Part shown: positions 1 through 64,000 of the stretch, one piece after another | Numbering within the stretch: position 1 is the first letter of the stretch | Layout: each line of letters starts with the position of its first letter | From: Candidatus Hermodarchaeota archaeon | GTDB lineage: Archaea > Asgardarchaeota > Hermodarchaeia > Hermodarchaeales > Hermodarchaeaceae | Assembly: GCA_016839805.1 (NCBI GenBank) | Contig: JAEOTO010000003.1 | Span: forward strand, 1-64,000 | Direction of reading: 5' to 3' | DNA: 64,000 nucleotides | The notes under the pieces: model-generated | Told to the model about the DNA's origin: nothing | Database searches by the model: none | What the model saw: only the letters and a program-made list of their open reading frames with translations | Translations under genes and position numbers: made by a program

Positions 1-906
1 GTTGGCGTAGAGGTCGCGTCGGAGGTCGACGTCGCATTTGCGGACGGCTTCGACGATGGCGTCGTCGAGGGGTTGGGCTTCGACGCCGATGGCGCCGGGG
101 TTGAAGAGGACTTCGGGTCCTTGGAAGCGTTCGGCACCCACGGTGAGGGTGCTGCCGTCGGGGAGCATGTATTTCTTTTCCATGCCGGCGACTTTTTCGG
201 CGAGTTTGGTTTCTTTTTCGGGTTCGAGTGCGACGTAGCAGAGTTTTTCTTTGATGTCGCGGACGATTTCGCGTTCGGCGGTGGTGGTCAGTGAGTAGCC
301 CCGTTGTCGGAGCAGTCGTCGGAGGTATTCGGTGATGTCGCGGCCGGCTAAGTCGACGCGGCTGATGGCGTGGGTTAAGGCGAAGCCTTCATAGATGGGC
401 ACAATGTGGGTGACGCCGTCGCCGGAGTCGATGACGAGGCCGGTGGTCCGTCCGGAGGCATAGAGGCTGAGGACGGCTTGCATGGCGACGTAGATTGCTG
501 GAATGTTGAAGGTCTCGAACATGATCTCGGCCATCTTTTCACGATTGGCCCGAGGGTTCAAGGGGGCTTCGGTGAGCAGGATGGGGTGTTCGGTGGGGTC
601 GATGCGTAAGTCGTTGTAGAAGGTGTAGTGCCAGATTTTTTCCATGGCGGGCCAGTCGGTGATTTGGCCGTGGGCGATGGGGTAGACGAGTTTGAGGACT
701 CCTCGCAGTTGGAGGGCTTCTTCGCCGATGTAGTATTCGCGGGTGTAGTGTTCGACGTCAGTCATGTACGCTGGATATTTGGGGTAGCCGATGAGGGTTG
801 GAAAGACGCTGCGTGGCTGGTCTTCACCGGCGTAGCCGTTTTTGCTAAGGCCGGTGCCGTTGTCAACCACCAAGGGTTTGGCGGTGACCATTTCTTCTTC
901 TGCCAT
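1..906 (-). CDS. Actin (Lokiactin-type, eukaryote-like); 3' end lies beyond the window edge
   Basis: Not in the ORF track. Manual translation from ATG at 906 gives 302 open codons: [43 protein letters not shown]...YPIAHG...[25 protein letters not shown]...[25 protein letters not shown]...DLAGRDIT...[21 protein letters not shown]...[13 protein letters not shown], all hallmark actin motifs. Confidence 0.98.
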
Positions 907-1054
907 TGATTGGTTCATCTCCTTCGAAGGTTTTTTTTAAAATGGTGAATTTTTGGCTGGAATACTTTCCCAGGCTGGTCTTTGTATTCCCAAAGAAAGA
1001 ACTTCGAATTTCGTTTATAAAACTTCAGGCACCTTTTGGCGTCATCTCTATCAA

Positions 1055-1071
1055 CGTTATCACTGATAGCG
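1055..1071. promoter_or_regulatory. Imperfect inverted repeat (possible operator or leader hairpin) between actin and the divergent regulator
   Basis: CGTTATCA-C-TGATAGCG, 7/8 match, flanked by TCAAC/GTTGA; TATA-like TTTATAT nearby at about 1124-1130. Confidence 0.3.
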
Positions 1072-1218
1072 ATGTTGAATTAAATCGCAAAGGCGTCTAG
1101 GGGAAGCCTTTGGGGACGAGTGATTTATATGCCGGGCTTCGCAGATATTTTTTTGTAGCAGCCCGATTTCTGGGAACGCTTACTTGAACGAGAGCATTGT
1201 ATCGTATGGTGGCACAGG

Positions 1219-1884
1219 GTGTCTGTGGGCAAAGTGAAACGCGTCATTGGTGGTGTCGAGGCACGCAAAATTATCCTCCGCCAACTCCTCGATGGGCCAC
1301 AGACCGGCATCGTGTTGCGGGCCGCGATTGCCCGCCGGGTGAAAAAACCCGTGGACGAAGTATCGGATGCCATGCTCTACTTTAATCTGCAACACCTGGA
1401 GAACAATGGGCTCATCGAACGTTTTCGCGATGGGAAAGAAAAAGCCGCCCGGATTGTGCCCTTTCAAATCCAAAGTGTACGTCGGGTGTTAGATGTGGAC
1501 GCCCCCGTGGCGTACATTGGGGCGATTGGAGACGATCCTGGAGTGTTGCACGCGGTCCCCAAACGAATTCGGGCGGAAACGACGTTTCGTCCCGAAACAT
1601 ATCATTATTTTGTCGAAGAAGCCACACGGCGCCGACTCAGCGGGCTTACCGCGGACCGGATTTTACATGAGGTGCCCTCGGACATCTTCTACCATGATTT
1701 AGGGAAGATGTATGAATTGGTCTATAATCTCTCCCAGGAGCTCATCCGGGAACATGCAATCCTCATCGATGTGACCGGGGGCGGCAAGGTCTGTGCCCTA
1801 GCCTTATATTCGCTTGCTATCGAATTTGATTTGCCTTGTGTGTTTGTCACCGAGATGGGCACCGTGACCTGGATGCGCAGCTAA
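1219..1884 (+). CDS. Transcriptional regulator with N-terminal winged HTH and C-terminal CARF (Csa3-like) domain
   Basis: wHTH: 'VSDAMLYFNLQHLENNGLIE'. C-terminal CARF signature 'ILIDVTGGGKVCALALYSLA' (D-x-T-G-G-x-K). Confidence 0.7.
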   Translation: MSVGKVKRVIGGVEARKIILRQLLDGPQTGIVLRAAIARRVKKPVDEVSDAMLYFNLQHLENNGLIERFRDGKEKAARIVPFQIQSVRRVLDVDAPVAYIGAIGDDPGVLHAVPKRIRAETTFRPETYHYFVEEATRRRLSGLTADRILHEVPSDIFYHDLGKMYELVYNLSQELIREHAILIDVTGGGKVCALALYSLAIEFDLPCVFVTEMGTVTWMRS

Positions 1885-1898
1885 TCGAGTTCATCGAT

Positions 1899-4169
1899 TT
1901 ATGATGTTGTGTTGTTGGAGAAGGAATAAGGAAAGTCAATTTGCATGGGAACTATAATGCCTTTTTGTCGCAAATTGAAAATCGCTTCGAAAATCTCAAT
2001 GCTTTGGTCCTTGCGATCTCCTTGGCATTTATCGAGTAAGTCTCTTATTAGAAACGAGCTTTTATTGACGCTCAGTGTTTTGGCCTGATTATAAAGCGCT
2101 CGTTCTGATGTGGAAAGAGAGACCTGTTTGGTTCGACCATCTTGAATGATATGAGGTAGTCGAATGGTAATGAAGAGGTACTCGTTGACAAGATCGATGG
2201 CTTCGTTAAAGATGTTCAGGCGTCCCGCCCAATTTTCGAGGACATCGGCATATTGCTCCTCAAAGTGTGACGTTAATTGTTCCAGTCGAGTATGCAATTG
2301 GCCACTGGGAGGTTGACTGAAAATTATGGCATTTCGCATGAATTTTCCATCATGTACCATGATGTGAAAGTCTCGGTAGGTGATTTGATGCAGGGTCGAA
2401 GTATCATCCTGGTCCGTGGGTGATTGTTCTGATTCGGTGAGACTGAAACCAAACGTGGCAATAGCTTGAATCAGGCCAGTGACTAAATTCGCTCTCATTT
2501 TTTTGTCCACGATAGGATCTAACAGACAGAGTCCGGTTTCCTTGTGAATAAGTAAAACGCGTTTGATTTTTTCAATATCGTAAAACGAGTCAGCGAGTGC
2601 TTGAAGTTGTTGATGGCGAATTTTCTGTTGTGGAAGGAGGATTCGTTGTCGATAGAAGAGTAGGGATGGGAGGAGAAGAACGAGGAATATGATCACGAAC
2701 CAGAACAGGAACCCGCCGATGGTAGCTGTTATTGGAATTGGAACCGTACAAAAAACGTGCCACAAGCCATCTTCGGCATCATGAATAATGAGCCGGTTCT
2801 CATTGATGGTCCAAGCCGAATTGGGAATTGTATTACGCGTAATGGAGTGTATCATCCATTCCTGTGGAAAAGTAAGCAATATGGTTTGGTTATCAACACC
2901 TTCAGGGAAATCAATAATTAGTGTTAGGAGCCAGTTCACACCACTTTGTACCGATGAAATATGCATATTCGAATAAACTGTACTGGAATCTTGAAATAAA
3001 GCAGACCAAATAACATCAAACTCAACAACCCATTGATATAGATCAGACCAAGCCACAGTCACGATAAATTCGCGTGTACTGTTAGAAGTAGCGAGAGGGG
3101 GCTGGAGTGGACCACTATCCCACCCACCTGCATTCAGCGGAGTAAAGTTCGTGACGGTGGCGCCATTTACTTGCATATTAATGTCAGAAGGAGAGATGTT
3201 TTGATTTTCGGGAAGAATAGAGACATTGAGAAACAGGTCACGCGATCGGTATCTCCACGAATTGATATAACCATAGCAGTCTCCTTCGTCTTCTTCATCG
3301 GGAATGACATCATCTCTACAATATACCCAGTTGATCCGGGTGTCGTCATCAAAAGCCCGGGCAATGCCTAGATAGAATGTGTTGGAATAGGTTATCGTTG
3401 GATCGAGCAGTAATTCGCTTTCATTTGTATCGATCCAGAACCAGTTCTCTTGACCCGGTTGGAGGGTTGGCGATATGGGTACTTCTGTCCAGTCTGTGAG
3501 GGGTGCAGAGGTATTTAAGAAGGTGCTGGCTTCTGTTCCGGGTTGAGCCATGTAAACGCGATACCGTAAAATTCCTTTTGATTCTCCGCGAAGGTATATC
3601 CAGAACCCATCAACCCGGATCGGTTCGGTGCCATTGATGTGGAAGCCCATATAGGAGTATTCATTAGTCCAGATGTAATCCTCATAGGGGGAGTTGGTAG
3701 GGTTATAGTCTTCGACAGATAGCTGCAGTGGTTGAGGTTGAATTTGTGTGAAATTTAACGTCTCCCGGGTCATTGAGCCTTGAAGAAGATTAACTGAGAA
3801 GGGGGTTTGGCTTTTCCAATTGGACCAACTGAAATGTTGCTTCCATGTCATGAGAGCTAAAAGATCGCTCTCGGTATCTTGCATTCGTGATTTGGAAATG
3901 AGAAATTGCCAGGAGTTCATTGAGGTCGAAGGATATGGCAAAAGAGCGTGGTTAGAACTCGTCGTGCACATAAATGGAGTATTGTCTAAGAGCAGCAGGG
4001 TTCCGCCAAATACTAATCCAGTTAGCGCAATTGCAAGGACTATTATATGAAGACCCGAGGCTAAACGGGTGCCCTTCATATCGACTTCTGCCTCCCAGAC
4101 ACGTATATGTAATAGTGATGTGAATTCTGTAACTAACGTGGCTTCGCTTGTGGAAATCGGTAGCATCAA
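1899..4169 (-). CDS. Asgard-type membrane protein: N-terminal TM/signal, large extracellular domain, TM, cytoplasmic longin-like domain and C-terminal wHTH-like segment (likely start ATG at 4079)
   Basis: Hydrophobic runs 'IIVLAIALTGLVFGGTLLLL' and 'FLFWFVIIFLVLLLPSLLFY'. Longin-like pattern 'VLLIHKETGLCL...NLVTGLIQAIATF...ITYRDFHIMV...FEEQYADVLENWAG'. Confidence 0.65.
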   Translation of the reverse strand: MMLPISTSEATLVTEFTSLLHIRVWEAEVDMKGTRLASGLHIIVLAIALTGLVFGGTLLLLDNTPFMCTTSSNHALLPYPSTSMNSWQFLISKSRMQDTESDLLALMTWKQHFSWSNWKSQTPFSVNLLQGSMTRETLNFTQIQPQPLQLSVEDYNPTNSPYEDYIWTNEYSYMGFHINGTEPIRVDGFWIYLRGESKGILRYRVYMAQPGTEASTFLNTSAPLTDWTEVPISPTLQPGQENWFWIDTNESELLLDPTITYSNTFYLGIARAFDDDTRINWVYCRDDVIPDEEDEGDCYGYINSWRYRSRDLFLNVSILPENQNISPSDINMQVNGATVTNFTPLNAGGWDSGPLQPPLATSNSTREFIVTVAWSDLYQWVVEFDVIWSALFQDSSTVYSNMHISSVQSGVNWLLTLIIDFPEGVDNQTILLTFPQEWMIHSITRNTIPNSAWTINENRLIIHDAEDGLWHVFCTVPIPITATIGGFLFWFVIIFLVLLLPSLLFYRQRILLPQQKIRHQQLQALADSFYDIEKIKRVLLIHKETGLCLLDPIVDKKMRANLVTGLIQAIATFGFSLTESEQSPTDQDDTSTLHQITYRDFHIMVHDGKFMRNAIIFSQPPSGQLHTRLEQLTSHFEEQYADVLENWAGRLNIFNEAIDLVNEYLFITIRLPHIIQDGRTKQVSLSTSERALYNQAKTLSVNKSSFLIRDLLDKCQGDRKDQSIEIFEAIFNLRQKGIIVPMQIDFPYSFSNNTTS

Positions 4170-4316
4170 TTAGATGCTTGTCGTGAATTAAATACGTTAT
4201 TTCAGCAGGCTCCAATCGGTTGAAAAATTGATGTTTTCGAAAAACCCAGCTTGAAATGGAACCGACAAAAACGAGTATTTGAAACGAGAAGAGGGAGAAG
4301 TCTAGGCTGATTGATT

Positions 4317-5033
4317 TTATGAGTTAAATGCAGAGGAATAGGAGATAAATGCACCATTACGAAGAATGGGAGTTAAATTATAGCGATTGGTTTGTGCACA
4401 AAAGCGGATATCATCTTTGTAACCTGCTTGAACTAAGATCGTGCCATGGTGACTCACTAAGAGTTCACGGCTAATATCTCCAAGGTCAGCGTAGCTGGGG
4501 GGGTCGTCGGGAAATTGTAGTCGACTGATGATATGATGGGAGGTAAAATCATCTTCAGCAGCATAGCCCCGTATGCTGCCAGCAGAAATTACTGAGACCG
4601 GTTGTTGGAGTTTCTTGGCGAGGGTTCGAGCGGTTGTTGCCACGTGTTCAATATTCAGAAATGCTCCCACGAGAATGGTCGCAGTTTCGGGTGGGGTGCC
4701 CAGGGTGCGAGTGAAATTACTGGTCGTGAGGATGATGGGACGTCCGCGAATGCGGTCGGTGAGGAAGCTGCGTGGAGAATTCCCATAATCGAATCCGGCT
4801 GGTGGGTGTGCCGCACGTTCGCCAGCCAGGAACCCGTTGGGAAAGTGGTAAATCCGTTCACGGGCTTCTTCCACGGTGGTCACGGGAATTATTTGGGAGG
4901 CACCATTTGCTAACGCTGTAACGATGGTACTGCTTGCACGGAGTACGTCAACCAGTATAATCACATGCTGTTGAGCCAAAGCCTGTGCCAGTGCGTCGGG
5001 ACCCGACCCGTGAGAAACCGATATTGATGACAT
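4317..5033 (-). CDS. comB: 2-phosphosulfolactate phosphatase family (ComB)
   Basis: VDVLRASSTI, GER, FDYGNSP, LTTSNFT, GAFLN and AEDD motifs. Confidence 0.9.
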   Translation of the reverse strand: MSSISVSHGSGPDALAQALAQQHVIILVDVLRASSTIVTALANGASQIIPVTTVEEARERIYHFPNGFLAGERAAHPPAGFDYGNSPRSFLTDRIRGRPIILTTSNFTRTLGTPPETATILVGAFLNIEHVATTARTLAKKLQQPVSVISAGSIRGYAAEDDFTSHHIISRLQFPDDPPSYADLGDISRELLVSHHGTILVQAGYKDDIRFCAQTNRYNLTPILRNGAFISYSSAFNS

Positions 5034-5061
5034 GATGATATTGGCTCCAGGCTAGATTGGT

Positions 5062-5700
5062 TTAAGGTTTCGGAGTTTCCATCGCCTGCAACTGGCGTCG
5101 GTAGTACAGTACCCGATACACTACTGTAAGATGGCTCAGGATTGCGATGAGTAGTAACCCAATATACGGAAATGCGGGGTGAACTACCACCAAGAGGCTG
5201 GTTACTACGAGGATGAAGAGGCGTTCTGAGCGGGCGGCAATTCCTACATCAGTATCCTTGACACCTGCTGCCTGTGCTCGACTTCGAGCATAACTGACTA
5301 GCAAACTGCCTGAGATTGCTACTGTCACCCACCACCAACGGGGACCCCACTGCGGAAAGGGATTGGGCAGAAACAGAAATGGGAACAATATTACAACATC
5401 TGCGATGCGGTCCAGCATTGAGTCTAAAAACCCGCCGGCTAGGGTTGCTCGTTGAGTTTGACGGGCGACTTCACCATCGACGCCATCAAGAAGCCCTGCA
5501 CAGAACACAAGCAATCCGTAAACGAAATACCATTGGTATAGTGTCAGTAAAACTGCACTAAGTGAAGCCACGAAGAAAGTCAGGATACTGATTGCATTGG
5601 GCGAAATACGGAGGCGAATAAATCCGCGAGCAATGACGCGAACCAGGGGACCGAACACCCGTCGGAGTCGATAAGGAGACGGCATGATCATCGCATCCAT
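5062..5700 (-). CDS. CDP-alcohol phosphatidyltransferase (archaetidylinositol-phosphate synthase-like)
   Basis: DGVDGEVAR...GGFLDSMLDRIAD signature; LVSYARSRA; RSERL. Confidence 0.9.
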   Translation of the reverse strand: MDAMIMPSPYRLRRVFGPLVRVIARGFIRLRISPNAISILTFFVASLSAVLLTLYQWYFVYGLLVFCAGLLDGVDGEVARQTQRATLAGGFLDSMLDRIADVVILFPFLFLPNPFPQWGPRWWWVTVAISGSLLVSYARSRAQAAGVKDTDVGIAARSERLFILVVTSLLVVVHPAFPYIGLLLIAILSHLTVVYRVLYYRRQLQAMETPKP

Positions 5701-6714
5701 TCAGGTGGAGTGGAGCACATTCCCTTTAGCATCTAGCACGGCTCCGGTTAAGTCGGTATTGACAGGAACATGAGTGTCTGGCAAGGTGATGCACCGAGAT
5801 AACACGGAATTCGAGTATACTATTGTATGGGGCCCAAGGGTTGTAGCATTGTCAATGAGACAATTATCACCGATATGTACACGGGGACCTAAGAGGACCG
5901 GACCCTCAATCTTTGCCTCTTTCCCTAAAGTTAAAGTCGCACTTTGGAGGGGACCTTCCATCGATGTCCCCGGAGGTAGATAGGTACCTGGAGGTTGAGG
6001 CTGCGGAGGCCATCCCTCAGCGAGAAGATAGGCATTCAAAGCCACGAGGCTTGTAACAGAATCAACATCACACCATACACGATCAGTAATCGGAATACCC
6101 TGAAGAGGTTGATCCTGCATCAACCACTGCTGTAAGAGAGTAAAGACTGTGGACGCAGAATCGGTAGCACTTCGAATAGTGCTCTCAAAAAATCGAGTAG
6201 TCGCTCGGAGAGCCGGTAGCCCTGGATAATACCCTGCAAGGTAGACAGATGATTGGGTGAGGGCCGAAACTAGCTCCGAGGTATCAAGCTGAAGAAGTGT
6301 ACCAGGTCCATGAGAAAAAGGATCAAAGAGGAGAGCTACTTCCGCAGAAGTAGTTGTCAAGAGGCGGAGATTTTCTGCAGAGATATAGAGGTCTCCAGGT
6401 AAGAGGACGCAAGGAGTAGTTTTGGATAAGTATGGCAACACTGATTGAAATGATGCTAAAGGACCCTGTTGCCAGTTAGGTGTCTCGATGGGGATAAGAT
6501 CGCCATGAAGTGATAACGTAGTGAGGTAATCCTGCATCGAGTCTCTCGCGTATCCTAAAGTGACATAAATCTCAGTAAATCTGGCAGCATCGACGGCAGC
6601 GAGTAGATAATCTAACAGGGGACGATTGGCAACGGGGAGAAGGGATTTTGGGTGCTGATCAGTGAGTGGTACAAGGCGCTTGCCACTACCACTCGTCAGG
6701 ATCACTACTTGCAA
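5701..6714 (-). CDS. NDP-sugar pyrophosphorylase/nucleotidyltransferase with C-terminal left-handed beta-helix
   Basis: ILTSGSGKRLVPLT..HPKSLLPVANRP, WCDVD and hexapeptide repeats. TTG at 6714 follows a GAGGT SD (ORF track start 6753). Confidence 0.8.
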   Translation of the reverse strand: MQVVILTSGSGKRLVPLTDQHPKSLLPVANRPLLDYLLAAVDAARFTEIYVTLGYARDSMQDYLTTLSLHGDLIPIETPNWQQGPLASFQSVLPYLSKTTPCVLLPGDLYISAENLRLLTTTSAEVALLFDPFSHGPGTLLQLDTSELVSALTQSSVYLAGYYPGLPALRATTRFFESTIRSATDSASTVFTLLQQWLMQDQPLQGIPITDRVWCDVDSVTSLVALNAYLLAEGWPPQPQPPGTYLPPGTSMEGPLQSATLTLGKEAKIEGPVLLGPRVHIGDNCLIDNATTLGPHTIVYSNSVLSRCITLPDTHVPVNTDLTGAVLDAKGNVLHST

Positions 6715-6777
6715 TGAGAGACCTCGAACAGGTTTTAGGCAAGGAATACCCACTACTCTAGCGGTGGCAACTCAAAA

Positions 6778-7422
6778 ATGGTTAGGCGTTATTCGATAAA
6801 TGCAAAAAACCTGAATCTAGACCTTATTCACGAAGCAGCACAGCGGATACGCATGGGAGGAATCATCATCCTTCCTACAGATACTGCTTATGGCTTAACA
6901 GGGAATCCCACTGATCCCATCGCAGTTCAACGCATTATAAGTGTCAAAAAACGAACAAGCAAACCAGGAATGCCACTTTTGGTGAAAAATTTAGCCCAAG
7001 CCCACACTCTGGTGAAATTATCAAAGACCGCACAAGACCTAGCCACTCAGTTTTGGCCCGGAGCCCTGACACTCATTGCACCGAGTCTACACTCCTTTCC
7101 TCCTGGTATTCTTGGTCCTCAAAACTCGCTAGCCATTCGAGTACCCGATCATCCCGTGACCTTAGCTGTAATCCAGGCAACTGGTTTTGCCATTATCGGC
7201 ACCAGCGCAAATACATCCGATACTCCGAGTCCACGTACTGCTGATGCTGCGGAAGCTAATATCGGTCAACACGTAGATTTCATCCTTGATGCAGGATCCA
7301 CCCAGCATACTGCTGATTCCACAATCGTTGATTGTACACGAAGTCCACCGGAAATTATCCGTGAAGGCGCAATACCGGCAACTAGACTGCAATCCTGGTT
7401 CTCATTAAAGGACCTCGACTAA
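6778..7422 (+). CDS. sua5: Threonylcarbamoyl-AMP synthase (TsaC/Sua5/YrdC; short form)
   Basis: PTDTAYGL, KKR, FWPGALT, IRVPDHP and TSAN motifs. Confidence 0.95.
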   Translation: MVRRYSINAKNLNLDLIHEAAQRIRMGGIIILPTDTAYGLTGNPTDPIAVQRIISVKKRTSKPGMPLLVKNLAQAHTLVKLSKTAQDLATQFWPGALTLIAPSLHSFPPGILGPQNSLAIRVPDHPVTLAVIQATGFAIIGTSANTSDTPSPRTADAAEANIGQHVDFILDAGSTQHTADSTIVDCTRSPPEIIREGAIPATRLQSWFSLKDLD

Positions 7423-7477
7423 TTATAGCCAGAGATGAAGTGCTTCCTGAAAACTTTAAATCGGAAGTGCACATCCT

Positions 7478-8017
7478 TTGAGCCGTATGCTATCGGTTAC
7501 TGATAATTTTAATTTGTTGTTATCCTGTCGACGCTTCCAAGAAGCCGAGAGCTGTCAAGAGCTGCGCCGGATTATGGATGATGAGCCAACCTTGGGAACT
7601 TTGGAATGGTGTAAACTCACGGGGATATCTTGTCTTGTAGTAGGGAAAATTGATAGTGATGCCCATCAATTTGTGACCCGCCTTGGTCAAATTGTGAAAA
7701 AGATGCCTTGGATTGTTCAGGATTTATTGAAAATCCATGCCATTGACTTGATTGTTGATAGCACTATGGATGCCATTCGAGCCGGTAGCAAAAAACTCGC
7801 AAAGAAGATGACAAAAACTACTTCATTTCGCGTGAATCTGAATCGCCGAGACACAGATTTAGATCGCAAAGAGTTACTGCATGAAGTAGCCATTCAATTT
7901 CCAGGGAAGGTGGATTTAGAAGACTACGAATTTGTAGTAGCTGTTGAGATGCTCGGACCGGTCACTGGATTGGCACTTCTCCGTGAAGAGGAGATTGTCA
8001 CTCTGCGTCGGCTTTAA
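7478..8017 (+). CDS. THUMP-domain RNA-binding protein (Tan1-like)
   Basis: 'SFRVNLNRRDT...GKVDLEDYEFVVAVEMLG' THUMP C-terminus. Confidence 0.8.
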   Translation: MSRMLSVTDNFNLLLSCRRFQEAESCQELRRIMDDEPTLGTLEWCKLTGISCLVVGKIDSDAHQFVTRLGQIVKKMPWIVQDLLKIHAIDLIVDSTMDAIRAGSKKLAKKMTKTTSFRVNLNRRDTDLDRKELLHEVAIQFPGKVDLEDYEFVVAVEMLGPVTGLALLREEEIVTLRRL

Positions 8018-8613
8018 CGCGAAATTGCGAGAAGCGCACACCGATCGTACACGAGTTTTTCTAATGCGGAACGTCGATCTGTAACTCGGTTTGAATGACT
8101 AATTGCTTTCACTTCTTGATTGGTCAGTTGGAACGCATCTTTGATTACCTGTTCTTTATCTTTAGATTTGATTGACAAAACGGTAGAATTATCTTTGCTG
8201 TTGGTTTGTTTCAGAAATTCTTGGTAGCCAGCCTGTAACAGTGACGGCGTTTGATCTACTAGTACCCCAGCAAGATGCTGTGTAGATTTCGTGATTCCAA
8301 TAATTTTGAGAGCCTGAGAGATTTGACGTTGAGCAGCAGTAAATCGAAGAATTTCCATGGCGAGTGTGGTTGCACGTTGTGTACCGTGATGAAAAGTTGT
8401 CAAAGCATGAATGGCAGCAAACAACAGATGATTGGAGCTTACGATATAATTTGCGTCCACCACTTGAAATGTAACGTTGTGTGCGGTCGCAACCCTTTGG
8501 GCGATATCCACAAGATTTTGTGAAGTTTGTGATTGCAATGGAGTGCAGCCAAAGACTCCGATTTGATGGCTAGTAGAACCGATAATAACTTCATTGAGGA
8601 ACAACGGAGCCAT
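8014..8613 (-). CDS. cgi121: KEOPS subunit Cgi121
   Basis: 'VDANYIVSSNHLLFAAIHA...LAMEILRFTAAQRQISQALKIIGI'. ATG at 8613 follows a GGTGA SD. Confidence 0.85.
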   Translation of the reverse strand: MAPLFLNEVIIGSTSHQIGVFGCTPLQSQTSQNLVDIAQRVATAHNVTFQVVDANYIVSSNHLLFAAIHALTTFHHGTQRATTLAMEILRFTAAQRQISQALKIIGITKSTQHLAGVLVDQTPSLLQAGYQEFLKQTNSKDNSTVLSIKSKDKEQVIKDAFQLTNQEVKAISHSNRVTDRRSALEKLVYDRCALLAISR

Positions 8614-8650
8614 TTTTTCACCATAACTACAGGTTATCAGATTTACTTGA

Positions 8651-9430
8651 TTAGAGGGGGAAGTGCCAGAAAAACCAATCTGGTAAAAGCCAGGGAGCCT
8701 GAACTCGAATGATAAAGGTAACGTATAATGCAAACATCAGAATCAGGGTGCTTAACACCATCAAGGCATAATCTCGCTTGCGAAGCTTGAGTTCGTATAG
8801 ACTAGTCCGATTAGTTGTTGATCCGAATGCCCGTGATTCTAGACTTTCAGCAACTTGAAGGGCTCGGCGTATAGAACTGACGATGATGGGAATTAGGATG
8901 GGGATGTAATTGCGGACTCGTTGGAGTATATTGCCACGTTCTAATTCTAACCCTCGAGACATCTGTGCGTCACGAATGGTTTCGGTTTCGGTGGCAATTG
9001 TGGGGACATATCGAACTGCCATAGAAAATGCAAAGGCAAATTCGTACGGAACCCGCATTTTGATTAGCGCTAGAGCAAAGTCATCTGGGTGGACAGTGAG
9101 AAAGAAGAGGGAAAAAGCAGTCATTAAGACGCCAAGACGCAGCACTGTGGATACGGCGAAGGAAAATGAGAGAAAGAACGTATTAATAGTGAGAATGAAT
9201 CCGGCGAGAAGCGCTAGACCCCGCAAGCTTTTAGACCACTGTCGCAGCGACCGAGCAAGAAAAATGAAGGGAATCATGGTAAGGAATATTATTAGTAAAG
9301 GGATGATTTCGAGGAATAGCATTCCGACGATGGAAAACACCACGGCCATGAAGAAAGTAGTCCTTGGATCAAGCCTGTGCATGAAGGTGTCTTTTTGTTT
9401 AAATCGAAATGCTTCAAAGATTGCGGCCAT
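8651..9430 (-). CDS. ecfT: ECF transporter transmembrane component T
   Basis: HRLDPRT, AQMSRG and LESRAF motifs; multiple TM segments. Confidence 0.92.
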   Translation of the reverse strand: MAAIFEAFRFKQKDTFMHRLDPRTTFFMAVVFSIVGMLFLEIIPLLIIFLTMIPFIFLARSLRQWSKSLRGLALLAGFILTINTFFLSFSFAVSTVLRLGVLMTAFSLFFLTVHPDDFALALIKMRVPYEFAFAFSMAVRYVPTIATETETIRDAQMSRGLELERGNILQRVRNYIPILIPIIVSSIRRALQVAESLESRAFGSTTNRTSLYELKLRKRDYALMVLSTLILMFALYVTFIIRVQAPWLLPDWFFWHFPL

Positions 9431-9437
9431 GCTGCTT

Positions 9438-10265
9438 TCACCTTCGACTCCGGAAAAGTTGGTTAACCGCATCCACGGCTTCAGGAAGCGTTGTAATATC
9501 TGTGGGAAATTGGGGTATGTGTTCAGCGAGCTGATGGGCAAATTGTGTCAATTGGGGAGGTAGTAATCGGGCCCTTTCAAAGATAGTAGGGTTATTGAGA
9601 ATTTGTCGAGGAGATCCGTCTGCGATAAGTTGGCCTTTTGAAAGGATGATGAGCCGGTCAACGGCTCTGATAGCAAACTCCATATCATGAGTGACGAGAA
9701 TTAAAATATGGTCAGGGCTTCGAAATGTTTCCATAAAATCAAGGAGTTTTTGTTTTTGAAGCGCATCTTGAGCTTGTGTTGGTTCATCCAAAATTAAGAT
9801 TTTAGGTTCGACACACAACACCGACGCTAATGCTAATCGCTTGCGTTCTCCACCACTTAACAAAAAAGGTGATTGGTCCTCATAGCGAGTGAGTTCAAAC
9901 AGTTCCAGATAGTGAGCCACTCGCTTCTCAATTTCGGCTTTTGAAAAATCTAGGTTTCGGAGCGCGAATGCAATCTCCGCTTGAAGTGTATCAGCGAAAA
10001 GTTGATGATCGGCATTTTGGAACACGAATCCGACTTGTCGTGCAAGCTGAGCTGTGGAGATTTCCCGTGTATCGACACCATCAACAAAGACTGCACCCTG
10101 GGTTGGCTTCAATAAACCGTTAATATGCTTAACTAGGGTGGTTTTTCCTGCTCCATTTTCTCCCATTAGTCCAATAATTTGACCGGGTTTTAATTGCAGG
10201 CAAAGATTTCGCAGAACGTACTGGTCAGGGTTATAACTGAACCAAACGTCATCAAAGATGATCAT
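9438..10265 (-). CDS. ecfA2: ECF transporter ATPase
   Basis: GENGAGKTT, FQNADHQ, LSGGE, ILDEPT. Confidence 0.92.
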   Translation of the reverse strand: MIIFDDVWFSYNPDQYVLRNLCLQLKPGQIIGLMGENGAGKTTLVKHINGLLKPTQGAVFVDGVDTREISTAQLARQVGFVFQNADHQLFADTLQAEIAFALRNLDFSKAEIEKRVAHYLELFELTRYEDQSPFLLSGGERKRLALASVLCVEPKILILDEPTQAQDALQKQKLLDFMETFRSPDHILILVTHDMEFAIRAVDRLIILSKGQLIADGSPRQILNNPTIFERARLLPPQLTQFAHQLAEHIPQFPTDITTLPEAVDAVNQLFRSRR

Positions 10266-11101
10266 CGTTTTATCTCCTGCAGAATTAATTTGATGGCTTG
10301 TCCGACTGAAAGAGGTGTGTGAGATGCAAGTTTGGGGTGATTTACTTGTTTTATGAGTTGAACTACATTAGGAACAGCGACACCAATTTTTGCCACTTCA
10401 GGATCAGTTACAACCTGGTTGGGAGGGCCCTTCCGAACCAAGCGTCCATTAGCTAACACTATGAGCTCTTGGATATGAGGCAAGACAAGTTCTAGACGAT
10501 GTTCAATTAACAAAACGGTTAATTGCATATCCCGGTTCAGCTGTGAAAGAAGTTGTAAAATCTCATAGGCTGAAAGGGGATCAAGATTCGCAGTAGGTTC
10601 ATCTAACACAAGGATGTCTGGTTCCAATGCCAGGACTGCGGCAATTGCGACCCGTTGTTGTTCGCCGCCTGAAAGCTCATAGGGGGCTTTATCGCGGAGC
10701 TCTTCAAGACGAATTTGTTGAATTAGTGTTTCAACCCTGTGACGAATTTGATCTCGGGGAACCCCAAGGTTTTCTGGTCCAAAGGCCAATTCTCGTTCTA
10801 CGGTGGGAGCGATTAACTGGTTTTCGGGATTCTGAAAAACTAGACCAACTTTTTGCGCGAGTTCATGGGCGTGGTGATCTTGAACCTCTAATCCACATAC
10901 ATTTACTGTGCCTTCTAGTTCACCTGGATGAAAATGCGGGATTAGCCCATTTAGGCACCGTGCCAGGGTTGTTTTGCCACAACCACTGGGGCCAACAAGT
11001 CCAACAAAGGCTCCTTGAGGAATCGAGAGGGAAATCTGATCTAAGACCTTCGCAGTAGAACCGGAATATGTGAAGGAAAGCTCAGATATTTCAATGCTCA
11101 C
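10262..11101 (-). CDS. ecfA1: ECF transporter ATPase
   Basis: GPSGCGKTT, FQNPENQ, LSGGEQQR, LDEPT. Confidence 0.92.
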   Translation of the reverse strand: MSIEISELSFTYSGSTAKVLDQISLSIPQGAFVGLVGPSGCGKTTLARCLNGLIPHFHPGELEGTVNVCGLEVQDHHAHELAQKVGLVFQNPENQLIAPTVERELAFGPENLGVPRDQIRHRVETLIQQIRLEELRDKAPYELSGGEQQRVAIAAVLALEPDILVLDEPTANLDPLSAYEILQLLSQLNRDMQLTVLLIEHRLELVLPHIQELIVLANGRLVRKGPPNQVVTDPEVAKIGVAVPNVVQLIKQVNHPKLASHTPLSVGQAIKLILQEIKR

Positions 11102-11137
11102 GCTATGTCACCCTTCGACACCGGAACCCAAGACCGG

Positions 11138-12145
11138 TTAGGTTGTGTCATGATGCGCCTTTAGAGTTTTCCGGAGTAATTGCAGAGCTAGGCCCAGAGC
11201 ATGGTCGCTTGACGCTGGACCATTGGCACCTGCAGCGGAGGGATGCCCTCCACCAGCTCCTCCAATCAATTCACCTAAGGGCTCCATTACATCCTTAGCT
11301 AAATCAAGACCCCTTTCACGGACCACATCTGTGGTTGCACGTGCACTTAACCGTACTTCATCTTTTTTCGCAGCCACTGCAAGCGCTATATCCGCACCCA
11401 ACCCAATAAGAGCACGACACGCACTGGCCTCATATGTTCGAATTACTGTTGCAGCAATGATCAGGTCAAATTCATCGTAAACAACTGCCCGTTTTGCCGC
11501 TTTGAGTCGAGCAATTCGCTCAGATTTATCCAAGGGTGTTGATAGAAGCTTCAAGACCTGGTCATAGACTGCTCCATATTTGAGTAAAGATACAAAGTGT
11601 TCAAAGGTATTATTCATTGCAATATGAAAATGCCGAGAATCATACACAAGTCCACTCGCCAATAGTGTCGCTTCATCTCTGGGAAGAGTATGTTCACTGG
11701 CCTCCCAAAGTTGTAACACTAGTTCAGCAGTTGAACGGACAGTGTCATCATAAAGAAGAAAGTTTACAAATTTGGGTAGGGTTTTATGTGGCATATGATG
11801 GTCAATGCAAAATGTGACGAGGTTCTTTGAGGGAAGATTAGGTGCTAGATCTCCCATTTGCTCAATATTATTGAGATCAACTAAAACAACGACATTATGC
11901 TGGGGAAGGTCTTTAGCTTCAGCGATGGTAATGTCGAAGACTTGAGCGATATTTTTCGCACTTCGGTTCAGGCTTTCAGCAAATATCTTTGGTTTACTTT
12001 TGCCATGAACCATCAGAAGCTTAGCTAAAGCAGCCGCACTACCAATGGCATCAGGGTCAGCACTTTGATGCAGAATTAGTGCAACTGAATTTGTTACCTT
12101 TTGTAGAAGGGTAGAGAGGAATTGTGAAGGATTAAGCTGTTTCAA
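11138..12145 (-). CDS. DHH/DHHA1 phosphoesterase (NrnA-like nanoRNase)
   Basis: HQSADPDA, IDHH and GGGHPSAAG motifs; conserved position after prefoldin beta. Likely TTG start at 12145. Confidence 0.85.
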   Translation of the reverse strand: MKQLNPSQFLSTLLQKVTNSVALILHQSADPDAIGSAAALAKLLMVHGKSKPKIFAESLNRSAKNIAQVFDITIAEAKDLPQHNVVVLVDLNNIEQMGDLAPNLPSKNLVTFCIDHHMPHKTLPKFVNFLLYDDTVRSTAELVLQLWEASEHTLPRDEATLLASGLVYDSRHFHIAMNNTFEHFVSLLKYGAVYDQVLKLLSTPLDKSERIARLKAAKRAVVYDEFDLIIAATVIRTYEASACRALIGLGADIALAVAAKKDEVRLSARATTDVVRERGLDLAKDVMEPLGELIGGAGGGHPSAAGANGPASSDHALGLALQLLRKTLKAHHDTT

Positions 12146-12197
12146 GTAAGTCCCGCCGACATAAGGTTGCTTTCTCGGGCGGTATAGAGCTGTGTGA

Positions 12198-12563
12198 TTA
12201 GCCAGCGGGAGCTGGTCCCGGCTGACCAAGCATTCCGCGGAGTGTTTCTTGAAGCGAGTCGAACTGTTTTCGTAATTGGCCTTCTTGCTTTTCCAGTGAT
12301 TTTACGCGAACCCCAAGCGATTCACTTTGCTCACTTAGAGCCTTTGTGGCCTTTTGCTTGGTCGTTTTAAAGAGCAATGGTCCAGAAGCCTGATAGATTA
12401 CGCTCTTCGCGGCAAGGCCCTTAACTTGTTCAAGTGCGTTATTAGTTTCAGCTAATTGTTGCTTAACTTGGACGAGAAGGGCAGTTACATATTGTAGACT
12501 ATCTCGTGTTTGCTGAACTCGAACGAGTTGCTGGCGGACACGAGGGGGAAGCTCTTCACCCAT
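12198..12563 (-). CDS. pfdB: Prefoldin beta subunit
   Basis: ELPPRVRQQL, coiled coils, IYQASGPLL; synteny. Confidence 0.9.
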   Translation of the reverse strand: MGEELPPRVRQQLVRVQQTRDSLQYVTALLVQVKQQLAETNNALEQVKGLAAKSVIYQASGPLLFKTTKQKATKALSEQSESLGVRVKSLEKQEGQLRKQFDSLQETLRGMLGQPGPAPAG

Positions 12564-12855
12564 TTTTTTTCACCATGAATTGGTGTACACCATCAGCCAC
12601 GGTATACAAACGCATGAGCGATGTAGCGGCGGCGCGAAGGGCCGTAACGTCTGTGGCAGCGAGGTGAAACACGATTTGATTCTGATTAGAGTTAACCAAA
12701 AGCCTAACTCTTTTTGAATCTATCGACGCGAATTCTGGTTCCAGTGCGGCGAGTAATGTACCAAGGGTTCGAGGTGATTCGGTATCCAGTGTAATCGTTA
12801 GAGTGAAAGGACGGTGTAGTTTGGTGTCTGAGGAAAGGTCAGTTGGTGTTACCAT
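12556..12855 (-). CDS. pcc1: KEOPS subunit Pcc1
   Basis: ALEPE...ATDVTALRAAATSLMRL; synteny. Confidence 0.85.
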   Translation of the reverse strand: MVTPTDLSSDTKLHRPFTLTITLDTESPRTLGTLLAALEPEFASIDSKRVRLLVNSNQNQIVFHLAATDVTALRAAATSLMRLYTVADGVHQFMVKKNG

Positions 12856-13409
12856 CGCTTTTGATCCCCCATGGATCGTGTCAAGAAATGTTTTATTGCT
12901 AGTGATGGTCCCAGTGGTTGTTTCTCATCAGGAGACAAAAAATCTATCGATTTGAATCGAACATAACTAATACGTAATATGGCAAAATTACCTTTCAAAT
13001 CGAGGAGGCTTTCACGGTTTGTTAATGGTACTTCTAAGGCATGGGCTAACATTTCCGCTTTACCCTTATCACGTGAATTAGTTGGAACTACATACAATTT
13101 TTTGATTTTCCGAGGTGGCTCAATGTGATATTCTCTGAGTAAGCGTGTTGATTTGATGATAATGGTAGGGGGTTGAAACTCCCAGCTTTCACCCGTAAAT
13201 CGTAAGAAACCTAAGCGACCTGGGTTGCCATGAAAGGCACCTACCAGAAGAATTCGTGTCGCTCCGAGGTCTTGTGCCGTCTCACAAAATTCTTCAAAAC
13301 CCTGTTTTCCGCGTGTTAGACGGGTTGAGTTAGGAAGAACCCGATTCAGTTCCTTAATGAAGCTTCGGATTCGTTGTGTGGGTTTGCGAGTAGTCCCGAT
13401 GATGATCAC
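12849..13409 (-). CDS. Brix/Imp4-domain ribosome biogenesis protein
   Basis: [16 protein letters not shown]...RGK...GNPG. Confidence 0.9.
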
Positions 13410-13681
13410 GATGTTCGCCGACCGGCAGACCGTTCACGGAATGACCGCAAGATTTTTTGTGCATCTGTAACGGGAATCCAAGCTCCACCAGTGAAGGTAT
13501 GCCCACACTTTCGACAACTCCAGATACCCGTAGATATTCGGCGAACTGCCTTAGTTTGACAACTGGGGCATTTATGGAGGGCTTTCATGTTAGCTTCGAT
13601 TTTTGCTACGCGTTGGCGGAGAGTGGACCCGTAACGGGCACCAAACCGCCCAGCGCGTCCAGCTTTCTTTGTACGTCCCAT
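13406..13681 (-). CDS. rpl37ae: 50S ribosomal protein L37Ae (eL43)
   Basis: [20 protein letters not shown]. Confidence 0.97.
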
Positions 13682-13689
13682 GGAATTAC

Positions 13690-14484
13690 TCACCTTTGGG
13701 GAAGCTGTTTACGCATCTTTTTAACAATTTTGCTCGCTCGCTCAACGGACTCGATGACTTCTTGATATGTGAATGGAACCGATCCTTGTTTTTGCATCGA
13801 AGAGATTGTATCATCACCATCAATGGCAATTGAAAGGCGTCCATCCATGACTTGTTCTTCTTCTAATGAGGGATCCATAATGAGAGTATCATCAATCTTG
13901 GCAAAAGTGATTGTAAGGGGTGGAGCGCTCATTTTGAATGGAAAGGTTTCTTCTAAGATTTCAGCTGTTCCTTCCTCTGTGATGTTGACTTTGGGTACCT
14001 GAGTGTTCATTAACGCCGTAATTGCTGCTAATGAAGCAGTATCGATGAGATTCCCATGGTCAGCAAGGACATATAGGTCTACCAGAACCATGTATACATG
14101 TTCTCCAGATTTGATGCACAATGATGTTCGATTAATTGAGCTAGAGTGACGAATGCCTCGATCAACCACACGAGCTAGTTCAATTGCTTCTTCCTTGGGT
14201 GGTCCTAATTCAAATACGGGTGAGGCTATTGGTGATAACTCAGCTGAGGTAATAACTACGCCCTCATCAGGAGTATCCGGAAACGGTGTTCCAACCTGGA
14301 TTTTCACTCCTGCAAGTACCCGACTTTGACCTAACCACGCCTCACTAGAACCCTCAGCTTTGGATATAAGTCCCTGATTAATAGTAATTGGACGGATTTC
14401 ATCAAACCCTCTACCGTCAATTCGTTTGCCTTCCCGAAGTAAAGCTGTTATCCGTTCACGATCAATTTCTGCAACAACATCCAT
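13690..14484 (-). CDS. rrp42: Exosome subunit Rrp42
   Basis: [27 protein letters not shown]. Confidence 0.95.
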
Positions 14485-14508
14485 TTTGTATTTCACTCCT
14501 TTGATTTT

Positions 14509-15441
14509 CTAGCTTGATTCACTTTCCGTTTTTTTCTTCGTCTTTTTTTCTTTCTTTGCAGGTTTCGTTTCATCTTCCTTTTTTTCTGCCTTAACCGGTT
14601 TTGTGCGTTTCTTTGTCGCTTTCGGCTTTTCTGCCTCATCTTTCTCTATTTCTGGCTTCTGAGCAGCTAAAACTTCTGCTTCCTCTTCAGGAACTTCACC
14701 GATTTCTTTACGGATTTGGGCATATTTTTCGAGGAGAACGGCTTTTTGCATTTCATGAATCCGATGGATACCATCTTCAGACATTTGCAGGATTTTAGCC
14801 AATTCTTTCTGCGTTAGTTTGCCATCCATCTGGAGGAGGGTGATTTCACCACGTTCGGGACACATTACTACCGGAACATCAGCTTCACCAATTTTATCCT
14901 CGATATCATTCATATCCATAGCAATTTTGCCATCAATCTTGCCAGAGGCACAACCTGCAACGAGTCCACGCATTGGAATACCAGCATCAGCCAGTGCAAG
15001 CGCTGCAACAGTAGCGCTGGCACATCGTGATCCACCATCAGCCTCGAGCACCTGAATAAACACATCAATCGCTGCCCGTGGATACATCTTAAGAAAGAGC
15101 ATCGGTTCAAGGGCTTGACGAAGAACCATAGAGATTTCGTGTTCACGGCGACTCGGAGCGGGACGTTTACGGTCTGATACTGAAAATGTTGCCATCCGGT
15201 AATTTACACGAAGCAATGCCTGATCAGACTGTGCAAGGTGACGAGGATGTAGTTCTCGTGGACCGTACACGGCGGCAACGATCTTATTTCGTCCATGTTC
15301 AATATAGGCAGATCCATCTGCTCGGCTAAGGTTTCCGACTTCTAAGCGGATAGGACGGAGTTCATCTAACTTACGACCGTCCGTTCTAAGACCCTTGGCA
15401 TCGATTAATGGTTGTTCTACTTCAGTATTTTTTCCACTCAT
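14509..15441 (-). CDS. rrp41: Exosome subunit Rrp41 with Lys/Glu-rich C-terminal tail
   Basis: RTDGRKLDELRP, ADGSAY, YGPRE, ADGGSR. Confidence 0.96.
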   Translation of the reverse strand: MSGKNTEVEQPLIDAKGLRTDGRKLDELRPIRLEVGNLSRADGSAYIEHGRNKIVAAVYGPRELHPRHLAQSDQALLRVNYRMATFSVSDRKRPAPSRREHEISMVLRQALEPMLFLKMYPRAAIDVFIQVLEADGGSRCASATVAALALADAGIPMRGLVAGCASGKIDGKIAMDMNDIEDKIGEADVPVVMCPERGEITLLQMDGKLTQKELAKILQMSEDGIHRIHEMQKAVLLEKYAQIRKEIGEVPEEEAEVLAAQKPEIEKDEAEKPKATKKRTKPVKAEKKEDETKPAKKEKKTKKKTESESS

Positions 15442-16145
15442 TCTTTTTCACCTTTTGATTCTGAAAGCTTTTCACTAATGGTTTCCCGAATGCGATCAGT
15501 CAATCCACCGGTATGGGCTTCGCGTTCAATTTGGCGAATAGCATCCATAGCAATGGCTACGCGATCAGGATTCCCTTTCAACCATACCACCCCATTTTGG
15601 CCTACAACGATGTCTGTTTGAAGTTCTGACTTGAGCATGTTAATCATAGAACCTTTTCGACCAATCAGGCGGGGAACTCGGGTGGGCGTGATTTTCATGA
15701 GTACTCCGCCACGGATTTTTCCAAGTCCACGACCACGCGTTGTAATTAGGGGATCCCGTGTTCGATCTGCAGCTATAATTTCGGCTACAACAGTCTCGCC
15801 GATATCATACCATCGTCGGAGATTTTCCTTCGCACGCGTCGCATCACGACGAGAAAGAGCATGCATGACTGGGAGCATAGCCGGATAAGGACTTTGAATA
15901 TCGACTAACCAGCCATTGAGAGTGATTTCAATGATTTTTCCAATGACGATATCACGAGCTTTGGGGATGTATTGTCCTTGTAGGGGAACCACATAGATGG
16001 TTTTGCCCTTCATTTTTACCAAGCCAATGACAGCTGCGAATACCTTTTCGTGCTCCTTGAAGGCACCATCGCCATGACGGTAGTCTCCTTCAGCGAGGAG
16101 TTGCCCTGGAACCACGATATCTTGTTGTTCAAAATGTAGAGACAT
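15438..16145 (-). CDS. rrp4: Exosome RNA-binding subunit Rrp4
   Basis: VVPGQLL, YIPK, S1 + KH (VPRLIGRKGSM), GQNG. Confidence 0.95.
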   Translation of the reverse strand: MSLHFEQQDIVVPGQLLAEGDYRHGDGAFKEHEKVFAAVIGLVKMKGKTIYVVPLQGQYIPKARDIVIGKIIEITLNGWLVDIQSPYPAMLPVMHALSRRDATRAKENLRRWYDIGETVVAEIIAADRTRDPLITTRGRGLGKIRGGVLMKITPTRVPRLIGRKGSMINMLKSELQTDIVVGQNGVVWLKGNPDRVAIAMDAIRQIEREAHTGGLTDRIRETISEKLSESKGEKE

Positions 16146-16160
16146 AGTAGTGTAAACCTC

Positions 16161-16913
16161 CTAGAGAGCCTCTTTTTTGAGAATTTTTATTTCTGCACGT
16201 CCTCTGGTCAAGTTATTTAATCCATCGATAAGTTCTCCACGTAACCCACCGGGAACTTCGACGATGGCAATCCAGGATCCATCTTTTTGCCATTCATCTT
16301 TTGCGATATGTCCTACCCGTTCGACAATACCATATGCTTTAGGAGCAAAGTCTGGTGGAATTTTTATTGCAAGCTGTTGAACTTCCATTCGAATTGGAAT
16401 GATTGGTTGCAATGCCTTCACGATATCTCTAGTTTGCTCTTCGGCTGTACGGGTAGAATCAATTATAACGTTCACTTCTTGCATCGCGGATTCGATTCGC
16501 GTTGGAGGATGAGGAAGGCCCGTTTTTGGATTGATACAGTTACGGACAATGATATCAATGACTTGTTTTCGTCGTTTCTCCACCATTTCTTGTCGCTGTT
16601 CGGTTGTTAATTGAAGTGCTCCTTTTTCTAAAATTTGTCGCGCTACTTCTAATTCATCAGTAGTTCCAAAGACGTCTAGAAGAGCTTCATCGGGTGCCTT
16701 TTTACTTCGAAGTGCATCTTCAAAGATTGCTTCACCTCGAAGTATCTCGCGAAGTTCAACTTCCTCTCCTTGTTTAAAACTCCACGCAAGTTTGGGATCT
16801 ACAATTACTTCGAAGCGCTTCCCACGAATTTCCAATCTGGCTAGTACCGCATCACCCAAGTCGACGCGTTTATCACCGCGCATTCCACCTGTCCCAGACA
16901 TACCAATCACCAT
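16161..16913 (-). CDS. Ribosome maturation factor SBDS/Sdo1
   Basis: GKRFEV, FGTTD, QLTTEQR, INPKTGLPHPPTRI. Confidence 0.95.
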   Translation of the reverse strand: MVIGMSGTGGMRGDKRVDLGDAVLARLEIRGKRFEVIVDPKLAWSFKQGEEVELREILRGEAIFEDALRSKKAPDEALLDVFGTTDELEVARQILEKGALQLTTEQRQEMVEKRRKQVIDIIVRNCINPKTGLPHPPTRIESAMQEVNVIIDSTRTAEEQTRDIVKALQPIIPIRMEVQQLAIKIPPDFAPKAYGIVERVGHIAKDEWQKDGSWIAIVEVPGGLRGELIDGLNNLTRGRAEIKILKKEAL

Positions 16914-16919
16914 TCCATT

Positions 16920-17648
16920 TCATTGGGCTGCCTCAAAAAGGGCTTGAACTAACTTCGCATCTAGTTTAACGAATTTCTTGTCAGTTGTCATGACTTTTGC
17001 AGCAACAAAAGCTTCTGCTTGTATGGATGTATCAACTGTTTCTTTGTAGATTCGAATGGCCAGTTTTAAGGCGTCGTCAACAGTCAATGTTGGACTGTAT
17101 TCACGCTCTAACAGGGTATTCATTTGATCAGATCTAATACCAATCGCAAAAGCCTTGTAACTCCAAAAGGCTCCGATAGGGGTAGTCATATAGAGTTGGG
17201 GATTTGAATCCACGCCGACGAGTAGCATGGAAACTCCGTACGGTCGCGTTCCCCCTTGCTGTGTATAAGATTGAATATGGTCACTAATTTTCTTACTGAG
17301 AAGCTTGACCGGAATTGGCTCACCAAAGGTAAGTTGATGGATTTGGGCTAGCTCCCGAGCGTTGTGAACAAGAATCCGTGCATCCCCGGATAGTCCAGAA
17401 ATCGCGGTACCAATTGAATCATCAATTTGAAAGATTTTGTCATTATGATAAGGTTCTTGAAGAGTATGTTTCCGAAGCGCGGCAGTCAAGATAACTCCAT
17501 TGGAGGCCCGGATTCCAATAACCGGAGTTCCCTTTCGAACCGCTTCAAAGGCGTATTCAACCTGGAATAGGCGTCCATCAGGACTAAATGTCGTCAGGGC
17601 AATATCGTAACTCTGTGCTTTGTCAAACAACGAGGGTTCCTCCATCAA
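16920..17648 (-). CDS. psmA: 20S proteasome alpha subunit
   Basis: YD...TFSPDGRLFQVEYA, RPYGVS. Confidence 0.95.
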   Translation of the reverse strand: MMEEPSLFDKAQSYDIALTTFSPDGRLFQVEYAFEAVRKGTPVIGIRASNGVILTAALRKHTLQEPYHNDKIFQIDDSIGTAISGLSGDARILVHNARELAQIHQLTFGEPIPVKLLSKKISDHIQSYTQQGGTRPYGVSMLLVGVDSNPQLYMTTPIGAFWSYKAFAIGIRSDQMNTLLEREYSPTLTVDDALKLAIRIYKETVDTSIQAEAFVAAKVMTTDKKFVKLDAKLVQALFEAAQ

Positions 17649-17781
17649 CGGCTAATAAGAAGGAAGTGAGTGTTAGCCCTCTGAGGTTCATGTTATTTCG
17701 TATTGGTTTGCCGATTAGGGCTAGCGCCTTTAAAATCTTGTTATTGAAAGACACCCATTACTGAGGGGATTCGGGTGACAT

Positions 17782-18162
17782 CTAACTCTGAGATACGTGT
17801 ATGTAGTAGATGACACCAATGCATAAGAGACCGGTTAAAAGTGCAGCAAGCCATCCAAAGCCAATAAAGCCAATGACTATGATGATTATCCAGAGGATGA
17901 CCACTTCAAACCAGCCAGCCGTTTCTCCATACCATTCGCGAAGATTTCCGAAAAAGACGATTAAGCCAATATACATTAAGGTTAGAAGTAGAATGGCCAA
18001 CACTCCTGTTACTACAGGTCCAAGGAGATCGAGAAAGGGTCCAACTGATCCAAAGCGCGTTGCCATAAGTGCAATTAGAATACTAAAGAAGATGATAGCA
18101 ATGATGCTGATGAGCATCGTCCGCTGCATAAATTGCTTATCACGAGATTTATCCTTAGACAT
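17782..18162 (-). CDS. Hypothetical membrane protein (about 3-4 TM)
   Basis: Long hydrophobic segments. Likely ATG at 18162 (ORF track start 18207). Confidence 0.7.
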   Translation of the reverse strand: MSKDKSRDKQFMQRTMLISIIAIIFFSILIALMATRFGSVGPFLDLLGPVVTGVLAILLLTLMYIGLIVFFGNLREWYGETAGWFEVVILWIIIIVIGFIGFGWLAALLTGLLCIGVIYYIHVSQS

Positions 18163-18247
18163 TGCCAATCGCAGCCTCAGTGTCGGGCTTAGAATGCGAA
18201 GACTCAAAAGGTGAGATGCTTTTAAGTCTTTGGCTGTGGAATGCTGA

Positions 18248-18694
18248 ATGGCGATTCCCCGTATCGCTCAAATTCAATTAACGTCCTCGCATCGACGTCA
18301 ATTATATGGAATTCGCCGTCGTGCGCTTCCCCATGAAGGCTGTGCATTACTTCTTGGAAGATATATCGAAAAGGGGTTAATTGCTCGAGTAGTCCGGATT
18401 GCAGAGGCAGAAAATATCGCCAGGTCTATCTCTTCTTTTGAAATTGATCCCGAACACCAATATTGCATACTCATGGCTGCAGCAAAAGAGGGATTAGAGC
18501 AAGTGGGTATTTACCATTCTCATCCTGCCCCACCAACTCCGTCGGCTAGTGACCTTGAGTTCATGGAATTCAATCCCTGTGTCTGGGTTATTGATGGAAT
18601 TCAGAAAGAACGGTTTCGAATGAAAGCCTATCAATTATGGCAAGGGTTTCTCAAATCAGTGGGAATCCAATCTATATCATCTAAAGGTAGATGA
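18248..18694 (+). CDS. JAMM/MPN+ metallo-isopeptidase (desampylase/deubiquitinase-like)
   Basis: E-x-C..LLG and YHSHP....PS..D JAMM motif. Confidence 0.9.
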   Translation: MAIPRIAQIQLTSSHRRQLYGIRRRALPHEGCALLLGRYIEKGLIARVVRIAEAENIARSISSFEIDPEHQYCILMAAAKEGLEQVGIYHSHPAPPTPSASDLEFMEFNPCVWVIDGIQKERFRMKAYQLWQGFLKSVGIQSISSKGR

Positions 18695-18700
18695 GAAAAG

Positions 18701-18800
18701 GTGGGGGCTCTCGGCTCGTCGCGAGATCGTCATAGCACAAGGCTCAGTATGGAGCGGCGGGGCTTCACTGAACCCCGATAACCATGACGAAGGCGTGAGT
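18701..18800 (-). ncRNA. Candidate structured ncRNA or 3' element (unassigned)
   Basis: GC-rich non-coding stretch. On the minus strand a 9-bp stem TCGTCATGG/CTATGACGA encloses hairpins CGGGG..CCCCG and GCTC..GAGC; a T-rich run follows downstream. Confidence 0.35.
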
Positions 18801-18869
18801 TTTATTTCTTTTGGCACATGTCCTCATCGAATAAGATCGTATTTTTGATAGAAGCCCTGGGTATGAATC

Positions 18870-19226
18870 CTATCGGTGTTTGCGGGGATGTATCACCATA
18901 TGTGGATCAAGGTCGGGAAGTAAGGTGACAGCTTTTCGAATCGTACCACTAATGCCAACTACCTGGAAGACTATGGGAATTGAATTGATACTTCGAATAG
19001 TTGCAAGTGCTGCACGGAGAGGACTAACCTGATCATGTTGGCATCGGAAAATTGCAGTCTGGGAATCAGGATGGTAAGCGATTAACCAAAATCCAATTCG
19101 GCTAACCCCGAGCTCACCATATAACTCTTGAAGCTGTTGCCAGATAGTATTTCGGAGGGCAGATTCCGTTGGAAGTTCATCCTTTGAATGCAACTGAACT
19201 GCTAAGTATCGTCGACGTGTTCGCAT
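18870..19226 (-). CDS. rnp2: RNase P protein Pop5/Rpp14
   Basis: RRRYL...LYGELG...VVGISGTIRKA. Confidence 0.92.
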   Translation of the reverse strand: MRTRRRYLAVQLHSKDELPTESALRNTIWQQLQELYGELGVSRIGFWLIAYHPDSQTAIFRCQHDQVSPLRAALATIRSINSIPIVFQVVGISGTIRKAVTLLPDLDPHMVIHPRKHR

Positions 19227-19228
19227 CT

Positions 19229-19915
19229 TCAGAATTTCCTCCTAGCTTGTCGTGTGGGATTCTTGCCGGCAAGGTTTCTAGTTTTGGAAAGCAAAGCTAA
19301 GGGATTGTTAATTATTGCCGTTTTTGCGAGATTCTCTGGAATATTAATGAGGTAACCAATTGCTGCCAGATCTCGTGGAGCACGTAGTTCCCATTTGTTA
19401 GTTGCACCACTTGTCAGAATTAGTGAACATTTGGCTCGGACCAAATGATCCATTGCACTAGTCATAGCGCGTATTAGTTTGGAACGAGGGGGTCCATGAA
19501 ATGTAAGAAGCCCGTTAAGGCACACTTCAATAGGTTTCTTATGGGCAGCCATTGTGCGGGCTATTTGTGAATCAATGACTGTGAAATCTTCCATATCACG
19601 AATCATTATCATATCAACCATTGGAACTTCAGCAGTGGCTAACCAGATGGGTTTTGTCCGACTATGAATTACAAGTATCTCGGTTTGCCGGCGGTTTTTT
19701 CCAATATACTGTTTTAACCGGGCTGTAGAGCGCGGAGTCAAGGTCTGCCGTTGAATTAGTTTTAGTGGGCTATCAATAAGGTCTTGAGTTAAAGGAGTAG
19801 AAGAGTCCAGGGCAAGTCCACCAAATGTGAGATCCTGAGCCATCGCGACAAGGCTTTCTAGCTTCTTGTCGTTGTCTCGGGGATTGAATCGAACATGAAG
19901 ATCAAAGGTTCGCAT
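19229..19915 (-). CDS. rnp3: RNase P protein Rpp30
   Basis: FDLHV, LTSGA...ELRAPRDL; synteny. Confidence 0.88.
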   Translation of the reverse strand: MRTFDLHVRFNPRDNDKKLESLVAMAQDLTFGGLALDSSTPLTQDLIDSPLKLIQRQTLTPRSTARLKQYIGKNRRQTEILVIHSRTKPIWLATAEVPMVDMIMIRDMEDFTVIDSQIARTMAAHKKPIEVCLNGLLTFHGPPRSKLIRAMTSAMDHLVRAKCSLILTSGATNKWELRAPRDLAAIGYLINIPENLAKTAIINNPLALLSKTRNLAGKNPTRQARRKF

Positions 19916-19927
19916 TCTTTTCCTTCC

Positions 19928-20386
19928 CTAAATGAGATTGAACTTTTGACATTGTTTTTGTAGTTCACTGAGTTGGGGTTTCCTACCCGAGAACCGAACC
20001 ACTAAGCGAAGAGAATCGCCTCGATTAACTAAGCGCAGTTGTCCCTGATAAGATTCCTGTTTGTCAAATCGCAGAAAAAGTTGTCCCTTTTGATCAACTC
20101 GGTTTTCAAAGGTTAAAGCAAGTTTTGCTCGTTCTTCAGGCGGAAGACGTTGTCCAATCGAGTACAAGGCCTCTTTAACTGCTGTTCGCTGAGTTAATCG
20201 TGTTTCAATGTGGATTATCGGGTTATGGTAATATCCTCTCAGTTTTTTTTGTTTAAATGAGAGTGAGTCACGTATCTGTTGAGGGAAAAGCTTTTCGACA
20301 GCAGTTTTAACTTTCATTTCATCTTCTGTAGCTTGCACTAGTGCGTGGACAGTGATGCTGGACGGCTCCCGTTCCATTGTGGACAC
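19928..20386 (-). CDS. COG1325/DUF54 predicted RNA-binding protein
   Basis: VQATEDEMKV, GYYHNPI, LFLRFDKQ; synteny. Confidence 0.85.
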   Translation of the reverse strand: MSTMEREPSSITVHALVQATEDEMKVKTAVEKLFPQQIRDSLSFKQKKLRGYYHNPIIHIETRLTQRTAVKEALYSIGQRLPPEERAKLALTFENRVDQKGQLFLRFDKQESYQGQLRLVNRGDSLRLVVRFSGRKPQLSELQKQCQKFNLI

Positions 20387-20421
20387 AGGCTCGTCACATC
20401 CTCCTAATAATTTTGGGGCGT

Positions 20422-20997
20422 TTATTTGCCACGCCGACCATACTTTCTGATACTTGGGCGAAGTTTCTCTGCTCCAGTGCCACGATGCCGCAGACCTCGT
20501 GATGTTTTTCCTGATGGAGTTAAACCACGGAAGACTCGACCCTTCTGAGTAGAATCACAAATCCAGTTAATCCGTTGATCAGCTTGAATAGCAGGATGAG
20601 CCGGATCAACAAGAATAATTTCGTACCAGAGATTTTTCCCGTCCTCAGCGATATAGTACGACCCAAGAACTCGGAGATTGGGATACTTGCGTGAAGTACG
20701 TTCCTCAGCAATCCATTGACGGCTACGACTGGGTGTTATTTTGACTGTTCCCATTTTCTTTGGTTTTCGACCCATTGTTGGTCGTGGTTTGCGACGGGAA
20801 CCGCGAGTCACTCGTTGGCGTACTACAATAAAACCTTGTTTAGCCCTATAGCCAATTTGTCGAGCGCGATCTATGCGAGTGGGGCGATTTATGCGATGAG
20901 TTGCAGGTTCTTTCCGCCACTCGATGAGCCGCGAACGAATCAAGGCTTTCAACTCTTTATCATGGCTAGCATAGAGCTCGCCAATATGTTTGTACAT
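20422..20997 (-). CDS. rpl15e: 50S ribosomal protein L15e
   Basis: RPTRIDRARQIGYRAKQG, IAEER, RVFRGLT. Confidence 0.97.
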   Translation of the reverse strand: MYKHIGELYASHDKELKALIRSRLIEWRKEPATHRINRPTRIDRARQIGYRAKQGFIVVRQRVTRGSRRKPRPTMGRKPKKMGTVKITPSRSRQWIAEERTSRKYPNLRVLGSYYIAEDGKNLWYEIILVDPAHPAIQADQRINWICDSTQKGRVFRGLTPSGKTSRGLRHRGTGAEKLRPSIRKYGRRGK

Positions 20998-21061
20998 TGA
21001 TGTAGACGCCTCCGCGTGTAAGGGATAGCGAACCGCTATTGCATATAAAATTGTTATGCTG

Positions 21062-21994
21062 CTACTTGAGAAGAGCTATCAGCTTCTCAGCGATGACCAT
21101 AGAATTTGCCCGGGATGCTTCACTGGTTTGTGCACCAACATGAGGAGTAGACACCACATTAGGCAGGGCTATAAGTTTCTTAAGATGCGCATTCTCAAAG
21201 GGAGGTTCTTCGGAGAAAACATCAAGCCCTGCTCCCCCAAGATGCCCATCGACAAGGCCTTGGTAAAGAGCCTTCTCATCAACAACCCCACCTCTCGCCG
21301 TATTAATCAGAATTGCACCCTTTGGCAAAGCATTAATTTCATTAGTTCCGATAAGTCCCCGCGTTTTGGGAGTTAAGGGTACATGCACTGTAAACACATC
21401 AGACATTGTAACAAGCTCATCCGAAGGTAGATATTTTACACCTAATTGTTTCATTACATCGATTCGTTCGGGAAGAATATCAAAAGCATAAACGGACATT
21501 TCAAATGCCAAAGCACGTTTCGCAACTTCTTCGCCGATGAACCCAAATCCCCATATTCCTAATCGTCGTCCACGAAGTTCGCCACCTTTGCTGGCTTTTT
21601 TCAACCACTCACCCTGCCGCATACCCTGATCACCAAAGGCAACACGACGTAGTACACTCAAAGTTAACGCAAAAACCAACTCAGCAACTGAAACCGAGGG
21701 CCCCTCAGGGGAATTAATGACTTGGATCCCTTTCTCTAAAGCAAAGCCTCGGTCAACATTATCCAAGCCCACACCCGCCCGAGCAATTACCTTAAGAGAG
21801 CTTCCTGCAGTAATCACTTCTTGTGTGACTGTTGTGCGACCTCGGACAATTATTACATCAAACTCGCCAATTGACTCAATCAATTCTTCAGGAGCAATGT
21901 CGGTTCGAAGCACGAGGTCGAAGCCTTCGTTCTGGAGTTGTTCTATTGCATCCTCATGGATGGGATCAGCCACCAATATACGACCCTTAGCCAT
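21062..21994 (-). CDS. D-2-hydroxyacid dehydrogenase (SerA-like, no ACT domain)
   Basis: ARAGVGLDNVD, GFGFIG, INTARG, LDVF, TPHVGA. ATG at 21994. Confidence 0.88.
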   Translation of the reverse strand: MAKGRILVADPIHEDAIEQLQNEGFDLVLRTDIAPEELIESIGEFDVIIVRGRTTVTQEVITAGSSLKVIARAGVGLDNVDRGFALEKGIQVINSPEGPSVSVAELVFALTLSVLRRVAFGDQGMRQGEWLKKASKGGELRGRRLGIWGFGFIGEEVAKRALAFEMSVYAFDILPERIDVMKQLGVKYLPSDELVTMSDVFTVHVPLTPKTRGLIGTNEINALPKGAILINTARGGVVDEKALYQGLVDGHLGGAGLDVFSEEPPFENAHLKKLIALPNVVSTPHVGAQTSEASRANSMVIAEKLIALLK

Positions 21995-22123
21995 CTTTTT
22001 CACCAAATCTATTACATGGAAATAGCGCCTTACTGAAAGAAAGTAAGGAATGTTATCTCCCAATGCAGCAACCACTTTGATTTATTTGTTATCGTTATTA
22101 TTAGTGCGTGAGGATAGAATATC

Positions 22124-23332
22124 TTGCTGATTGGAATTGTCGGAAAACCCTCATCCGGTAAAAGCACTTTTCTCAACGCAGCATGCCGTACTGCAGCCAA
22201 AGTGGGAGCATACCCTTTCACAACAATTGACCCAAATCCCGGAACTGCATACGTTAAGATTGATTGTTTATGCCAAGAATTTGAGCTTACATGCAATCCT
22301 AAAAATTCCATTTGTCGAGAGGGAATTCGGTTAATTCCGGTTGACATGCTTGATGTCGCAGGTCTTGTTCCCGATGCCCATCTAGGAAGAGGTAGGGGAA
22401 ACCAGTTCCTGGATGACCTTCGACGGGCTGACGCATTCATTCATGTTGTGGATGCTTCCGGGTCCCTCGATGCTGAGGGTCGGGAAGTGGAACCTGGCTC
22501 TTGGGACCCTAGACAAGATGTTGAATTCCTGGAAAGAGAAATTAACATGTGGCTTGTCCAAATTCTACAACGCGATTGGCGTCGACTTTCTCGAAGAGCT
22601 GAAACGGAAAAACTCAAAATCAGTGCCTTATTAGGAGAAAAACTCTCAGGGTTACAAATTACTGAACCAACCATAAAAACCGCAATTCGCGATGCTGAAC
22701 TCAAAACTGATAAACCGACAGCGTGGAGCGATGAAGCTCTCGAACGTTTTGTCCAAAAAATACGAAAGCGTGCAAAACCGATGGTGATTGCTGCTAACAA
22801 GATTGATCGCCTGCAGGCATCAAATCATTTGGAAGCCCTTCGCCAATTAACCGACGAGGTTGTCATTCCTTGTAGTGCTGTTGGAGAATTTGCACTTCGC
22901 AATTTGAGTGAAAAGGGTATAATCAGTTACCAACCGGGAGCATCTAAATTTACAATCTTACAGCCAGATGCATTAGGTGAAACTGAACAAAACCAGTTAC
23001 GGCGATTACAGGATGAAATCTTGGATAAATATGGATCAACAGGTGTACAACAAGTGCTGAATACAATCGTCTTTGATATTCTTCAGCTCATCCCTGTTTA
23101 CCCTGTTGAGGATGCAGGAAAACTTACTGACCATGATGGAAACATTCTGCCTGATGTCTATCTTGTACCACAAGGAACCACCGCTCGCCAACTCGCTTAT
23201 AAAATCCATACCGATCTGGGTGAAACCTTCATCCACGCGCTTGATGCCAGAACGAAGAAGCGTTTGGCTGAAAATTATGAACTTAAGGCCAATGATGTGA
23301 TTCGAATCGTCGCAGCTGGTGCAACCCATTAG
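22124..23332 (+). CDS. ychF: Obg-family ATPase/GTPase YchF (archaeal type) with TGS domain
   Basis: GKPSSGKST, YPFTT, DVAGLV, NKID, IHTDL. Confidence 0.93.
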   Translation: MLIGIVGKPSSGKSTFLNAACRTAAKVGAYPFTTIDPNPGTAYVKIDCLCQEFELTCNPKNSICREGIRLIPVDMLDVAGLVPDAHLGRGRGNQFLDDLRRADAFIHVVDASGSLDAEGREVEPGSWDPRQDVEFLEREINMWLVQILQRDWRRLSRRAETEKLKISALLGEKLSGLQITEPTIKTAIRDAELKTDKPTAWSDEALERFVQKIRKRAKPMVIAANKIDRLQASNHLEALRQLTDEVVIPCSAVGEFALRNLSEKGIISYQPGASKFTILQPDALGETEQNQLRRLQDEILDKYGSTGVQQVLNTIVFDILQLIPVYPVEDAGKLTDHDGNILPDVYLVPQGTTARQLAYKIHTDLGETFIHALDARTKKRLAENYELKANDVIRIVAAGATH

Positions 23333-23335
23333 TCG

Positions 23336-23776
23336 TTAGTCCTCTCGCTCATAATGACCCCAAGACTTCTTCGAACCAAAACTTCTAACTCCCTTGGTAC
23401 GGAGTTGTTTTCGGATCTCACGAGCGTGTACTTCTGAGATTTCACCACGTTTTTCTAAAAACTCAATGACCTCTAAAGCTTCTTCTTCAGTTGTACAACG
23501 TCGGAGAAAATCTACTACATCAGGTGAGTACCCGGTATAAGGAGTTTTACTTGTTGAAATTGGTTGACGAGTTCTTTCAGTCTCTTCCCAGCGAACGCCG
23601 TCAATCCGGACATCCGTTTCTGAACGTTTCATTTCAGATGCTAAATGAGGAAGATGTTCTAGAACCTTTTCAGTTAAATCGGCAGTTTCAGATTCAACCG
23701 AATCATTAACTTCCCTTTCCATTTCAGGAGGCCCCCCATTTGAGTTCTTTTTTCCTTTTTTTCGCTTCGGGGTCAT
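23336..23776 (-). CDS. DUF2095-family protein
   Basis: PHLASE, PDVVDFLRRC...ALEVIEFLEKRGEI...GVRSFG. Confidence 0.8.
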   Translation of the reverse strand: MTPKRKKGKKNSNGGPPEMEREVNDSVESETADLTEKVLEHLPHLASEMKRSETDVRIDGVRWEETERTRQPISTSKTPYTGYSPDVVDFLRRCTTEEEALEVIEFLEKRGEISEVHAREIRKQLRTKGVRSFGSKKSWGHYERED

Positions 23777-23804
23777 AAGTTCGGCTCCTGTAAAGGGATA
23801 TTAA

Positions 23805-25376
23805 TTACTCAGAGTCTATCTTAGCAAATCGCTGCAATAAAATATTCCGTTTTATCCCGACATCTATTCTATCCCAGGCGAAGTAAGCATCTGTCGGATA
23901 ATCAGCTGTTGCCAGGGTCTCAAGATTCATCCCTATCTGGTTAGCCATTCGAAACCATGTTCCTGCGGTAGCAGGAGAAGCCTGTGCAACTGCAAGGATT
24001 ACTGGCGCTAAGTCACTTGTTCCACGAGAAATTGCAGTTTGTATGATGCTCCATCGTGGATTTGGTATATCTAATTGAATTCGACCTAATCGTCGAAGCT
24101 TCTGTATTAGACCTAGCCGTTTCTTGAGAGTTTTCAATGGCGTTAGACCTACCCATTGGTAGGGAGTATGCGGTTTGGGAATAAATGGGGCAACACTCAC
24201 ATGAAGGCGATGGCGTTGAGGAGAAATTTGAAGGAGGTTGGCACAAAATTGGATAATTGCTTGAATATCTTCATCTGTTTCAGTAGGCAATCCAACCATG
24301 AAGTAGAGTTTGAATAGATTAAACCCTGCACTGATAGCAGCACAAAATGTTGATTTGAAGGTTTCATCCGGAATGGCTTTTCCTAACACTGTCCGGAGTC
24401 GTTCAGAGCCGGCTTCAGGGGCAAAAGTGAGAGTGCGTTGACCACCTTGTTGGATTAAATCTAGTATTTCTTGGTTAGATAAATCCGCCCGAAGTGAGGG
24501 AACCGATAATTGCCTGCCTTCATGTACTATCATCTCTAGAATAGCTGGAAGACTTGTATGGTCGGTAAACCCAGATGCTAGCAAGGCAACCTTTTCGACC
24601 CCAGAACATTGTGTGCCCTCCTCGACAAGGCGTGAAAGCGTAGCAAGGGTGCGTTCGCGTCGTGGACCACATTGATAGGTTGTGAGACAAAAGTGACACC
24701 GCCGGTCACAACCTCGAGATATCTCAACTAAGAGACTTTGTCCAAATGTGGGTTCGAGTTCTGGTGGATGAGGAGATTCAGGCAACACTTGACAAGTAGG
24801 ATGAAAAGCTTCATCGAGATCAGATAAGAAGGCCCGTTTAACCTCCACTCGTTCTGGGAGAAGGAAATGTTCACCCAAAAGCGAGTCGAAGTCTGATCGA
24901 CCTTGAGCAGCAATTAGGGCATCAAGTAGCTGATGATACACAGGTTCGATATCACCAATGTGAAATATGTCAACAAAGGGAGCCATAGGAAAGGGATTAG
25001 ACATGACACATGGACCACCCGCGATAACCCATGGCCGTTTTCGATCTTTCCACCGGGGTGAAATCCCAGATAAAATAAGCATTTCAAGGGCATGAACATA
25101 ATCGGTCTCGAATTGAAACGAGAACGCAATAACATCAAACTTCGATAAAGTTTGTCCCGATTCAAGAGACCGGGGAACTTCTCCAGGAACATAGAAAACC
25201 CGTTCACAAGCGACATCAGGACGGGCATTAAAGAGGGCATAAAGCAAATGAACAGCGAGGCTGGTCATCCCTACACGGTAAGCATTCGGATAACATAGGG
25301 CAATATGGAGACGCACCTTCCGCCAATCCTTCAACACCACATTGCGTTCCCGAAATCCCGTTGGCATTGATACCAC
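23805..25376 (-). CDS. Radical SAM protein
   Basis: YPNAYRVGM, EISRGCDRRCHFC (CxxxCxxC), APEAGSERLR, YFMVGLPTE, FIPKPHTP. Confidence 0.9.
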   Translation of the reverse strand: MVSMPTGFRERNVVLKDWRKVRLHIALCYPNAYRVGMTSLAVHLLYALFNARPDVACERVFYVPGEVPRSLESGQTLSKFDVIAFSFQFETDYVHALEMLILSGISPRWKDRKRPWVIAGGPCVMSNPFPMAPFVDIFHIGDIEPVYHQLLDALIAAQGRSDFDSLLGEHFLLPERVEVKRAFLSDLDEAFHPTCQVLPESPHPPELEPTFGQSLLVEISRGCDRRCHFCLTTYQCGPRRERTLATLSRLVEEGTQCSGVEKVALLASGFTDHTSLPAILEMIVHEGRQLSVPSLRADLSNQEILDLIQQGGQRTLTFAPEAGSERLRTVLGKAIPDETFKSTFCAAISAGFNLFKLYFMVGLPTETDEDIQAIIQFCANLLQISPQRHRLHVSVAPFIPKPHTPYQWVGLTPLKTLKKRLGLIQKLRRLGRIQLDIPNPRWSIIQTAISRGTSDLAPVILAVAQASPATAGTWFRMANQIGMNLETLATADYPTDAYFAWDRIDVGIKRNILLQRFAKIDSE

Positions 25377-25527
25377 GTCATTTACTAAGATAGAATTCTA
25401 TTTCTTATCAAAAGACTCATTCTCTGTCATAGCCCAGCTTCCCCGTTACAAAAGCTTGCCGACTATGAAATAAAAGGAGGGAAAGAGATCCCGAGTGTCA
25501 ATATACATACAGAAATGAATCCAACAT

Positions 25528-25812
25528 CTAGTCGGTGGATAATTGAAGGAGGGAGTGAAGAGAAGGTGATTCCACAGCGATCCGTCCTTTCATAGATTCG
25601 AGCTCTGCGAGGAACTCTCGCAAGACCTTTGCACGTTTGAAGACGCGGACAATACCTAGTTCGGTGATACGCAATACTGCCAAACGATTCATGACCTCTA
25701 CATAAATGCCGCCAAGATACAAATCATGTTTCAGAAAGATGCGCCGCCCGGTTTCATTCTCTGCATTTCGGGCTTTCCAAAACCCTTGCCGCTGGAGTGT
25801 TCGAGCAAACAT
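25528..25812 (-). CDS. Small hypothetical protein
   Basis: 94-aa ORF filling a gap, with a GAGGG SD-like motif upstream; no recognised family. Confidence 0.55.
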   Translation of the reverse strand: MFARTLQRQGFWKARNAENETGRRIFLKHDLYLGGIYVEVMNRLAVLRITELGIVRVFKRAKVLREFLAELESMKGRIAVESPSLHSLLQLSTD

Positions 25813-26114
25813 ACTAGCCAGACCCTCGCTAGTAGGCGTATTAATTGCTAATAAGGCTTACCGGTTCGCTTTTCCATAAAACCGTTTTAAGTCGGTTTGA
25901 TTTTGAACGAAAGTTATTAGATAAACAATAGCTTTCAAACCTCATTAAAAAGCAGAACACCGGAATTCAAGGTTGCATAAAAACCTGCTATTATCTGGAT
26001 AATATGCGCGCGCATAAAGGAGGTATTATCACCTCTTCGTAGTATTTGAATTAGTAGAAGAATAATGCTATCAATTCTTTTACAATTGATTACGCATGAA
26101 AAAAAATTGAGGTG

Positions 26115-26699
26115 TTAAGCCGTAGGTTGGGCTAACAATTTGCTTTTACGAATCTCACTTTTACGCAAGGGAAAAATTGCCTTAGCCTTATTATAGATAT
26201 CACTACCCATTTTACCAAGTACGCATTCTTGGATGAAAGCATCGAAATTGAGTCGTTTAGCTCGTCTGGTGATGACTTTTTCCATAATCTCTCGAATTGC
26301 GGATTGCTGCGTGGTTTTAGCCCGACGTACGGGAAAGGCGATGGCATAGATGCGGATCATATAATCATCCTTAGTTGTGATATTGAAAATTCCATCAATG
26401 CGACTACTTCCTCGGCGGATCAGGCTGCGGAGATAATCGCGGGTAAAATCATGACCAGCAAAATGAGTGTATGCTTTGTCGCCTTTTACTTCGTTTACCT
26501 GAAAATAGAGTTTGATATGAATTTGGTTAAAGTCACCGGAAATCGCGTAGAGAGTGGTTTCAACTTTTCGACCAACAAGGTATTTGGGATTTGCGGCGGG
26601 TGTGCCTCCTATCTCCACGTTACCGAATGCCGAAGGTGCAACCATCGTATACCAACGTTTTTCACGCCATTTATCTCGAACTCGTGATGGACGACTCAT
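26115..26699 (-). CDS. rps3ae: 30S ribosomal protein S3Ae (eS1)
   Basis: DKWREKRWY, DYLRSLIRRGSSRID, IFPLR. Confidence 0.96.
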   Translation of the reverse strand: MSRPSRVRDKWREKRWYTMVAPSAFGNVEIGGTPAANPKYLVGRKVETTLYAISGDFNQIHIKLYFQVNEVKGDKAYTHFAGHDFTRDYLRSLIRRGSSRIDGIFNITTKDDYMIRIYAIAFPVRRAKTTQQSAIREIMEKVITRRAKRLNFDAFIQECVLGKMGSDIYNKAKAIFPLRKSEIRKSKLLAQPTA

Positions 26700-26759
26700 T
26701 CTTGGTAACCTTGTTTTAGATAGTCTTTATAGAGCGTGAAGGGCAAAGACCGATTGCGG

Positions 26760-28256
26760 CTATTTAATTGTTTCCTCATTCTCAGAATTTTTTCCAACGC
26801 CTTCTGCCACTTTCATTCGTCCTAATTGTTTCCGTAGAATGTGTTCGATGATTTGTAAAAATCGTTCTTCCTGTCCCCGAGGAATCGTTGCTCCAGCAGC
26901 AATATTATGTCCGCCTCCTTCTGAACCACTTCCGATTTCCTCAGCTGCGAGCCGCATGGCTTTTCCAAGATCTGCTCCGGCTTCTACGATAGGTTGAGTT
27001 GTGCGAGCTGAAACTTTAACACGCCCATCTCGTGAATAAACAAAGGCTACGACAGGTTTTGACCAGTCTAAGATTCTGGAATTCAGGGCCATTCCTGCTA
27101 TGGAACCAACAATTGTGTCTGGAATCCGGTTTTGAGCATGAAAGGTTTGTAATAATTTCCGAGCTGTTACTGCCTCGGAGTCAGCGGTTAGCCATTGGAG
27201 ACCCAGTGCAAGTTGTTCTCGATATTCTTTGAGTATATTTTCAGCTTTTCGATACAGAGCTCTCCGGTCTCCCATACAAATAGCCACACCAATCCCGCCT
27301 TGATTGGAACGCCCAGTGGAATTAAGAAGCGTCGCAAACATCCGTGCATCACGGAGATAACTTCCCTTCTCTTCCTGCGTTAAGGTAAATACAACACCAA
27401 TAAGAGATTGTGCTTCATGTGGTGGAATGTTTTTTTTGAGCATATAGGTGATAAGAGAAGTGTTCAATTGACGTTTTTCATCTTTTGAGAGAGAGGCAAA
27501 GGTTCGCCATTCGTCACCCTCACGAAGTTCAATATCAAGGTCGGCCAGGAAATTGAGTGCACCTTCAGGGTCATTACTGATTCCAGGAATATATGGATCA
27601 CTACAATATTGAAGAGCGACATGAATGGGTCGCGTTTCACGACCAAAGATACGCATATCAATAGAGCGATCCACGACACCTGCAGCTTTAGCGTCTTCTA
27701 CGATAATTTCCTTATTCAACCCGACGAGGTCATGCTGTTTACCCCGGTCCTGTATATCCCCAAGTGCACCTACCACGGCTAACGCCGCTAAATCTTCATT
27801 AGAACCACCTAAATGACGCGCCACTAAATAGGCGGTACCCGCCCCAGATATTTCAAATGTACCGTCAAAGCCAAATTCGTGAGGGTTAAATTGACGAATG
27901 TTAGGAGGAACTTTGTTACCTGAGGGAGGATGATGATCAAGGATTACAACCTCCCACTTTTCTAAAGCCTCTTTGATATGATGAAGTTGTCCACTGCCCA
28001 AATCACAAAAAACGTATCGACCTGGACCATTAGCAGCTAATTCGGCGAGATAAATTTGATCTAGTTGTCGAGTAATCCGAAGATGAATCGGCGTATTTCG
28101 TCGAGCCAATGCAGATCCGATTATTCCTGCTGCAGATAGCCCATCAGCATCTAAATGTGAGGTAACAAAAACGGGCTCGTTGGCTTCGATCCATTCGTTA
28201 ATACGACCAGCTGTCGCATCAGCATTTTCCAAAAGGTGATCCAAATTTTTTGTCAA
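26760..28256 (-). CDS. RecJ-like DHH family exonuclease
   Basis: SHLDADG, CDLGSG, LDHH, GDIQD, GGGHNIAAG; conserved S15-RecJ-S3Ae synteny. Confidence 0.9.
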   Translation of the reverse strand: MTKNLDHLLENADATAGRINEWIEANEPVFVTSHLDADGLSAAGIIGSALARRNTPIHLRITRQLDQIYLAELAANGPGRYVFCDLGSGQLHHIKEALEKWEVVILDHHPPSGNKVPPNIRQFNPHEFGFDGTFEISGAGTAYLVARHLGGSNEDLAALAVVGALGDIQDRGKQHDLVGLNKEIIVEDAKAAGVVDRSIDMRIFGRETRPIHVALQYCSDPYIPGISNDPEGALNFLADLDIELREGDEWRTFASLSKDEKRQLNTSLITYMLKKNIPPHEAQSLIGVVFTLTQEEKGSYLRDARMFATLLNSTGRSNQGGIGVAICMGDRRALYRKAENILKEYREQLALGLQWLTADSEAVTARKLLQTFHAQNRIPDTIVGSIAGMALNSRILDWSKPVVAFVYSRDGRVKVSARTTQPIVEAGADLGKAMRLAAEEIGSGSEGGGHNIAAGATIPRGQEERFLQIIEHILRKQLGRMKVAEGVGKNSENEETIK

Positions 28257-28282
28257 GGAAATCAGCCAACAGCCTTATGCGC

Positions 28283-28738
28283 CTAGCGAATGAGCAGCGC
28301 AGCTTGCTCTGGCGTGTATTTCCAATCTTGAGGGAGAACACCCTGTCGCCGATAATATTTCACTAGGCGGCGAATTTTGCTTTCAATTAGGCGAAGCCCA
28401 TAACGCGAGTGAAGGTCCTTCTTTGATTCTTCAAGGTGCCTGCGAAGCGAAATGGCCCGACTGATGAGGTGAAATAGGTCTTCAGGGACTTTAAGTGATT
28501 GCTCATTTTCATTGAGAACTTGAGTTATTGTCTTACCAGTTATTGCTTTGACAAGCGGAATTCCATATCTATCTCGAAGGATGAGCCCAATCATGGATGG
28601 TTGGTTGCCTTCCTTTACTAGTTTCACCACCAGCTCTTCTACCTCTTCTGGGGTTCGTTGACACCAATCAGGGGTTTCGAGTCGAATGGGACGTTTCGAA
28701 TGGGATTTTCCTTTTCGTGGTGAATGCATTCGAGCCAT
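28283..28738 (-). CDS. rps15: 30S ribosomal protein S15 (uS15)
   Basis: [22 protein letters not shown]. Confidence 0.97.
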
Positions 28739-28840
28739 TTGTTACACCTATGTTTAGGGGTGGGACCAGTACTCTTTCACAGGTATAGGTACAAACCACC
28801 GGAGAGCAGGAGAGAACAACGCTATTTAATTCTATCCCTG

Positions 28841-29419
28841 TTATGTGGAACCGCCATCGCGCTCTAGCATCCAATTCGCAAATTTCGCCATAGACTTTGC
28901 ACGGTGTGACACCCGGTTTTTCATCTCAATTGGCATTTCAGCATATGTAGACCCGTCACCCTCCTGGGGAATGAAGATCGGATCAAATCCCCAATGGGTC
29001 CCACGCAAACGACGACTAATTGATCCCAAGGTCCGACCTTCAAAAAGTGTTATTTCCTGACCGGGTTCACCATAAGCAATGACGCTGCGAAACACGGCGG
29101 TTCGGTCCTTGACACCTTCCATGAGTTTAAGGATGCCAGGGTTACTGATTGTGTGAAGAACATAAGAAGAGTAGGGCCCGGGAAACCCATTATAGTGATA
29201 GATGAACATACCTGCATCTTCAACGAATAAGGCTTGATTGACTTCCTGTAGAGCCTGTACACAACTGTGACGTGCGATATTGTGCAATGATTTCGATTGG
29301 ATTTCTGTGGGACGATGAGAATGCTGTTTAATGTTGATTCCAACATGTTTCAATATACTCTGAGCCTCAGAGAATTTGTTTTTATTTCCTGTGACAAAGA
29401 GTAATGATGTTTGTGTCAA
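28841..29419 (-). CDS. rdgB: XTP/dITP diphosphatase (Ham1/RdgB)
   Basis: FVTGNKNK, EDAG, GFPGPY, GFDPIF, SHR. Confidence 0.95.
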   Translation of the reverse strand: MTQTSLLFVTGNKNKFSEAQSILKHVGINIKQHSHRPTEIQSKSLHNIARHSCVQALQEVNQALFVEDAGMFIYHYNGFPGPYSSYVLHTISNPGILKLMEGVKDRTAVFRSVIAYGEPGQEITLFEGRTLGSISRRLRGTHWGFDPIFIPQEGDGSTYAEMPIEMKNRVSHRAKSMAKFANWMLERDGGST

Positions 29420-29425
29420 GATGAT

Positions 29426-30070
29426 TCACCCTATACGTTCTGTTATGTATCGTCCTCGGCTTTCGATCGCATTTACCTTTTGAAAGATTTCAGCGGCACC
29501 TTTTCCATAGGTGGCTAAATAACCTTTTTTGAATGCGTTATAGGAATCTTCCCAATAAGTAAAATGTGTGCTCTGGAGGGCTTGTTTGAGTAGATGTAAG
29601 TCAGTGCCAAAATCTTCGATGTTCTGAGTGTATGCAGCGAGACCAAAATCGATGAAATAAATACCGATTTGAGAATGTATTAGCATGTTAGATGTGGTCA
29701 AATCGCCATGCGTTATTTGATTTTGGTGCAAGCGTGCAACCGAGTTACCAATTTTCCGAAATATCTTTTGACGTTTTGCAGAAGGCAATTCGGGTAAGGA
29801 TTCCTTCAAACGTTTATTTGAAATAAATTCCATAACGATGGTCGCTGTATTCAAGTCGATGTTAAATACAATTGGAGTTGGAACGCCTGCACTCCGAGCA
29901 GCTGATAGTAGACGCGCTTCGCGGACTGTTCGTTGGTTACGGATTGAAGCGTCTATCTGTGGAAGGCGATAGCGCTTCGGGAGGCGATGTTTACGAATGA
30001 CTTGGAATCCGTACCAGTTTTCTAAGTAAAGGCACGCTTCTGCTCCCTTAGCGATGAGTTTTGATGAAAT
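29426..30070 (-). CDS. bud32: KEOPS kinase Bud32 (non-canonical ATT/ATC start, or readthrough from kae1)
   Basis: The frame stays open upstream of the ORF-track start up to 30073 and encodes LIAKGAEA...KHRLPKRYR...RTVREARLL...GVPTP. HGDLTTSN and IDFGL lie downstream. Confidence 0.92.
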   Translation of the reverse strand: MSSKLIAKGAEACLYLENWYGFQVIRKHRLPKRYRLPQIDASIRNQRTVREARLLSAARSAGVPTPIVFNIDLNTATIVMEFISNKRLKESLPELPSAKRQKIFRKIGNSVARLHQNQITHGDLTTSNMLIHSQIGIYFIDFGLAAYTQNIEDFGTDLHLLKQALQSTHFTYWEDSYNAFKKGYLATYGKGAAEIFQKVNAIESRGRYITERIG

Positions 30071-30073
30071 GAT

Positions 30074-31060
30074 TCAAACCTCCCAAGGTATGTCTACTTG
30101 GTCAAGACGCCATTTTGGTAGAATAGTGCTTTCTGATAGTGGAATGGATTTTCTGGCTTTGAGGAGGAGTAACCCATTGTATGCGATCATCGCCCCGTTG
30201 TCACCTGCATATTGTAAAGGTACGGAGTCAAAGCTAGCTGAATGTTCTGAAGCGACAATTTGAAGCATTTCACCAAGTCGAGCATTAGCTGCTACGCCAC
30301 CAGTAGCGATTACTTCTTCACGTCGCGTATGCGCAAGGGCACGCTCAACAACTTCGGCTACCATTGCAAAAGCCGTTTCTTGAAGGCTATAACAGACAGT
30401 TTCTAACCTAGTACCTTTTGAAAGGAGCCGTTTTGCTGCAGTCAAAAGACCAGAAAATGCCAGATCCATACCCTTAACGGTGTAGGGTAGTTCTTGATAG
30501 TCCCCCGTAGATTGTTGTGCAAGCTTCTCGATTTTAGGTCCACCTGGATGATGAAGCCCGGCTTCTCGAGCAAACATGTCCAGCATATTTCCTAAGGCGA
30601 TATCCAGGGTTTCGCCAAAAATGCGATACCGTCCCGTTTCCAATGTTGTTATCTGGGTATTTCCTCCAGAAAGATATGCAACTAGTGGATTTTTTGCTTG
30701 ACAGAAATATCGAGCCTGTTCGATATGAGCTACACAATGATTGACTCCTAAGAGGGGAATCTTAAGGGCTCCAGCGAGACTCCGGGCTATGACTGCCCCT
30801 ATTCGAAGGGCAGGAGGTAATCCTGGTCCCTGTGAAAAAGCAATTCCCTTAATTTTATCAAGAGGTACCTGAGCTTCTTCGAGGGCTCTTTGAAGGACTG
30901 CGAGGGCGTGTTTTTGGTGGTGCTCTGCCGCTTCGCGAGGATGAATCCCTCCTTCCGATGGTGTATACACTGCTCTAGTCTCCGTGAGAATTTGTCCTTC
31001 TCCATTGACTATACCTATTCCTAGTGTATGGGCAGTGCTTTCAATACCTAAGACGAGCAT
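30074..31060 (-). CDS. kae1: KEOPS N6-threonylcarbamoyltransferase Kae1
   Basis: LGIESTAHT, HCVAHIE, SGGNT, GETLD, GDNGAMIA. Confidence 0.97.
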   Translation of the reverse strand: MLVLGIESTAHTLGIGIVNGEGQILTETRAVYTPSEGGIHPREAAEHHQKHALAVLQRALEEAQVPLDKIKGIAFSQGPGLPPALRIGAVIARSLAGALKIPLLGVNHCVAHIEQARYFCQAKNPLVAYLSGGNTQITTLETGRYRIFGETLDIALGNMLDMFAREAGLHHPGGPKIEKLAQQSTGDYQELPYTVKGMDLAFSGLLTAAKRLLSKGTRLETVCYSLQETAFAMVAEVVERALAHTRREEVIATGGVAANARLGEMLQIVASEHSASFDSVPLQYAGDNGAMIAYNGLLLLKARKSIPLSESTILPKWRLDQVDIPWEV

Positions 31061-31142
31061 TACAATCGAACCAGATTAAGAGTCTAGGACAGAGGCAACG
31101 CTATACAAGTTACTGCGTTGATAATCGTTATGGGAATTACGC

Positions 31143-31325
31143 CTATTTTTCTTTCTCTGTTTCTTTCGAAGAGGGTTTAAATTCCGTGAAGCCACAGTTG
31201 CCACAGTGGAAGCGATCCTTATGTTCAGCCATGAAGGTTCCTTCTCCGCAGCGTGGACAAGAACGGCGTTTGCGTTCAAGTTTACCGTCCTTTCCCTGTG
31301 AATAATATTGGTGTGGTTTTGACGT
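31143..31325 (-). CDS. rps27ae: 30S ribosomal protein S27ae (eS31); probable ACG start
   Basis: Not in the ORF track. (M)[49 protein letters not shown]...; in-frame TGA at 31332-31334 just upstream. Confidence 0.93.
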
Positions 31326-31359
31326 TGGTATTCACCTTCTCTGTTGTTTCAAAATGAGG

Positions 31360-31857
31360 TTATGAACTCTTTTTCTTTTTAGGAGGACCTTTTGGTTTTT
31401 CCTCCTTCTTCTTAGGAGCTTCCTTAGGCTTCTCCTCCGTAGGAGGCTCCATTGGTTCCTTTTTCTTCTTAGGAGCTTCCTTAGGCTTCTCCTCCGTAGG
31501 AGGCTCCATTGGTTCTTCGGGCTTCGTTTCTGGCATTTCAGGTGGGGGAGGTGGAGCGGTCTCAGCAGGGGGAGCTTCTTCTTTGGTGTGCCGCATTATG
31601 ATATAGTCTTGCTCATGGGCCACCGCTGCGTCTTTTGAAGGGTATTGGCGAGCGAACCCTTGTGTTGTCGATTGTCCGTATAATCCATTAAGTTTGATGA
31701 TGTAAAGAGTGTCTTCTTTGCAATTCAACATGGCTGCAAGTTTTGCACGAACATCAAGACGTGTGGGAGTTGCTGTACCTTGGTGTTCGACAAGAAACGT
31801 TATTTCCTGACGTTTAAGGAGTGGATTATCCATTTTTTCTTCAATCTTGATTTTCAT
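31360..31857 (-). CDS. rps24e: 30S ribosomal protein S24e with Pro/Glu/Lys-rich tail
   Basis: NPLLKRQE, TPTR..VRAKLA. ATG at 31857. Confidence 0.93.
   Translation of the reverse strand: MKIKIEEKMDNPLLKRQEITFLVEHQGTATPTRLDVRAKLAAMLNCKEDTLYIIKLNGLYGQSTTQGFARQYPSKDAAVAHEQDYIIMRHTKEEAPPAETAPPPPPEMPETKPEEPMEPPTEEKPKEAPKKKKEPMEPPTEEKPKEAPKKKEEKPKGPPKKKKSS
31406..31515. repeat. Tandem duplication (53-bp identical copies, 57-bp period) in the rps24e tail
   Basis: 31406-31458 = 31463-31515; encodes EPMEPPTEEKPKEAPKK twice. Confidence 0.9.
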
Positions 31858-32404
31858 TGTGTGGCACCATTTTTTGTAGGATATTTTCAACGGCTTGTTT
31901 ATGTGTAGGCGTTACCTTGATGACTACGATTCCCTGATCAGGGAGACCATAAACAACAGCTGAATCAGTGGGTGCAAGCGCCACTGCGGGTAGTGCCGTT
32001 AGGTCCTCTTCGCCCTCTATTAAGAGTTTCGCAGTTTTCTCTGATTCCCTCATTTCTAAGGCTAACTCAATAGCAATCCAAACCTCAGGGCGAAGTTCTG
32101 CTGCTGGATTAACTGCGAAAAAAATTACATCTGCGACCAAGTCGTAATCGAGTTCATCATGACGCTTGGTTTTTCCATCTAAAATTGAGAGGGTTGCCTG
32201 GCAATTTACTTTTGCTAGGTTGATTGATACAAGATCACCTACTGCGATTATTGGATGAAGCTTGTGTCTGCGGATATAAGCGCAAGCATCCTCAGCGGCA
32301 CCTAAACCTGACCGCGAGAATAATTTACCCTTGGGACCTTTGAGCAAATGTCGATGTTGTTCTGGGAGTGTAAGTCTGAGTTCCCGCAGCTGCTTGGCAG
32401 CCAA
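31841..32404 (-). CDS. GTP-dependent dephospho-CoA kinase (DUF359)
   Basis: VGDLVS, DGKTKR, NPA, GEEDL, YGLPDQG. Confidence 0.9.
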   Translation of the reverse strand: MAAKQLRELRLTLPEQHRHLLKGPKGKLFSRSGLGAAEDACAYIRRHKLHPIIAVGDLVSINLAKVNCQATLSILDGKTKRHDELDYDLVADVIFFAVNPAAELRPEVWIAIELALEMRESEKTAKLLIEGEEDLTALPAVALAPTDSAVVYGLPDQGIVVIKVTPTHKQAVENILQKMVPHNENQD

Positions 32405-32424
32405 CTAGGTTACCTCGCTTCTAT

Positions 32425-32613
32425 TTATCGGACTTGAAGGGCGTATTCCCCAGGTTTAGTGATATTGAGCTTTTGGGCTATCATAGAATTTTCAGGGTCA
32501 AAAATGAGAACAAGCCCTGAGAAACTTTCAGAAAGATTTGTACTTTTACAAATTGGACAATGCGATTTAGTTGTCATAACATGGCAGACTTTACAGGCTT
32601 TGCGTTTAGCCAT
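32425..32613 (-). CDS. spt4: Transcription elongation factor Spt4 (RpoE'')
   Basis: KACKVC...CPIC...GLVLIFDPENS..A..L.I..PGEYA. Confidence 0.95.
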   Translation of the reverse strand: MAKRKACKVCHVMTTKSHCPICKSTNLSESFSGLVLIFDPENSMIAQKLNITKPGEYALQVR

Positions 32614-32661
32614 TTTTTTCACATCTTCATTATATTGTGCGTGGGACCGAACTCTGTAAAG

Positions 32662-33270
32662 TTATTTTTTCTTTGTTTGATCTTTTCCTTCTTTCTTTTT
32701 CTCAGCTTTTCGCTTAGAGTCCAGGAGTTTCGCGATTTCTTCTTTTATCCATTCCAACTTACCTAGAAAAGGCTGTCGCATTGTCAGTCCTAATTTCCCA
32801 CTGCGTGCGCCGCCATCAATACTTACGGCAACAATGCGTGTTCGGACTAGATCACCTTCTGTTATTCTCCGACCGGTTTCTTTACCAACGAGTGCAGCAC
32901 TTCGGGGATCGTAGGAGAAGAAATCATCAGTGATTTGACTTACGTGACATAGCCCATCAAGGGGACCCAGTCGGATGAAAGCCCCAAAATCGACGACTTC
33001 AACCACCTCCCCTTGAGCAAGGAAATTTACTTTGGGTTCGAAGGTAAGAATGGTGAGGTTTACATCATGGTAGGTGGCACCATCACCGGGAATGATTTTT
33101 CCAACACCGATATTGAGGACTTCGGTGACAGCAATAATAAATCCGAGGTCTACATCGATGATGCCTTCATATTGTTCTCGGAGTATCTCCTCAGCGACCT
33201 CGTAGAGGTCTTCGTTAAATCGATTTGGCGGAATGCGCACATGCCCTTTAATGGTAACAGCTTGGTAGAT
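32662..33270 (-). CDS. rpoE1: RNA polymerase subunit E' (Rpo7); probable ATC start
   Basis: GGAGG-7 nt-ATC TAC CAA... gives (M)YQAVTIKGHVRIPP; FGAFIRLGPLDGLCHVSQI, LTMRQPFLGK. Confidence 0.95.
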   Translation of the reverse strand: MYQAVTIKGHVRIPPNRFNEDLYEVAEEILREQYEGIIDVDLGFIIAVTEVLNIGVGKIIPGDGATYHDVNLTILTFEPKVNFLAQGEVVEVVDFGAFIRLGPLDGLCHVSQITDDFFSYDPRSAALVGKETGRRITEGDLVRTRIVAVSIDGGARSGKLGLTMRQPFLGKLEWIKEEIAKLLDSKRKAEKKKEGKDQTKKK

Positions 33271-33358
33271 AGTCTTGCCTCCGGTCTCGGAACGGTTACA
33301 GGTTGGGCTGATAAGCTTTTCTATTTACTTGGAAACCGCGTGGTTCTTCGGGTTGAAA

Positions 33359-33802
33359 CTATTCAGTGAGAGCGAGAACAGAAAGCTTTCGCAAAAAAAT
33401 GGCGCGAGACCCTTGTTTCACGAGTTTTCGACGTAAGTCTCCATCATTGGTGGCAACAATTGCGTTTATCTGCTTGGCATATTGAAGCAATGCGGTGTCG
33501 GCGTCAAGGTTTTGCAAGGATTGTGGTAGATTTTCTACAAGTTGACAATTTTGGTGTACTAGGTGTAAAGCATTCCTTGCAGCATTTTGTTCCTTAGTCC
33601 TACCATTCTCTTGTAACCATTTGATTTCCCTGAGTATTTGTGGCATAATGAGGAATGTTACATGCCTTCCTATTAGACGTGGGATTTCTTCGTAAATATC
33701 AAAGCGTCGTTGAAAAGGTAAAAGCAAGAAATTTGTGTCAAGGAGAACTTGTGTGCTATGGTTCGACCCAATATTATTCTTCAATGACGGTGCCCCATCC
33801 AA
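33359..33802 (-). CDS. PIN-domain nuclease (Fcf1/Utp24-like); start uncertain
   Basis: LDTNFL, ADTAL, VATND..LR; synteny after aIF2gamma. Confidence 0.85.
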   Translation of the reverse strand: MDGAPSLKNNIGSNHSTQVLLDTNFLLLPFQRRFDIYEEIPRLIGRHVTFLIMPQILREIKWLQENGRTKEQNAARNALHLVHQNCQLVENLPQSLQNLDADTALLQYAKQINAIVATNDGDLRRKLVKQGSRAIFLRKLSVLALTE

Positions 33803-35033
33803 TCAAACGCCACCTCATCTCAATCTGTCGACTAATTGCAACGCGTTGCCCTGGAATAATCGCAACAGGTTTCCGGAGTGCAAAGGTGGTTTGATTTTTC
33901 CCTTCCAATTTCGTTACCTGACCCACTGTTGCTGAGGATCCAACAATTAGCATGAGCGTTTCATTCAATTTTATGTTTTTCACAGCAATTTGTTCGACTG
34001 CACCAACCACACGTTTTAGGAGATTTGTTTCCAGGGTAAGTTGTTCTATAATGGGTGGAAGTTGGCCAGTTGGTCCGGCGAGATTGCCAATGAGTGCGTC
34101 AGCCCGTGTCAAGGCAGGATCAAGCTTTGTTCCTACACCGATGAGACCGCTTGGATGGGCGGTTTTCAAGGTTTTGCCCGTTCCGGTTTGTATACTGGTT
34201 ACTGAGGTGAATATGGGTTCATAGGTAAAGGAGCCCTTATCCTTCTTAATTGGAATTCCTGGGCGAATTTCTAATTCATCGCCAACGGATACTTTTCCTT
34301 GAATGATTGTGCCGCCAATAACCCCGCCCTGTAATTCTTTGGGTCGTGTACCAGGTTTATTGATATCAAAGGATCGAGCGACATAGAACAGTCCTGCTTT
34401 TTGCAGGTCCCGTTTGGGTGTGGGGATGACTTTCTCAATTGTTTGAATGAGCACGTCTATATTAGTGCCAAACATTGCAGAAATCGGAATAATTGGAGCA
34501 TCTTCTGCGATAGTTCCTGAAACAAAGTGTTTGATTTCATTGTAATTGTTTAAGGCTTGTTTTTCCGATAGCAGTTCGATTTTATTTTGCGCAATTATTA
34601 TCTTATCAACGCCAATTATTTCCAAAGCCGCTAAATGTTCCCTTGTTTGTGGTTGAGGACACTTCTCATCTGCGGCAATAAGGAGTAAAGCCCCATCCAT
34701 TAGAGCTGCTCCAGAGATCATCGTTGCCATTAAAATCTCATGTCCTGGTGCGTCCACCAATGAAATACGACGAATGGGTTCTGCTATTCCTCCACATTTT
34801 TTACATTTGGAGCTTGTTGTGTAACCAGCGGCTCCTCTACATTTAGAACACTTGTAAATATCTACATCTGCATATCCTAATTTAATCGAGATACCTCGAC
34901 GAAGTTCTTCAGAATGCCGATCTGTCCATTCCCCCGACAAGGCTTTAGCCAACGTGGTTTTGCCATGATCAACATGACCCACTAATCCTATGTTGACTTC
35001 GGCTTGTTTTGGCATAGTTTTTCGTGGGGGCAT
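33774..35033 (-). CDS. eif2g: Translation initiation factor 2 gamma
   Basis: GHVDHGKTT, RGISIKLGY, DAPGHE, NKIE, WRLIGWG. Confidence 0.97.
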   Translation of the reverse strand: MPPRKTMPKQAEVNIGLVGHVDHGKTTLAKALSGEWTDRHSEELRRGISIKLGYADVDIYKCSKCRGAAGYTTSSKCKKCGGIAEPIRRISLVDAPGHEILMATMISGAALMDGALLLIAADEKCPQPQTREHLAALEIIGVDKIIIAQNKIELLSEKQALNNYNEIKHFVSGTIAEDAPIIPISAMFGTNIDVLIQTIEKVIPTPKRDLQKAGLFYVARSFDINKPGTRPKELQGGVIGGTIIQGKVSVGDELEIRPGIPIKKDKGSFTYEPIFTSVTSIQTGTGKTLKTAHPSGLIGVGTKLDPALTRADALIGNLAGPTGQLPPIIEQLTLETNLLKRVVGAVEQIAVKNIKLNETLMLIVGSSATVGQVTKLEGKNQTTFALRKPVAIIPGQRVAISRQIEMRWRLIGWGTVIEE

Positions 35034-35067
35034 ATTCGTTCGTCATCTCTTAGAAGGATTCATACAT

Positions 35068-35469
35068 TTATTCTTTTGAAGGGGAAGTACTTTTCTCGAC
35101 AAGCTCTAAAAGTGGTTTGGAGCCATGTGTAATTATTTTTGCATTAACCTGGACGATTTCATCGGTGATTTCGTTACCTCGGACTAGACGACGGCGGCGT
35201 TCTCCTTTTGTTTTGGGTTGATAGCCGATTCCACCAGTAAGAAGGGGACGTTTGCGCACTGCGCCATGCACATCAGGGCGCATGGGTGTTCCGCCACCAT
35301 CGCTGCCACCAGTGATTTTGAATTCGTATCCACCTAGACCAAGTGAATTTCCATCAACAACTTCTCCGATGATTTTTCCATGGAGTATGCGACTCCGTTG
35401 CTCACTAAGTTCTAGTTGAATTGTCTGACCAGTGTCAGGATCACCAATGACTAAACGGATTCGAGTCAT
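35068..35469 (-). CDS. rps6e: 30S ribosomal protein S6e
   Basis: ITGGSD..G.PMRPDV, GERRRRLVRG. Confidence 0.95.
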   Translation of the reverse strand: MTRIRLVIGDPDTGQTIQLELSEQRSRILHGKIIGEVVDGNSLGLGGYEFKITGGSDGGGTPMRPDVHGAVRKRPLLTGGIGYQPKTKGERRRRLVRGNEITDEIVQVNAKIITHGSKPLLELVEKSTSPSKE

Positions 35470-35613
35470 ATCAAAGTCCTCTTTCTACGTATAGCTGTTT
35501 TAGCGTCCTTTCTTTAAGGCTCGCATAAACAGAATCGTAGCATACGGTATGCGCTTATCAATCTTACCATCAAGTGAGTGGGACCAACGGTGATAAGACT
35601 AGCGTGGGTATTG

Positions 35614-37395
35614 CTATATACCCCAAAAGGGTTGTACATGCTTTCGTTTTAATTGCAGGAACTCAGTTAGTAATTCGAGTTCATCAGAAGTAAGATTATC
35701 TTTGAAGTCTTGACTAAGACGAATGACCATACCTTCAGGAAGATCAACATAGAGGATGTCCCCCTCATCAATTTGACGACCTACGGTAGCTCCGCGTATA
35801 GATACAGCAATTTCGGCACCAATTCGTGCCTCACGAATGGTTTCGCCCTTATCTTGAATTTGTTGTATGGTTCCGATTTTCTTGTTTTCCGGGGTGATGA
35901 GTGTACTTTTAGCACGAACACGTCCCGCCAATACTCTCACACCCACGACCGCGGGATTGCTTTGGCGAAAGACATAACCAGGAAGTAATTCGATTTTACC
36001 AGGGAAAGTTAGTTCTTCTAGCATGGCTTCTTCTAATTTTCTACGTTTCTCGGTTACCCAGGTTTCATATTGGTCAACAAGGTCATAGATAATCTGACTT
36101 TGAAAGATTGGGACTCTACGAGCATCAGCTTCATTCATTGCGTCAGGTAAAGGTTTAGTATTAAAGGTCAATACGACGCCTAAAAATGGATCAGCGTCAC
36201 CAACAGTTGACACTTCCACGATATCCTTCTTTGAGATGTCACCAATATCGGCACGGCGAATTGGTATATCTCGTTCACGTAGGTATTCGATTAGAGCCTC
36301 TAAGGATCCAAGAGTGTCCGCTTTCAGAAAAACTCCGATTTTATCAGTTTCAATTCGAACGGCTTCCATGTCCTGAATAATTCGCTCAGTAGCGGCAGTC
36401 ACTTCCTCTTCAGAATTAGCTACGTATAAGCCCGCACCAGCAATTGCATCGTCCAGTTCAGGAGCGGCAATTTTTATTCCTGCAGCTGCAACGACTTCTT
36501 TGACGGGGGAAAAACGTTCACGTGGATCACGAATTTCATCCAGCGGTTTGGGCATCAGAAGGGCGCGAACGTGGGTTGTCACTGGTTTGGGAATTCCCCC
36601 TACAACAATTGTGTCGCCCTTGTTGAGCACACCATCGTAAATGATGGTGTCAATTGTCACACCAAGACCTGCCTCTTCCTTCACTTCTAGTACAACACCT
36701 TTTGCAGGACCTGAGGTGGTTTGGAGTTGTTCCTCAAGATATTGTTGAGCTAGTCCTATGAGAACTAGTAGTAGTTCCGATAATCCTTCTCCAGTTTTGG
36801 CGCTGGTTGGCACGATAGCTACGGTCTTAGCAAAATCTGTGATTCGGTCAAACCGGTCAGACTGAAATCCTTCACGCGAAAGATCCCCCATGACTTCATA
36901 GATTTTTTCGTCCAATTGACCACGAACATACTCAGATTGAGAAGTCAGTGACTCATTAAGAACCCATGTTTTTTGGGCTTTCCAGCCTGGTAATCGATCC
37001 ACTTTGTTTAGTGCAATGAGATAAGGAGTTTTACGGGCTTTTAAAATTCGAAGAGATTCATAGGTTTGTGGTTGTAGTCCATCGACAATATCCACTACAA
37101 GGATTGCGATATCAGCAACAGCGCCTCCTCGTTTGCGTAGATTGAAGAAAGCAGCATGGCCTGGTGTATCGATGATAAGGAGACCAGGTAGCGTAAGTTC
37201 GTGTTTGAACGTTTCCATGAGTGGACCAACGAGCTCTTTCACGGTTGAAAGTGGAAAGAAACTCGCACCGATTTGTTGAGTGATTCCCCCTGCTTCGCGG
37301 GCTTGAACACCAGTTCCTCGGATTTTATCAAGTAAGCTGGTTTTACCTGTATCGATATGTCCAAGCATGGTGACGATGGGTTGACGGATTGGCAT
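35614..37395 (-). CDS. infB: Translation initiation factor aIF5B (IF-2)
   Basis: IRQPIV..LGHIDTGKT, IDTPGH, NKVD, KADTLGSLEA; no intein. Confidence 0.97.
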   Translation of the reverse strand: MPIRQPIVTMLGHIDTGKTSLLDKIRGTGVQAREAGGITQQIGASFFPLSTVKELVGPLMETFKHELTLPGLLIIDTPGHAAFFNLRKRGGAVADIAILVVDIVDGLQPQTYESLRILKARKTPYLIALNKVDRLPGWKAQKTWVLNESLTSQSEYVRGQLDEKIYEVMGDLSREGFQSDRFDRITDFAKTVAIVPTSAKTGEGLSELLLVLIGLAQQYLEEQLQTTSGPAKGVVLEVKEEAGLGVTIDTIIYDGVLNKGDTIVVGGIPKPVTTHVRALLMPKPLDEIRDPRERFSPVKEVVAAAGIKIAAPELDDAIAGAGLYVANSEEEVTAATERIIQDMEAVRIETDKIGVFLKADTLGSLEALIEYLRERDIPIRRADIGDISKKDIVEVSTVGDADPFLGVVLTFNTKPLPDAMNEADARRVPIFQSQIIYDLVDQYETWVTEKRRKLEEAMLEELTFPGKIELLPGYVFRQSNPAVVGVRVLAGRVRAKSTLITPENKKIGTIQQIQDKGETIREARIGAEIAVSIRGATVGRQIDEGDILYVDLPEGMVIRLSQDFKDNLTSDELELLTEFLQLKRKHVQPFWGI

Positions 37396-37563
37396 AGCTG
37401 GCACCTCACCGAAAAGACTGAAAGAAGGATTACTCTGGTTTGCTGGGACCAGAACACGCTATTTAAGGCTTCTGTACTAAAACCGACTGGCAGATTTGGA
37501 AAGTTTTAGTGAGAGAAGGCTTTTTGTAAAGAAACGAAATTGTGCCTGTTTGAGGAATTTGCT

Positions 37564-38232
37564 ATGGAACAAACGCTGCTGGTGTTAAAACCCGATGCAA
37601 CAATGCGACGAGGTGTAGGAGCTGCGGTCTTAGATCAGATTATGACTAATCTTCCAGATATCAAGTTCAAAGGATTCTTAGAAATGGCTGTACCTGGTCA
37701 TCTCGCGGAACAGCATTATGCCATTCATAAAGAGAAATTCTTCTATCCGTGGCTTCTGCAATTCATTCAAGTCGGGAATATTATTGCTACTGTATTAGAA
37801 GGAGAAAAAGTCGTTAACCGTTTACGTGATGTTTTGGGCGCTACTTTTGTTGAGAAAGCTAGTCCTGATAGTTTAAGAGGCAAATATGGTCTAGTTGGCG
37901 GTGTGAACGTTGCACATGCTTCAGACGAACCAGCCAACGCTCTAAACGAAATTACTCTGTGGCAACAGGAAGCCAACCTTGACTTAACAATAGATGGACT
38001 TGAGCCCATTAACAAATATATCACAAGATGGAGAGAAGCACCTGTATTTGCTACCCAAGATATTCGTCAAATCTGTGAGGAATATTCCCAAGAGTATTGT
38101 TTCCGAACAGGTTATTTGGAGAAAATCGTAGAACTTCTGGTTGACGAGTGCCCAGATTGGTCTAATCAAGATCTACAAAGTCTTGCTGATGCGATTTTAG
38201 GTAATATGGATTTAGATCGGAATAAATCGTAG
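37564..38232 (+). CDS. ndk: Divergent nucleoside diphosphate kinase with C-terminal extension
   Basis: EQTLLVLKPDA, EQHYAIHKEKFFY, LGAT, SLRG.YG, NVAHASD. Confidence 0.88.
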   Translation: MEQTLLVLKPDATMRRGVGAAVLDQIMTNLPDIKFKGFLEMAVPGHLAEQHYAIHKEKFFYPWLLQFIQVGNIIATVLEGEKVVNRLRDVLGATFVEKASPDSLRGKYGLVGGVNVAHASDEPANALNEITLWQQEANLDLTIDGLEPINKYITRWREAPVFATQDIRQICEEYSQEYCFRTGYLEKIVELLVDECPDWSNQDLQSLADAILGNMDLDRNKS

Positions 38233-38280
38233 AAATAAATTGTGTTTAGATAATGTGTACGTCTATTCAGAGAAGCTTGA

Positions 38281-38667
38281 CTAACTCTTATCCTTTTTCT
38301 TCTTAGGTTTTGGCTTTTCAGCTGCTTTCTTAGAAGTCTTTGGTTTGGTCTCAGAGTCCGATTTTTTAACTTTGGGTTTTGACTTTGCTTTAGGCTTAGC
38401 CTTTTCTTTAGCCTTAGGCTTAGCCTTTTCTTTAGCCTTAGGCTTGGCTTTCTTTCGGGCTCTAGTAGCTTGAGCACGGCGTCGTATTCGCTCTTCATAG
38501 ACTTCAGTCCATTTCAGTCGTCGCGCTCTGCGCTTCAAATAAATTTGATTTCGACGACATTTACTAGAGCATAAATAGAGTAGGCTTCCATCGTTTCGGA
38601 CGTAGATTGACCCTGTACCAGGCTCAACATCTGCACCACAAAAGGAACAAGTGTATTTTTTGACCAT
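38281..38667 (-). CDS. rpl24e: 50S ribosomal protein L24e with long basic tail
   Basis: CSFCG..VEPGTG...CSSKC...LKWT; tail with KAKPKAKE-type repeats. Confidence 0.95.
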   Translation of the reverse strand: MVKKYTCSFCGADVEPGTGSIYVRNDGSLLYLCSSKCRRNQIYLKRRARRLKWTEVYEERIRRRAQATRARKKAKPKAKEKAKPKAKEKAKPKAKSKPKVKKSDSETKPKTSKKAAEKPKPKKKKDKS

Positions 38668-38691
38668 TCATAATCCTTTCCTAGCGGGATG

Positions 38692-38907
38692 TTAAGGAGT
38701 TCGTATCTTTCGAGCCTCACGTTCGGTTTCGCGTAATATTAAGACATCGCCCTCTCGAATTGGACCTTTAACATTACGGGTGAGAATACGACCCTGATCA
38801 CGACCTTCAAGCACACGGACGCGTACCTGGATGATTTCCCCGGTGAGTCCAGTTCGTCCTACGACTTGGACTACTTCGGCAGGAATGCCCGTGTCTTCTG
38901 AACTCAT
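38692..38907 (-). CDS. rps28e: 30S ribosomal protein S28e
   Basis: GRTG..G...QV...RNVKGP...GD.L.L.ETEREA. Confidence 0.97.
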
Positions 38908-38931
38908 TCATGTATCACCCATGGGTTGGTC

Positions 38932-39300
38932 CTATTTCTGAAGGTCCTTGAGTTTTTTGACGAGGTCGTCAATGAGCCGTTGAGCTTCCCCAGCTTCGAT
39001 AACAGCTGCAGAGGCTGATGGTACATCGATACCTAATGCGGTACCTAGTCGGTTTTTGTTTGCTACATAGATGTAGGGGATGTTCTTTTCTTCGCACATA
39101 ATTGGAAGGTGAAAAATTATTTCGGGGGGATCGACATCCTCAGCGATGGCGACGAATTTGGCAATTGCGCGTTCCACGGCTTTGGTTGTTTCATTCGTTC
39201 CTTTTCGTACCTTACCGGTATCACGTGCGACTTCGATTATCTCGTAGGCTACATCCTGTAGTTCTTTTGGTGCAGTAAATTTGACATGCGGTTTTGACAA
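38932..39300 (-). CDS. rpl7ae: 50S ribosomal protein L7Ae
   Basis: [26 protein letters not shown] start after GAGGTG. Confidence 0.97.
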
Positions 39301-39306
39301 CAAGAG

Positions 39307-39330
39307 CACCTCATTATTTATTCATCGGGT
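39307..39330 (-). promoter_or_regulatory. K-turn-like element overlapping the rpl7ae Shine-Dalgarno site (autoregulation)
   Basis: Minus strand ACCC-GAU-GA-AUAAAUAAU-GA-GGUG: CC/GG stem, 3-nt bulge, tandem G.A/A.G, then A-U and U-A pairs. Confidence 0.55.
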
Positions 39331-39439
39331 CTTGTCGGAGGCCAGCAACCAGCAACTTTTGACCCGAGGCTGTGGCGACAGAGTAGCAATCGGCGCCACT
39401 TTTAAAGCTTTTTCTTCTCACACCAAGAAATTTGAAATA

Positions 39440-40582
39440 TCAATTTTGACGGAAAGTCCGTTGCGCCAAATCGTTTACGTTATATCCGCGAAGTTCTAAC
39501 CAATTTCGCGTGGCTCCATTCACGATGAGCGGGACGTTACTTAATTCTTCAAGCGAAGACGCTCCTACCAGAAACATGGTAGCTTTTAACCCATGGATAA
39601 GGGTGTCCAGATGCATCTGTACTGCCTTTGCGTTAAGCATAGCTGGTGAAAGTATGGGAAGCGCCACACCCGCGAGATCTGCGCCAAGCGCAATAGCTTT
39701 CGCAATGTCAAGACCAGTCCGAACCCCTCCAGATGCAATCAAGTGTGTCTCTGGGGCTGCTTGAGCAACTTCATATGTGGCAACTGCAGTAGGAATTCCC
39801 CAATCAGTAAACCAACTTCCGAGTATTGCTTTCTTAGCGTCTTCAACTTTTGCACGTTCAGCTTCAACTGCTGGCCAACTGGTACCACCTAGTCCTGCTA
39901 CATCAAGAGCTTTAACCCCAGCCTTCACTAGTTGTTGGGCAGTATTTCGATTTAATCCAGCTCCAGTTTCTTTCGCAATGATAGGTGTTGAAAGATTCTT
40001 TGTAAGACGTTTGAGAGCTTGAAGAACACCTGAAAAAGTAGCCTCTCCTTCCGGTTGAACCGCTTCTTGAGCTGCGTTGAAATGGACAGCAAGCGCGTTA
40101 GCTTTTATCATATCGACCGCAATCTCAGCTTCATTAATGCCGTACCCCAAAGAAAGCTGTGGTGCCCCTATATTCCCAACAAGGAAAGCAGTTGGAGCAT
40201 GTTCACGAGTAATAGTAAAGGAGGCACTAAGGTTGGAATCTTCTATTGCAGCACGCTGGCTCCCTACACCCATGATTAAACCCAGCCTTTCCACTGCTTG
40301 AGCAATATGCATATTGATAGGAAGCGCCTCCTCATGCCCTCCAGTCATGGCAGTAATCATGATGGGTGCTCGTAACTGATGCCCTAAGAAGGTAGATCGA
40401 ACATCGATATCTTCTAAGTTGATTTCAGGTGCGGCGTTATGAATTAGCGTAATATCGTTGAATCCTGGAGGAACACAAGATTCGACTTCACGTTCTAAGC
40501 AGATTCGAATATGTTGTAATTTTCGATCTTCAGTTTGCCACGCTTTTTTCTGGGAACCTGTTTTTGTACGGGGTGTTACCAA
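39440..40582 (-). CDS. fni: Isopentenyl-diphosphate delta-isomerase type 2
   Basis: RKLQHI, AMTGG, GSQRAA, QEAVQPEG, KETG, GGTSW, WGIPT, ASGGVRTG. Confidence 0.96.
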   Translation of the reverse strand: MVTPRTKTGSQKKAWQTEDRKLQHIRICLEREVESCVPPGFNDITLIHNAAPEINLEDIDVRSTFLGHQLRAPIMITAMTGGHEEALPINMHIAQAVERLGLIMGVGSQRAAIEDSNLSASFTITREHAPTAFLVGNIGAPQLSLGYGINEAEIAVDMIKANALAVHFNAAQEAVQPEGEATFSGVLQALKRLTKNLSTPIIAKETGAGLNRNTAQQLVKAGVKALDVAGLGGTSWPAVEAERAKVEDAKKAILGSWFTDWGIPTAVATYEVAQAAPETHLIASGGVRTGLDIAKAIALGADLAGVALPILSPAMLNAKAVQMHLDTLIHGLKATMFLVGASSLEELSNVPLIVNGATRNWLELRGYNVNDLAQRTFRQN

Positions 40583-40648
40583 TTTCCTTCCCTCTGGGAA
40601 AAACCTATGAGTTTGTGTACCCTCTTGCCAGATTGTGACTGCAAAGGG

Positions 40649-41044
40649 TTACAGTAGTTCTACCACACCATTTGTTGCATCCACATGTACTTTTTGACCT
40701 ACCATGATTTTGTCAATTGGAATTTTGTCTATCGCGGGAATGTCGCTGATAATACAACCAACGGCAACAATGGTTTCTGTTTGCTGGTTTATTATGGCTA
40801 CCGGTCCTTTACCTGTTTTTGCTAATTGATAGAGCACATATGATCCAACTGTTGAACCTTTTCCACTTGGAAAGACTAGAATCTTCCCAGTGATGGATTG
40901 TCCCTCTAACTCATGGCCCTTTTCAACAACAATTCCTGTTTCTGGGTCGACTCCACCATAAAACGAAAGACTTTGGCTAGTCACCAAGGCTTCTCCAGTT
41001 GCTGTTCCAGGAGCGATTTTTCTTCCCCTAATTTTCTCAGTCAT
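40649..41044 (-). CDS. Phosphomevalonate dehydratase small subunit (AcnX swivel domain, DUF126)
   Basis: SFYGGVDPETG, GKGSTVGSY. Confidence 0.9.
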   Translation of the reverse strand: MTEKIRGRKIAPGTATGEALVTSQSLSFYGGVDPETGIVVEKGHELEGQSITGKILVFPSGKGSTVGSYVLYQLAKTGKGPVAIINQQTETIVAVGCIISDIPAIDKIPIDKIMVGQKVHVDATNGVVELL

Positions 41045-42231
41045 TCGATGAACGCCTCCTGCAAACATTCTTCCAGTGAGCAATGTTTGATTTGGAATTT
41101 GTTACGTCCCTGGCCATAGTAGCACCCCTTCGCAGAGTCTGTGCATAACCCAGTGAATCGCCCCTTGATTGGAGCTACCACACAACAGGTATCACAAGCG
41201 AATTTAATGCCGGTAGCTTCGATAATTTTCGTGTATCCCATTCTATCGGCAACTTGTTTTGTTGGTCGTGCGGTAGTAATCCAAGTTTCCTTCTTGACAC
41301 GTTTTCCCTCGACCAGTTCAGCGATATGACGTATTTCATGTAAAGAGGCATGAGGACACCCAATACTAACGAAGTCAATCTCAGCATCTTCCTCGTTAAG
41401 TTCCTGTTCTGCTTCGGCGAGATCGCTTTCAGTAACTGTAAGGGTTTTTTTAGGAACTCGCATTTTATTGGGTGTTAAGCCTTCCATGTGGAAAAGCGCC
41501 GTACCACCATAGGTGGCGATAGAAGCGCAGAAGGCTTTGAGCTCATCAGTACTTGCCTTGGAGATGCCTGTGATATAGGGAATGGTCCATTCAACTTTGG
41601 AGTCGAGTATCTCACCAATGACTTTGCCCAGGGTGCCGAATTGAGCCGTTCCTGTGATGGAGGCTTTTACTTTGGTAGCTACATGAGCTTGACGGTTCTT
41701 ATCTAAATGATAGCCATACTCCGGAGTATACCCGGTTAATGCAGCTGCTAATGCGCTAGGACCGCCTTCTCGATTAGTTTTCGCCCCAATCACTGAGTTG
41801 GCGAAGCAAACAGCACTACTTTCAGCCCATGCAATGTGTTCGCCATAATGGGGAAGGTTGCCAACTAGGTAGGGTGTGCAAGTACAAGTAGTGATAATGT
41901 CCATTTTCGCAAAGGCATTTACAACACGTTCCTGATTTTTGGCAAATTCGGGATCAATGCCCAATACTCGCCAATTCTCGAGGTCCATCCCTGCTGGATT
42001 TAGGGTCGTTAAAACGCGCACACGACCGTCTTTTGCCATTTGGGAGAGCCAGTCCAGGCCAGGTTCGCCTAGATTAGCATAACTGACGCCTGCAATTTGT
42101 ACTGATGTTACAGGAATCATTTTCTCAGCTTCAAAGATTTCACCGAGTGCCGAGAGGATCTCCATGCTTTTCTGAGTAGCATAACCATGCTTGCCCTCCA
42201 ACATTTCCAGTTGGAGTTTGGTGAGCTTCAT
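41041..42231 (-). CDS. Phosphomevalonate dehydratase large subunit (AcnX, DUF521)
   Basis: GVSY, TLNP, TCTPY, WAESSA...NSVIGA.TNRE, GCPH, DTC, DSAK. Confidence 0.92.
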   Translation of the reverse strand: MKLTKLQLEMLEGKHGYATQKSMEILSALGEIFEAEKMIPVTSVQIAGVSYANLGEPGLDWLSQMAKDGRVRVLTTLNPAGMDLENWRVLGIDPEFAKNQERVVNAFAKMDIITTCTCTPYLVGNLPHYGEHIAWAESSAVCFANSVIGAKTNREGGPSALAAALTGYTPEYGYHLDKNRQAHVATKVKASITGTAQFGTLGKVIGEILDSKVEWTIPYITGISKASTDELKAFCASIATYGGTALFHMEGLTPNKMRVPKKTLTVTESDLAEAEQELNEEDAEIDFVSIGCPHASLHEIRHIAELVEGKRVKKETWITTARPTKQVADRMGYTKIIEATGIKFACDTCCVVAPIKGRFTGLCTDSAKGCYYGQGRNKFQIKHCSLEECLQEAFIE

Positions 42232-42239
42232 CGCATTTA

Positions 42240-43550
42240 TCACTCCTCAAGGAACTTCTTCAAATCCACGTCAGGGAAACTAGCTTTTGCAAAGGTTTTA
42301 CCCGCTTCAACCTTCAAAGGATGAGTGAGGTCATAGCCAATTTTTGTCGTAAGGTAGGTTCCTGGCTCGGAACTGGGGTCTAAACTGCTTCCACGTTCTT
42401 TCTCTTTGATGACTATATCAGTATCTCCTTGAAATCGAGTAGCCATAGCCCATTCAACATCGTAGGGATCGTAAATGTCAATGTCTTTGTCAACGATGAA
42501 GGCATGTTTGAGGCTTCGGTGACCTTCAAAGGCGCCTTCAATGGCTAATTTCCCATCTTCCTCCCGTTGTTTGTCGATTTGCACTACGGCGTGTAGCCAG
42601 CTACACCCGCCCGGGTCAATATTAACATCAAGGCAACGAACACCCTTTTCGGTAATTTTACGGAAAATCGTGGGTTCACGGGGCATACCCATGAGGACTT
42701 TGTGTTCAAAGGCTCCAGGTAGCAGGGCTTGCCAAATTGCATCTTTGCGATGCGTAATGCAAGTAAGTTTGAAAATTGGTTCATTCCTAATGACATCATA
42801 GGTTTGGGTTAGGTCAATGAATGGTCCTTCTGCATGTCGTTTGTCACGGTAAACCTTTCCTTCGAGAACCCATTCACAGTCTGCAGGAATGAGCAAATCA
42901 GAGGTTTTCGCCTTAACTACATGAATGGGTTCGAGGGCATTAGCGATTTCAAGTTCGTTAATGCCTATTTCTACACTGGTGGCCGCTGCAACTAGAATAT
43001 TTGGCGAATTTCCTATGCAGAAGGCCACATCGATTTCACCGATATCTTCAAGGAAGGTGTGGAAGTTCCGCTTGGCAACAACGCGTGTACTCATTTTATT
43101 TTTCTCAAGTTGCATTGCCCGATGAAAATCTAAGTTTTGACCATATTTTGGATGTCCTGCAACAACAACTGCTGAAGAGATATAGGGGCCTCCATCACGT
43201 TCATTGTGCAAGAGAATGGGAACCTTATCAAGGTCAACGGTTGATTCGACTATCTCTTGGCAAGGCGCGGATTTGATTTCCTTAGGAACCGACCGATCTT
43301 CAATAGCTTTACTGAGGGTTGGAATGATATCCTTTGATGTAATTTTCAAGTAAGAAGCAATACTGTCCTTACTACAGAAGAGATTGCCCATAATTCGGTA
43401 CTCCGAGTCCCTAACGTTTTCAAAGAGCACCGGTTTGGGTTCAACAGCTTTGAGTACTCCAGCTGCCTCTAACCGTTTTGAAACTGGTTTAGTTATTTTA
43501 AGAAGAGAACCTTCCTTTTCCAATTGCTGTAGATGCTCACGTATACCCAT
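42240..43550 (-). CDS. UbiD-family prFMN decarboxylase (trans-anhydromevalonate-5-phosphate decarboxylase)
   Basis: DGGPYI, EGPF.D, DIDI...VEWAMATR, LDPS; context with AcnX/mvk/fni. Confidence 0.88.
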   Translation of the reverse strand: MGIREHLQQLEKEGSLLKITKPVSKRLEAAGVLKAVEPKPVLFENVRDSEYRIMGNLFCSKDSIASYLKITSKDIIPTLSKAIEDRSVPKEIKSAPCQEIVESTVDLDKVPILLHNERDGGPYISSAVVVAGHPKYGQNLDFHRAMQLEKNKMSTRVVAKRNFHTFLEDIGEIDVAFCIGNSPNILVAAATSVEIGINELEIANALEPIHVVKAKTSDLLIPADCEWVLEGKVYRDKRHAEGPFIDLTQTYDVIRNEPIFKLTCITHRKDAIWQALLPGAFEHKVLMGMPREPTIFRKITEKGVRCLDVNIDPGGCSWLHAVVQIDKQREEDGKLAIEGAFEGHRSLKHAFIVDKDIDIYDPYDVEWAMATRFQGDTDIVIKEKERGSSLDPSSEPGTYLTTKIGYDLTHPLKVEAGKTFAKASFPDVDLKKFLEE

Positions 43551-43569
43551 TATATTCACCTCTTCGATA

Positions 43570-44508
43570 CTATACTCCAATTTGATAGCGCCAGGCAGAG
43601 AAGCCTCGCTGTTTGATTGCACCAAAGACATCATTTTGGAGAGTTCGCCCTGGTGTCAATGCAACCATATTACCACCTCGCCCAGTCCCCGTAAGCTTGG
43701 CACCCCACGCTCCCAACTGTCGGGATACCCCAACGAGTTCTTCTATTTCCACACAAGAAACACCAATCTCAATGAGTAGATTATGATTTTGGTTCATCAA
43801 TAACCCAATCAATTGGAGGTCCATATCCTCCAAACCTTTGCTTGCAGTTTCCACAAGTTCTAGGTAGTCTTCGGTGATTTGGTCAAACCACTTTGTTTTC
43901 TCATCCTTCATCCGTCTTACGTCGTCGACTACTTCCTTTGTACTCGCGGTGATTCCTGTGCTCGCAATAACAATGTCTGTGGGTTGTTTTAGTTTGATTG
44001 TATCAATGGTTGGGGGTCCACCAGATAAGTCTCGTTTGTACCAGACAATCCCACCAAAAGTGGCAGCAGTGTTATCAATTCCGCTTGGTGTGCCATGGTA
44101 GCCTTTTTCGCCTTCGTATGCACACGCATTTACTTGGTGATCATCCCAACCCAGTTTGAATTCATCATTTAATGCTCGTGCGATTGCAGTACAACTAGCG
44201 GCACTGGCTCCAATTCCACTTGCACAGACCAGTTTGCCACCGAGGGTGATATGAATGCCTTCTTCGCTAGTATCAATCCCCGCGAAGCGCAGAATATGGT
44301 CAATGGAGACCTTTTGTTCGTCATATTTCTTCTTTTTATATCCAGGCACCGCCGGACGATTATCTGTCAGGGTCCATCCTGCTTCTGAAGTTCGTCGAAC
44401 TGTCGCTATTGTTGTTGCTCCAACAGCTGCGGCGATTGCAGGAAATCCGTATACAACAAAGTGTTCGCCAAACAGGATTACTTTACCAAAACCGGAACCT
44501 TTACCCAA
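43570..44508 (-). CDS. mvk: Mevalonate kinase
   Basis: GKVILFGEHFVVYG, SGIGASAA, HGTPSGIDN, KLTGTGRGG. Confidence 0.95.
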   Translation of the reverse strand: MGKGSGFGKVILFGEHFVVYGFPAIAAAVGATTIATVRRTSEAGWTLTDNRPAVPGYKKKKYDEQKVSIDHILRFAGIDTSEEGIHITLGGKLVCASGIGASAASCTAIARALNDEFKLGWDDHQVNACAYEGEKGYHGTPSGIDNTAATFGGIVWYKRDLSGGPPTIDTIKLKQPTDIVIASTGITASTKEVVDDVRRMKDEKTKWFDQITEDYLELVETASKGLEDMDLQLIGLLMNQNHNLLIEIGVSCVEIEELVGVSRQLGAWGAKLTGTGRGGNMVALTPGRTLQNDVFGAIKQRGFSAWRYQIGV

Positions 44509-44668
44509 GATTGGTAACCTCCAGGAACGTGGTAATTCTATAGGAATTAGGTATTTTCAACCTATTTTCTTCAGGGGAACTCTGGGTCGATTCGTAGCTA
44601 ACCGCTTAATAGCCTTTCCATGCCTCTTAGAAAATATTTTACGAAAAATAAACCGGTTATTAGAGATA

Positions 44669-45283
44669 TTAGGCTTCAACACGGCGTAACATGGCTTCAA
44701 AGTCTTCAACCTTGAAGGGGAATTCAGCGTCAGGGGTTAATTGCCCTCGCTCGCGAAGCACTTGTCTGGCGAGAAGCCAATAGGTCAATGAAAGAGATTT
44801 GCGGCCTTTGTTATTACATGGAATAGCAAGGTCAATATATTGAAGCGAATTGTCTGTGTCTACGAGGGCAACGATTGGTACACGAATTTTTGCTCCTTCT
44901 CTAACAGCTTGAGCATCAGCCCTTGGATCGGTGATAAAGATTATTGATGGTTCAGTATATTGCGGTAAACTTGGGTTAGTGAATGTCCCTGGAATGAATC
45001 GACCTGCAAGTGGAGTTGCACCAATTACTGTGCAGAAGGTTTGGATAGGTTTTTGTGCATATTGCCGAGCACCCACAACGGCGATAGAGGAGGGATCAGC
45101 ACGAGCTAGCATACTAGATGCAACTCGGATACGTTCATCGAATTTTCGAATATCCAATACATAAAGACCATCTTGGCGAACGCGGTAGATGTAGGGTTCC
45201 ATGGTGACAGTTTTTACCTGGGTGCCAATGTGAATACCAGCAGCAAGATATTGATCCAGTGCAACAAGTAAATCTTCAGTCAT
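44669..45283 (-). CDS. rps2: 30S ribosomal protein S2
   Basis: YLAAGIHIG, GRFIPGTFTNP, IPCNNKG. Confidence 0.97.
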   Translation of the reverse strand: MTEDLLVALDQYLAAGIHIGTQVKTVTMEPYIYRVRQDGLYVLDIRKFDERIRVASSMLARADPSSIAVVGARQYAQKPIQTFCTVIGATPLAGRFIPGTFTNPSLPQYTEPSIIFITDPRADAQAVREGAKIRVPIVALVDTDNSLQYIDLAIPCNNKGRKSLSLTYWLLARQVLRERGQLTPDAEFPFKVEDFEAMLRRVEA

Positions 45284-45285
45284 GG

Positions 45286-45486
45286 TTACGTTCGCTCCGC
45301 AAATTGTAAAATGTCATCGATGATGTCAACATGGCTGAGTAGCATTCGACGACAACAATACCGTTTCAGTCCCATCGAATCCAGAACTGTTGCTGGATCT
45401 TCGCCCTGTCGGATGCGTCGGTTAAATTCTTCCCATCTATCTGCAACCAGGCGACCACATGTGAAACACCGAATTGGGATAATCAT
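45286..45486 (-). CDS. rpoN: RNA polymerase subunit N (Rpo10)
   Basis: [11 protein letters not shown]...RYCCRRMLL; true ATG at 45486. Confidence 0.97.
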
Positions 45487-45502
45487 AGGTTCATCTTCTC
45501 CT

Positions 45503-45904
45503 TTATCGATAACTCTTCTGTTTGCGTGCCCGGGCGCCAGGTCCACCAAATTTCTTCTTTTCTTTTCGTCGAGAATCTCCTGCCATAAGAGTACGATCAT
45601 ATTCGACAAAATGTTGTCGAAGATCCGCACTCTTCGTATAGTCAACTAAACCTCGTGCAACAGCAATACGAGATGCTTGGGCTTGACCCATGGTTCCTCC
45701 ACCACGAACGTTGATTCGAATGTCAATTTTGGAAGTCAAATCATCACTAGCAATGAGAAGAGGTTCTTCAATAATTTGACGTGCCATTAAAGGCATATAG
45801 TTCTCCAGAGGAGTTTTGTTGATGTAAACTCGTCCAGTTCCTTCCCGAATAGTGGCACGAGCAATGGCAGTTTTTCGTTTTCCTGAACTAACAACAATTT
45901 TCAT
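45503..45904 (-). CDS. rps9: 30S ribosomal protein S9
   Basis: [27 protein letters not shown]. Confidence 0.97.
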
Positions 45905-46380
45905 GTTAATCCCTTCCATCCAAGTTCGCGGGCAATTTCACCTAAATAAACCGTACGACGTCCCTTTCGTTCATATTCAGAGATATCAAGTTGGCGTTTT
46001 GTTTTGAGACCTTCAGGTGTTCCAGTGTAAACGCGAAGTCGCTTCATTGCTTTACGACCACGATCCTTCTTCCAAGGAACCATACCTCGGATTATACGAC
46101 GGAGCATAAAATCTGGTTGCCGAGGGTGTAATGGACCCTTCCAAGGAGCGGTTCGGGTTCGGATTCCCAAGCGTTCTTTATATGCTCTAATAAGACTTGC
46201 TCGGTCTCCGGATAGAACTGCTTTTTCAGCATTTATTACTGCAACATGTTCACCTTGGAGGAGCTGTTTAGCTACAACTGTAGCTAGGCGTCCAGCAACA
46301 GTGTTTTCAGCATCTACTACGAGAGGTTCTATAGGTTTTGGAACCTCTTCCTTTGATGCTTGGGATTTTTGCTCAGACAT
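45901..46380 (-). CDS. rpl13: 50S ribosomal protein L13
   Basis: VDA...GRLAT.VAK.LL, NAEK, RGMVP. Confidence 0.96.
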   Translation of the reverse strand: MSEQKSQASKEEVPKPIEPLVVDAENTVAGRLATVVAKQLLQGEHVAVINAEKAVLSGDRASLIRAYKERLGIRTRTAPWKGPLHPRQPDFMLRRIIRGMVPWKKDRGRKAMKRLRVYTGTPEGLKTKRQLDISEYERKGRRTVYLGEIARELGWKGLT

Positions 46381-46392
46381 TCAGATTCCTCC

Positions 46393-46752
46393 TTAACTTA
46401 CAAGCATGACTTCCTTTCCGGTGGGATTCTTCTCCATGAGTTCTTCTAAAGTCAGGCACTTTCCACCCTGTGCCTCAATTTTTGCACGAGCCTGAGCAGA
46501 AAATGTGAAGGCAGCAACTTCTAACTTGTCTTTAATAATGCCATCAGATAGCACCTTTCCCGGCACGACCATTATGCGACCTTTAGTAAAGTTGTGTTGT
46601 AGGTCACCAACATTTACAGCAACACGATTTTGGCGGGGGGATCGAAGTTTTTCAAATAATGTTCGCCAAATCCGACCTCCAGGATTACGAGATTGCCGTT
46701 TCAGTTTGATAAGCAGTTGTTGCCGGATTTCATTAGGTGACTTGGTAACCAT
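46393..46752 (-). CDS. rpl18e: 50S ribosomal protein L18e
   Basis: IW, VN, VVPGKVL, A..KI..GG, NPTG. Confidence 0.95.
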   Translation of the reverse strand: MVTKSPNEIRQQLLIKLKRQSRNPGGRIWRTLFEKLRSPRQNRVAVNVGDLQHNFTKGRIMVVPGKVLSDGIIKDKLEVAAFTFSAQARAKIEAQGGKCLTLEELMEKNPTGKEVMLVS

Positions 46753-46764
46753 TGAATCTCACGC

Positions 46765-47706
46765 TCACTTTTTCTTTTTTGTCTTTGATTTAGAAGCGGT
46801 TTTAGTCTTTGTCTTTGAAGCAGGTGCTTTCGGCTCCTTCTTTTTCTTCGGTTTTTTAGGAAGCGCTTTTTTCTTAGCCCGGGGTTTTTTCGGTGTGACT
46901 TTCGGTACACGTCCTGGAAGTAAAGTAATGAGTTCTTCGTATTTTTTACGGAAAACATCAAGCCCTTTTTCAAAGATGGTCATGGGGGGGAGGGCGCCTG
47001 TGGATTCAATTGTTACAATGAAGTTATTTTCATCATGGGATACTGCAATAGCTTGTACGTCACAGGTTTCAACACACAGATTGCAAAGGGTACAGTTTTT
47101 CTCATCGACCACCACAGCCTTATCTTTTTGCATTTCAAAGACCTGGCGGAAACAAACCTCTACACACTCTTTACAGCCATCACACTTGTTAGTATCCACT
47201 TTGACATGAGGAATCATTTTGTAAGCCATAGTAGAGACTGGCTGCCATTTCGCATGATCTTGTCCAATACCCAGACGAGCATATGCTTCTATAACGATAC
47301 GTTGACCCTTCGCTAATTTTGCTATGGGGATTTTATCACTAACAGGAACGACTTCTGGATCTTGGGGTTTCAGGTCTCCCGTAGTAGCGATAAAACCGTC
47401 TTCGGGTGCTTCAACCTCCATAGTAAATCCGGCTTGACATAAATGACATCCAACACCTTCACAAGTACAATCCGAAGAGACAACATATTGGTCGTAGTTA
47501 GTTTTTAGAGGAACTAAACCAAGGCGGTGTGCAATTATTTCATCAAATAGGGGCGATTGATTTTCTAAGATCACGACTTCTTCAATTGCCATAGTTGGAG
47601 TTTCAGCGAGCATAATACGGCGTATGGCATTAATTAAACCTGGACGGACTTCCTCAACACGCATTTGAAGGGTATTATCCGTTTGTTCAAGTACAGTGAC
47701 TTTCAT
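46765..47706 (-). CDS. rpoD: RNA polymerase subunit D (Rpo3) with ferredoxin-like domain and basic tail
   Basis: NAIRRIM, DEIIAHRLGLVPL, HAKWQP; CDGCKECVEVC and CTLCNLCVETC. Confidence 0.96.
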   Translation of the reverse strand: MKVTVLEQTDNTLQMRVEEVRPGLINAIRRIMLAETPTMAIEEVVILENQSPLFDEIIAHRLGLVPLKTNYDQYVVSSDCTCEGVGCHLCQAGFTMEVEAPEDGFIATTGDLKPQDPEVVPVSDKIPIAKLAKGQRIVIEAYARLGIGQDHAKWQPVSTMAYKMIPHVKVDTNKCDGCKECVEVCFRQVFEMQKDKAVVVDEKNCTLCNLCVETCDVQAIAVSHDENNFIVTIESTGALPPMTIFEKGLDVFRKKYEELITLLPGRVPKVTPKKPRAKKKALPKKPKKKKEPKAPASKTKTKTASKSKTKKKK

Positions 47707-47745
47707 ATTAGCTCACCTTTTTTCTACGCCACATCCAATACGACA

Positions 47746-48378
47746 CTACACTCGGCGACCGCGCCGCCCACCTGGGCGTCGAGTTCCGTCATGAGGCATA
47801 GGCGTAACCTCTTCTATTCGACCAATTCGTAATCCAGCTCGTGCTAAAGCACGAATAGCTGCTTGAGCTCCGGGACCAGGAGTCTTCGGACCATGTCCAC
47901 CAGGAGCTCGAACTTTAATATTCACACGGGTAATGTCGCGGTCCATAGCTGCACGAGCAGCACGAAAAGCAGCTTGCATAGCTGCATAGGGAGAACTTTC
48001 ATCGCGGTCAGCCCGGACAATCATTCCACCAGATGCACGCGCGATTGTTTCTGCTCCAGTAATATCGGTGATATGGACAATCGTGTCGTTATACGAGCTA
48101 TAGATATGTGCGACACCCCACTTTTCCTCACTGTCTACAGGGGTTGGTGTTCGAGCACGTCTACCAGAACGTGGAGATCGAGAGCGTGTTCTCCTTCGAG
48201 GTTTTTCTTCATCAGCTTCCCTGAATTTTTTTATTGGCTTTTTCTCTGTAGATGATGGCTTCTTGGTGGGAGTTTCTGTAGGTCTAGGAGGTTTTTCTTC
48301 CTTAGCTTCCTTAGCTTCCTTAGCTTCTCCCTTGGGGTCCTTTTCGGTTTCTACCTTAGATTCTTTCTTCTTTGCCAT
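47746..48378 (-). CDS. rps11: 30S ribosomal protein S11 with long basic N-terminal extension
   Basis: [38 protein letters not shown]. Confidence 0.97.
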
Positions 48379-48414
48379 TAATTATCACCAATTTCAATAT
48401 GTAAACATAAGCGA

Positions 48415-49155
48415 TTATGAGGTGTCTTTTTTCGTTGAGTTGGCTTTCCTCTTTTTCGCAGGAGGTTTCTCCTCGACTTTCTCCTTATTTTTCTCTTCTT
48501 CATCAAGTTCTGGTTCATCTTCGTCAACTTCTTCCTCAAGAGAAACCTCTTTGATATCCCGGACAGCAGGCAACTTGACCTCTATGGGCTCCGGCTTATC
48601 TACAGCGGCTTCTGAATCTTCAGGTTTGGGCATCACTGCCTCACCCTTTGGAAGTTCAGGGTGATTAGGACTATGATAGGGACTATTAGGTGAATATTCA
48701 AGTTTCTTTTCCAGATCTCTGTAAAGTAGCATCCCAGGAGAAGTGACCCTATGCCCGTCAAGACTAATGTGACCATGCACTATCAATTGACGGGCATGAT
48801 GCATTGTTTTTGCTAAACCTTGGCGAACCACCTGGGTTTGTAAGCGCCGTTCGAGGATGTCACGGATTGTAAGATCTAAAATGTCATCTAATTGTGAATG
48901 TTTATCGATGAGGGCTAATCGGTTAATACGTCCAAGTAATTGTGATTCCCGGATAGTCCGCTCTTCTACAGGTAGGGCTACGAGATCACGTGCTGTCCCT
49001 CGAAACCGAGCTAGAAGAGATCGGTGTCGCCATAGCTCGCGTTTGTTGCGTAACCCATATTCCCCAACATAAATTAGTTCTTCAGCTAAGCGTGTTTTTT
49101 GCCAAGGATGTCCGGGTGCAACATATTTTTTCTTTGGCTTTCGTATTCCGCCCAA
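48415..49155 (-). CDS. rps4: 30S ribosomal protein S4 with charged C-terminal extension
   Basis: P.HPW, YGLRNKRELW, LERRLQT, ARQLIVHGHI. TTG start at 49155. Confidence 0.96.
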   Translation of the reverse strand: MGGIRKPKKKYVAPGHPWQKTRLAEELIYVGEYGLRNKRELWRHRSLLARFRGTARDLVALPVEERTIRESQLLGRINRLALIDKHSQLDDILDLTIRDILERRLQTQVVRQGLAKTMHHARQLIVHGHISLDGHRVTSPGMLLYRDLEKKLEYSPNSPYHSPNHPELPKGEAVMPKPEDSEAAVDKPEPIEVKLPAVRDIKEVSLEEEVDEDEPELDEEEKNKEKVEEKPPAKKRKANSTKKDTS

Positions 49156-49163
49156 TGTATTAT

Positions 49164-49622
49164 TCACCTTGAAGTTAGTCGCTTTCGTCTAACGCCAACT
49201 GTTCGTCCTTTACGACCTGTAGTCCGAGTGCGTTGTCCACGAACCTTTAGCCCGAGACCATGACGTATACCTCGCCAATTCTTAGTTTTCATGAGATAGT
49301 CGATATCCATTTTGTTTTGGAACTCAAGGTCTGCACCAATGATGTGCTTGTTCTCACCAGTCGCCATGTCTTTTTGTCGGTTCAGCATCCAGTGAGGAAT
49401 TCCGAATTTTGACGGAGCCTGAAGGATCTCTTCAATTTTTGTAACATCTTTATCGGTAATGAAACCTGCCCGTTGATCTGGGTTTAATCCGGCTACTTCA
49501 ATGATAGCCCGGGCTAACCGACGACCGACGCCTTTGACAGCGCTCAATGCTCTGTCCAGTTTCATACTTCCGTCGATGTCAGTACGAGCGACACGGATGA
49601 TATATCGGTATGACGACGACAA
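49164..49622 (-). CDS. rps13: 30S ribosomal protein S13
   Basis: GVGRRLA, WMLNR, RGIRH..GLKVRGQRTRT. Confidence 0.97.
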   Translation of the reverse strand: MSSSYRYIIRVARTDIDGSMKLDRALSAVKGVGRRLARAIIEVAGLNPDQRAGFITDKDVTKIEEILQAPSKFGIPHWMLNRQKDMATGENKHIIGADLEFQNKMDIDYLMKTKNWRGIRHGLGLKVRGQRTRTTGRKGRTVGVRRKRLTSR

Positions 49623-49828
49623 GTTAGCACCTCAAATAGCACTAGCTCTGAGCTATCGCATTCGAAATACAGAGCGGCTTTTAAATGTGTTGCCAAAGTC
49701 CGAATCTTACCTAACTGATTTTCTTCATTCATCGATATTCGGTTCCGACAATCAATTCCCCAGAGGCCACAATCCTTCACACTAAAAACGTTGAATACCT
49801 AGAGTGGTAAACAACCATCAACTAAATC

Positions 49829-49834
49829 TTTAAA
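49829..49834 (+). promoter_or_regulatory. TATA box of the tRNA-Ser gene
   Basis: TTTAAA preceded by an A-rich BRE-like segment, about 30 nt upstream of the tRNA. Confidence 0.5.
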
Positions 49835-49861
49835 GGCGCATATGAGGGAAAAGAACGCCGA

Positions 49862-49976
49862 GCCGCGGTAGCCAAGTGGTTTACGGCGCAGGCCTGGAAT
49901 TCATTCAATCGTGGAGGAAAACCAAACAGCCTGTGACCTTCGGGTCTCATGGGTTCGAATCCCATCCGCGGCGCCA
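49862..49976 (+). tRNA. tRNA-Ser(GGA) with 28-nt intron at 37/38 (49900-49927); CCA encoded
   Basis: Acceptor GCCGCGG/CCGCGGC-G-CCA, anticodon stem CAGGC/GCCTG, loop CT-GGA-A^A, long variable arm GACC-TTCG-GGTC, T-arm GGTTCGAATCC. Confidence 0.95.
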
Positions 49977-49999
49977 GTTCTCCTTCTAATTTGAGGATA

Positions 50000-52675
50000 T
50001 TAAGACTTACGTTTCCAGGCTGGAGGATAGGTTCCAGCAGGGATTACAACTCGCATTGTTTTTGCCACTATTCCCGAAGAAGCTTTGAGTATTTGTTGCG
50101 TTGATTGTTGCGCTATTGCCAAAGCAACGAGCTCAGTTTTAATGGTTAGAATAGCAACGGTATCTCCCGGTTTTATGTCATCATGGAGTTGCAGCACACC
50201 TGCCACAGCTAGGTTGGCACCATGGCATAATGCATCGACTGCTGTGTCTCGAATTACAATTTGAGGCAGGTGAGCCACGCCATCCTCCAAAGGGTGTAGA
50301 ATCAGACGGAGAGGTTGCTGGTCTTTCTCCTCTTGCCAGAAATGATAGGCATCGACTACATCATAGAGAGTTGCTAAGGTGGAATCTTCTTTGAAGGGTC
50401 CGGTTCGAGTGCGGCGAAGTTCAGCCATATGAGCTCCACCCCCAAGAGCTTCTCCAATATCATAGCAATTGCTTACAAACGCAGCACCATTCAATGCAAA
50501 ATTATGATGCTGGTTTACGGTTATATCATAGACATAATCGAAATCTGCAGTTGTTTTTTCAACCGCTTTGATTTCGTCCAGAAAGTATTTTGCATTTACT
50601 TGATTTTTCAATGCAATTAGGTCGAAATCGTTCTTAGGCACTACTTTTTGTAATGATTTGACTATTTTTGATAAAATCAGTCTGGTTGGTCTTTTACCTG
50701 TCAATAGTTGATTAAATGCTCCTCCTCTGTAAATTGAATTTTTTGATAACCCATATTGCTGAATTAAATTTTTGATATGGGTTACGCATGATATGGGCAT
50801 TAAGTCTTGTGAGCCATATGATTTGTATCGTGAAAAACGTGTTTCAAATTGCTTAATCTTTTTTTGTTTCTTAGGGTGTTTACATTTCATTAATTGGGAA
50901 AACCGAATTTTGTCAAAAGGCGATTTAATTATCACATGGTATTTTGGAGTTTTTCCACTCTCATCAAAGGTTGAACCTAGTCTTTCATATATCTTTGAAC
51001 GTATTCCAAGGCGTTTTAGTAGTAGAGCTAGTTGAACTGCAATATGATAAAAAGCTGTGTCGTATGCGATCTCTGTGTAAGGTGAATTCGTTTTAATAGT
51101 AACTGTTCCATCGCCATCAAAGTATCCTGACATGAAGTTTGAAATCATATCTTTTGAGAGAGAAGAAAGGTTTTCTAAATGCATAGTTTTCTTTGGACTC
51201 ATAATTCCAAGTTTTTTCGCAATGCCTGCAAGAACGGGATTATTTACCGTCACAAGAAATGTTCCAGAGATTTCTGATTGTCGAATGCTAGTTGCTGGAA
51301 AGAACCGATTTACTGTTTTAATGAAATATTGAATGAGTTTACTTTCTTGGTTGGTAAAAATTACCCTCGTAGGTCGTATGCATTTCTTTTCTTGGACCAC
51401 ACTACCATCAGACGCCACCAAACCTAGTAAGAATAGAAGTTCGGAATTAATTTTCTTCTCTGAAATTGAATAGTAAGCACCTCTCTCGCCTTTGAACGCT
51501 TCAACCATCTCGCAAACTGAAGTCCAATCTAGTCTAGTTTCCTCACAAACTTGGCGAAGATACTTAATTCGAATACCCATTCCTGTTTGGAGAAAGACTC
51601 GCCTGTCTATTCCAAGAATCCTACAGGCTTTTGTTACACTGCCAAACGCTTCTGAAAGGAATTTCTTGCATTGTTTTTTCAGTTCGTTTCCAAGGCAAAG
51701 GAAGTCCTGATCTAAAAGCTCTAGAAGATATGGGATTTTCTCATTTTTTTGAGTTAATTCTCGGGGGCTGAAAAGAAAGTTTCCTGGAACGATGTCTTCT
51801 GCATCTTTCAATAAAGGACCTTTGATATCATCAACTAGTATTTCATGGTCAGGAGTAACTTGGAGTCTAAGACCCGAATCAAGTTTGAGCCTGACCATTT
51901 CAGAAGGCGCTGGTAATTTTTGGACTGCGGTGATGGAGGAAGATTCAAGTTTGTGGTCGTGAAGATTTAAAGAAAGTGTCTCCAAAAATCCCAAATCTAA
52001 TTTATTGGAATTAGAAGAATCCAACCTTGAATCAACGACCTTCGAGATTTGGTGGAGACCTCCATTTTGTAAAAAGAGAAAAGAAGAGGGAGAAACACAT
52101 AACTTTCTGATGTAGGTTCCAGCTTGACAGCCGACGCGAAATAAGACGTTTTTCTCTTCAATTTCTAAGATATGTATGTAGTAGATTTGACGCGTACGAA
52201 CACGCCGTTTTACTGAGGAGCGAACAGGAGGTCGTTGATAAATCGTTCCTACAAACTCTGCTGCAACCTCACGAATTTTATCTGGAGATTCCTCTTGATG
52301 GAGCCGCATAACACAGACGTATTCTTTACCCGATGTAAGGAGTGCATTAGCAATTTTGGTGGAATTTCCAAGCATAACGGGAAGCACACCAGTGACCTGA
52401 GGGTCCAATGTTCCTGCGTGACCTGCTCGATCTAGACGTAGAATACGTTTTACCCAGGACACTACTTCATGGCTAGTCGGCCCAGGAGGCTTTTCTGGGC
52501 TTGTAAAAGGTCAATAACCTCTTAAAGGCAAGCTATCCAGATTGATGATCCCATCCCGAAATAACTCAGGAATGGTTCGCTCCTGTGGAACACGACCATA
52601 AGCCGGATTCGTAGTATCCTCGGCACGCGTTACCAGTTTCCGTTTCTTATCTGCAGGCAGCCGCGGCTTTGTCAC
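50000..52675 (-). CDS. cbf5: Cbf5 (TruB-family H/ACA pseudouridine synthase): join(52675..52535, 52492..50000), containing an intein
   Basis: GAGGAGG SD then GTG at 52675. Exon 1 ends GIINLD; exon 2 begins [15 protein letters not shown]; [24 protein letters not shown] and PUA domain follow. Confidence 0.95.
50468..52099 (-). mobile_element. Intein (544 aa) with LAGLIDADG homing endonuclease in cbf5
   Basis: N-junction RKL/CVSP; block [10 protein letters not shown]; LLGLVASDG and [10 protein letters not shown]; block F VYDITV..HNF; C-junction VSN/CYD; visibly AT-richer than the exteins. Confidence 0.93.
52493..52534 (-). other. 42-nt bulge-helix-bulge mRNA intron in cbf5
   Basis: CTGG-AT^A-GCTTG...CAAGC-CCAG-AA^A. 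Cutting after the second nt of each 3-nt bulge restores GAT-AAG (D-K). Contains an in-frame TGA. Confidence 0.9.
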
Positions 52676-52712
52676 ACTGAGGACCTCCTCAACCCCATCA
52701 CAGGGGGCTCAG

Positions 52713-52988
52713 CTACTCTTTGTCTATCTCTTTCATAAAGGGCGTGAGCTTTGCACTCGAAATCGCCTTCGTGATTTCCTTGTTATCAGCACTGGCTTTG
52801 ATTTTAATTGTCTTTTTTGTCGGCGTTATGTGATCGACATTAGATCGCCGTCGACGGACTCCGGTTATTTCCGGAGGGCCAGTAATGAGTACGAAATTCT
52901 TGTCAATTCGTTCTACAACAACACATTTTCTACCCGATTCTCGACCATGGGTCTTAACACAAATTCTTCCAACTTCAACTAAGCTCAT
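52713..52988 (-). CDS. rpl14e: 50S ribosomal protein L14e
   Basis: EVGRICVK..GRESG.KCVVV..IDKNFVLITGP..GVRRRR.N. Confidence 0.96.
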   Translation of the reverse strand: MSLVEVGRICVKTHGRESGRKCVVVERIDKNFVLITGPPEITGVRRRRSNVDHITPTKKTIKIKASADNKEITKAISSAKLTPFMKEIDKE

Positions 52989-53041
52989 GACGAATATACC
53001 TCCACCGGTTGACAGTCAGCTGTTGTGTTGCCGCAACAGCT

Positions 53042-53596
53042 TCATTCAGTTGTCGTCCCAGAGGACGCAAGGTACGCCTTCACCGCCGCTATACATAACT
53101 CTATCGTCGATGCAGCATTCCAACGTTCTGTATTCAAAATGAGGTCATAAAACCGTGTGTTTGAGACATCGATGCCATAAAATTCATGAAATCGCTGTTG
53201 TTCACTTTCTTCGCGGATTCGTGTTTCCTTTAATACTTCTTCATAGGATCGGTTTTCACGATTGGCAATACGAAGTGCGCGAACTTCAATAGAGGCATTT
53301 AAGTAGATTTTCAGATCAGCAAACCGACGGGCAACCCATCCAGCAATGTATGCATCAATAACAACATTACCCTTTTCAGCTTCACGTTGAGTGCGCTTAT
53401 CGATTTCTTGGTCAATCTTTGGATCCTTTTCAGCGATTTGGCTTAGCTCACCTAAAGAAACCTCTTTTTCTTTGGCGAGCTGTCGAAAAAGCATTCCCGC
53501 AGAGATGTAACGAAGATTAAAGGTATCTGCAAGGGCACAAGCGATCGTTGTGGTACCTGCTCCGTGTAAACCACTGACCGCGATTGTCAAGGTCAT
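53042..53596 (-). CDS. cmk: Cytidylate kinase (archaeal type)
   Basis: SGLHGAGTTT, SAG.LFR..A, RF...YGID. Confidence 0.92.
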   Translation of the reverse strand: MTLTIAVSGLHGAGTTTIACALADTFNLRYISAGMLFRQLAKEKEVSLGELSQIAEKDPKIDQEIDKRTQREAEKGNVVIDAYIAGWVARRFADLKIYLNASIEVRALRIANRENRSYEEVLKETRIREESEQQRFHEFYGIDVSNTRFYDLILNTERWNAASTIELCIAAVKAYLASSGTTTE

Positions 53597-53617
53597 GGCA
53601 AACCCTCCACACCCAAT

Positions 53618-54262
53618 CTACATGCCTGGTGTCATGCCTGACGTCATACTGGTGCCAAGAAGTTTTTGGATAACCATGTTCATAGTAAAACTGCAGATGA
53701 TATACCAGTAAATATAGAGTAATCCCATTCCACCCAAGGGAACCCCTGGCCACTGTCCAAACTGCCAGCCGAACCCCACGCCCAGAGGACCCAATATCTG
53801 CGCAAAATTAAGTGGAGACCAAATTACCGGACCAGGAATTGCTGCACCAGGGAAGGTGATTCCAGGATCAACAAAAACCCCGTTCATGACAGTATAGATA
53901 ATGATGAAGGGAAGGATAGTAATCAACATCGGGAAACAAGATTGTTTACTGACCTCCCCCTGGAGTTTCATAACATAACGTTCACGGCGTTTAACCTTCA
54001 AATCGAGTTTCCGTTTCACCTTTGGATCGGTTTCTTCTTTAGCTCGCTTCTTCATATCCTGCCATTTCTTGATTTCTTCACGAGACCGTTTCAATCGGTC
54101 GTAGTCAATGAAACGACGATTAACGAGGTTTGACGTCAAAGAAACGATAAGGCTGATCGTCATAACAACAACAGCAGCCAGAGGTGGATAGGCCCATGGT
54201 CCCAGCATTAATCGTATAGCGAGCGCCAAATCGATAAGAGGATTAAATTGCACAGCTATCAC
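53618..54262 (-). CDS. EMC3/TMCO1 (DUF106, Oxa1-superfamily) membrane insertase
   Basis: TM, coiled coil, PM.IT.LP, WYIICSF; synteny after adk. Confidence 0.85.
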   Translation of the reverse strand: MIAVQFNPLIDLALAIRLMLGPWAYPPLAAVVVMTISLIVSLTSNLVNRRFIDYDRLKRSREEIKKWQDMKKRAKEETDPKVKRKLDLKVKRRERYVMKLQGEVSKQSCFPMLITILPFIIIYTVMNGVFVDPGITFPGAAIPGPVIWSPLNFAQILGPLGVGFGWQFGQWPGVPLGGMGLLYIYWYIICSFTMNMVIQKLLGTSMTSGMTPGM

Positions 54263-54861
54263 ACCTTCAAGAGTAGCTCAGCAAAGGCAGTTGCAGCTTC
54301 TTCTGCTTTACCCTCTACATTCTTAAGAATCATAACGGTCGCACCAGTCAAAGTCCCAACAGCGATTGCCGCAGATCTGCAAAGAAATTGATGGGTTGCT
54401 ATACTCTCAACCAGTTGTGCATCACGAGTTCGAGAAGCATCCTTAACGCGGCGTTTTGCAATATTCTCAGGATCAGCCTCTACCAGTACAATCGAGGCAG
54501 GTCGAAGCGCTTCAGCCACCCATTGGGGTAAACCGATAAGAAACCCGCCCTCAGCCGTCTGAATCAACGTGTGAGTATCCACCACCACAACCTGTGATCG
54601 ACTCATCGCAGCAATTCGTTCACCTGCAAGTTTCTGGACTTCACGCTGCTTCTTAATCGGTAACAATCGTAATTCATCCCGACTTTCCACAAGACGCCGC
54701 TTCTGTGCAATCTCAAACATAACAGATCCATAGGTGACAAGGGAGACGTTAAGCCGATCCTGCACTTTTCGAATCGCATCAGTAACTACTGTCGTTTTCC
54801 CAACGCCAGGAACACCACTGACCACAACGACCTTACGCACTTGCACACAACCGACCTCCAC
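54259..54861 (-). CDS. adk: Adenylate kinase (archaeal type)
   Basis: GVPGVGKTT, YGSVM, RDELR, VDTH, GLP, RR..D.SR.RD. Confidence 0.95.
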   Translation of the reverse strand: MEVGCVQVRKVVVVSGVPGVGKTTVVTDAIRKVQDRLNVSLVTYGSVMFEIAQKRRLVESRDELRLLPIKKQREVQKLAGERIAAMSRSQVVVVDTHTLIQTAEGGFLIGLPQWVAEALRPASIVLVEADPENIAKRRVKDASRTRDAQLVESIATHQFLCRSAAIAVGTLTGATVMILKNVEGKAEEAATAFAELLLKV

Positions 54862-54941
54862 CAGAGAGATGGCACCATCTCTGCCACAGCCTTAAGAGCT
54901 TTTCGAGCCTTTCAATCCACATCATAAAAATGAATGCAACG

Positions 54942-56522
54942 TTACTCCAAGCCAAGGAGACCACGCATCATCGGATGCATCTCACCTAACTGCTCCTTCG
55001 CAAGTATCTCGAAATATTGCCGCATTATGCCTACGGCTAGAAGTATGCCGATGCCTGTGCTTAATGTTCCTAGTAAGTCGGCGAAAGCGGCGAGGGCGCC
55101 GATGATGAGTCCGCCAAGGATAGCGACGACGGGGATGTAGCGGTTGAGGATTTTTTCGATGACGGCAGGTGATCGTCGGAAACCGGGAACTTGCATGCCA
55201 GCGCCAATGAGTTGGCGGGAGACGTCGCGTGGAGATATGCCGGATACATCGATCCAGAGTCGGGCGAATCCTGCGCAGAAAAGCATGAGGAGGAGGGCAT
55301 AGCCGACGGCTTGGAGTCCTCCGGTGATTTCGAGGAGGCCACCGATTCCGGTTGGTGGTGTGAGGAACCAGACGAAGCATATGGGATCTGGAACAAGATA
55401 GTTTGTTCCTGTAGGCTGGGTGTATCTTGCGATGAGTTGGAACCAGAAGGCAAAGGGGCTAGCTCCAGGCGATCCTGGAACAAGGTTAAGTCCAAGGGCA
55501 GGATTGGTCCAAAGTATTTGGGTGATGAAAAGGATGTTAGCATAGAGAGCTTGGGTGAAGATGACGGGTATGTTGGAGACGTAGAGCAGTTTGATGGGAT
55601 ACTGTCCGCGGAAGCCCCGGTATCGGGCATATTGTAAGGGGATATTCACCCTGAATGATTCCATATAGATTACAAGGACAAAGACGAGGAACGTCGTGAA
55701 GACACCGAGCATACTGGCTCTTGGATTGCCAGGTCTGATCCAGATGATGTATGGATTTGCGATTGGTGCATCCACATTGAAAACAGGATCCCAGATATAT
55801 GCAGGGTTCCAGCCTACTGAGGCGAGAGCGTTTAGATTTTGGACTGTAAAGGGGAGAATCCCAGAGAAGCCCACGAAGTTTTCGTGTGCTCCGAAGGGGA
55901 TATCAGCGCTTTGGGCGGGTGTGATAGAAAACATGCCCCAGAGAATTTGGGTGCAGACGTTAGCCATGATGAAGAGGCTGACACCGCTGCCGAGTCCCCA
56001 GCCCTTCTGGATAGTCTCGTCCATGAGGATGACAATTATTCCTGAGAACATGAGTTGGAGCAACACTAGTATGGCGGCGCCGATGGGGAGTTGGTCGGTA
56101 CCAAGTGCGCCGTAAGCTCCTGCGAAGATGTAGGCCACAGCTTGAAAGGCAGTCATGAAAACGGCGAGGACCTTTTGGGCACCAGTATAGAGTGACCGTT
56201 GATAAGGGTCAGACATATCTACGCGAATGAGTTGGCTGCCTACCAAGAGTTGCATAATCAGGCCAGCAGTTACAATAGGTCCGATACCCAGTTCCATTAG
56301 GGTGCCGCGTTGCGAGGCTAAAATTGTCCGAAGCCAGAAGAAATAGTCAAACCCTAATTCCGGTTGGATTCCATAGAGGGGCAGATTTGCCATGATGAGA
56401 TAGATAATGAGGATGATTGCAGTCCAGGCGAATTTTTCACGGAAAGAGACCTTGCGGTCGGGTGCCTTGACTTCTGGCATGATGCGAACCAATGGACGCA
56501 GTGCGTTAAGAAAACGACTCAT
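54942..56522 (-). CDS. secY: Preprotein translocase SecY/Sec61alpha
   Basis: GTLMELGIGPIVTAGLIMQLL, GLGSGVSLFI, YPIKLLYVSNIP, PGFR, GIGILLAV. Confidence 0.97.
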   Translation of the reverse strand: MSRFLNALRPLVRIMPEVKAPDRKVSFREKFAWTAIILIIYLIMANLPLYGIQPELGFDYFFWLRTILASQRGTLMELGIGPIVTAGLIMQLLVGSQLIRVDMSDPYQRSLYTGAQKVLAVFMTAFQAVAYIFAGAYGALGTDQLPIGAAILVLLQLMFSGIIVILMDETIQKGWGLGSGVSLFIMANVCTQILWGMFSITPAQSADIPFGAHENFVGFSGILPFTVQNLNALASVGWNPAYIWDPVFNVDAPIANPYIIWIRPGNPRASMLGVFTTFLVFVLVIYMESFRVNIPLQYARYRGFRGQYPIKLLYVSNIPVIFTQALYANILFITQILWTNPALGLNLVPGSPGASPFAFWFQLIARYTQPTGTNYLVPDPICFVWFLTPPTGIGGLLEITGGLQAVGYALLLMLFCAGFARLWIDVSGISPRDVSRQLIGAGMQVPGFRRSPAVIEKILNRYIPVVAILGGLIIGALAAFADLLGTLSTGIGILLAVGIMRQYFEILAKEQLGEMHPMMRGLLGLE

Positions 56523-56613
56523 GCCGGTTACCCCATTCTACTCCGAGTTTCCATTTATTTGAAATAGTAGGTTGCGACAGCTGAGATAAATTACACTTTA
56601 ATTGTGTTTTGGT

Positions 56614-57285
56614 TCAGGTCTTGGATTTACCTTTTGTAGCTGTCGCTCGTTTAGTTTTTGGTTTGGTAGTCATACTTTTTTTAGCAGATTTGGCTTTGGG
56701 AGTGGTTTTTCTTGATTTTGTTGTTGGTGTGGTCTTTGGTTTAGCTTTGACCTTGGTCTTAGACTTAACCTTCGGTTTTCTTTTAGCCTTCGGCTTGGGT
56801 TCTGGTTTAGGTTGTAGTGAGGGAGCCGGGTGTTTGGTTGGCTCCTGGATTTTTCCTTTCGTACTACCTCCCGCCGCCTTAATTTTTTCAGCTGCCCGAT
56901 GAGTGAAGAGTTGAGCCGTCACTGCTAAGGGAATAGTGATTGTTCCAGTCCCCATGACCTTATCGTAACCGTGTTCGGTTAGGTTAATGGAAATGGGGGC
57001 ACCCTTTGCTGGAGGTTTCCCCTCAGTAAATTTCGGTAGATTCCGCACAATGTCTTTAATGTTGATGATCTGAAATGATTGGCGAAGTTTTGTTGGTCGA
57101 CTGAACCCGTGTTTTCCAAATCGGTCAGGGTCCTTTGCTGTTACATAGGTCCAATCGTGCTTTTTTCCGCCGGTTTTACCTTTGCCACCACGTTGACCGC
57201 CTTTTCGATGTTGACCAACACGACCGTATCCGTGACTTCGGCTGCCACGGCGTTGACGGACCCGTTTCGGTTTACGTACTACCAT
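56614..57285 (-). CDS. rpl15: 50S ribosomal protein L15 with Lys/Thr/Pro-rich C-terminal tail
   Basis: RGSRSHGYG..GQHR..G.RGG, FGKHGF, AAEKIKAAGG. Confidence 0.95.
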   Translation of the reverse strand: MVVRKPKRVRQRRGSRSHGYGRVGQHRKGGQRGGKGKTGGKKHDWTYVTAKDPDRFGKHGFSRPTKLRQSFQIINIKDIVRNLPKFTEGKPPAKGAPISINLTEHGYDKVMGTGTITIPLAVTAQLFTHRAAEKIKAAGGSTKGKIQEPTKHPAPSLQPKPEPKPKAKRKPKVKSKTKVKAKPKTTPTTKSRKTTPKAKSAKKSMTTKPKTKRATATKGKSKT

Positions 57286-57304
57286 AATTATTCGCTCCTG
57301 ATGT

Positions 57305-57847
57305 TTACCGTTTTTTGAGTTGGATCTCTAGGATTCCATTATTGTAGGTTGTTTTTACTGAATTTTTGTCAACTGCTGCAGGAAGATCAAGATCTTTAGC
57401 ATACTTGCGATCAGAACTGGCAACTTGAATTGTAACACTGTAATCCTCGACTTTGACTTGTAGGTCATCTTCCTTAACTCCAGGTAGTTCGGCTAAGATG
57501 ATGATGTCGTTATCCTGTTCCATTACATCAATCATGGGTTCACGTTCTTCTCGAACTACAGGAGGTGCACCTTCAGGGTTGAGGTTACCAAAGGGATTCA
57601 GTCGCATTTTCCCATCTGGTCCGAGTGCAGCAGAAAATCCCCATACCATTGGATTCTTTTGTAGGTGTTTTAGGATTTCTTCAAATTGATTCTGTGCATC
57701 GGGCCCAAAGAGTTCTTCAGGGTCGGTTTCTGAGAACATTTTCATGATTTCTTCGAACATCTGTTGTATGGCTTCGAACTGCATGTTGAATGAGTCGTCA
57801 TCCCACCAACGTTTGCGTTTCTTTCGATCTTCTTCCTCTGAGGGCAA
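57305..57847 (-). CDS. Small heat-shock protein (Hsp20)
   Basis: WGFS...GPDG, EREPMIDV, AELPGV, YNNGILEIQLKK. Confidence 0.93.
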   Translation of the reverse strand: MPSEEEDRKKRKRWWDDDSFNMQFEAIQQMFEEIMKMFSETDPEELFGPDAQNQFEEILKHLQKNPMVWGFSAALGPDGKMRLNPFGNLNPEGAPPVVREEREPMIDVMEQDNDIIILAELPGVKEDDLQVKVEDYSVTIQVASSDRKYAKDLDLPAAVDKNSVKTTYNNGILEIQLKKR

Positions 57848-57884
57848 TTTTAATCCAACCTTTCTTAGTAATAGTAATTTTCCT

Positions 57885-58379
57885 TCATGACATCCGTTGT
57901 ACTAAGGTGTTGATATCGGTTCCTCGATATCCTAGTTCTCCTTTCTGTTGAAATGTGTGTTTAATACTCCCTTTGAATCCCTTCGATGGAGGGCGTAATC
58001 GGAAGACTTTCTTCAATTTGGGAAGTGTAGAAATTTCAGCTTTTAATGACACGATAGCTGCAGCATATTCGTCCACAGTCTTGAATTTGGTATACTTAGC
58101 TACGTACTCGTCGGTAACTCGTTTATCTCCTCTAAGTCTGCCACGTTTGCGTAAGAGCTTTGTTAATGTAGGGACATCTAGTTCTCCCCATGTGATAGCA
58201 TCTTTGGCTTTTTGTAGCATCCCCAGATATGAGGGGCGCTTATCAATAACCACTGCATGATTAACCCGAGATAGACTTAGCTGGGATAAAGTCTCCTTAG
58301 ATTCTTGGCGTAGTCCGATACCACTCCGAATTCGAACGACTATCATGGGCGTATTCGAGTCCTTGGATTCTTCCGACAT
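57885..58379 (-). CDS. rpl30: 50S ribosomal protein L30
   Basis: VVRIR, GMLQK...TWGE, FRLRPP..GF, GELGYRG. Confidence 0.95.
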   Translation of the reverse strand: MSEESKDSNTPMIVVRIRSGIGLRQESKETLSQLSLSRVNHAVVIDKRPSYLGMLQKAKDAITWGELDVPTLTKLLRKRGRLRGDKRVTDEYVAKYTKFKTVDEYAAAIVSLKAEISTLPKLKKVFRLRPPSKGFKGSIKHTFQQKGELGYRGTDINTLVQRMS

Positions 58380-58380
58380 A

Positions 58381-59025
58381 CTATTCTCTCCTTGTCCAAT
58401 CGTGTGGGGACATGATTCGATTGGTTTCTTTCAATGCTCCGAAAACTGAATGGGCAAAGTTCAAAGTGGTTCGTGTGTGACCACGAGTGCGGGACCAAAC
58501 ATCGTGAATGCCAGCAAGCCGTAGTACAACCTTAATAGTATCGGCTGTGACTAATCCGACGCCTTTCGGTGCTGGTAATAAGGTTAGCCGAACACTTCCG
58601 GTTTTTCCCTTCACTCGAAACGGAATGGAATGGGGGTCATGACATCCACATTCCCAACTACCACACCCCCGGCGAACTGAGATAATATTCAGTTTAGCCC
58701 TGAGTATTGCTTTACGAATAGCGGGTCCAATCTCTGGGGCCTTGCTTTCACCAATTCCTACAAAACCCTTTTCGTTCCCAACAATTACTGTAGCTTTGAA
58801 ACGGGATTTCTCACCAGCATCTGTTTGTTTCTGAACAAGGTTGATGTCGATGACTTCTTCTTGTAAATCAGGTAAGAGGGCATCGATGATTTCTGGTTCC
58901 TTGATAGGTAACGCGAGGTGAAAAAGGTCTTCAATGGAGGTGATTTCACCGGCTTTCACTTGTCGTCCGACTTTGGTAACTGGTTCCCATTCTTCAATGA
59001 TGAATTGCCGTGGGCGTCGACTCAT
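58381..59025 (-). CDS. rps5: 30S ribosomal protein S5
   Basis: [32 protein letters not shown]. Confidence 0.97.
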
Positions 59026-59630
59026 TTTTCTGACCTCCCGCGTTTGAATTCTGCCTCTATCTTTGCTTTTGTCGCCTCATACATGCTGGGAAGGTTTGTT
59101 AAGTCAACTCGTCCTTTTGAAAGCTGCCCAAATTGCCGTTTAAAGGCGTTAGGTTTGTTTGCACTCAGATCCTTTGCATAAGCCGCGATGTGTTCGCCCC
59201 GAATTCGTTTCTCATTTGGAAAGATTTCATCAGAGGAAGGAATTGAGAGTCCAGCATCAATGGCTCCTTTTATTGCTGAAAAGATCCGGGAGCCGGTTAT
59301 GGGCTGGATTAGACCGATATCCGCAATAGCGGCTTTAGTGCCATCTTTGATAGCACGGTGCCCAGCTAAGAATCCGGTAAGATATGCTGCGGGTAGATTC
59401 TTTAATCCAGCACGCCATCCAAATTGCTTTAATTGTTTGGAATCCGCTGTGGCGATACTTCGATCACCTTTAGGAAGGGCTTCCGTAACTTGGATAATGA
59501 TTCTAGTGCTGGTTTTCCTTATGACTAGTCGGGGTCGTCCTGAACCTATCATACGTCTTCTTGCGTGATAGTCGGTCTTGCTTTCGCGCCGACGACGAAA
59601 AGGAACTTTGTATCGTGGTCCTGTTGCCAT
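59022..59630 (-). CDS. rpl18: 50S ribosomal protein L18
   Basis: [34 protein letters not shown]. Confidence 0.97.
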
Positions 59631-59632
59631 AT

Positions 59633-60082
59633 TTATCGCCTCTTCATTTTATGATCCTGAATGTATTGATTGACTCGTCGTATCGAGGGAAACATCCCAC
59701 CTTTAGCGAGCCTGTATAATCGTCGATAATCGCTAGGTCGAATGATTCGACGAGCCCGGAGTATTTTTAGGTGACGGCGGATGGCTCGTATTTTTATCAT
59801 CCAGCGTTCTTTTCCTGAGAGTGTGGCTGTGCGTTTGCCTTTCCGGCTCCCAGGCCCTGATCGAAGACCGCGTTTACGTTTATTATGCAACTCTTTAGCT
59901 CGGGCTCGGCTTATCCCTTTTAATGGTAATGGACGGATCGCTCCCTCATTGATGAGCCGGCGAATATCCTCGCGACGAATAGCCATCACTACATCATCTA
60001 ATCGGTTTGGGTCTATCCAAATCCGATTTCGGCCCACTTTGAGGAGCCGAGCTGCCAATTTTCGTTGAGCACTTACATCCAT
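59633..60082 (-). CDS. rpl19e: 50S ribosomal protein L19e
   Basis: Q.KLAA..LKVG.NRIWIDP, GPGSRKG, W..KIRA.R, KGG.F. Confidence 0.97.
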   Translation of the reverse strand: MDVSAQRKLAARLLKVGRNRIWIDPNRLDDVVMAIRREDIRRLINEGAIRPLPLKGISRARAKELHNKRKRGLRSGPGSRKGKRTATLSGKERWMIKIRAIRRHLKILRARRIIRPSDYRRLYRLAKGGMFPSIRRVNQYIQDHKMKRR

Positions 60083-60096
60083 TGTTTTGTCACTCT

Positions 60097-60543
60097 CTAT
60101 TCAAGCTCTTCAGTGGGGAGGTCGAGAAGTTCTCGAATTTCAGATTTCAGTTGAGGATTCAATACCCGTAAACCGAGGTCATCAGCTCGTTCGATGATAG
60201 CAAGTCGTTTGCGGTCACCAACTTGATGTGCAATCCGAACAGCATGGGTTTTAGGGTGCAAGCCTTCAAGTTCTGGGAGGTTATGTACAAGAACTTCTCT
60301 CAGACCAGAAGGATGGTAATCCCGTAGATTCCTGGGCGTGCGATAACCAATCCGTGGCATTGCTGGCTGATTCTTCTCGCGTTTACGAATCATTGAATCA
60401 ATACCCTTAGGACGGCGCCACCCCGTATTAAGGCGTTTATAGCGCCAACTCTCTGGACGCCGGAACTTGGGCTTCCGTTGATTCGATAACTGCTTCCGGT
60501 ACAATTGCCTTTGAAGCTGTTTGATCCGTTTGCTCTTCTTCAT
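60097..60543 (-). CDS. rpl32e: 50S ribosomal protein L32e
   Basis: KPKFRR, WRRPKGIDS, IGYR.P, HPSG..EVLV.N. Confidence 0.96.
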   Translation of the reverse strand: MKKSKRIKQLQRQLYRKQLSNQRKPKFRRPESWRYKRLNTGWRRPKGIDSMIRKREKNQPAMPRIGYRTPRNLRDYHPSGLREVLVHNLPELEGLHPKTHAVRIAHQVGDRKRLAIIERADDLGLRVLNPQLKSEIRELLDLPTEELE

Positions 60544-60564
60544 TCCTAATCACATCTTTATTGG

Positions 60565-61146
60565 CTAAATAACCCAGTGACGCTCACCAAGCTGTTTTTC
60601 ATAAACGTAAATCCCGTCATGGAATTTTCGGGGGTCCTTTCGACGAAGTTTCGTGGAATGCTGGATATTCGCAGCAGTTTGTCCGACTAACTCAATATCG
60701 ATACCTTCCAGGATTACATCATCACCTTGTACGGTGACGGCCACACCAGGAAGGATTTTAGCCCGCCGAGGAGCTTTTTCACCGTAGAAGTTTTCGACAA
60801 TCAGTTTGTCTCCTTCAACTTTCACTGTTGGTGGAAAGTGGGCGAACACTACTTTCATTTTGTATGTAACACCATGAATAACACCCAACATCATGTTCTT
60901 AATATGGGAGAGAATAGTTCCTACCAGAGAAATTTGGCGGCTTCGAGGATATTCAACTGAAACCAAAATATTGTTCCGCACTGTCTTGATACCAACATCT
61001 GCATGACTAAAGTCGCGAACAATTTCGCCTTTAGGTCCCTTCACAGTTACTAGTCTTTCCTCAACTGTTACTGTTGTGCCCTCTAGAATAGGAGTCAATT
61101 GCTCTACATGATTAGTTTTTGCGGGCATCTTATTGTTCCACTCCAT
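60565..61146 (-). CDS. rpl6: 50S ribosomal protein L6
   Basis: VKGPKG, HIKNM..GV, AHFP, NFYGEK, VGQTAANI, DPRKF.DGIY. Confidence 0.97.
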   Translation of the reverse strand: MEWNNKMPAKTNHVEQLTPILEGTTVTVEERLVTVKGPKGEIVRDFSHADVGIKTVRNNILVSVEYPRSRQISLVGTILSHIKNMMLGVIHGVTYKMKVVFAHFPPTVKVEGDKLIVENFYGEKAPRRAKILPGVAVTVQGDDVILEGIDIELVGQTAANIQHSTKLRRKDPRKFHDGIYVYEKQLGERHWVI

Positions 61147-61149
61147 TTG

Positions 61150-61542
61150 TTAGTAAACGAAGGCGATCAGCCGTCCTCCATGTCCTTGTTCGATGGCTTC
61201 TCTATGTGTCATGAAGCCCTTTGGGGTTGATACGATGAGGAAGCCGAATTGCCGTGAAGGTAAGTAGCGTTTTTCCCAATCTTCGAATGCTGTTCGTTTA
61301 ACTGCATGATGCGGACTGATTATTCCGCATTGGTTGATTCGTCCAAGTAACTCAACTCGAAGCATTCCTGCTTTGCCATCATCGATAAACTCGAATTCGC
61401 CGACATAACCCATTCGTTGCATGATTCGAAGGGCTGCCCCAATTTTTTTCGAGGCTGGAGCGATGATTACCTCAGATTTGCGAAGCAGCTCATAGTTCAT
61501 GATGGTTGAGAAGGCATCGGCCAAGGGATTTTTCACGGTCAT
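61150..61542 (-). CDS. rps8: 30S ribosomal protein S8
   Basis: PLAD, GYVGEFE.IDDG, L.GRIN, LP...FG.LIVST..G.M.H. Confidence 0.97.
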   Translation of the reverse strand: MTVKNPLADAFSTIMNYELLRKSEVIIAPASKKIGAALRIMQRMGYVGEFEFIDDGKAGMLRVELLGRINQCGIISPHHAVKRTAFEDWEKRYLPSRQFGFLIVSTPKGFMTHREAIEQGHGGRLIAFVY

Positions 61543-61557
61543 TGTCTTTTTCCACCT

Positions 61558-61707
61558 CTAGCTGAATTTCCGAAAGCCGAGTTCTTCAGCGACCTCACGG
61601 AAGCATCGTCGGCATAGGCCAATATTATAACTACGAATGAGGGCTCGGTGTGTTCCGCAGCGTTTGCATTGGCGATGTCCTTTACCTTGTTTTTTCTCCT
61701 TTGACAT
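61558..61707 (-). CDS. rps14: 30S ribosomal protein S14 (zinc-binding)
   Basis: Below the ORF-track cutoff: MSKEKKQGKGHRQCKRCGTHRALIRSYNIGLCRRCFREVAEELGFRKFS. Confidence 0.96.
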   Translation of the reverse strand: MSKEKKQGKGHRQCKRCGTHRALIRSYNIGLCRRCFREVAEELGFRKFS

Positions 61708-62381
61708 CAGAATTCTTCCTCCATTTCAGGTGTGGTAAATTGAATTCCCAGTTCAGATGAGAGCAAGTTCATCGCTTCTTCAGGAGTTATGCGATGACGA
61801 CGGGGCACCTTATGGCGTGCACGACGGCGCCGATTTATTCGGTATCCCGGGCGTTCCATGCAGATACACACATCCATTCCAAAGATCCCTAGACTCGGAT
61901 CGTATTTGACGCCCGGAATCTGGATATGCTCAGAGATTCCAAAGGATACGTTGCCAGCTTGATCAACGGCACGGACGGGAATCCTGAAATCGATTACGTC
62001 AAGAGCCCGTTTAGCGAAATCTTTAGCCAGTTCCCCGCGCAGGGTAACCTTACATCCCATTGGTTCACCCTTTCTCAACCCAAAGTCACGGTTCGTTCGT
62101 TTAGCAAGAATGTCAACAGGTTTCTGGCCGGTTAAATTTTCAAGAATTGTTTTCGCTTTGGCAAGTGGTTCGCCACCAGTTCCTAAGGACATATTGACAA
62201 CTACTTTCGAAATGAAGATTTTTCGCATGATGTTATCTTTTTTAGCTTTGAGCTTGGCAGGTGGCTTTTCACTGACTGACGGTTTTGCCGGCTTTGCAGA
62301 AGAACTGGTGGTCTTAGCCTTCTTTGCAGTAGCGGGTTTACGTTTTGCCTTTGCCGGAGTAGTTTTTTTCTTCGTTGACAT
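61707..62381 (-). CDS. rpl5: 50S ribosomal protein L5 with basic N-terminal extension
   Basis: KVVVN, LTGQKP, KVTLRG, GN.SFGI.EH, YDP..GIFGMD. Confidence 0.97.
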   Translation of the reverse strand: MSTKKKTTPAKAKRKPATAKKAKTTSSSAKPAKPSVSEKPPAKLKAKKDNIMRKIFISKVVVNMSLGTGGEPLAKAKTILENLTGQKPVDILAKRTNRDFGLRKGEPMGCKVTLRGELAKDFAKRALDVIDFRIPVRAVDQAGNVSFGISEHIQIPGVKYDPSLGIFGMDVCICMERPGYRINRRRRARHKVPRRHRITPEEAMNLLSSELGIQFTTPEMEEEF

Positions 62382-62383
62382 GA

Positions 62384-63124
62384 TCAGCTAGCCTCCGGAA
62401 TTGAAATTAGGGACTTTTCTTCACCAAGTGGAAAGACATAACGAATCGCAGTAAGGATGGTTTTGTCACCTGCGCCCTGTAAGGTTCCCAGTCGATTGTC
62501 TGGATCGATCTTGATGAGTTTACCTACAAACCCGGTATGATCTCCACCCGTGATCACTGCTGTAATCCCTTCTTTAAGGGGAATGTGGTGCTGGATTTTC
62601 TGATTTGGAATTTTTATGAGAAGAGTATCGCCAGGTCGGTAGGTTTCCTTGAGTTTTGCTTTAGGATCAGTTACTTGTAGGAGAATGGTTCGACCATCGT
62701 GGAGATGAAGTTGAATATGACCCTTCGCCACGGTGTTCTTTCCCGTAATTTTGCAGGGTTTAAGGGCCTGTTCCCTTTTAGGAATTTTATGCAATTGAAG
62801 GAGGTGTCGCGATTCAGGCACCACTCGTAGAAGGGTTTTCGTCTCTGGGATTTCAATTACATCCATGAGACCGACAGGGTATTTGTAGTCTCTTCGGATT
62901 CGTCCATCCACCTTCACAAGTCCGAGAGAAAGTATCCGACGGGTTTCACTTAGTGTATTGGTGAGATTAAGCATATCGCGGATTACGACTGCCAATGGAA
63001 ATCCAGCATGAAGTGTATGAGGACCAGGATTAGAACGGACTGTGAACGGACGAACCTTCCGTTTAATCTGCCAATGTCCAGGCGCTGCCAAACGTTTAAG
63101 GTGTTTTCGGGAACCTTTTACCAA
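62384..63124 (-). CDS. rps4e: 30S ribosomal protein S4e
   Basis: HLKRLAAP..W, PGPH, VDGR.R.D..YPVGLMDV, HDGR. Confidence 0.97.
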   Translation of the reverse strand: MVKGSRKHLKRLAAPGHWQIKRKVRPFTVRSNPGPHTLHAGFPLAVVIRDMLNLTNTLSETRRILSLGLVKVDGRIRRDYKYPVGLMDVIEIPETKTLLRVVPESRHLLQLHKIPKREQALKPCKITGKNTVAKGHIQLHLHDGRTILLQVTDPKAKLKETYRPGDTLLIKIPNQKIQHHIPLKEGITAVITGGDHTGFVGKLIKIDPDNRLGTLQGAGDKTILTAIRYVFPLGEEKSLISIPEAS

Positions 63125-63129
63125 TTTTT

Positions 63130-63516
63130 TTAATCCTCCTTTTCTTCAAATTCACGGCGTGCCGCAGCCTTGCGATCAATCACCGCTTCTCGGTTTTTGT
63201 CGATTTTCAACTTGGTAATCATGACACTTGAGGGGGGAATAGGAAACTGGACTGCTGTACCATCCACTTTCTCGATGGTGATATTTTCGATGTGAAGCCT
63301 GTAATTCTTCATATCCACAGCGATTACATCACCTTCTGAGTCACGAAACGCTCCACGTGTAATGTACACCGTGTCTCCTTTGCAGATTGGAATTCGCTTA
63401 ATTCCATGCCTATCAACAATATCAGGAGCTAGCCGTGCTGTGAGGTACTTGCGGCGACGATGCAAGGGTGCCGTATAGCGCTCTTTGCGTTGTTTCTTTG
63501 GTCTCTTTGATGGCAT
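63130..63516 (-). CDS. rpl24: 50S ribosomal protein L24
   Basis: SK.P.KQRK..Y.AP.H.R, KGDTV...RG. Confidence 0.96.
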   Translation of the reverse strand: MPSKRPKKQRKERYTAPLHRRRKYLTARLAPDIVDRHGIKRIPICKGDTVYITRGAFRDSEGDVIAVDMKNYRLHIENITIEKVDGTAVQFPIPPSSVMITKLKIDKNREAVIDRKAAARREFEEKED

Positions 63517-63531
63517 CTTCTTTTCTCACCC

Positions 63532-63954
63532 CTAGACAATAATACTGGCAACACTAGCGATGCGTGGCCACCGTTCAGCCGCTTCCCGGGCTATCGGTCC
63601 ACGAATTTCCGAACCCTGCGGGTCACCAGTTTCTGAAGTAATCACAATTGCATTGTCTTCAAAGCGAATCCATTGCCCGCTTTTGCGGCGGTAAGGTTTG
63701 CGTTGTCGGACAACAATACCGCGAAGTACTTGCCGTCGCATCTTGGGTGTTCCTGCTTTGCAAGAAACCACCACCATATCTGCTACACTGGCGGAAGGTT
63801 GCCGCCTAAGACGCCCATGATAGCCAATAACTGAGATGATTTCCACGATCCGAGCACCACTATTATCAGCTACAGTTAACCGGGCGCCAGTAGGTAAGCC
63901 GCGACTAATCCGAGTCTTTGAAATCCCTGCTGTTTTCCTACCGCGTTTTACCAT
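63532..63954 (-). CDS. rpl14: 50S ribosomal protein L14
   Basis: [31 protein letters not shown]. Confidence 0.97.
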
Positions 63955-64000
63955 TACTGTTCATCCTCCTTACCTTTGATGCATTCCACAACGACAAAGG
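63954..64000 (-). CDS. rps17: 30S ribosomal protein S17, C-terminal end (partial)
   Basis: ...[14 protein letters not shown], with a TAATG overlap into rpl14; synteny. Confidence 0.7.

Follow-up and report, generated by a model that had tools for sequence, protein, structure and literature searches.

A winged-helix CARF protein as a candidate regulator of the canonical actin gene in Hermodarchaeia and other Asgard archaea

At the start of a Hermodarchaeal contig, the gene of a predicted transcription factor lies head-to-head with the sole canonical actin gene of its genome, which raises the questions of whether this protein controls actin and, if so, to what signal it might respond. A sequence-only reading of the window, the 64,000-nt stretch of DNA analyzed here, proposed that the protein joins a winged helix-turn-helix (wHTH) domain to a CARF domain and that actin transcription may answer to a cyclic oligoadenylate signal, linking immunity or stress to cell shape. 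By comparing this genome (G000; 2.31 Mb, 87% complete) with its Asgard relatives, we arrive at a best overall explanation in which the regulator and a palindrome in the shared spacer set canonical actin transcription, a view we hold with moderate confidence. The features of the locus are collected in Table 1.

Table 1. Features of the actin-regulator locus, with positions in the window
Feature	Position	Strand	Basis or remark
Canonical (Lokiactin-type) actin gene, 5' 302 codons	1-906	-	Pfam Actin E 3e-95
Divergent intergenic region, 312 nt	907-1218	.	Alignment of 10 Hermodarchaeia loci
GGAG, actin ribosome-binding site, within invariant block 918-930	919-922	-	Invariant in 10 loci
Conserved block with GGAATAC (959-965) and GTATTCC (984-990)	955-992	.	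Nearly invariant, Hermodarchaeia
TATA-like box TTTATAAA, putatively of actin	1014-1021	-	
Candidate operator, 11-nt arms CATCTCTATCA and TGATAGcGATG, 10-nt spacer	1043-1074	.	
Earlier 17-nt inverted repeat, inner part of operator	1055-1071	.	One mismatched pair
BRE-like GACGAG (1115-1120) and TATA-like TTTATATG (1124-1131), putatively of the regulator gene	1115-1131	+	
GGTGG, regulator ribosome-binding site	1208-1212	+	Conserved 7 nt upstream of start
wHTH-CARF regulator gene, 221 aa, GTG start, CARF_m5 member	1219-1884	+	
wHTH domain, aa 12-92	1252-1494	+	Z 9.6-9.7 to PadR and RosR
Recognition helix, aa 50-62, invariant SDAxLYFNLQxLE	1366-1404	+	
CARF domain, aa 94-221	1498-1881	+	Z ~12-13 to known CARF structures
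Putative CARF motif I, GAIGDDP (G101-P107)	1519-1539	+	
CARF motif II, DVTGGGK (D184-K190)	1768-1788	+	

The actin reading frame spans 1-906 or 1-918, depending on the start codon, and is truncated by the contig start; for its missing 3' end there is an overlap with the end of contig C32. Its product matches PDB entry 9wc4, 'HC1 actin', at E 1e-152 and beta-actin at E 1e-125, and the genome holds one canonical copy, besides two further ARP-like genes that are distant (27-30% identity). Because one close relative has no ATG at 918, the ATG at 906 is taken as the conserved start, and the spacer therefore covers 907-1218, in agreement with the 312 nt first reported for it.

The regulator is almost certainly a transcription factor with a CARF fold. 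Sequence profiles alone back its two domains weakly (Pfam PadR, 16.8 bits; Csa3, 12.9 bits), and a phmmer search against PDB sequences gave no match. In an AF2 model with a pLDDT of 82, the wHTH domain superposes on PadR and RosR structures with an rmsd of 1.7, and the C-terminal domain superposes on CARF structures with an rmsd of 2.3-3.0 across 115-121 residues. Its Z scores are 12.9 to 1xmx, 12.8 to 8bao (Can2), 12.5 to 8z4i (Cdn1), 11.9 to 6tug (Csm6), and 11.5 to 6wxw (Card1), with 7bdv also among the matches and an rmsd of 2.3-2.6 for all of these but 6wxw, and a Foldseek search of the domain returned the same proteins at E 1e-4. This structural check identifies residues 94-221 as a Rossmann-like alpha/beta CARF fold and, together with a match to the PADLOC-DB profile of a minor CARF family (PDLC01987, 'CARF_m5--CARF'; E 2.1e-42, 143 bits, residues 13-219 against profile positions 9-195 of 195), confirms the proposed order of wHTH followed by CARF. 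The gene, whose start codon is GTG here and ATG in relatives, is the only CARF_m5 gene found by a search of the genome (E 1.1e-41). N56 of the recognition helix is invariant among 24 diverse members. PadR proteins lack a CARF domain and dimerize via a C-terminal helix. The resemblance of the regulator's N-terminal domain to the PadR fold (PF03551) is that of a generic winged helix, and the Pfam score lies below the gathering cut-off of 27. Some database entries label relatives of the regulator 'PadR family'.

Proteins of the CARF superfamily form homodimers with a ligand pocket on the two-fold axis. Motif I places residues with small or polar side chains in the loop that follows strand 1, and motif II, after strand 4, reads [DN]-x-[ST]-x-G-x-[KR]. 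The regulator's D184-V-T-G-G-G-K190 fits the latter pattern, and D184 is nearly invariant in the 24 members; the putative motif I loop, G101-A-I-G-D-D-P107, aligns with GGLG of cas10-linked sister proteins and lacks the usual Ser/Thr. The DVTGGGK motif and the G-rich putative motif I are common to the regulator and these sisters. A CARF homodimer is also predicted (ipSAE 0.57 vs 0.08 for the best control; contact agreement 100%, pLDDT at least 88), with a symmetric interface of residues 185, 188-201, and 209-219; in calibration, the mark was attained by 20 of the 30 proteins known to be homodimers and by 1 of the 23 monomers. The interface coincides with the canonical helix that follows motif II, so the prediction may owe its score to solved CARF dimers already familiar to the model.

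Among known systems, Csa3/Csa3a of the Sulfolobales (PDB 6wxq; CARF Z 9.4) is likewise a dimeric transcription factor of CARF and winged-helix domains. The palindromic operator of Csa3a lies 12 bp upstream of BRE/TATA, with its target divergently placed (PMC8699464), and the palindrome described here lies 21 bp upstream of the putative actin TATA-like box. The regulator differs from Csa3 in that the domain order is reversed, as the sequence-only reading had it (CARF N-terminal and wHTH C-terminal in Csa3; wHTH at residues 12-92 and CARF at 94-221 here), in that its score against TIGR01884 falls below the cut-off of 60.2 bits, and in its setting, a genome without detected CRISPR-Cas in which the neighbor and presumed target is a cytoskeletal gene. 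A second parallel is RtcR, a bacterial CARF-AAA+-HTH activator that is sigma-54 dependent. Unlike RtcR, the 221-aa regulator consists of wHTH and CARF only, and neither domain profiles nor the structure model gave a match to an AAA+ domain. The two are alike in that a CARF protein outside CRISPR immunity would control a housekeeping function: RtcR controls an RNA repair operon, and its proposed ligand is tRNA halves with a 2',3'-cyclic phosphate end (PMC10159003).

The pairing of this regulator with actin is old and extends well beyond the Hermodarchaeia. The protein occurs in 14 Asgard families, 11 of which keep the pair, so that the proposed check of synteny favors the association: the genes are divergent in Hermodarchaeia, both Baldrarchaeia families, f2, f3, f14 (Freyarchaeum), f26, f27, f30, and f31 (Thorarchaeota), tandem in f15, and unlinked in f13, f16, and f17. 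Across the paired families, regulator identity falls to 22-42%, with actin at 67-87%. Actin is by far the commonest neighbor of the regulator (15 of 18 representative loci, and the window), the next family reaching 8. The CARF_m5 profile itself covers both CRISPR-linked and actin-linked proteins, matching distant actin-linked members at E 3e-20 to 8e-60 and a cas10-linked member at E 6e-44. A phylogenetic tree sets all 34 actin-type proteins apart, across a branch supported at 96/91, as a branch of their own within CARF_m5, and taxonomic families are monophyletic; the actin-linked clade thus appears to be vertically inherited. Its members are mostly found in genomes without Cas10, and because the sister branch sits beside cas10, the clade looks like a re-used CRISPR regulator. 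A literature search found no paper on CARF_m5 by name or on its link to actin.

The spacer between the two genes is organized around a palindrome. Where one TATA-like box had been noted, the box is indeed present and there are two of them, the one at 1014-1021 probably serving actin and the one at 1124-1131 the regulator; across 10 Hermodarchaeia loci, the former is kept as TTTATAAA or TTTTTAAA, and a GACGAG..CATTTATATGC block around the latter is invariant. The candidate operator is conserved in the same alignment and unique in the genome at up to one mismatch. Its arms (1043-1053 and 1064-1074) match at 10 of 11 positions, and it stands 49 bp upstream of the regulator's box. The inverted repeat originally described at 1055-1071 is real and nested in this larger, better conserved palindrome; the genome holds one other sequence that nearly matches it, with 2 mismatches, and its support across families is marginal (39/500 shuffles). 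Two further sites, at C30:1101 and C46:55588, carry 3-4 mismatches, the second inside a 473-aa ORF, and were taken as chance. Half-site near-matches number 56 in the genome, close to a rough expectation of about 37, and so give no sign of a larger regulon. The conserved block at 955-992, which lies downstream of the actin TATA-like box and ahead of the start codon, is not shared with the spacers of other families (490/500 shuffles as good); an RNA hairpin formed by this block in the actin 5' UTR was rejected, both because its fold energy is no better than that of shuffles (z 0.22) and because its arms are not shared outside Hermodarchaeia. A hairpin at 1088-1112 was likewise set aside, as it is not conserved in close relatives.

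It could be argued that the pair reflects inherited synteny without regulation of actin, that the protein acts on its own gene or on the downstream genes for a ComB-like phosphatase, a CDP-alcohol phosphotransferase, and a nucleotidyltransferase, and that the motif is an element of the actin promoter recognized by another factor. In 5-8 of 18 representative loci, a block of these genes and Sua5 does accompany the regulator, and the block is still next to it in f13, f16, and f17, where actin is elsewhere. However, adjacency to actin survives loss of the block in f26, f27, f30, f31, and f15, and the regulator and the genes downstream of it are convergently rather than divergently arranged. The motif, moreover, follows actin. 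The operator half-site is enriched in the actin-regulator spacers of 11 other families (sum 93 vs 85.0 +/- 2.1; 0/500 shuffles), and half-sites occur repeatedly as inverted pairs whose starts are 16 or 25 nt apart. In f13, f16, and f17, the half-site is enriched upstream of actin (50/55 vs 42.8 +/- 1.4; 0/400 shuffles) and not upstream of the unlinked regulator (389/400 shuffles as good), and it is not enriched at nine actin promoters from lineages without an actin-type regulator (47/400 shuffles). All these comparisons are among related lineages, the regulator-less ones may be a separate clade, and a CARF_m5 match of divergent or CRISPR type is present in three of the nine control genomes. 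The tests count word matches against shuffles, in place of one strict cross-class matrix that was dropped: a 14-nt weight matrix built from half-sites of Baldrarchaeia, f26, f14, f27, and f31 never reached 8 bits in the window spacer, which indicates that the Hermodarchaeal operator has diverged and that cross-class similarity rests on a 10-11-nt word. We consider mere synteny improbable. The earlier suggestion that the divergent regulator controls actin gains support from the pair in 11 families and from an operator-like motif that stays with the actin promoter when the genes are unlinked, and actin is probably the regulator's main target.

What the CARF domain might sense is a separate question. 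If it bound cyclic oligoadenylate made by type III CRISPR or another cyclase, infection or stress would alter actin transcription, and the canonical fold and intact motif II would be compatible with this. In addition, f20 genomes encode sister CARF_m5 proteins that match the regulator in length and architecture and are head-to-head with cas10 and type III-D genes, more distant relatives lie within a Cas1/Cas2/Cas4/Cas6 island in Thermoproteota, and Cas10 occurs in some actin-type genomes (f13 4/5, f14 5/6, f27 2/4). Against this, three models (Cmr2, Csm1, and Cas10 palm) detected no Cas10 in 19 of 19 Hermodarchaeia genomes; a 24-bit Csm1 match at C33:16795 in G000 covers only the N-terminal 150 positions, contains an internal stop, and is not Cas10. 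The search for cyclases that had been proposed found no SMODS, DAC, or GGDEF in G000, an absence that is only tentative for this 87% complete genome taken alone. Nor were Cas1, RAMP, or, with our own script, a CRISPR array found there, so that the reported lack of cas genes and arrays holds genome-wide. Among 124 actin-type genomes, 25 carry Cas10 (20%), vs 71 of 400 across the phylum (18%), and the closed or near-complete genomes G020, G022, G300, G319, and G368 have the regulator without it. The f13 genome G114 has, besides its actin-type copy, a separate CARF_m5 match on contig C4, where a Cas10 palm match lies some 3.5 kb away. Cas10 was detected nowhere in the class, G000 has no detected cyclase, and carrying Cas10 does not make a genome likelier to have the regulator. 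A connection between type III immunity and cell shape is therefore unlikely here, cyclic oligoadenylate is a very improbable ligand, and the protein more probably responds to a CRISPR-independent ligand, or to none, than to a type III signal. The failure to find a cyclase would also suit an actin transcription factor that uses CARF for dimerization only and acts through its protein level. Thorarchaeal members have Pro in place of the motif II Lys/Arg, which suggests that ligand binding may not be general, and because the predicted dimer interface shares the pocket's loop and helix, conservation there can be structural. Nonetheless, D184, T/S186, and G188 are retained in 14 families at only 22-42% overall identity, Hermodarchaeia keep the full D-V-T-G-G-G-K where cas10-linked sisters have T-G-G/S-T-K, and RtcR (PMC10159003) is a precedent for CRISPR-independent CARF sensing. 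A purely structural CARF domain thus seems to us rather unlikely, and the chance that the regulator is ligand-controlled about even.

Taken together, these observations are best explained by a transcription factor that is predicted to be homodimeric, its PadR-like winged helix at the N-terminus and its CARF sensor at the C-terminus. It would bind the palindrome between the two divergent core promoters and thereby set the transcription level of the single canonical actin gene, and perhaps that of the regulator gene itself. Since the palindrome resembles the operator of Csa3a in position, the protein is somewhat more likely to be an activator than a repressor. The Hermodarchaeal sequence appears to retain the canonical pocket motifs of CARF, so a small nucleotide-like ligand may well modulate the protein, in this organism one other than Cas10-made cyclic oligoadenylate. 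A broader reading, in which early Asgard archaea re-used a CRISPR regulator to couple an endogenous, Cas10-independent nucleotide or RNA-derived signal to their main actin, is one we put forward tentatively, at somewhat below an even chance.

Our findings bear on how Asgard archaea control a eukaryote-like actin cytoskeleton. A literature search found no paper naming a regulator of Lokiactin, and a candidate that lies beside actin in at least 11 Asgard families offers a lead, together with a 32-bp candidate operator now defined at an Asgard actin promoter. Because the pair and the promoter motif are kept across many Asgard lineages, the regulator is a testable candidate for a dedicated actin switch, and recombinant protein and synthetic DNA would suffice to test the ideas about regulator, operator, and sensor, so that culture of the organism is not needed. 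A sensor domain without its usual ligand source points to an endogenous signal, and the locus may serve as a case of a defense-system sensor module turned to the control of a housekeeping gene. If the re-use reading is true, this would be the first case in archaea of a dedicated, ligand-gated regulator for a eukaryote-like cytoskeleton gene and the second CRISPR-independent use of CARF sensing, after RtcR.

By sequence and predicted structure, the protein encoded head-to-head with actin is a reversed-order CARF-wHTH transcription factor, putative in its DNA binding, that is CRISPR-independent and tied to the main actin gene. Its domains are only hinted at by general sequence profiles (PadR, 16.8 bits, under a cut-off of 27; Csa3, 12.9 bits, under a cut-off of 60.2), and structure is clearer. 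In an AlphaFold2 model made with 18 relatives as input (pLDDT 82), residues 12-92 match PadR/RosR winged helices (Z 9.6-9.7) and residues 94-221 match the CARF domains of Can2, Cdn1, Csm6, Card1, and VC1899 (Z 11.5-12.9, rmsd 2.3-3.0, 115-121 residues), while Csa3 gives Z 9.4. This bears out the sequence-only reading's call of a wHTH followed by a CARF domain, the order opposite to that of Csa3. The PADLOC profile 'CARF_m5--CARF' matches along the full length of the protein (E 2.1e-42; positions 9-195 of the profile's 195), and the CARF domain carries the canonical motif II (D184-V-T-G-G-G-K190) and a Gly-rich loop after strand 1. Two CARF copies are predicted to pair symmetrically via the loop and helix that follow motif II (ipSAE 0.57, best control 0.08; the calibrated mark was reached by 20 of 30 known homodimers and 1 of 23 monomers); as this is the usual CARF dimer, resemblance to structures already solved may be all that lies behind the pass.

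Among solved structures, the actin is closest to the Asgard 'HC1 actin' (E 1e-152) and to eukaryotic beta-actin (E 1e-125). The 2.31-Mb, 87%-complete assembly has no other canonical actin; two further actin-fold genes in it are only 27-30% identical. Because one close relative lacks ATG 918, the conserved start is ATG 906, which confirms the proposed 312-nt spacer (907-1218). An assembly break splits the gene: the partial actin's final 73 aligned residues (window 1-219) recur at 100% identity at the end of another contig of the same genome (C32:40059-40277), which thus probably adjoins the window's contig there and supplies the actin 3' end.

Features of the window around the actin-regulator spacer (invariance refers to an alignment of ten Hermodarchaeia spacers)
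Feature	Position	Strand	Remarks
Actin, 5' part	1-918	-	first ~300 residues; truncated by contig start; Pfam Actin E 3e-95
Conserved block	955-992		invariant
TATA-like box, towards actin	1014-1021	-	invariant
Palindrome (candidate operator)	1043-1053 + 1064-1074		11-nt arms, 10-nt spacer; invariant
TATA-like box, towards regulator	1124-1131	+	invariant
Ribosome-binding sites of actin and regulator			two; invariant
Regulator gene	1219-1884	+	221 aa; GTG start, ATG in relatives
Predicted membrane protein	1899-4169	-	756 aa; convergent with regulator
Conserved gene block	4317-8017		ComB-like phosphatase, CDP-alcohol phosphotransferase, nucleotidyltransferase, Sua5/YciO, THUMP

Regulator profile matches occur in 135 of 400 Asgard genomes. 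When their surroundings were fetched and actin was placed by tblastn, the synteny that the sequence-only reading had proposed to look for was found head-to-head in ten lineages (Hermodarchaeia, two Baldrarchaeia families, and families f2, f3, f14 (Freyarchaeum), f26, f27, f30, and f31 (Thorarchaeota)), including the 1.3-1.4 Mb genomes of f27, and in tandem in f15 (Helarchaeales), with the regulator just upstream of actin. The two genes are not adjacent in f13, f16, and f17. Over this range regulator identity falls to 22-42% while actin remains at 67-87%. Within ~5 kb, actin is the regulator's most constant neighbor (15 of 18 representative loci, plus the window itself), followed by the CDP-alcohol phosphotransferase (8 of 18). 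A maximum-likelihood tree places all 34 actin-type regulators on one side of a branch (support 96/91); taxonomic families are monophyletic in it, which fits vertical descent, and unlinked f13 is sister to linked f14, so that the separations look secondary. These comparisons indicate that the gene pair is ancient. A tandem pair of Asgard-type actin (82% identical) and Helarchaeales-type regulator also occurs on DATKTP010000170.1, labeled as the bacterium 'Candidatus Deferrimicrobium sp.', which is probably a mis-binned Asgard contig.

Beyond the pair, the block at the end of the table accompanies the regulator at 5-8 of the 18 representative loci and still lies beside it in f13, f16, and f17, where actin is located elsewhere; this is unusually long-range synteny at class-level distances. 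The intervening membrane protein has no Pfam match; 726-731-aa counterparts are conserved in other Hermodarchaeia, and none is present at the Baldrarchaeia locus.

Within the spacer, the inverted repeat that the sequence-only reading had noted at 1055-1071 is present but forms the inner part of a larger palindrome, which has one site in the genome at ≤1 mismatch. In lineages that are related and hence not independent, its half-site is enriched in the spacers of 11 other families (best-match sum 93 versus 85.0 ± 2.1; 0 of 500 shuffles as good), and a control word from the conserved block is not (490 of 500). Among the unlinked families f13, f16, and f17, it is found upstream of actin (50/55 versus 42.8 ± 1.4; 0 of 400) with no enrichment upstream of the regulator (389 of 400). 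In lineages lacking an actin-type regulator, nine actin promoters score 78/99 versus 75.5 ± 1.7 (47 of 400); by CARF_m5 profile, six of these nine genomes lack any member, and the hits in the other three are all divergent or CRISPR-type. In several families the word is paired in inverted orientation, its two copies offset by 16 or 25 nt from start to start, a pattern expected for a dimer. The window's site was not picked out by a strict weight matrix built on other classes. New here are the findings that the motif remains at actin where the two genes are unlinked and that it is not enriched where the regulator is missing. The motif thus tracks both the actin promoter and the presence of the regulator, which is the best, if indirect, evidence available for actin as the target.

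The palindrome is upstream of both TATA-like boxes, by 21 bp for that of actin and by 49 bp for that of the regulator, and does not overlap either. The Csa3a operator, by comparison, lies 12 bp upstream of the BRE/TATA of its target (PMC8699464). By this analogy, activation or dual control by a regulator bound at the palindrome would be favored.

The sequence-only reading is partly supported, in that its observation of a regulator beside actin stands and its proposed signal does not. The idea that cyclic oligoadenylates control actin does not hold for this organism: searches with three Cas10 models gave no real hit in any of 19 Hermodarchaeia genomes, and the genome holding the window yielded no SMODS, DAC, or GGDEF cyclase. 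The absence of cas genes and CRISPR arrays noted for the window extends to this whole genome, as judged by searches for Cas1, RAMP, Cas10, and arrays. Phylum-wide, Cas10 occurs in 25 of the 124 genomes that have an actin-type regulator (20%) versus 71 of 400 overall (18%), and closed genomes with the regulator and without Cas10 exist. Hermodarchaeal regulators keep the pocket motifs of their cas10-linked sisters, whereas Thorarchaeal ones have lost the basic residue of motif II, so control by some ligand has about even odds. In Thorarchaeota (L077:4962-7979; G319, f31), the next gene after the regulator's overlaps it and encodes an RNase III domain (Pfam E 1e-10), and an HD-domain gene comes after that. 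Such neighbors may be a hint of an RNA-derived ligand. The window has no such RNase III-domain gene beside the regulator.

To judge from relatives of the regulator, the CARF_m5 family has its roots in CRISPR signaling. Cas10 is present in each of the eight f20 genomes that have a partial match, and in four of them (G182, G195, G241, and G278) it is on the match's own contig. In G182 (L081:5593-8789), a 214-aa CARF_m5 protein (E 6e-44) is encoded 242 nt from cas10 and a type III-D-like operon (Cas5_IIId/Csx10 and several Csm3), in head-to-head orientation to them; the arrangement is Csa3-like, but the domain order is reversed. More distant relatives in Thermoproteota lie among cas1, cas2, cas4, cas6, and another CARF gene; in one such island (MAG locus L107:8001-13037), the relative is flanked by a HerA/NurA pair, cas2, and a gene with a Piwi domain (Argonaute). 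The f13 genome G114 has three CARF_m5 hits (C3:426170, C1:94643, and C4:16433): an actin-type copy, a free-standing one, and one that is ~3.5 kb away from a match to the Cas10 palm. A single genome can therefore hold both actin-type and apparently CRISPR-linked copies. Given the cas10-linked and cas-island relatives, the actin clade looks like a re-used CRISPR regulator.

The family is already cataloged as CARF_m5, its members named in databases as hypothetical, HTH, or PadR-family proteins. Our full-text literature search, which did not cover the paper thought to define CARF_m5, turned up no paper in which CARF, or any specific regulator, is connected with Lokiactin or Asgard actin. A putative sensor-regulator of the main actin gene, without dependence on CRISPR, would thus be a new variation on CARF-wHTH transcription factors.

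Follow-up and report, generated by a model that had tools for sequence, protein, structure and literature searches.

Probable near-cognate start codons at SD-led sites of core genes in Hermodarchaeota

The window analysed here (64,000 nt of contig JAEOTO010000003.1 from a Candidatus Hermodarchaeota archaeon of the Ca. Hermodarchaeum group) carries genes for the initiation factors aIF5B (infB) and aIF2gamma, for Rpo7 (rpoE') and eS31 (rps27ae), and for Kae1 and Bud32 (Table 1). An earlier note on this DNA had observed that rpoE', rps27ae and bud32 each place a near-cognate codon (ATC, ACG and ATT, respectively) behind an SD motif, with the first NTG codon lying inside the conserved protein, and had offered two explanations, either that start selection in this lineage is relaxed and led by the SD, or that a feedback loop acts through initiation fidelity. 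The positions, motifs and spacings that it gave for all three genes were reproduced, and the spacings agree with the genome-wide peaks of canonical genes (6 nt for GGTGA; 7-11 nt for GGAGG).

Table 1. Positions in the window of the genes and sequence elements discussed
Feature	Position	Strand	Remarks
bud32 CDS, 214 aa	29426..30070	(-)	putative start ATT 30070-30068; alternative ATC 30073; TIGR03724 over cut-off
kae1 CDS	30074..31060	(-)	ATG start; in bud32 frame; TGA 30076-30074 adjoins bud32
bud32 SD GGAGG	30079..30083	(-)	within last kae1 codons; 8 nt upstream of ATT; kept in L311-L314
rps27ae (eS31) CDS, 60 aa	31143..31325	(-)	putative start ACG 31325-31323; PRK00432 over cut-off
rps27ae SD GGTGA	31332..31336	(-)	6 nt upstream of ACG; AAGGT invariant in 16 genomes
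rpoE' (Rpo7) CDS, 202 aa	32662..33270	(-)	putative start ATC 33270-33268
rpoE' SD GGAGG	33278..33282	(-)	7 nt upstream of ATC; invariant across 14 aligned leaders
BRE/TATA-like 14-nt element	33307..33320	(-)	upstream of rpoE'; invariant in 14 leaders, two genera
aIF2gamma	33774..35033	(-)	canonical ATG, 13/13 family loci; negative control for feedback
aIF5B (infB)	35614..37395	(-)	canonical ATG here; family loci ATG 12, TTG 1; negative control

Start sites of rpoE', rps27ae and bud32

The first NTG of rpoE' (GTG 33240) lies 10 codons downstream of the ATC. Residue 1 of Rpo7 coincides with profile position 1 in the matches to NCBIfam PRK08563 and TIGR00448, and is aligned to Met1 of PDB 8cro_E. 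The start column holds ATC in 12/12 genomes of the genus, CTG or ATT in the sister genus and ATG in outgroups, ATG being found at none of the 16 family loci; unlike this ATC, none of 12 internal invariant Ile columns keeps one codon throughout the genus. In three genomes an in-frame ATG stands two codons upstream of the ATC, at 1 nt from the SD; rpoE' initiation could occur at this ATG there. Judged by the archaeal consensus, the conserved BRE/TATA-like element would be a promoter of rpoE' itself, so that transcript sharing with infB/eif2g would not be required.

In rps27ae, upstream starts are excluded since an in-frame TGA (31334-31332) forms part of the SD itself, and the first NTG (ATG 31232) lies beyond the first CxxC. 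Of 16 family genomes, 11 have ACG and 5 have ATG at the start column, and ACG is present also in assemblies L311 and L313. The gene begins 34 nt past the rps24e stop.

The first NTG of bud32 (TTG 29854) lies 72 codons past the ATT, downstream of the Gly-rich loop and the N-lobe Lys/Glu region, and a start there would drop the kinase N-lobe; the alignment to Methanocaldococcus (M.) jannaschii Bud32 begins at residue 3. The arrangement stop-ATC-ATT occurs in five assemblies, the present one and L311-L314, which form a narrow sub-clade (83-98% identity), and the first NTG is at codon 74 in all five. In 17 other relatives the start is ATG (15), GTG (1) or TTG (1), with the ATT lying one codon upstream of the relatives' ATG column; the bud32 ATT is recent and limited to the sub-clade. 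A metagenome scan for bud32 gave no match.

For bud32 alone, readthrough of the kae1 TGA into a Kae1-Bud32 fusion might replace initiation at ATT: the two genes share a frame with only the TGA between them in 5/5 sub-clade assemblies, and natural fusions exist (profile PRK09605; H. volcanii, PMC4615747). This is nevertheless an unlikely reading, given a strong SD at optimal spacing from the ATT, an invariant ATC-ATT flanked by variable codons within the sub-clade, and the retention of an own bud32 ATG by relatives with the identical in-frame layout. In addition, the linker would be shorter than that of the M. jannaschii fusion, and the aragorn calls include no credible suppressor tRNA; the tRNA-Sec call requires a 1193-nt intron, and the tRNA-Pyl call was rejected as it resembles an intron-bearing tRNA-Lys.

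Authenticity of the codons and of the N-terminal segments

Assembly errors, pseudogenes, or genuinely shorter proteins with the first NTG as their start could each give the appearance of non-NTG starts, and public gene calls do often begin at the downstream NTG. Contigs from the probable source run show no differences across all three starts; a contig from an independent study spans the rpoE' ATC, and its six differences lie elsewhere. Together with the recurrence of the codons, identical across many independent assemblies, these contigs argue that the starts are not assembly errors. For five of six genes, amino-acid identity before the first NTG equals that found over the remainder of the protein (it is lower in TFB), and third-position bias is seen upstream of the first NTG in all six. 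Differences by codon position in this segment are 8/3/32 for rpoE', 82/34/199 for rps27ae, 344/200/786 for bud32 and 39/5/165 for rpoA'. Purifying selection on the codons after the near-cognate codon thus indicates that the stretch before the first NTG is coding, and the segments that a shorter protein would omit include the Zn-binding Cys pair of rps27ae and the kinase N-lobe of bud32. The genome holds no other strong bud32 match. From these comparisons, errors, pseudogenes and shorter proteins are refuted at the DNA level, and we assign them practically no weight.

Conversion of ACG to AUG by C-to-U editing of the mRNA, as in plant organelles, would account for the ACG/ATG interchange at rps27ae and two further genes, but it leaves ATC, ATT, ATA and CTG, found in equal contexts, unexplained. 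To our knowledge such editing has not been described in archaea, and we regard it as highly improbable here.

Distribution of near-cognate starts and the initiation apparatus

The earlier note had called for a genome-wide count of SD-led non-NTG starts and for inspection of the aligned start codons in relatives, and both bear out its observation. In a codon-blind test, 1268 ortholog pairs of genomes G000 and G011 yielded 230 columns with an SD shared by both, 204 of them with NTG in both genomes. Near-cognate codons made up 9/19 of the non-NTG columns in G000 (p 3.5e-4) and 16/26 in G011 (p 1.4e-8), against a background of 13%, and this enrichment behind a shared SD argues against chance; by this test near-cognate starts amount to approximately 4% of SD-led genes here. 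Other screens were less informative: a single-genome SD-anchored scan returned only 19 non-NTG sites and had little power, a search for conservation before the first NTG was flooded by conserved non-coding DNA until a filter on synonymous change was added, and a test for NTG in the sister genome, noisy through internal Val and Leu codons read as starts, served for candidate collection only. The anti-SD could not be read, as 16S rRNA is absent from the assembly (87% complete).

Near-cognate codons recur at aligned start columns, and they are spread over unrelated genes genome-wide. The start of rpoA' is ATT in 8, ATC in 3, ATA in 3 and ATG in 3 of 17 genomes, while the C26 gene has ATC or ATT in 19/19. 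The main TFB has ACG in 18/18, with an in-frame TAA immediately upstream in the sister genus, and none of 12 internal invariant Thr columns keeps a single codon, whereas the start ACG is kept. In the genus this ACG overlaps the last codons of the upstream gene, where a change to ATG would make a stop, and its invariance is in part explained thereby. Conserved hairpins over the rpoE' and TFB SDs were considered and dropped, the former for weak consensus folding (-1.9 kcal/mol) and the latter because its leader consists of the final coding stretch of the upstream gene. Canonical starts were found for rpoB, rpoA'', rpoD, rpoL, TBP, TFE and four other TFB paralogs.

All four initiation factors (aIF1, aIF1A, aIF2, aIF5B) are present, and the initiator tRNA has a CAU anticodon and three G-C pairs after removal of two introns; no non-CAU initiator tRNA was found in the 87% complete assembly. 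An SUI1 (aIF1) match above cut-off occurs in 29/31 genomes, with the Zn knuckle and basic loop 1 intact, which speaks against loss or degeneration of aIF1 as the cause of tolerance. Loop 1 reads R-K-W-G-R, compared with R31-Y32-G-K34 in P. abyssi (PMC6237735), but nearly all sampled Asgard families share it; inspection of aIF1 for substitutions, another check proposed earlier, therefore does not single out this lineage. As an aIF1 carrying a basic loop 1 is present, and as Sulfolobus aIF1 discriminates against AUU (PMC4705826, PMC6237735), the tolerance needs a separate explanation.

Since the codons occupy the column of the relatives' NTG (in bud32, the codon preceding it) at the usual SD distance, have no usable NTG upstream and are followed by a segment under purifying selection, we consider it highly likely that ATC, ACG and ATT are real primary starts, at which an ordinary initiator tRNA placed by the SD tolerates one mismatch, and that this holds lineage-wide. 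Relaxed SD-driven start selection is thus the proposal of the earlier note that gains support, from conservation, from ATG/near-cognate interchange, from purifying selection and from the genome-wide test. SD pairing would pre-position the 30S subunit, and the CAU initiator tRNA would pair with a single mismatch at position 1 (CTG), 2 (ACG) or 3 (ATC, ATT, ATA), giving an N-terminal Met at an efficiency below that of AUG. Termination-reinitiation from the adjoining upstream gene probably assists at bud32 and TFB; coupling is not a general explanation, since no gene precedes rpoE' in its unit and rps27ae is at a distance from the rps24e stop. The tolerance would belong to the initiation apparatus of Hermodarchaeota, with a few percent of genes making use of it. 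That it is more relaxed than in other archaea would rest on literature and single genes, the genome-wide test covering an Asgard pair only.

Regulatory interpretations and comparison with known systems

The feedback loop of the earlier note, in which bud32 and the genes beside it would be translated more when initiation fidelity or t6A is low, fidelity being restored thereby, draws on the ATT start of a KEOPS subunit, on increased non-AUG initiation upon loss of yeast Sua5 (PMC4615747) and on the aIF1 of G025, from another Asgard family, which appears to start with ATA. It finds no support in the starts of the fidelity genes themselves: aIF1 has ATG in the 17/17 family genomes in which it was found, aIF1A, aIF2alpha, sua5 and kae1 start with ATG, aIF2beta has GTG here (GTG/TTG overall), and aIF2gamma and aIF5B are likewise canonical. 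Furthermore, bud32 has NTG in all 17 relatives outside the sub-clade, rpoE' has its own promoter-like element, and rpoE' and rps27ae do not encode fidelity factors. The premise that t6A37 of the archaeal initiator tRNA is established was overstated, the point being termed unclear (PMC4705826). As for the clustering, which is weak, the operon is an ordinary archaeal gene neighbourhood, and three near-cognate starts among seven adjacent genes, as here, are expected in 0.03-0.8 windows per genome at rates of 1.5-4.5%, which is within reach of chance; beyond the narrow sub-clade, near-cognate starts are confined to one or two of the three genes. We therefore judge the loop improbable.

The start codon drifts to and from ATG at rps27ae, rpoA' and bud32, with no return to ATG at rpoE', the main TFB and a 339-aa gene without a name, which suggests either selection for a weak start or local constraint at the latter three. 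As a tentative addition, selection may keep weak starts that limit or regulate basal transcription, such that output of Rpo7, the largest RNAP subunit and the main TFB follows stringency. The codon constancy at rpoE' and TFB, set against the internal Ile and Thr columns, and the presence of three transcription genes among approximately 11 solid ATH/ACG cases are in its favour; against it stand the return of rpoA' to ATG in 3/17, the overlap that explains part of the TFB invariance, the canonical starts of the other transcription genes listed above, and detection biased to highly conserved genes. The broadest reading, in which Hermodarchaeota, and perhaps Asgard archaea widely, would routinely accept mismatches at any codon position of an SD-fixed start and would keep weak starts on the genes for Rpo7, the largest RNAP subunit and the main TFB, through which transcription capacity follows stringency, is doubtful.

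In Escherichia coli, infC starts with AUU and IF3 autoregulates its own synthesis. The likeness to bacterial infC lies in SD-led initiation of an essential gene at a codon that differs from AUG by one mismatch; here, in contrast, a few percent of SD-led genes are concerned, ACG is included, and an infC-type loop is absent, as the fidelity factor aIF1 itself starts with ATG. Initiation at ACG, CUG and AUU is also familiar from eukaryotes and viruses, for example AAV VP2 and Sendai virus C'. These cases share the near-cognate set and decoding by Met-tRNAi, but involve scanning, Kozak context and mostly minor isoforms, whereas here the SD would fix the main start. The start list of NCBI table 11 includes ATT, ATC, ATA and CTG, and does not include ACG.

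The Hermodarchaeota apparatus shares aIF1, aIF1A, aIF2, aIF5B, a CAU initiator tRNA and narrow SD spacing with that of P. abyssi and S. solfataricus. Reviews give AUG, GUG and UUG as the only archaeal starts (PMC7531240), with which the conserved ACG/AUH starts contrast. Among 36 prokaryotic genome triplets, 1 of 61,358 AUG starts changed to AUU and 2 to CUG, an annotation-based underestimate (PMC5622118). Profiling of H. volcanii found near-cognate codons at approximately 30% of putative alternative sites, which were set aside (PMC7261190); here, by comparison, conserved core genes have no other possible start. As in termination-reinitiation (Huber et al. 2019, PMC6728339), the SDs of bud32 and TFB lie within the preceding gene and their starts adjoin or overlap its stop, although that study treats overlapping stop/AUG pairs, unlike those found here. 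Our literature search, with most subscription journals outside it, returned no relevant paper on near-cognate or ACG starts in Asgard archaea. Conserved ACG/AUH starts on core genes could serve as natural substrates for tests of aIF1/aIF2 stringency, a question raised in PMC4705826, in the lineage nearest eukaryotes.

Gene finders cut or miss proteins with near-cognate starts, and such mis-called starts can yield false claims of a missing gene or a degenerate kinase in Asgard genomics. From this cluster alone, Rpo7 has been called publicly at lengths between 115 and 233 aa; three assemblies have Bud32 shortened to 135 aa, and one has no call for rps27ae. NCBI annotation begins Rpo7 and Bud32 of some relatives with Met at the near-cognate column (MHA2406000.1, TRO50494.1, P0016).

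Near-cognate starts in the infB-to-ITPase run

Three genes in a minus-strand run of ordinary archaeal gene order (infB, rps6e, eif2g, PIN, rpoE', spt4, DUF359, rps24e, rps27ae, kae1, bud32, ITPase) had been proposed in an earlier note to start one mismatch from ATG, behind normally spaced ribosome-binding (SD) motifs. Re-reading of the sequence confirmed the codons, spacings, and first canonical (NTG) codons: ATC 7 nt after GGAGG in rpoE' (first NTG 10 codons inside), ACG 6 nt after GGTGA in rps27ae (the in-frame TGA ahead of it belongs to this motif; the first ATG follows the first Cys pair), and ATT 8 nt after GGAGG in bud32 (the first NTG removes the kinase N-lobe). All three spacings are typical, since start-to-SD distances in 495 reference genes of this genome (2.31 Mb, 87% complete) with a first NTG near the upstream stop peak at 6 nt for GGTGA and at 7-11 nt for GGAGG. 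Profile and structure matches start at the near-cognate codons; residue 1 of Rpo7 corresponds to profile position 1 and to Met1 of PDB 8cro_E, and Bud32 aligns with its M. jannaschii counterpart from residue 3. Contigs from the probable source run show 0 differences over all three starts, and the rpoE' ATC is also covered by a contig from another study, whose six differences fall elsewhere.

Rpo7 is 89-95% identical to that of the closest named relatives, including Ca. Hermodarchaeum yapensis and several Ca. Hermodarchaeota MAGs. Within the run, rps24e encodes a C-terminal tail rich in Pro/Glu/Lys with an internal repeat; elsewhere in the window, a stop-containing insert interrupts cbf5 in both this genome (G000) and its congener G011.

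Start codons across the family

Within the genus, rpoE' starts with ATC in 12/12 genomes. Two sister-genus genomes use CTG and ATT, and the codon is ATG in Methanosarcinaceae and in two further Asgard families. In three genomes an additional in-frame ATG lies two codons upstream, separated from the SD by 1 nt. Because ATC is exact genus-wide while 0/12 internal invariant Ile columns keep one codon, something keeps it fixed, and rpoE' is harder to explain by drift than genes toggling between ATG and near-cognate codons, for which drift would account. Among 16 genomes of the family (this genus and its sister), rps27ae starts with ACG in 11 and ATG in 5, in both genera and with the SD unchanged.

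The bud32 column that reads TCA in G000 holds ATG in 15 of 17 family genomes and GTG or TTG in the others, whereas four further assemblies (NCBI, ENA, JGI, Logan; 83-98% identity, JGI and Logan yielding identical protein) share the stop-ATC-ATT of G000. In those four assemblies the first NTG comes only at codon 74 and N-terminal differences fall mainly at third codon positions. The weak start of bud32 is therefore real but recent; that readthrough yields a Kae1-Bud32 fusion, an account for bud32 alone, we regard as unlikely.

Three further genes were traced through the family. The rpoA' column holds ATT (8), ATC (3), ATA (3), and ATG (3), and this interchange of four codons is the clearest sign of an equivalent role. 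A 339-aa gene starts with ATC or ATT in 19/19 family genomes; its protein has no NCBIfam match and was absent from 12 other Asgard genomes searched with the same query. The most conserved TFB (91-100% identical in its N-terminal 200 aa) has an ACG start in 18/18, while the other four paralogs in G000 (4-6 TFBs per family genome) start with ATG. This ACG is held partly by overlap, because a change to ATG would create a stop in the overlapping upstream gene; the sister genus retains ACG without overlap, with an in-frame TAA immediately before it. The segment running from the near-cognate codon to the first NTG shows third-position bias in 6/6 genes tested, and its amino-acid identity resembles that of the remaining sequence in all but TFB (0.86 vs 0.98).

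TBP is present in 3-4 copies in G000, some at contig ends. Another gene, starting ACG in G000 and ATG in G011, has an N-terminus that we take, by eye from its motif, to resemble Cdc6/Orc1.

Coordinates of features in G000 and, for one aIF1, in G025 (another Asgard family); C, contig; L, sequence locus; the window corresponds to G000:C9:1-64000
Feature	Location	Strand	Remark
339-aa gene	L174:330-1346 (G000:C26 88829)		ATC/ATT start
Initiator tRNA-Met gene	G000:C22 215274-215393	-	two introns: D-loop region; 37/38
TFB paralogs	G000:C22 76337; C44 566; C21 104469 and 103221; C27 24209
rps24e tail	window 31360-31560	-
cbf5 insert	window about 52490-52540	-
ACG/ATG gene	G000:C22 190992	-
aIF2beta	G000:C14 about 9300-9600	-
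EF-2-family insert	G000:C22 about 180554-180620 (in L175)	+
aIF1 of G025	L268; G025:C32 about 6150-6450

Genome-wide enrichment

Across 1268 ortholog pairs between G000 and G011 (2.05 Mb used), starts were located by a codon-blind rule, the first column preceded in each genome by an SD at standard spacing. Both genomes had NTG at 204/230 columns; near-cognate codons, whose background share is 13%, made up 9/19 of the remainder in G000 (p 3.5e-4) and 16/26 in G011 (p 1.4e-8), and two "other" columns were near-cognate starts picked one codon late, including rpoE'. By this test on one Hermodarchaeum pair, near-cognate starts lead ~4% of SD-led genes in G000, where inspection gave about 11 solid ATH (ATC/ATT/ATA) or ACG starts, 4 CTG starts, and 4 more that are ambiguous.

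Conserved near-cognate columns, selection on the stretch that an NTG start would omit, and this enrichment, the genome-wide count proposed earlier, support relaxed SD-driven start selection. At the level of sequence, position, SD, conservation, and selection are established and near-cognate starts in Hermodarchaeum are real; judged from DNA, they would work like bacterial AUU/AUC initiation. ATH starts fall within table 11, since NCBI annotation already takes ATC as start, unflagged, in some relatives; ACG is outside that start set, and its conserved use on TFB and eS31 lies beyond table 11. The archaeal start codons named in reviews are limited to AUG, GUG, and UUG (PMC7531240), across prokaryotes about 1 in 20,000 annotated AUG starts has switched to AUU or CUG (PMC5622118), and our literature search found no paper on near-cognate starts in Asgard archaea.

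Initiation apparatus and the feedback proposal

We infer that SD pairing would set the codon in the P site, where a normal initiator tRNA would accept one mismatch. The initiator tRNA-Met gene has a CAU anticodon and three G-C pairs once its introns are removed, and aIF1, aIF1A, aIF2, and aIF5B were all found in G000. Given that aIF1 proofreads in P. abyssi and S. solfataricus, rejecting AUU (PMC6237735, PMC4705826), tolerance here implies weaker proofreading or merely low but adequate output. Of 29 Asgard aIF1 sequences (L051, L268-L295), all except two have Trp in loop 1 (R-K-W-G-R/H/K), at the position occupied in P. abyssi by Tyr32, a residue that has been tested functionally. In bud32 and TFB the SD lies inside the last codons of the upstream gene, a location that termination-reinitiation would fit (PMC6728339).

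The other mechanism suggested earlier, an infC-type loop in which reduced fidelity or t6A raises translation of bud32 and its neighbours, found no support and is highly improbable. A loop of this type requires a weak start on the fidelity factor itself, but aIF1 begins with ATG in 17/17 family genomes where found; aIF1A, aIF2alpha, aIF2gamma, aIF5B, sua5, and kae1 have ATG starts, and aIF2beta has GTG/TTG. Furthermore, the bud32 ATT is restricted to a sub-clade, rpoE' has its own invariant upstream BRE/TATA-like element, and the clustering of near-cognate starts in three of seven neighbouring genes has a chance expectation of 0.03-0.8 per genome. The presence of t6A37 on archaeal tRNAi has itself been called unclear (PMC4705826). 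The Hermodarchaeum system is thus probably not autoregulatory in the manner of infC.

In G025, aIF1 has an apparent ATA start behind GGAGG, making that family's aIF1 a candidate for true infC-like autoregulation. The aIF2beta of G000 carries a long N-terminal extension rich in Lys/Ala/Thr. An EF-2-family gene contains a 31-nt insert between EEEQRRG and ITIKSA, shaped like a bulge-helix-bulge (GGGG/CCCC core, 3-nt bulges); excision at the predicted sites rejoins R-R-G-I-T-I-K, and the identical site in G011 carries an insert organized in the same way. The insert is likely a tRNA-type mRNA intron.

Follow-up and report, generated by a model that had tools for sequence, protein, structure and literature searches.

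A probable tRNA-type intron splits motif I of cbf5 in one genus of Asgard archaea

How does an archaeon make full-length Cbf5 from a gene that a stop codon divides in two? Cbf5 is an essential rRNA and tRNA pseudouridine synthase. The window analysed here is a 64,000-nucleotide stretch of contig JAEOTO010000003.1, from a Candidatus Hermodarchaeota archaeon, and it carries cbf5 on the minus strand. In a mechanical ORF list the long, 820-aa cbf5 frame begins at 52462, as the preliminary description had said of its ORF track. The same list holds a separate 54-aa ORF with a GTG start, 52675..52511, which reads ...RDGIINLD and then runs into TGA. Direct reading places GGAGGT 7 nt before the GTG at 52675, which we take as the cbf5 start. 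The locus comprises the following features.

52683..52690, minus strand: Shine-Dalgarno-like GAGGAGGT, 7 nt upstream of the cbf5 GTG start (direct sequence reading)
52535..52675, minus strand: cbf5 exon 1, 47 codons from the GTG start to ...GIINLD; its final six bases are CUGGAU
52540-52537, minus strand: CUGG, the exonic strand of the predicted central helix, at the end of cbf5 exon 1
52493..52534, minus strand: putative 42-nt intron of cbf5, of bulge-helix-bulge (BHB) type in its HBh' form (fold and cross-species comparison)
52100..52492, minus strand: first part of cbf5 exon 2, from KPPGPTSHE... via the catalytic GHAGTLDP to GTYIRKL, ending at the intein
50468..52099, minus strand: 544-residue intein in the cbf5 frame, Cys1 ... 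Ser-Asn, Cys+1 (ORF translation and NCBIfam)
50000..50467, minus strand: C-terminal extein of cbf5, with the PUA domain and stop codon (translation and NCBIfam profile)

The 42-nt insert separates the codons GAT (Asp) and AAG (Lys) of NLD/KP, in motif I, and contains an in-frame TGA at 52513-52511 of the minus strand. Taking it out joins NLD to the downstream Cbf5 and gives a protein colinear with the intron-less Cbf5 of the sister genus. The preliminary description had read a Shine-Dalgarno-preceded GTG at 52675, a normal N-terminus to GIINLD, 42 nt with an in-frame TGA and then KPPGPTSHE, and this reading is correct to the base. The NCBIfam Cbf5 equivalog matches the exon 2 product from profile position 38 onward, and the catalytic-Asp motif GHAGTLDP is uninterrupted. 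Both the N- and C-terminal NCBIfam intein domains are matched farther along the frame; long cbf5 frames of 836 aa occur in G000 and G006 only.

The insert is shared throughout the genus. All 14 species with a cbf5 match carry one at the same site, with lengths of 40 nt (four species), 41 nt (four), 42 nt (five) and 43 nt (one). These lengths would shift the frame in 9 of the 14, and the in-frame inserts contain stops.

Comparison of the 14 sequences points to an RNA structure of the BHB class. Its elements, beyond the exonic CUGG, are these.

52533-52529 with 52503-52499, minus strand: inner helix of the putative intron, 5 bp, GCUUG/CAAGC
52524-52517 with 52511-52504, minus strand: apical stem of the putative intron
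52498-52495, minus strand: CCAG, the intronic strand of the central helix
52535/52534 and 52493/52492, minus strand: predicted cuts

CUGG/CCAG, the bulges AUA and AAA, GCUUG/CAAGC and the apical stem together form the minimum-free-energy fold, and RNAalifold predicts the same structure independently from the 14 species; the helices and bulges claimed earlier from one sequence are all present. The fold energy of the single sequence is unremarkable (z = -1.65), so structural support comes from comparison between species and not from energy. All four pairs of the central helix form in 14/14 species, the only changes being U-A to U-G and G-C to G-U. The 5' bulge is AUA (ACA in one species) and is flanked by the central and 5-bp inner helices in every species. 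Compensatory changes affect two pairs of the inner helix, h', and three pairs of the apical 6-7-bp stem, or four with RNAalifold's seventh pair. The observed number of double-change pairs was reached by 0 of 500 shuffles, and sliding the partners by one column lowered pairing from 93.5% to 58-65%. Likewise, none of the 14 species departs from CTG at the Leu codon that belongs to the exonic helix strand, although third positions next to it vary; CTC, ATC, GTG or ATA stands there in the sister genus.

The motif is a relaxed one. The exon-exon outer helix, which the preliminary description had called weak, is in fact absent, and the sole possible U-A pair is broken in 3 of the 14 species. The AAA after the central helix is invariant, and no helix h closes it as the 3' bulge of a strict hBHBh' motif. 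Because the outer helix is absent, we assign the motif to the HBh' form; its 5-bp h' provides the flanking helix of at least two pairs, of which a BHB has at least one. For the same reason the 3' cut would fall in a bulge that is left open, and a broad-specificity endonuclease would be needed for cleavage. A long-range GGA.GG/CCUCC pairing was rejected as an outer helix: its positions do not covary, 3-5 of the 14 species have mismatches in it, and it would also leave a 10/5-nt internal loop. Four central pairs with h' and no h also make up the HBh' tRNA introns, in which Asgard genomes are rich (bioRxiv 10.64898/2026.10.13.758758).

The predicted cuts restore the protein. In known cbf5 introns the cut separates the second bulge base from the third (PMC2738675). 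A cut after the second bulge base here yields CUGGAU/AAGCCU and restores the conserved NLDKP junction exactly, in agreement with the earlier proposal that such a cut would rebuild GAT/AAG and with the colinearity of NLD/KP with intron-less Cbf5. Since the intron and exon 2 both begin with A, the splice boundaries can be placed only to within one base.

The genome encodes the enzymes that such splicing would use: a two-subunit EndA (alpha and beta) and the ligase RtcB (571 bits). EndA alpha (186 aa) has the Aeropyrum pernix alpha subunit as its best PDB match (E = 1.7e-45). It aligns with this protein (3P1Z_B) gap-free through the specificity loop, where VEKPRG stands opposite IRKPKT, and retains Tyr, His and Lys at the aligned positions; counted from the alignment, the loop Lys is K44 of PMC5829648. 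EndA beta (198 aa) is without the catalytic His and has a 9-residue gap at the specificity loop. The two subunits are 28% identical, and in profiles of fused enzymes alpha aligns to the C-terminal and beta to the N-terminal half. These alignments indicate that the enzyme belongs to the (alpha-beta)2 class, with a crenarchaeal-type specificity loop on alpha. Most Asgard genomes encode two EndA paralogues (bioRxiv 10.64898/2026.10.13.758758), and an Asgard (alpha-beta)2 EndA with the Crenarchaea-specific loop has been described, the loop being tied to the cutting of relaxed motifs (PMC5829648).

We consider it highly likely that the insert is an EndA/RtcB-spliced mRNA intron of tRNA type (BHB), gained in this genus. 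In the pre-mRNA, the 4-bp central helix would arise by pairing of the exon-terminal CUGG with the intronic CCAG. The 3-nt bulge AU/A, set between this helix and the 5-bp intron-intron helix h', would hold the 5' splice site; the 3' splice site would lie at AA/A, two bases past the central helix, within a run of A residues not closed by any exon-exon helix. The (alpha-beta)2 EndA would cut both sites, and RtcB would ligate the exons into CUG GAU AAG CCU, read as ...NLD-KPPGP.... A Cbf5 that combines motif I with the N-terminal 47 residues would be obtainable from spliced mRNA only. Because the only cbf5 found is broken by a tRNA-intron-like insert that is kept in 14/14 species, the mRNA very probably needs cutting and ligation by the enzymes of tRNA splicing, with cleavage, ligation and their necessity all predicted from sequence.

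Removal of the insert from the RNA by agents other than EndA and RtcB, be it a different nuclease with a ligase or self-processing of the RNA, is very unlikely. The missing outer helix, which would have completed a canonical BHB, is what such a route has in its favor. However, 40-43 nt is far below the size of a group I or group II intron, and both the geometry and the cut-site arithmetic fit the EndA rule. HBh' motifs, moreover, are established substrates of the loop-bearing (alpha-beta)2 EndA (PMC5829648, PMC2738675), and the alpha subunit of this genome has the loop.

It is slightly less probable still that no splicing takes place, leaving either a split or truncated gene that yields a 54-residue peptide and a Cbf5 begun at, for example, GTG 52462, or a gene in decay. 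Precisely these two ORFs appear in the mechanical list, but selection on the protein argues otherwise. The exon 1 peptide is kept in the 14 species at a dN/dS of about 0.10 and the exon 2 peptide at about 0.03, and from these low ratios it follows that both are translated in one protein frame. Motif I, placed after the intron but ahead of the first internal start, is conserved as protein in 14/14 species (dN/dS about 0.03). In G000, direct reading finds no start codon between the intron stop and KPPGP. The arrangement has been kept through saturated synonymous divergence, with pairwise dS of 1.3-1.75 among these species and thus above 1. The preliminary description had named an intact paralog, with this copy decaying, as a way for its reading to fail. 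One cbf5/TruB_N locus and no second cbf5 was found in the genome (assembly 86.7% complete), and both exons are under purifying selection.

Translational bypassing is more improbable again. A ribosome would leave the mRNA at GAU, skip the 40-43 nt hairpin, land near GAA and resume at AAG, giving the same NLD-KP product without RNA splicing. The insert is a stable hairpin of roughly the size of the gap bypassed in phage T4 gene 60, and in G000 its 3' end has GAA just before AAG. The take-off and landing codons, GAU and GAA, are nevertheless mismatched, and the take-off codon is not followed by a stop. The features frozen across the 14 species (four base pairs between the cuts, the 3-nt bulge, and a synonymous position held constant in the exon strand) are exactly those of an EndA substrate and unneeded for hopping, and BHB introns at another cbf5 site are experimentally known to be spliced in Crenarchaeota (PMC2738675).

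An assembly or binning artefact that put 42 nt into an intact gene is a negligible prospect even for a metagenome-assembled draft of 50 contigs, given homologous same-site inserts in 14 species that were assembled separately, an independent study's contig that runs across the cbf5 intron without a gap, and the lack of any intron-less DNA form or joints in the contigs of four runs. The artefact that the preliminary description had named as a way to refute its reading is answered by the same species and the same contig. That contig has 8 differences over 364 nt, 4 of them inside the 42-nt intron, all in loops or preserving pairs as G-U. A degenerate spliced-junction pattern, run over public metagenome and metatranscriptome contigs, returned no spliced copy from the genus; its 20 matches are all intron-less cbf5 of other organisms, at <=89% identity to the spliced exons over <=77 nt.

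The putative EndA/RtcB-type intron at motif I appears confined to one genus. We did not find the insert in 4 sister-genus genomes, and it is missing from 76 other archaeal best hits. Across 383 Asgard genomes with a cbf5 match, a match that begins near residue 50 occurs, among the matches listed, in this genus only. None of the other split Asgard cbf5 genes examined has a motif-I insert; the Asp codon or a contig end accounts for each interruption. Apparent splits in G058, G276 and G114 are such contig ends, and the in-frame TGA of G367 is located at neither cbf5 intron site. A covariance model of the intron, R1, run on 19 genomes of the window's own family, gave one match per genome, in cbf5, with no second copy elsewhere (for example in a tRNA gene) and no match in the sister genus within those 19. 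EndA-substrate geometry, covariation, out-of-frame length variation and confinement to one genus together fit an independent gain with obligatory splicing. The intron's gain would fall in the stem of the genus, as an event independent of the classical intron in the catalytic Asp codon of cbf5. An independent gain had been proposed at the outset, and the different site, the covariation and the confinement to one genus support it.

The motif-I intron parallels the crenarchaeal cbf5 intron of Desulfurococcales and Sulfolobales (Watanabe 2002, Yokobori 2009, PMC2738675) in its host gene and in being short and of BHB type. The crenarchaeal introns are of similar size (33-40-odd nt), with in-frame lengths there too. 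Their motif is often relaxed, the cut rule is the same, and the presumed enzyme is a broad-specificity hetero-oligomeric EndA, as here. They interrupt the codon of the catalytic Asp in motif II (G/AY; PMC2738675), as the preliminary description had stated in pointing to the intact GHAGTLDP of this gene. The motif-I intron occupies a different site, since it falls between the Asp and Lys codons of NLD/KP, about 30 codons upstream of the catalytic Asp codon, and its host is one Asgard genus. Comparing intron position and compensatory changes, a check put forward with the first reading, yields this separate site and pairs that covary over the 14 species. Splicing has been shown experimentally for the crenarchaeal intron and is predicted for the Asgard motif-I intron.

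Other Asgard archaea carry the classical cbf5 intron. In our genome sample, at least five further Asgard families have Asp-codon introns in this gene, of BHB type and 27-41 nt long. The three studied closely, L115-L117, fold as complete hBHBh' motifs with an exon-exon helix of 4-5 bp, which the motif-I intron lacks, and the two kinds never co-occur in the genomes examined. The preliminary description knew of no Asgard example; this holds for the literature searched, in which we found no paper on Asgard cbf5 introns at either site, but not for the genomes.

Non-canonical archaeal tRNA introns (HBh' in the nomenclature of Marck and Grosjean 2003) share the motif class and the enzymes of the cbf5 intron. 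The cbf5 intron offers no tRNA body to help the enzyme dock, because its host is an mRNA coding sequence. One putative EndA substrate of the tRNA kind lies in the window itself.

49862..49973, plus strand: tRNA-Ser(GGA) with a 28-nt intron at 37/38 (Rfam tRNA, 48.8 bits)

This tRNA gene is syntenic in both genera. It was found by Rfam alone, ARAGORN reporting no tRNA in 40000-64000. Its splice context, CUGGAA^...^AGCCUG, resembles the cbf5 splice site. The exon context alone is shared (CUGGA, AGCCU); inside, the introns vary from species to species and show no resemblance, so we dropped this likeness as evidence and keep it as a lead. A doubtful scenario, to which we give low credence, builds on it: cbf5 may be a recurrent selected target of tRNA-type introns, with at least two independent gains (Asp codon and motif I), and the motif-I intron was perhaps seeded from tRNA-Ser(GGA) by reverse splicing or local gene conversion. 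If true, production of the pseudouridine synthase would be tied to the activity of the RNA-splicing machinery.

In the literature searched, EndA splicing within an archaeal coding sequence has been described for a single gene and site, the Asp codon of crenarchaeal cbf5. The motif-I intron would be a second, independently acquired site in cbf5, in the archaeal group closest to eukaryotes. Taken with the Asp-codon introns of further Asgard families, it suggests repeated gain of mRNA introns of tRNA type. With lengths that vary out of frame, pairs that covary and a synonymous position held constant by RNA pairing, the case is about as strong as evidence of this kind allows. Gene callers start Cbf5 at an internal GTG and so lose 57 residues, motif I among them, an annotation that is corrected here. 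Because a 544-residue intein also lies in cbf5, an essential RNA-modification enzyme would depend in two species on both RNA splicing and protein splicing.

The cbf5 gene of the window's genome (G000) is very probably interrupted by a bulge-helix-bulge (BHB) intron that the tRNA splicing endonuclease, EndA, removes from the mRNA. The gene lies on the minus strand, closing the usual secY-adk-DUF106-cmk-L14e block, and its 5' part reads as follows.

Exon 1: from 52675, minus strand; opens at GTG with GGAGGT 7 nt upstream; 47 codons to ...RDGIINLD.
Intron: 52534-52493, minus strand; 42 nt, reading SLPLRGY-stop-PFTSPE in frame.

Exon 2 resumes the same frame after the 42 nt and carries two Cbf5 motifs, the conserved motif I and the catalytic motif II (GHAGTLDP). 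Direct translation confirmed the preliminary description: a Shine-Dalgarno-preceded GTG leads to GIINLD, followed by 42 extra nucleotides with an in-frame TGA and then KPPGPTSHE. The ORF track does begin Cbf5 at 52462; mechanically called, it holds a 54-aa ORF from the upstream GTG and a separate 820-aa ORF from the internal one. The NCBIfam Cbf5 equivalog is matched by the protein from KPPGP onward, beginning at profile position 38, so the missing N-terminus comes from exon 1. In G000 the stretch from the intron's stop to KPPGP contains no start codon. Annotation from the internal GTG 52462 (minus strand) loses 57 residues, those of exon 1 and ten more.

The insert recurs throughout the window's genus (g1). 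The proposed alignment of Asgard cbf5 genes places it at the identical position in each of the 14 g1 species that gave a cbf5 match, with compensatory changes; the fifteenth g1 genome, G013 (74% complete), gave no cbf5 match and stands outside this count. The closest named records by protein identity are Promethearchaeota MAGs (84-88%) and 'Candidatus Hermodarchaeota YT1_014' (76%), which the genome collection assigns to g2, the sister genus with intron-less cbf5; the host is an Asgard archaeon, as stated.

Covariation across the 14 species supports a specific RNA fold. The central, inner and apical helices previously described appear in the G000 minimum-free-energy fold (energy unremarkable, z = -1.65) and in the alignment. 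In the central helix, exon CUGG pairs with intron CCAG, CCGG or CUAG in every cell, and the 3-nt bulge is AUA (ACA in one species). Two pairs of the 5-bp inner helix change in compensation, such as C-G becoming U-A by way of U-G, or U-A becoming C-G, as do three of the apical helix. None of 500 shuffles reached the observed count of double-change pairs, and pairing fell from 93.5% to 58-65% when the 3' partners were slid by one column. RNAalifold, run unconstrained on the intron with 6 and 2 bases of flank, recovered this structure too, with 6 compensatory pairs. The exonic strand consists of CTG for Leu and the G that begins the Asp codon; it is invariant in 14/14 while neighbouring third positions vary freely, and g2 has CTC, ATC, GTG or ATA at the corresponding codon. 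Pairing in the RNA has frozen this synonymous site. The outer helix between the exons, earlier called weak, is absent, its sole possible U-A pair being broken in three of 14 species. A distant GGA.GG/CCUCC pairing, tried as the outer helix, showed no covariation and was rejected. By standard naming the motif is HBh', four central pairs and an intron helix without an exon helix, a class counted as canonical in a recent Asgard tRNA-intron census (bioRxiv 10.64898/2026.10.13.758758).

G000 encodes both EndA and the ligase RtcB. Two EndA paralogues, alpha (186 aa) and beta (198 aa), lie on other contigs and are 28% identical. Among solved structures, alpha matches best the Aeropyrum pernix heterotetramer's alpha subunit (E = 1.7e-45), aligned gap-free through the Crenarchaea-specific loop and including the Lys corresponding to K44; beta has a 9-residue gap at the loop and lacks the catalytic His. 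The loop is reported for the (alpha-beta)2 EndA of Asgard archaea and accompanies cleavage of relaxed motifs (PMC5829648), and relaxed-motif recognition outside the tRNA context characterizes the crenarchaeal heterotetramer (PMC2738675). A motif-I cbf5 intron is mechanistically expected. The splicing pathway is needed anyway, since an intron-bearing tRNA gene adjoins cbf5.

tRNA-Ser(GGA): 49862-49973, plus strand; Rfam match missed by ARAGORN, with a 28-nt intron at 37/38, convergent to cbf5 and 27 nt beyond its stop codon.

This tRNA is syntenic in g1 and g2. The cbf5 splice context, CUGGAU^...^AAGCCU, is similar to that of the tRNA, CUGGAA^...^AGCCUG; most species show no relation between the two intron interiors, and a covariance model of the cbf5 intron found no match at the tRNA. 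The likeness is a possible clue to the origin of the cbf5 intron, a lead and not evidence.

The known cutting rule rebuilds an uninterrupted Cbf5. In cbf5 introns the cut falls between the second and third bulge base (PMC2738675). Applied to both bulges, the rule bounds the insert at exactly 52493-52534 and joins CUGGAU to AAGCCU, yielding ...NLD-KPPGP..., in register with intron-less g2 Cbf5 at every residue; cleavage after bulge nucleotide 2 does restore GAT/AAG, as proposed. Intron and exon 2 both start with A, and shifting both cuts one base 3' leaves the product unchanged; the arithmetic fits the rule and does not alone prove it. Processing by an unknown non-EndA route is very unlikely, and nothing calls for one.

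Both exons are conserved as protein. Over 45 codons on each side, exon 1 has a dN/dS of ~0.10 and exon 2 one of ~0.03 (pairwise dS 1.3-1.75, saturated). Under the same cutting rule the g1 inserts measure 40, 41, 42 or 43 nt; nine of the 14 lengths are not divisible by three, leaving the exons in different frames, and all five 42-nt inserts contain stop codons. RNA-level removal is the only simple route from both exons to one protein. A truncated or split Cbf5 made without splicing is at odds with purifying selection on exon 1 and motif I, and is less probable still. Lower again stands a ribosome hop from GAU to GAA, which would give the identical protein; it lacks a matched landing codon and leaves the conservation of EndA-specific geometry unexplained. 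An assembly artefact is practically excluded by the 14 species and by a contig from a different study, gap-free over 52300-52663 with 8 substitutions, four of them inside the intron, where they fall in loops or keep a G-U pair; none of the four runs showed an intron-less DNA joint. Only one TruB_N/Cbf5 locus, and no intact paralogue, was found in G000 (86.7% complete).

The motif-I intron is restricted to g1. Its covariance model matches exactly once per g1 genome, always at cbf5, and nowhere in g2. In a phylum sample of 400 genomes, 383 had a cbf5 match; among the matches listed, a set that leaves out 331, only g1 genes start at about residue 50 of the intron-less query, and the lower-scoring splits examined lie at the Asp codon or contig ends. 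Among the 80 best archaeal matches in the genome collection, only three MAGs, g1 by sequence, carry the insert. A single gain in the g1 stem is the most parsimonious history; this restriction and a site distinct from the Asp codon support the independent gain first suggested. The source sample (run X1, with loose ends at 52492) also contains an intron-less cbf5 with upstream sequence like that of g2 gene L014, so that g1 and g2 apparently share this sediment.

Other Asgard archaea carry cbf5 introns at the classical position. The crenarchaeal intron splits the catalytic Asp codon after its first base (PMC2738675), whereas that codon is intact here (GHAGTLDP), which bears out what the preliminary description said of motif II. 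Its remark that no Asgard example was known agrees with our literature search, which found no paper reporting one, but fails for the genomes: in the 400-genome sample, at least five other Asgard families (f7, f12, f15, f22, f33) have Asp-codon inserts of 27-41 nt, reading GTL-E...N-PKVTG, i.e. G/AT.

Asp-codon insert loci: L113-L117, L130, L131, L138 and L139, in genomes G024, G034, G029, G039, G037, G312, G129, G128 and G041.
Asp-codon insert in G399: by match coordinates only.

The three examined in detail (L115-L117) fold as full hBHBh', with a 4-5-bp exon-exon helix, unlike the motif-I intron. With both positions occupied in Asgard archaea, their cbf5 has at least two intron sites, never together in the genomes examined. 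Motif I is the lineage-restricted, newly placed one; site and lineage are new, while the kind, an EndA-spliced BHB intron in archaeal mRNA, is already known.

The intron bears on how Cbf5 is annotated and made. Open cbf5 frames span 264-335 aa in g1 versus 340-349 aa in intron-less g2, and mis-annotation at an internal start is expected for all 14 g1 species. The G000 gene also contains a 544-residue intein (50468-52099, minus strand) between GTYIRKL and an 11-residue segment, with ends Cys1 ... Ser-Asn/Cys+1 and matches to the NCBIfam intein N- and C-terminal domains. Within g1, the long intein-bearing frame occurs only in G000 and G006, where Cbf5 production would require both RNA splicing and protein splicing.

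Follow-up and report, generated by a model that had tools for sequence, protein, structure and literature searches.

Several described systems resemble parts of the locus analyzed here. In crenarchaea, the pre-mRNA of cbf5 contains a BHB intron, which is spliced by the tRNA-splicing endonuclease (Yokobori 2009, PMC2738675; Watanabe 2002). The word "intein" is absent from Yokobori 2009 (PMC2738675), and no paper on an intein in Cbf5 or TruB was found in the limited literature collection that was searched. The solved inteins PI-PkoII (2cw7), TliVMA and PhoVMA (7qss, 7qst), PI-PfuI (1dq3), and yeast PI-SceI comprise a HINT domain split by a two-motif LAGLIDADG endonuclease and a DNA-recognition region, with Cys1, the block B TxxH, the block F Asp, a terminal Asn, and a +1 nucleophile, and their host proteins, of an essential type, carry them at a conserved active-site motif. 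The penultimate His is the usual assisting residue (PMC4031507). Inteins reported to splice without it, namely Mja PEP, RpolA', and Ssp DnaE, appear in the reference list of the same review (references 74 and 87 in PMC4031507), with Chen, Benner and Perler 2000 and the Ssp DnaE structure of 2005.

The cbf5 and intron layout of the Hermodarchaeum locus

The window, which is the whole stretch of 64,000 nucleotides that was analyzed, comes from an Asgard archaeon of the genus Hermodarchaeum and carries a cbf5 gene with two interruptions, listed here in the order of the gene.

52535..52675, minus strand: cbf5 exon 1, 47 codons with a GTG start, ending ...GIINLD (ORF list, sequence, NF003280 match from position 2)
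52493..52534, minus strand: BHB-type mRNA intron of 42 nt that contains an in-frame TGA (sequence, fold, same-site insert in 14 genomes of the genus)
52100..52492, minus strand: cbf5 exon 2, N-extein part, 131 codons with GTLDP, ending GTYIRKL (Pyrococcus Cbf5 alignment)
50468..52099, minus strand: intein, 544 aa, with N-splicing, DNA-recognition/linker, LAGLIDADG endonuclease core, and C-splicing regions (HMMs, residues, AlphaFold2, Foldseek)
51845..51856, minus strand: block B, T82-P-D-H85 (both T82 and H85 unchanged in all 36 Cbf5 inteins compared)
51404..51430, minus strand: LAGLIDADG motif 1, LLGLVASDG, with the acidic D231 (Pfam LAGLIDADG_3; D231 and G232 in at least 90% of the 36)
51107..51133, minus strand: LAGLIDADG motif 2, MSGYFDGDG, with the acidic D330 (D328 and G331 invariant, D330 in at least 90% of the 36)
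50468..50536, minus strand: blocks F and G, YVYDITV..HHNF..AAFVSN (conserved residues; NCBIfam intein_Cterm)
50000..50467, minus strand: cbf5 C-extein, 155 codons and the stop, with Cys+1, the remaining catalytic domain, and PUA (Pyrococcus Cbf5 alignment, Pfam)

In the ORF list of the window, one open frame of 820 aa (50000-52462, minus strand) matched the Cbf5 equivalog model NF003280 with 368.5 bits (cut-off 242) and TIGR00425 with 355 bits. The two host halves abut on NF003280 (positions 2-170 for the N-part, 168-322 for the C-part), and they aligned with Pyrococcus Cbf5 chains at index 53-183 (N-extein, E 7.6e-54) and 185-334 (C-extein, E 2.6e-48). GTLDP with the catalytic Asp lies in the N-extein, and the PUA domain lies in the C-extein (Pfam TruB_C_2, PUA). 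On these profile and alignment matches, the host protein is Cbf5, the H/ACA pseudouridine synthase of the TruB family. The profile NF003280 found one cbf5 copy in the genome, which is 87% complete. A pseudogene was ruled out by the 820 codons without a stop, and a second copy was ruled out since no other cbf5 was found in this 87% complete genome.

As a side observation, gene callers cut such genes short at the intron, and the resulting proteins are labeled "PUA domain-containing protein" or "homing endonuclease".

The intron fold comprises a 4-bp helix (CUGG/CCAG), an inner helix (GCUUG/CAAGC), an AUA bulge, and an AAA stretch, and has an energy of -22.4 kcal/mol (z -3.1). No outer helix closing the 3' bulge was predicted in this fold, which corresponds to a relaxed form of the motif. 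A cut after the second bulge base restores the frame to ...NLD/KPPGPTSH (the slash marks the junction). Each of the 14 Hermodarchaeum genomes with a cbf5 gene has an insert at the identical site, in which the helices are kept with wobble changes, and the genome analyzed here has two tRNA-intron endonuclease genes. Like the crenarchaeal cbf5 intron, it is short, lies in the same gene, would be cut after the second bulge base, and is fixed in its clade. However, the classical site is in the catalytic Asp codon, 29 codons downstream of the present one, and no outer helix is predicted for the present intron. The intron would be taken out by the tRNA-splicing machinery, independently of the intein.

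Residues and fold of the Cbf5 intein

The translation of 50468-52099 (minus strand) is a stop-free sequence of 544 residues, which starts with CVSPSS directly after GTYIRKL and ends with AAFVSN directly before CYDIG. The insertion point is two residues past the Arg of GTYIR, an active-site motif of the TruB family. In intein-free orthologues, the same region reads GTYIRKL-V/C-YDIG, so that removal of the intein leaves a contiguous host protein. The Pfam models Intein_splicing (PF14890; 2.5e-18, 66.8 bits, cut-off 35.8) and LAGLIDADG_3 (PF14528; 1.1e-18, 67.6 bits) matched, and the NCBIfam models intein_Nterm (1.1e-9) and intein_Cterm (TIGR01443) both exceeded their cut-offs. Among 36 Cbf5 inteins, the residues C1, T82, H85, V523, Y524, D525, H532, N533, F534, and N544 are invariant, and S543 is present in at least 90%.

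The AlphaFold2 model of the intein had a pLDDT of 91.3 and a pTM of 0.91, and its best Foldseek matches in the PDB were 2cw7 (5e-22), 7qss (7e-20), and 1dq3 (2e-18), with PI-SceI also among the best, all of the top matches being inteins. Against the solved intein structures, the E values ranged from 5e-22 to 7e-13 with a TM of at most 0.77 on the target, although the sequence identity to the Cbf5 intein is just 10-17%. A sequence-only search of the PDB gave weak matches (6rpp, 1e-5; 2cw7, 4e-4). The nuclease core aligned with I-DmoI and I-Tsp061I at a target TM of 0.67-0.73, with the LAGLIDADG alpha-beta-beta-alpha-beta-beta-alpha fold. The residues, HMMs, and fold confirmed that 50468-52099 is a complete class-1 intein with a HINT domain and a two-motif LAGLIDADG homing endonuclease. 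The preliminary description had proposed a 544-aa LAGLIDADG intein between GTYIRKL and CYDIG and suggested a search with intein HMMs; the residues that it had named, the Pfam and NCBIfam matches, and the fold all agree with it. The lower GC content that it had noted also held (intein 36.4%, exteins 47.0%, window 45.3%).

The solved inteins differ from the present one in two further respects, since they carry a penultimate His in place of Ser and reside in a polymerase, ATPase, or ribonucleotide reductase rather than in a pseudouridine synthase. The intein in the window ends with Ser543-Asn544 and thus has no penultimate His. Since inteins without this His are reported to splice in references listed in PMC4031507, its absence still allows membership in class 1. 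Like Mja PEP, RpolA', and Ssp DnaE, the Cbf5 intein has a residue other than His at position 6 of block G and retains the Asn. In contrast to these three, the residue here is Ser, which is conserved throughout the family (76/79), and splicing in the Cbf5 family is a prediction.

After translation, the intein would most likely excise itself by the standard four-step route, in which an N-S acyl shift at Cys1 is followed by the attack of Cys+1, the cyclization of Asn544, and an S-N shift. This would rejoin ...GTYIRKL to CYDIG... and yield normal Cbf5. Autocatalytic splicing is supported indirectly, because the host gene is single-copy and the intein is under purifying selection. Between the two intein-bearing genomes G000 and G006, the dN/dS was 0.18 for the whole intein and 0.14 for its nuclease core. 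Endonuclease activity, too, is a prediction.

Evidence against linkage of the intron and the intein

Since the sole cbf5 of the genome (87% complete) holds both interruptions, the production of Cbf5 would need the removal of both the intron and the intein. One archaeal protein-coding gene can need tRNA-type RNA splicing plus protein splicing. The preliminary description had gone further and taken the two removals as a double gate on Cbf5 output, possibly condition-dependent, with the homing of the intein co-converting the intron. Both interruptions are real and both have to go, and this part of the proposal stands. The intron (52493-52534) lies 394 nt from the point of intein insertion (52099/52100), close to the 390 nt given before, and such a distance is within the co-conversion tract range of some homing systems. 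A redox-sensitive disulfide between Cys1 and Cys+1, as is reported for some other inteins, is conceivable in principle. However, the sequence showed no feature specific to conditional splicing, and the distributions of the two elements are independent, with the intron in 14/14 and the intein in 2/14 genomes of the genus. Independent distributions are the outcome that the preliminary description had itself named as refuting co-conversion. In four other Asgard genomes, the intein lies in a frame that is open from the N-terminal region to the end of the intein and contains no stop-containing insert.

Sequence comparison around the insertion site also argues against co-conversion. A single nucleotide (1 nt) separates the introns of G006 and its sister G002, which is intein-free, but the G006 and G000 introns differ at many positions. 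The substitutions specific to G006 are evenly spread, with 19 in the 393 nt upstream and 15 in the 465 nt downstream, and any foreign tract in its exteins is confined to the +1 codon and some 30 nt at the most. At most synonymous sites right next to the intein, G000 and G006 have different extein bases. These data ruled out a long co-conversion tract, and the intron sequence tracks the host lineage rather than the intein. Members of the Cbf5 intein family from Bathyarchaeia and Desulfurococcales lie beside a different, classical intron, and the MAGs L052, L054, and L056 hold the classical cbf5 intron together with a Cbf5 intein. The pairing of intron and intein has at least two origins, which differ in the intron site, one in Hermodarchaeum and one in Bathyarchaeia/Desulfurococcales. 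Consequently, gating combined with co-conversion is very improbable, and the co-conversion claim was not borne out. The two interruptions are best read as sharing one gene by chance rather than by linkage. The best explanation is that the intron is older than the intein and fixed across the genus Hermodarchaeum. The double interruption is best read as the meeting of a clade-fixed intron and a roaming intein rather than as a regulatory device.

Distribution and probable mobility of the Cbf5 intein

Relatives of the intein in genome and metagenome contigs were found by alignment-based scans, whereas scans of these contigs with the single intein protein as the query gave no matches. The same insertion site is filled in around 80 metagenome protein clusters and in at least 31 species-representative genomes, which belong to DPANN, Bathyarchaeia, Desulfurococcales, and several Asgard lineages. 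This homologue search, which had been suggested beforehand, qualifies the earlier view that inteins seldom reside in a pseudouridine synthase: the view holds for the literature searched but not for the sequence databases, where the Cbf5 intein site allele is common though a literature description was not found. The list of intein hosts thus gains an RNA-modification enzyme, with an allele that is widespread over archaeal phyla. The Cbf5 inteins of DPANN/Woesearchaeota, Bathyarchaeia/Thermoproteota, Heimdallarchaeum endolithica CP084167, and Njordarchaeum share with the present one the site GTY[IV]RKL/C...SN/C.D.G (slashes mark the intein ends), the architecture, and the Ser-Asn end, while DPANN-type inteins are around 40 residues shorter than the 544-aa Hermodarchaeum intein. 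In the metagenome Cbf5 inteins, the start is Cys in 79/79, the end is Ser-Asn in 76/79, and the +1 residue is Cys in 78/79. Penultimate Ser in place of His is the rule throughout the family.

The intein is present in 2 of the 14 Hermodarchaeum genomes with cbf5 and in 6 of the 400 genomes of the phylum, all genomes compared being incomplete MAGs (72-91%). The nearest copy, from Ca. Hermodarchaeum yapensis (JAEOSK010000011.1), is 74% identical, and Cbf5 inteins outside the genus are 25-38% identical. In the intein tree, a single clade (100 SH-aLRT) unites the three inteins of the Hermodarchaeum type and adjoins the Bathyarchaeia type, and the Heimdall/Promethearchaeota copies are nested within the DPANN clade. 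The extein tree has three intein-bearing lineages, two of which have a sampled intein-free sister with starred support.

The +1 codon differs between alleles. Every intein-bearing Hermodarchaeum allele has TGY (Cys), and GTN (Val) is present in 11/12 intein-free genomes of the genus, in 4/4 genomes of the sister genus, and in the metagenome loci L141-L144 and L147, which are Hermodarchaeum-like and lack the intein. The one genome G009 has Cys+1 without an intein. Because Val is common to 11 genomes of the genus and to the sister genus, it is likely ancestral, and since the native +1 residue is Val, the invasion of Hermodarchaeum needed a codon replacement. In most other archaea, Cys is already native at the +1 site of cbf5.

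Synonymous divergence was compared for G000 and G006 with NG86 estimates for a single intein pair and short genes, which the lower GC3 of the intein (0.30 vs 0.35) could bias somewhat. The intein pair had a dS of 0.88 and a third-position identity of 0.62, the four flanking genes had a dS of 1.5-4.4 and an identity of 0.43-0.50, and the exteins were saturated in dS with an identity of 0.37. The sisters of G006, at a dS of 0.2-0.3, are intein-free. The patchy distribution, an intein younger than the host split, and the replacement of the +1 codon are consistent with homing, and the intein looks laterally mobile among Hermodarchaeum species. We infer the direction and number of the transfers from sequence. 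The best explanation, which we hold with high confidence, is a canonical selfish class-1 intein that is laterally mobile, together with an older and independent intron. At the DNA level, it would act as a selfish homing element that has moved laterally between species of Hermodarchaeum and, on a wider scale, between archaeal phyla, and each arrival in Hermodarchaeum would have swapped the native Val codon at +1 for the Cys codon that the intein needs.

Alternatively, the intein may have been present in the ancestor of Hermodarchaeum and passed on vertically, with repeated precise losses and a return of Cys+1 to Val. The single clade of the three Hermodarchaeum-type inteins agrees with this history, the intein of the third lineage (L134), which is only 48% identical in amino acids, fits a long residence, and G009 could carry the scar of a precise loss. 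However, Val is likely ancestral, and every loss would also need a two-base change from TGY to GTN. The intein dS of 0.88 is well under the values of the exteins and the four flanking genes (1.5 to saturated), and the intein is missing from the close sisters of G006. Vertical inheritance with losses is therefore unlikely. As for the divergence of L134, part of the pattern could reflect old polymorphism plus losses.

It is also conceivable, though doubtful, that splicing is kept while the endonuclease is dead, which would make the intein an immobile passenger in the present species. Such decay is common among inteins, sequence alone cannot reveal activity, and in a Njordarchaeum-type Cbf5 intein (L044/L128), the acidic residues are gone from both LAGLIDADG motifs. 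In the window, D231, D330, and both motifs are intact, the nuclease core has the low dN/dS given above, and the patchy distribution and young divergence of the intein point to recent mobility.

Hermodarchaeum lends itself to the study of intein population biology as a compact data set from nature. It offers three intein-bearing lineages, two of them with sampled intein-free sisters, an intein whose synonymous similarity is clearly in excess, and a +1 site at which the change from Val to Cys was forced. In a joint reading that we regard as a long shot, Val+1 would make intein-free alleles partly refractory, and viable homing would also have to convert this codon to Cys. The presence/absence polymorphism would then be long-lived, and the co-conversion tracts would be unusually short, at a few bases and at most about 30. 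A bolder addition would be that the Cys1/Cys+1 pair makes the maturation of Cbf5 redox-sensitive. If the refractory-allele reading is true, the locus would preserve such short tracts as a natural record.

Layout of cbf5 and integrity of its intein

On the minus strand, positions 50000-52675 hold a single-copy cbf5 gene that is split into four pieces.

Pieces of cbf5
52535-52675, minus strand: exon 1, 47 codons, last residues ...GIINLD
52493-52534, minus strand: insert (intron), 42 nt, with an in-frame TGA
Down to the stop at 50000, minus strand: exon 2, a continuous open frame of 820 codons
50468-52099, minus strand: intein inside exon 2, 544 residues, with GTYIRKL before and CYDIG after it

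The host protein was identified as Cbf5 by the NF003280 profile (368 bits, cut-off 242). Since its two halves abut on this profile at positions 170 and 168, and on the solved Pyrococcus Cbf5 chains at index 183 and 185, the intein is inserted two residues past the Arg of GTYIR, a motif whose Tyr and Arg we take, from established structural work, to be active-site residues in the TruB family. Gene callers begin this gene (50000-52462) and its homologues (metagenome proteins P0003-P0017) just past the intron, giving products without the N-terminal DKCLD/PF08068 region. Public names for such products were uninformative ('PUA domain-containing protein', 'intein/homing endonuclease').

The preliminary description had reported a LAGLIDADG intein, AT-richer than its host and ending in Ser-Asn without a penultimate His, and its coordinates proved exact. 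The region matched Intein_splicing (2.5e-18) and LAGLIDADG_3 (1.1e-18) in Pfam, and both NCBIfam models, intein_Nterm and intein_Cterm, exceeded their cut-offs. In an alignment of 36 Cbf5 inteins, Cys1, T82 and H85 of block B, D525 and H532-N533-F534 of block F, and the terminal N544 were invariant; S543 and the acidic residues D231 and D330, one per LAGLIDADG motif, were kept in at least 90%. The AlphaFold2 model built on this alignment was confident (pLDDT 91.3, pTM 0.91) and resembled intein endonucleases, with PI-PkoII (2cw7, 5e-22), TliVMA (7qss, 7e-20), PI-PfuI (1dq3, 2e-18) and PI-SceI as the closest PDB folds and I-DmoI as a structural match to the nuclease core. The GC content was 36.4% in the intein, compared with 47.0% in the exteins (the flanking host parts) and 45.3% in the window.

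A review (PMC4031507) names the penultimate His as an assisting residue and refers to work on inteins that splice in its absence. Because 76 of 79 Cbf5 inteins among the metagenome proteins end in Ser-Asn, its absence here is no defect of this copy. The window intein is genuine, well preserved and ordinary in kind. The class-1 pathway would splice the precursor to yield Cbf5 with Cys at the junction, and the intron would be removed separately by splicing endonuclease and ligase. In an intein-free cbf5, the intein endonuclease would cleave near ...ATHMGNAARYTN/..., and repair would then copy the intein together with the adjacent codon. Condition-dependent splicing as a gate on Cbf5 output had also been proposed; the analysis of the Cbf5 intein found nothing in its support. 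Disulfides between Cys1 and the first C-extein residue (+1) occur in some other inteins, and a Cys1/Cys+1 bond could form in this one too, though this is speculative.

The 42-nt intron and its relation to the intein

The source organism is a member of the Asgard genus Ca. Hermodarchaeum. All 14 cbf5-holding Hermodarchaeum genomes carried an insert at ...NLD/KPPG..., and none was present at this site in 4/4 sister-genus genomes. The window intron is predicted to fold (-22.4 kcal/mol, z -3.1) into a structure with an AUA bulge, a 4-bp CUGG/CCAG helix, an AAA stretch and an inner helix. Cleavage behind the second base of the bulge puts the exons back in frame, and this is the rule given for crenarchaeal cbf5 introns (PMC2738675). 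The helices were preserved across species through wobble and partner changes, with a mismatch in one genome (G003) as the single exception. Since no closing outer helix was predicted in this fold, the modelled motif appears to be a relaxed form. The genome contains two tRNA-intron endonuclease genes.

It had been suggested that intein homing carried the intron along. The intein was found in only 2 of the 14 genomes, namely the source genome (G000) and its sister genome, Ca. Hermodarchaeum yapensis (G006, JAEOSK010000011.1); a metagenome locus, L134, represents a third Hermodarchaeum-like lineage with a Cbf5 intein. In four other intein-bearing Asgard genomes, the reading frame is open all the way from the N-terminal region to the end of the intein and thus holds no stop-containing insert. 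A single base distinguished the G006 intron from that of G002, the intein-free sister of G006, and many positions distinguished it from that of G000. Substitutions private to G006 were spread evenly, numbering 19 over the 393 upstream nt and 15 over the 465 downstream nt; the sole cluster was the +1 codon and possibly also the next 30 nt. In the extein bases abutting the intein, G000 and G006 disagreed at the majority of synonymous positions. The two elements are thus distributed independently, the result named beforehand as refuting co-conversion, and the proposed intron-intein coupling is not supported.

The classical crenarchaeal cbf5 intron, at the catalytic Asp codon, accompanies the Cbf5 intein family in three MAGs, two of Bathyarchaeia and one of Desulfurococcales (L052:2155-2215, L054:620-675 and L056:2135-2215), with canonical BHB motifs and textbook 4-3-4-3-4 folds. 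These three loci indicate that the need for both RNA and protein splicing has evolved on at least two occasions, each with its own intron, and here independently of Hermodarchaeum. In several other Asgard families, cbf5 is broken straight after GTLEP, near profile position 67 (loci L034, L035 and L036 of genomes G024, G029 and G039; also G037 and G034), which is the classical crenarchaeal intron site, unlike that of Hermodarchaeum.

Probable mobility of the intein within Hermodarchaeum

The extein DNA tree contained three intein-bearing lineages. Two of them had an intein-free sister at a node with starred support, namely G002/G005/L144 for the G006 group and G011 for L134. The third, G000 with L140, lacked a close intein-free relative among the alleles sampled.

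Divergence between G000 and G006
Intein: third-position identity 0.62, dS 0.88
Exteins: third-position identity 0.37, dS saturated
Four flanking genes: third-position identity 0.43-0.50, dS 1.5-4.4

Given the lower dS of the intein, its two copies appear to share a common ancestor more recent than that of the host genomes. The dN/dS values of 0.18 for the whole intein and 0.14 for the nuclease core argue that selection has acted on both activities of the intein.

The +1 codon was GTN (Val) in intein-free alleles (11 genomes of the genus, 4/4 of the sister genus, and metagenome relatives) and TGY (Cys) in every intein-bearing Hermodarchaeum allele. Because the intein requires a +1 nucleophile, each arrival must, on this codon pattern, have brought the Cys codon along. 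Co-conversion would then have left only a tiny footprint, quite unlike a tract spanning the 394 nt to the intron. Cys at +1 without an intein was seen in a single Hermodarchaeum allele (GTYIRKI-C-FDIG in G009, locus L025), which sits on a long branch and may record a precise loss of the intein.

Distribution of Cbf5 inteins in archaea

A protein search returned around 85 clusters of Cbf5-plus-intein proteins, and the insertion site was identical in all 79 for which both junctions were readable. In a scan of species-representative genomes, at least 31 of the 80 best loci held Cbf5 inteins, in records labelled Woesearchaeota, Nanoarchaeota, Bathyarchaeia, Thermoproteota, Desulfurococcales, Heimdallarchaeota, Promethearchaeota and Njordarchaeum and, in a few cases, Methanosarcinales or Thermoplasmatales. 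Two Hadarchaeota loci (L055, L115) held inteins 34-38% identical, their host junction not being confirmed by the motif check. No description of a Cbf5 or TruB intein was found in the literature searched; this host and insertion site are frequent in databases and, as far as found, undescribed in print.

Within the phylum, only 6 of 400 genomes carried a Cbf5 intein, spread over four families. In the intein tree, the Hermodarchaeum copies formed their own clade adjoining the Bathyarchaeia type, and the Heimdall and Promethearchaeota copies (L041, L042 and L043, from G050, G072 and G110, G050 being Heimdallarchaeum endolithica, CP084167) fell inside the Woesearchaeota/Nanoarchaeota (DPANN) clade. 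This nesting suggests that the intein has passed between DPANN and Asgard archaea, and the two placements together point to several origins of the Asgard Cbf5 inteins.

Some 'uncultured Methanosarcinales' and 'Thermoplasmatales' records from binchicken co-assemblies (L094 vs L101; L067, L075, L089, L092, L093) held Cbf5 inteins almost identical to those of Woesearchaeota, with branch lengths of about 0.05; the taxonomic labels of such MAGs may be unreliable. In a very diverged Cbf5 intein (L044:1501-2994, genome G295), neither LAGLIDADG motif retains its acidic residues, motif 1 having a deletion and motif 2 reading FDCCG; this suggests that the endonuclease has decayed in an intein whose splicing residues are kept. 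The 498-aa intein of Ca. Njordarchaeum guaymaensis (L128) has the same junction motifs.

The nearest non-Cbf5 relatives of the window intein (P0081, P0085, P0089-P0100; L059, L061, L068, L074 and others) were 25-30% identical, and their hosts were V/A-ATPase subunit B, a TPP-dependent enzyme and a pyruvate-ferredoxin oxidoreductase-type protein. Other non-Cbf5 relatives occurred in bacterial MAGs of Armatimonadota, Anaerolineae and Acetothermia. The source genome itself contains at least five more intein-containing open frames of 555-1693 aa.

Further intein frames in the source genome
Contig C22: about 57.5-62.5 kb, 229.5-231 kb and 245 kb
Contig C13: 46168-46344
Contig C30: 300-1190
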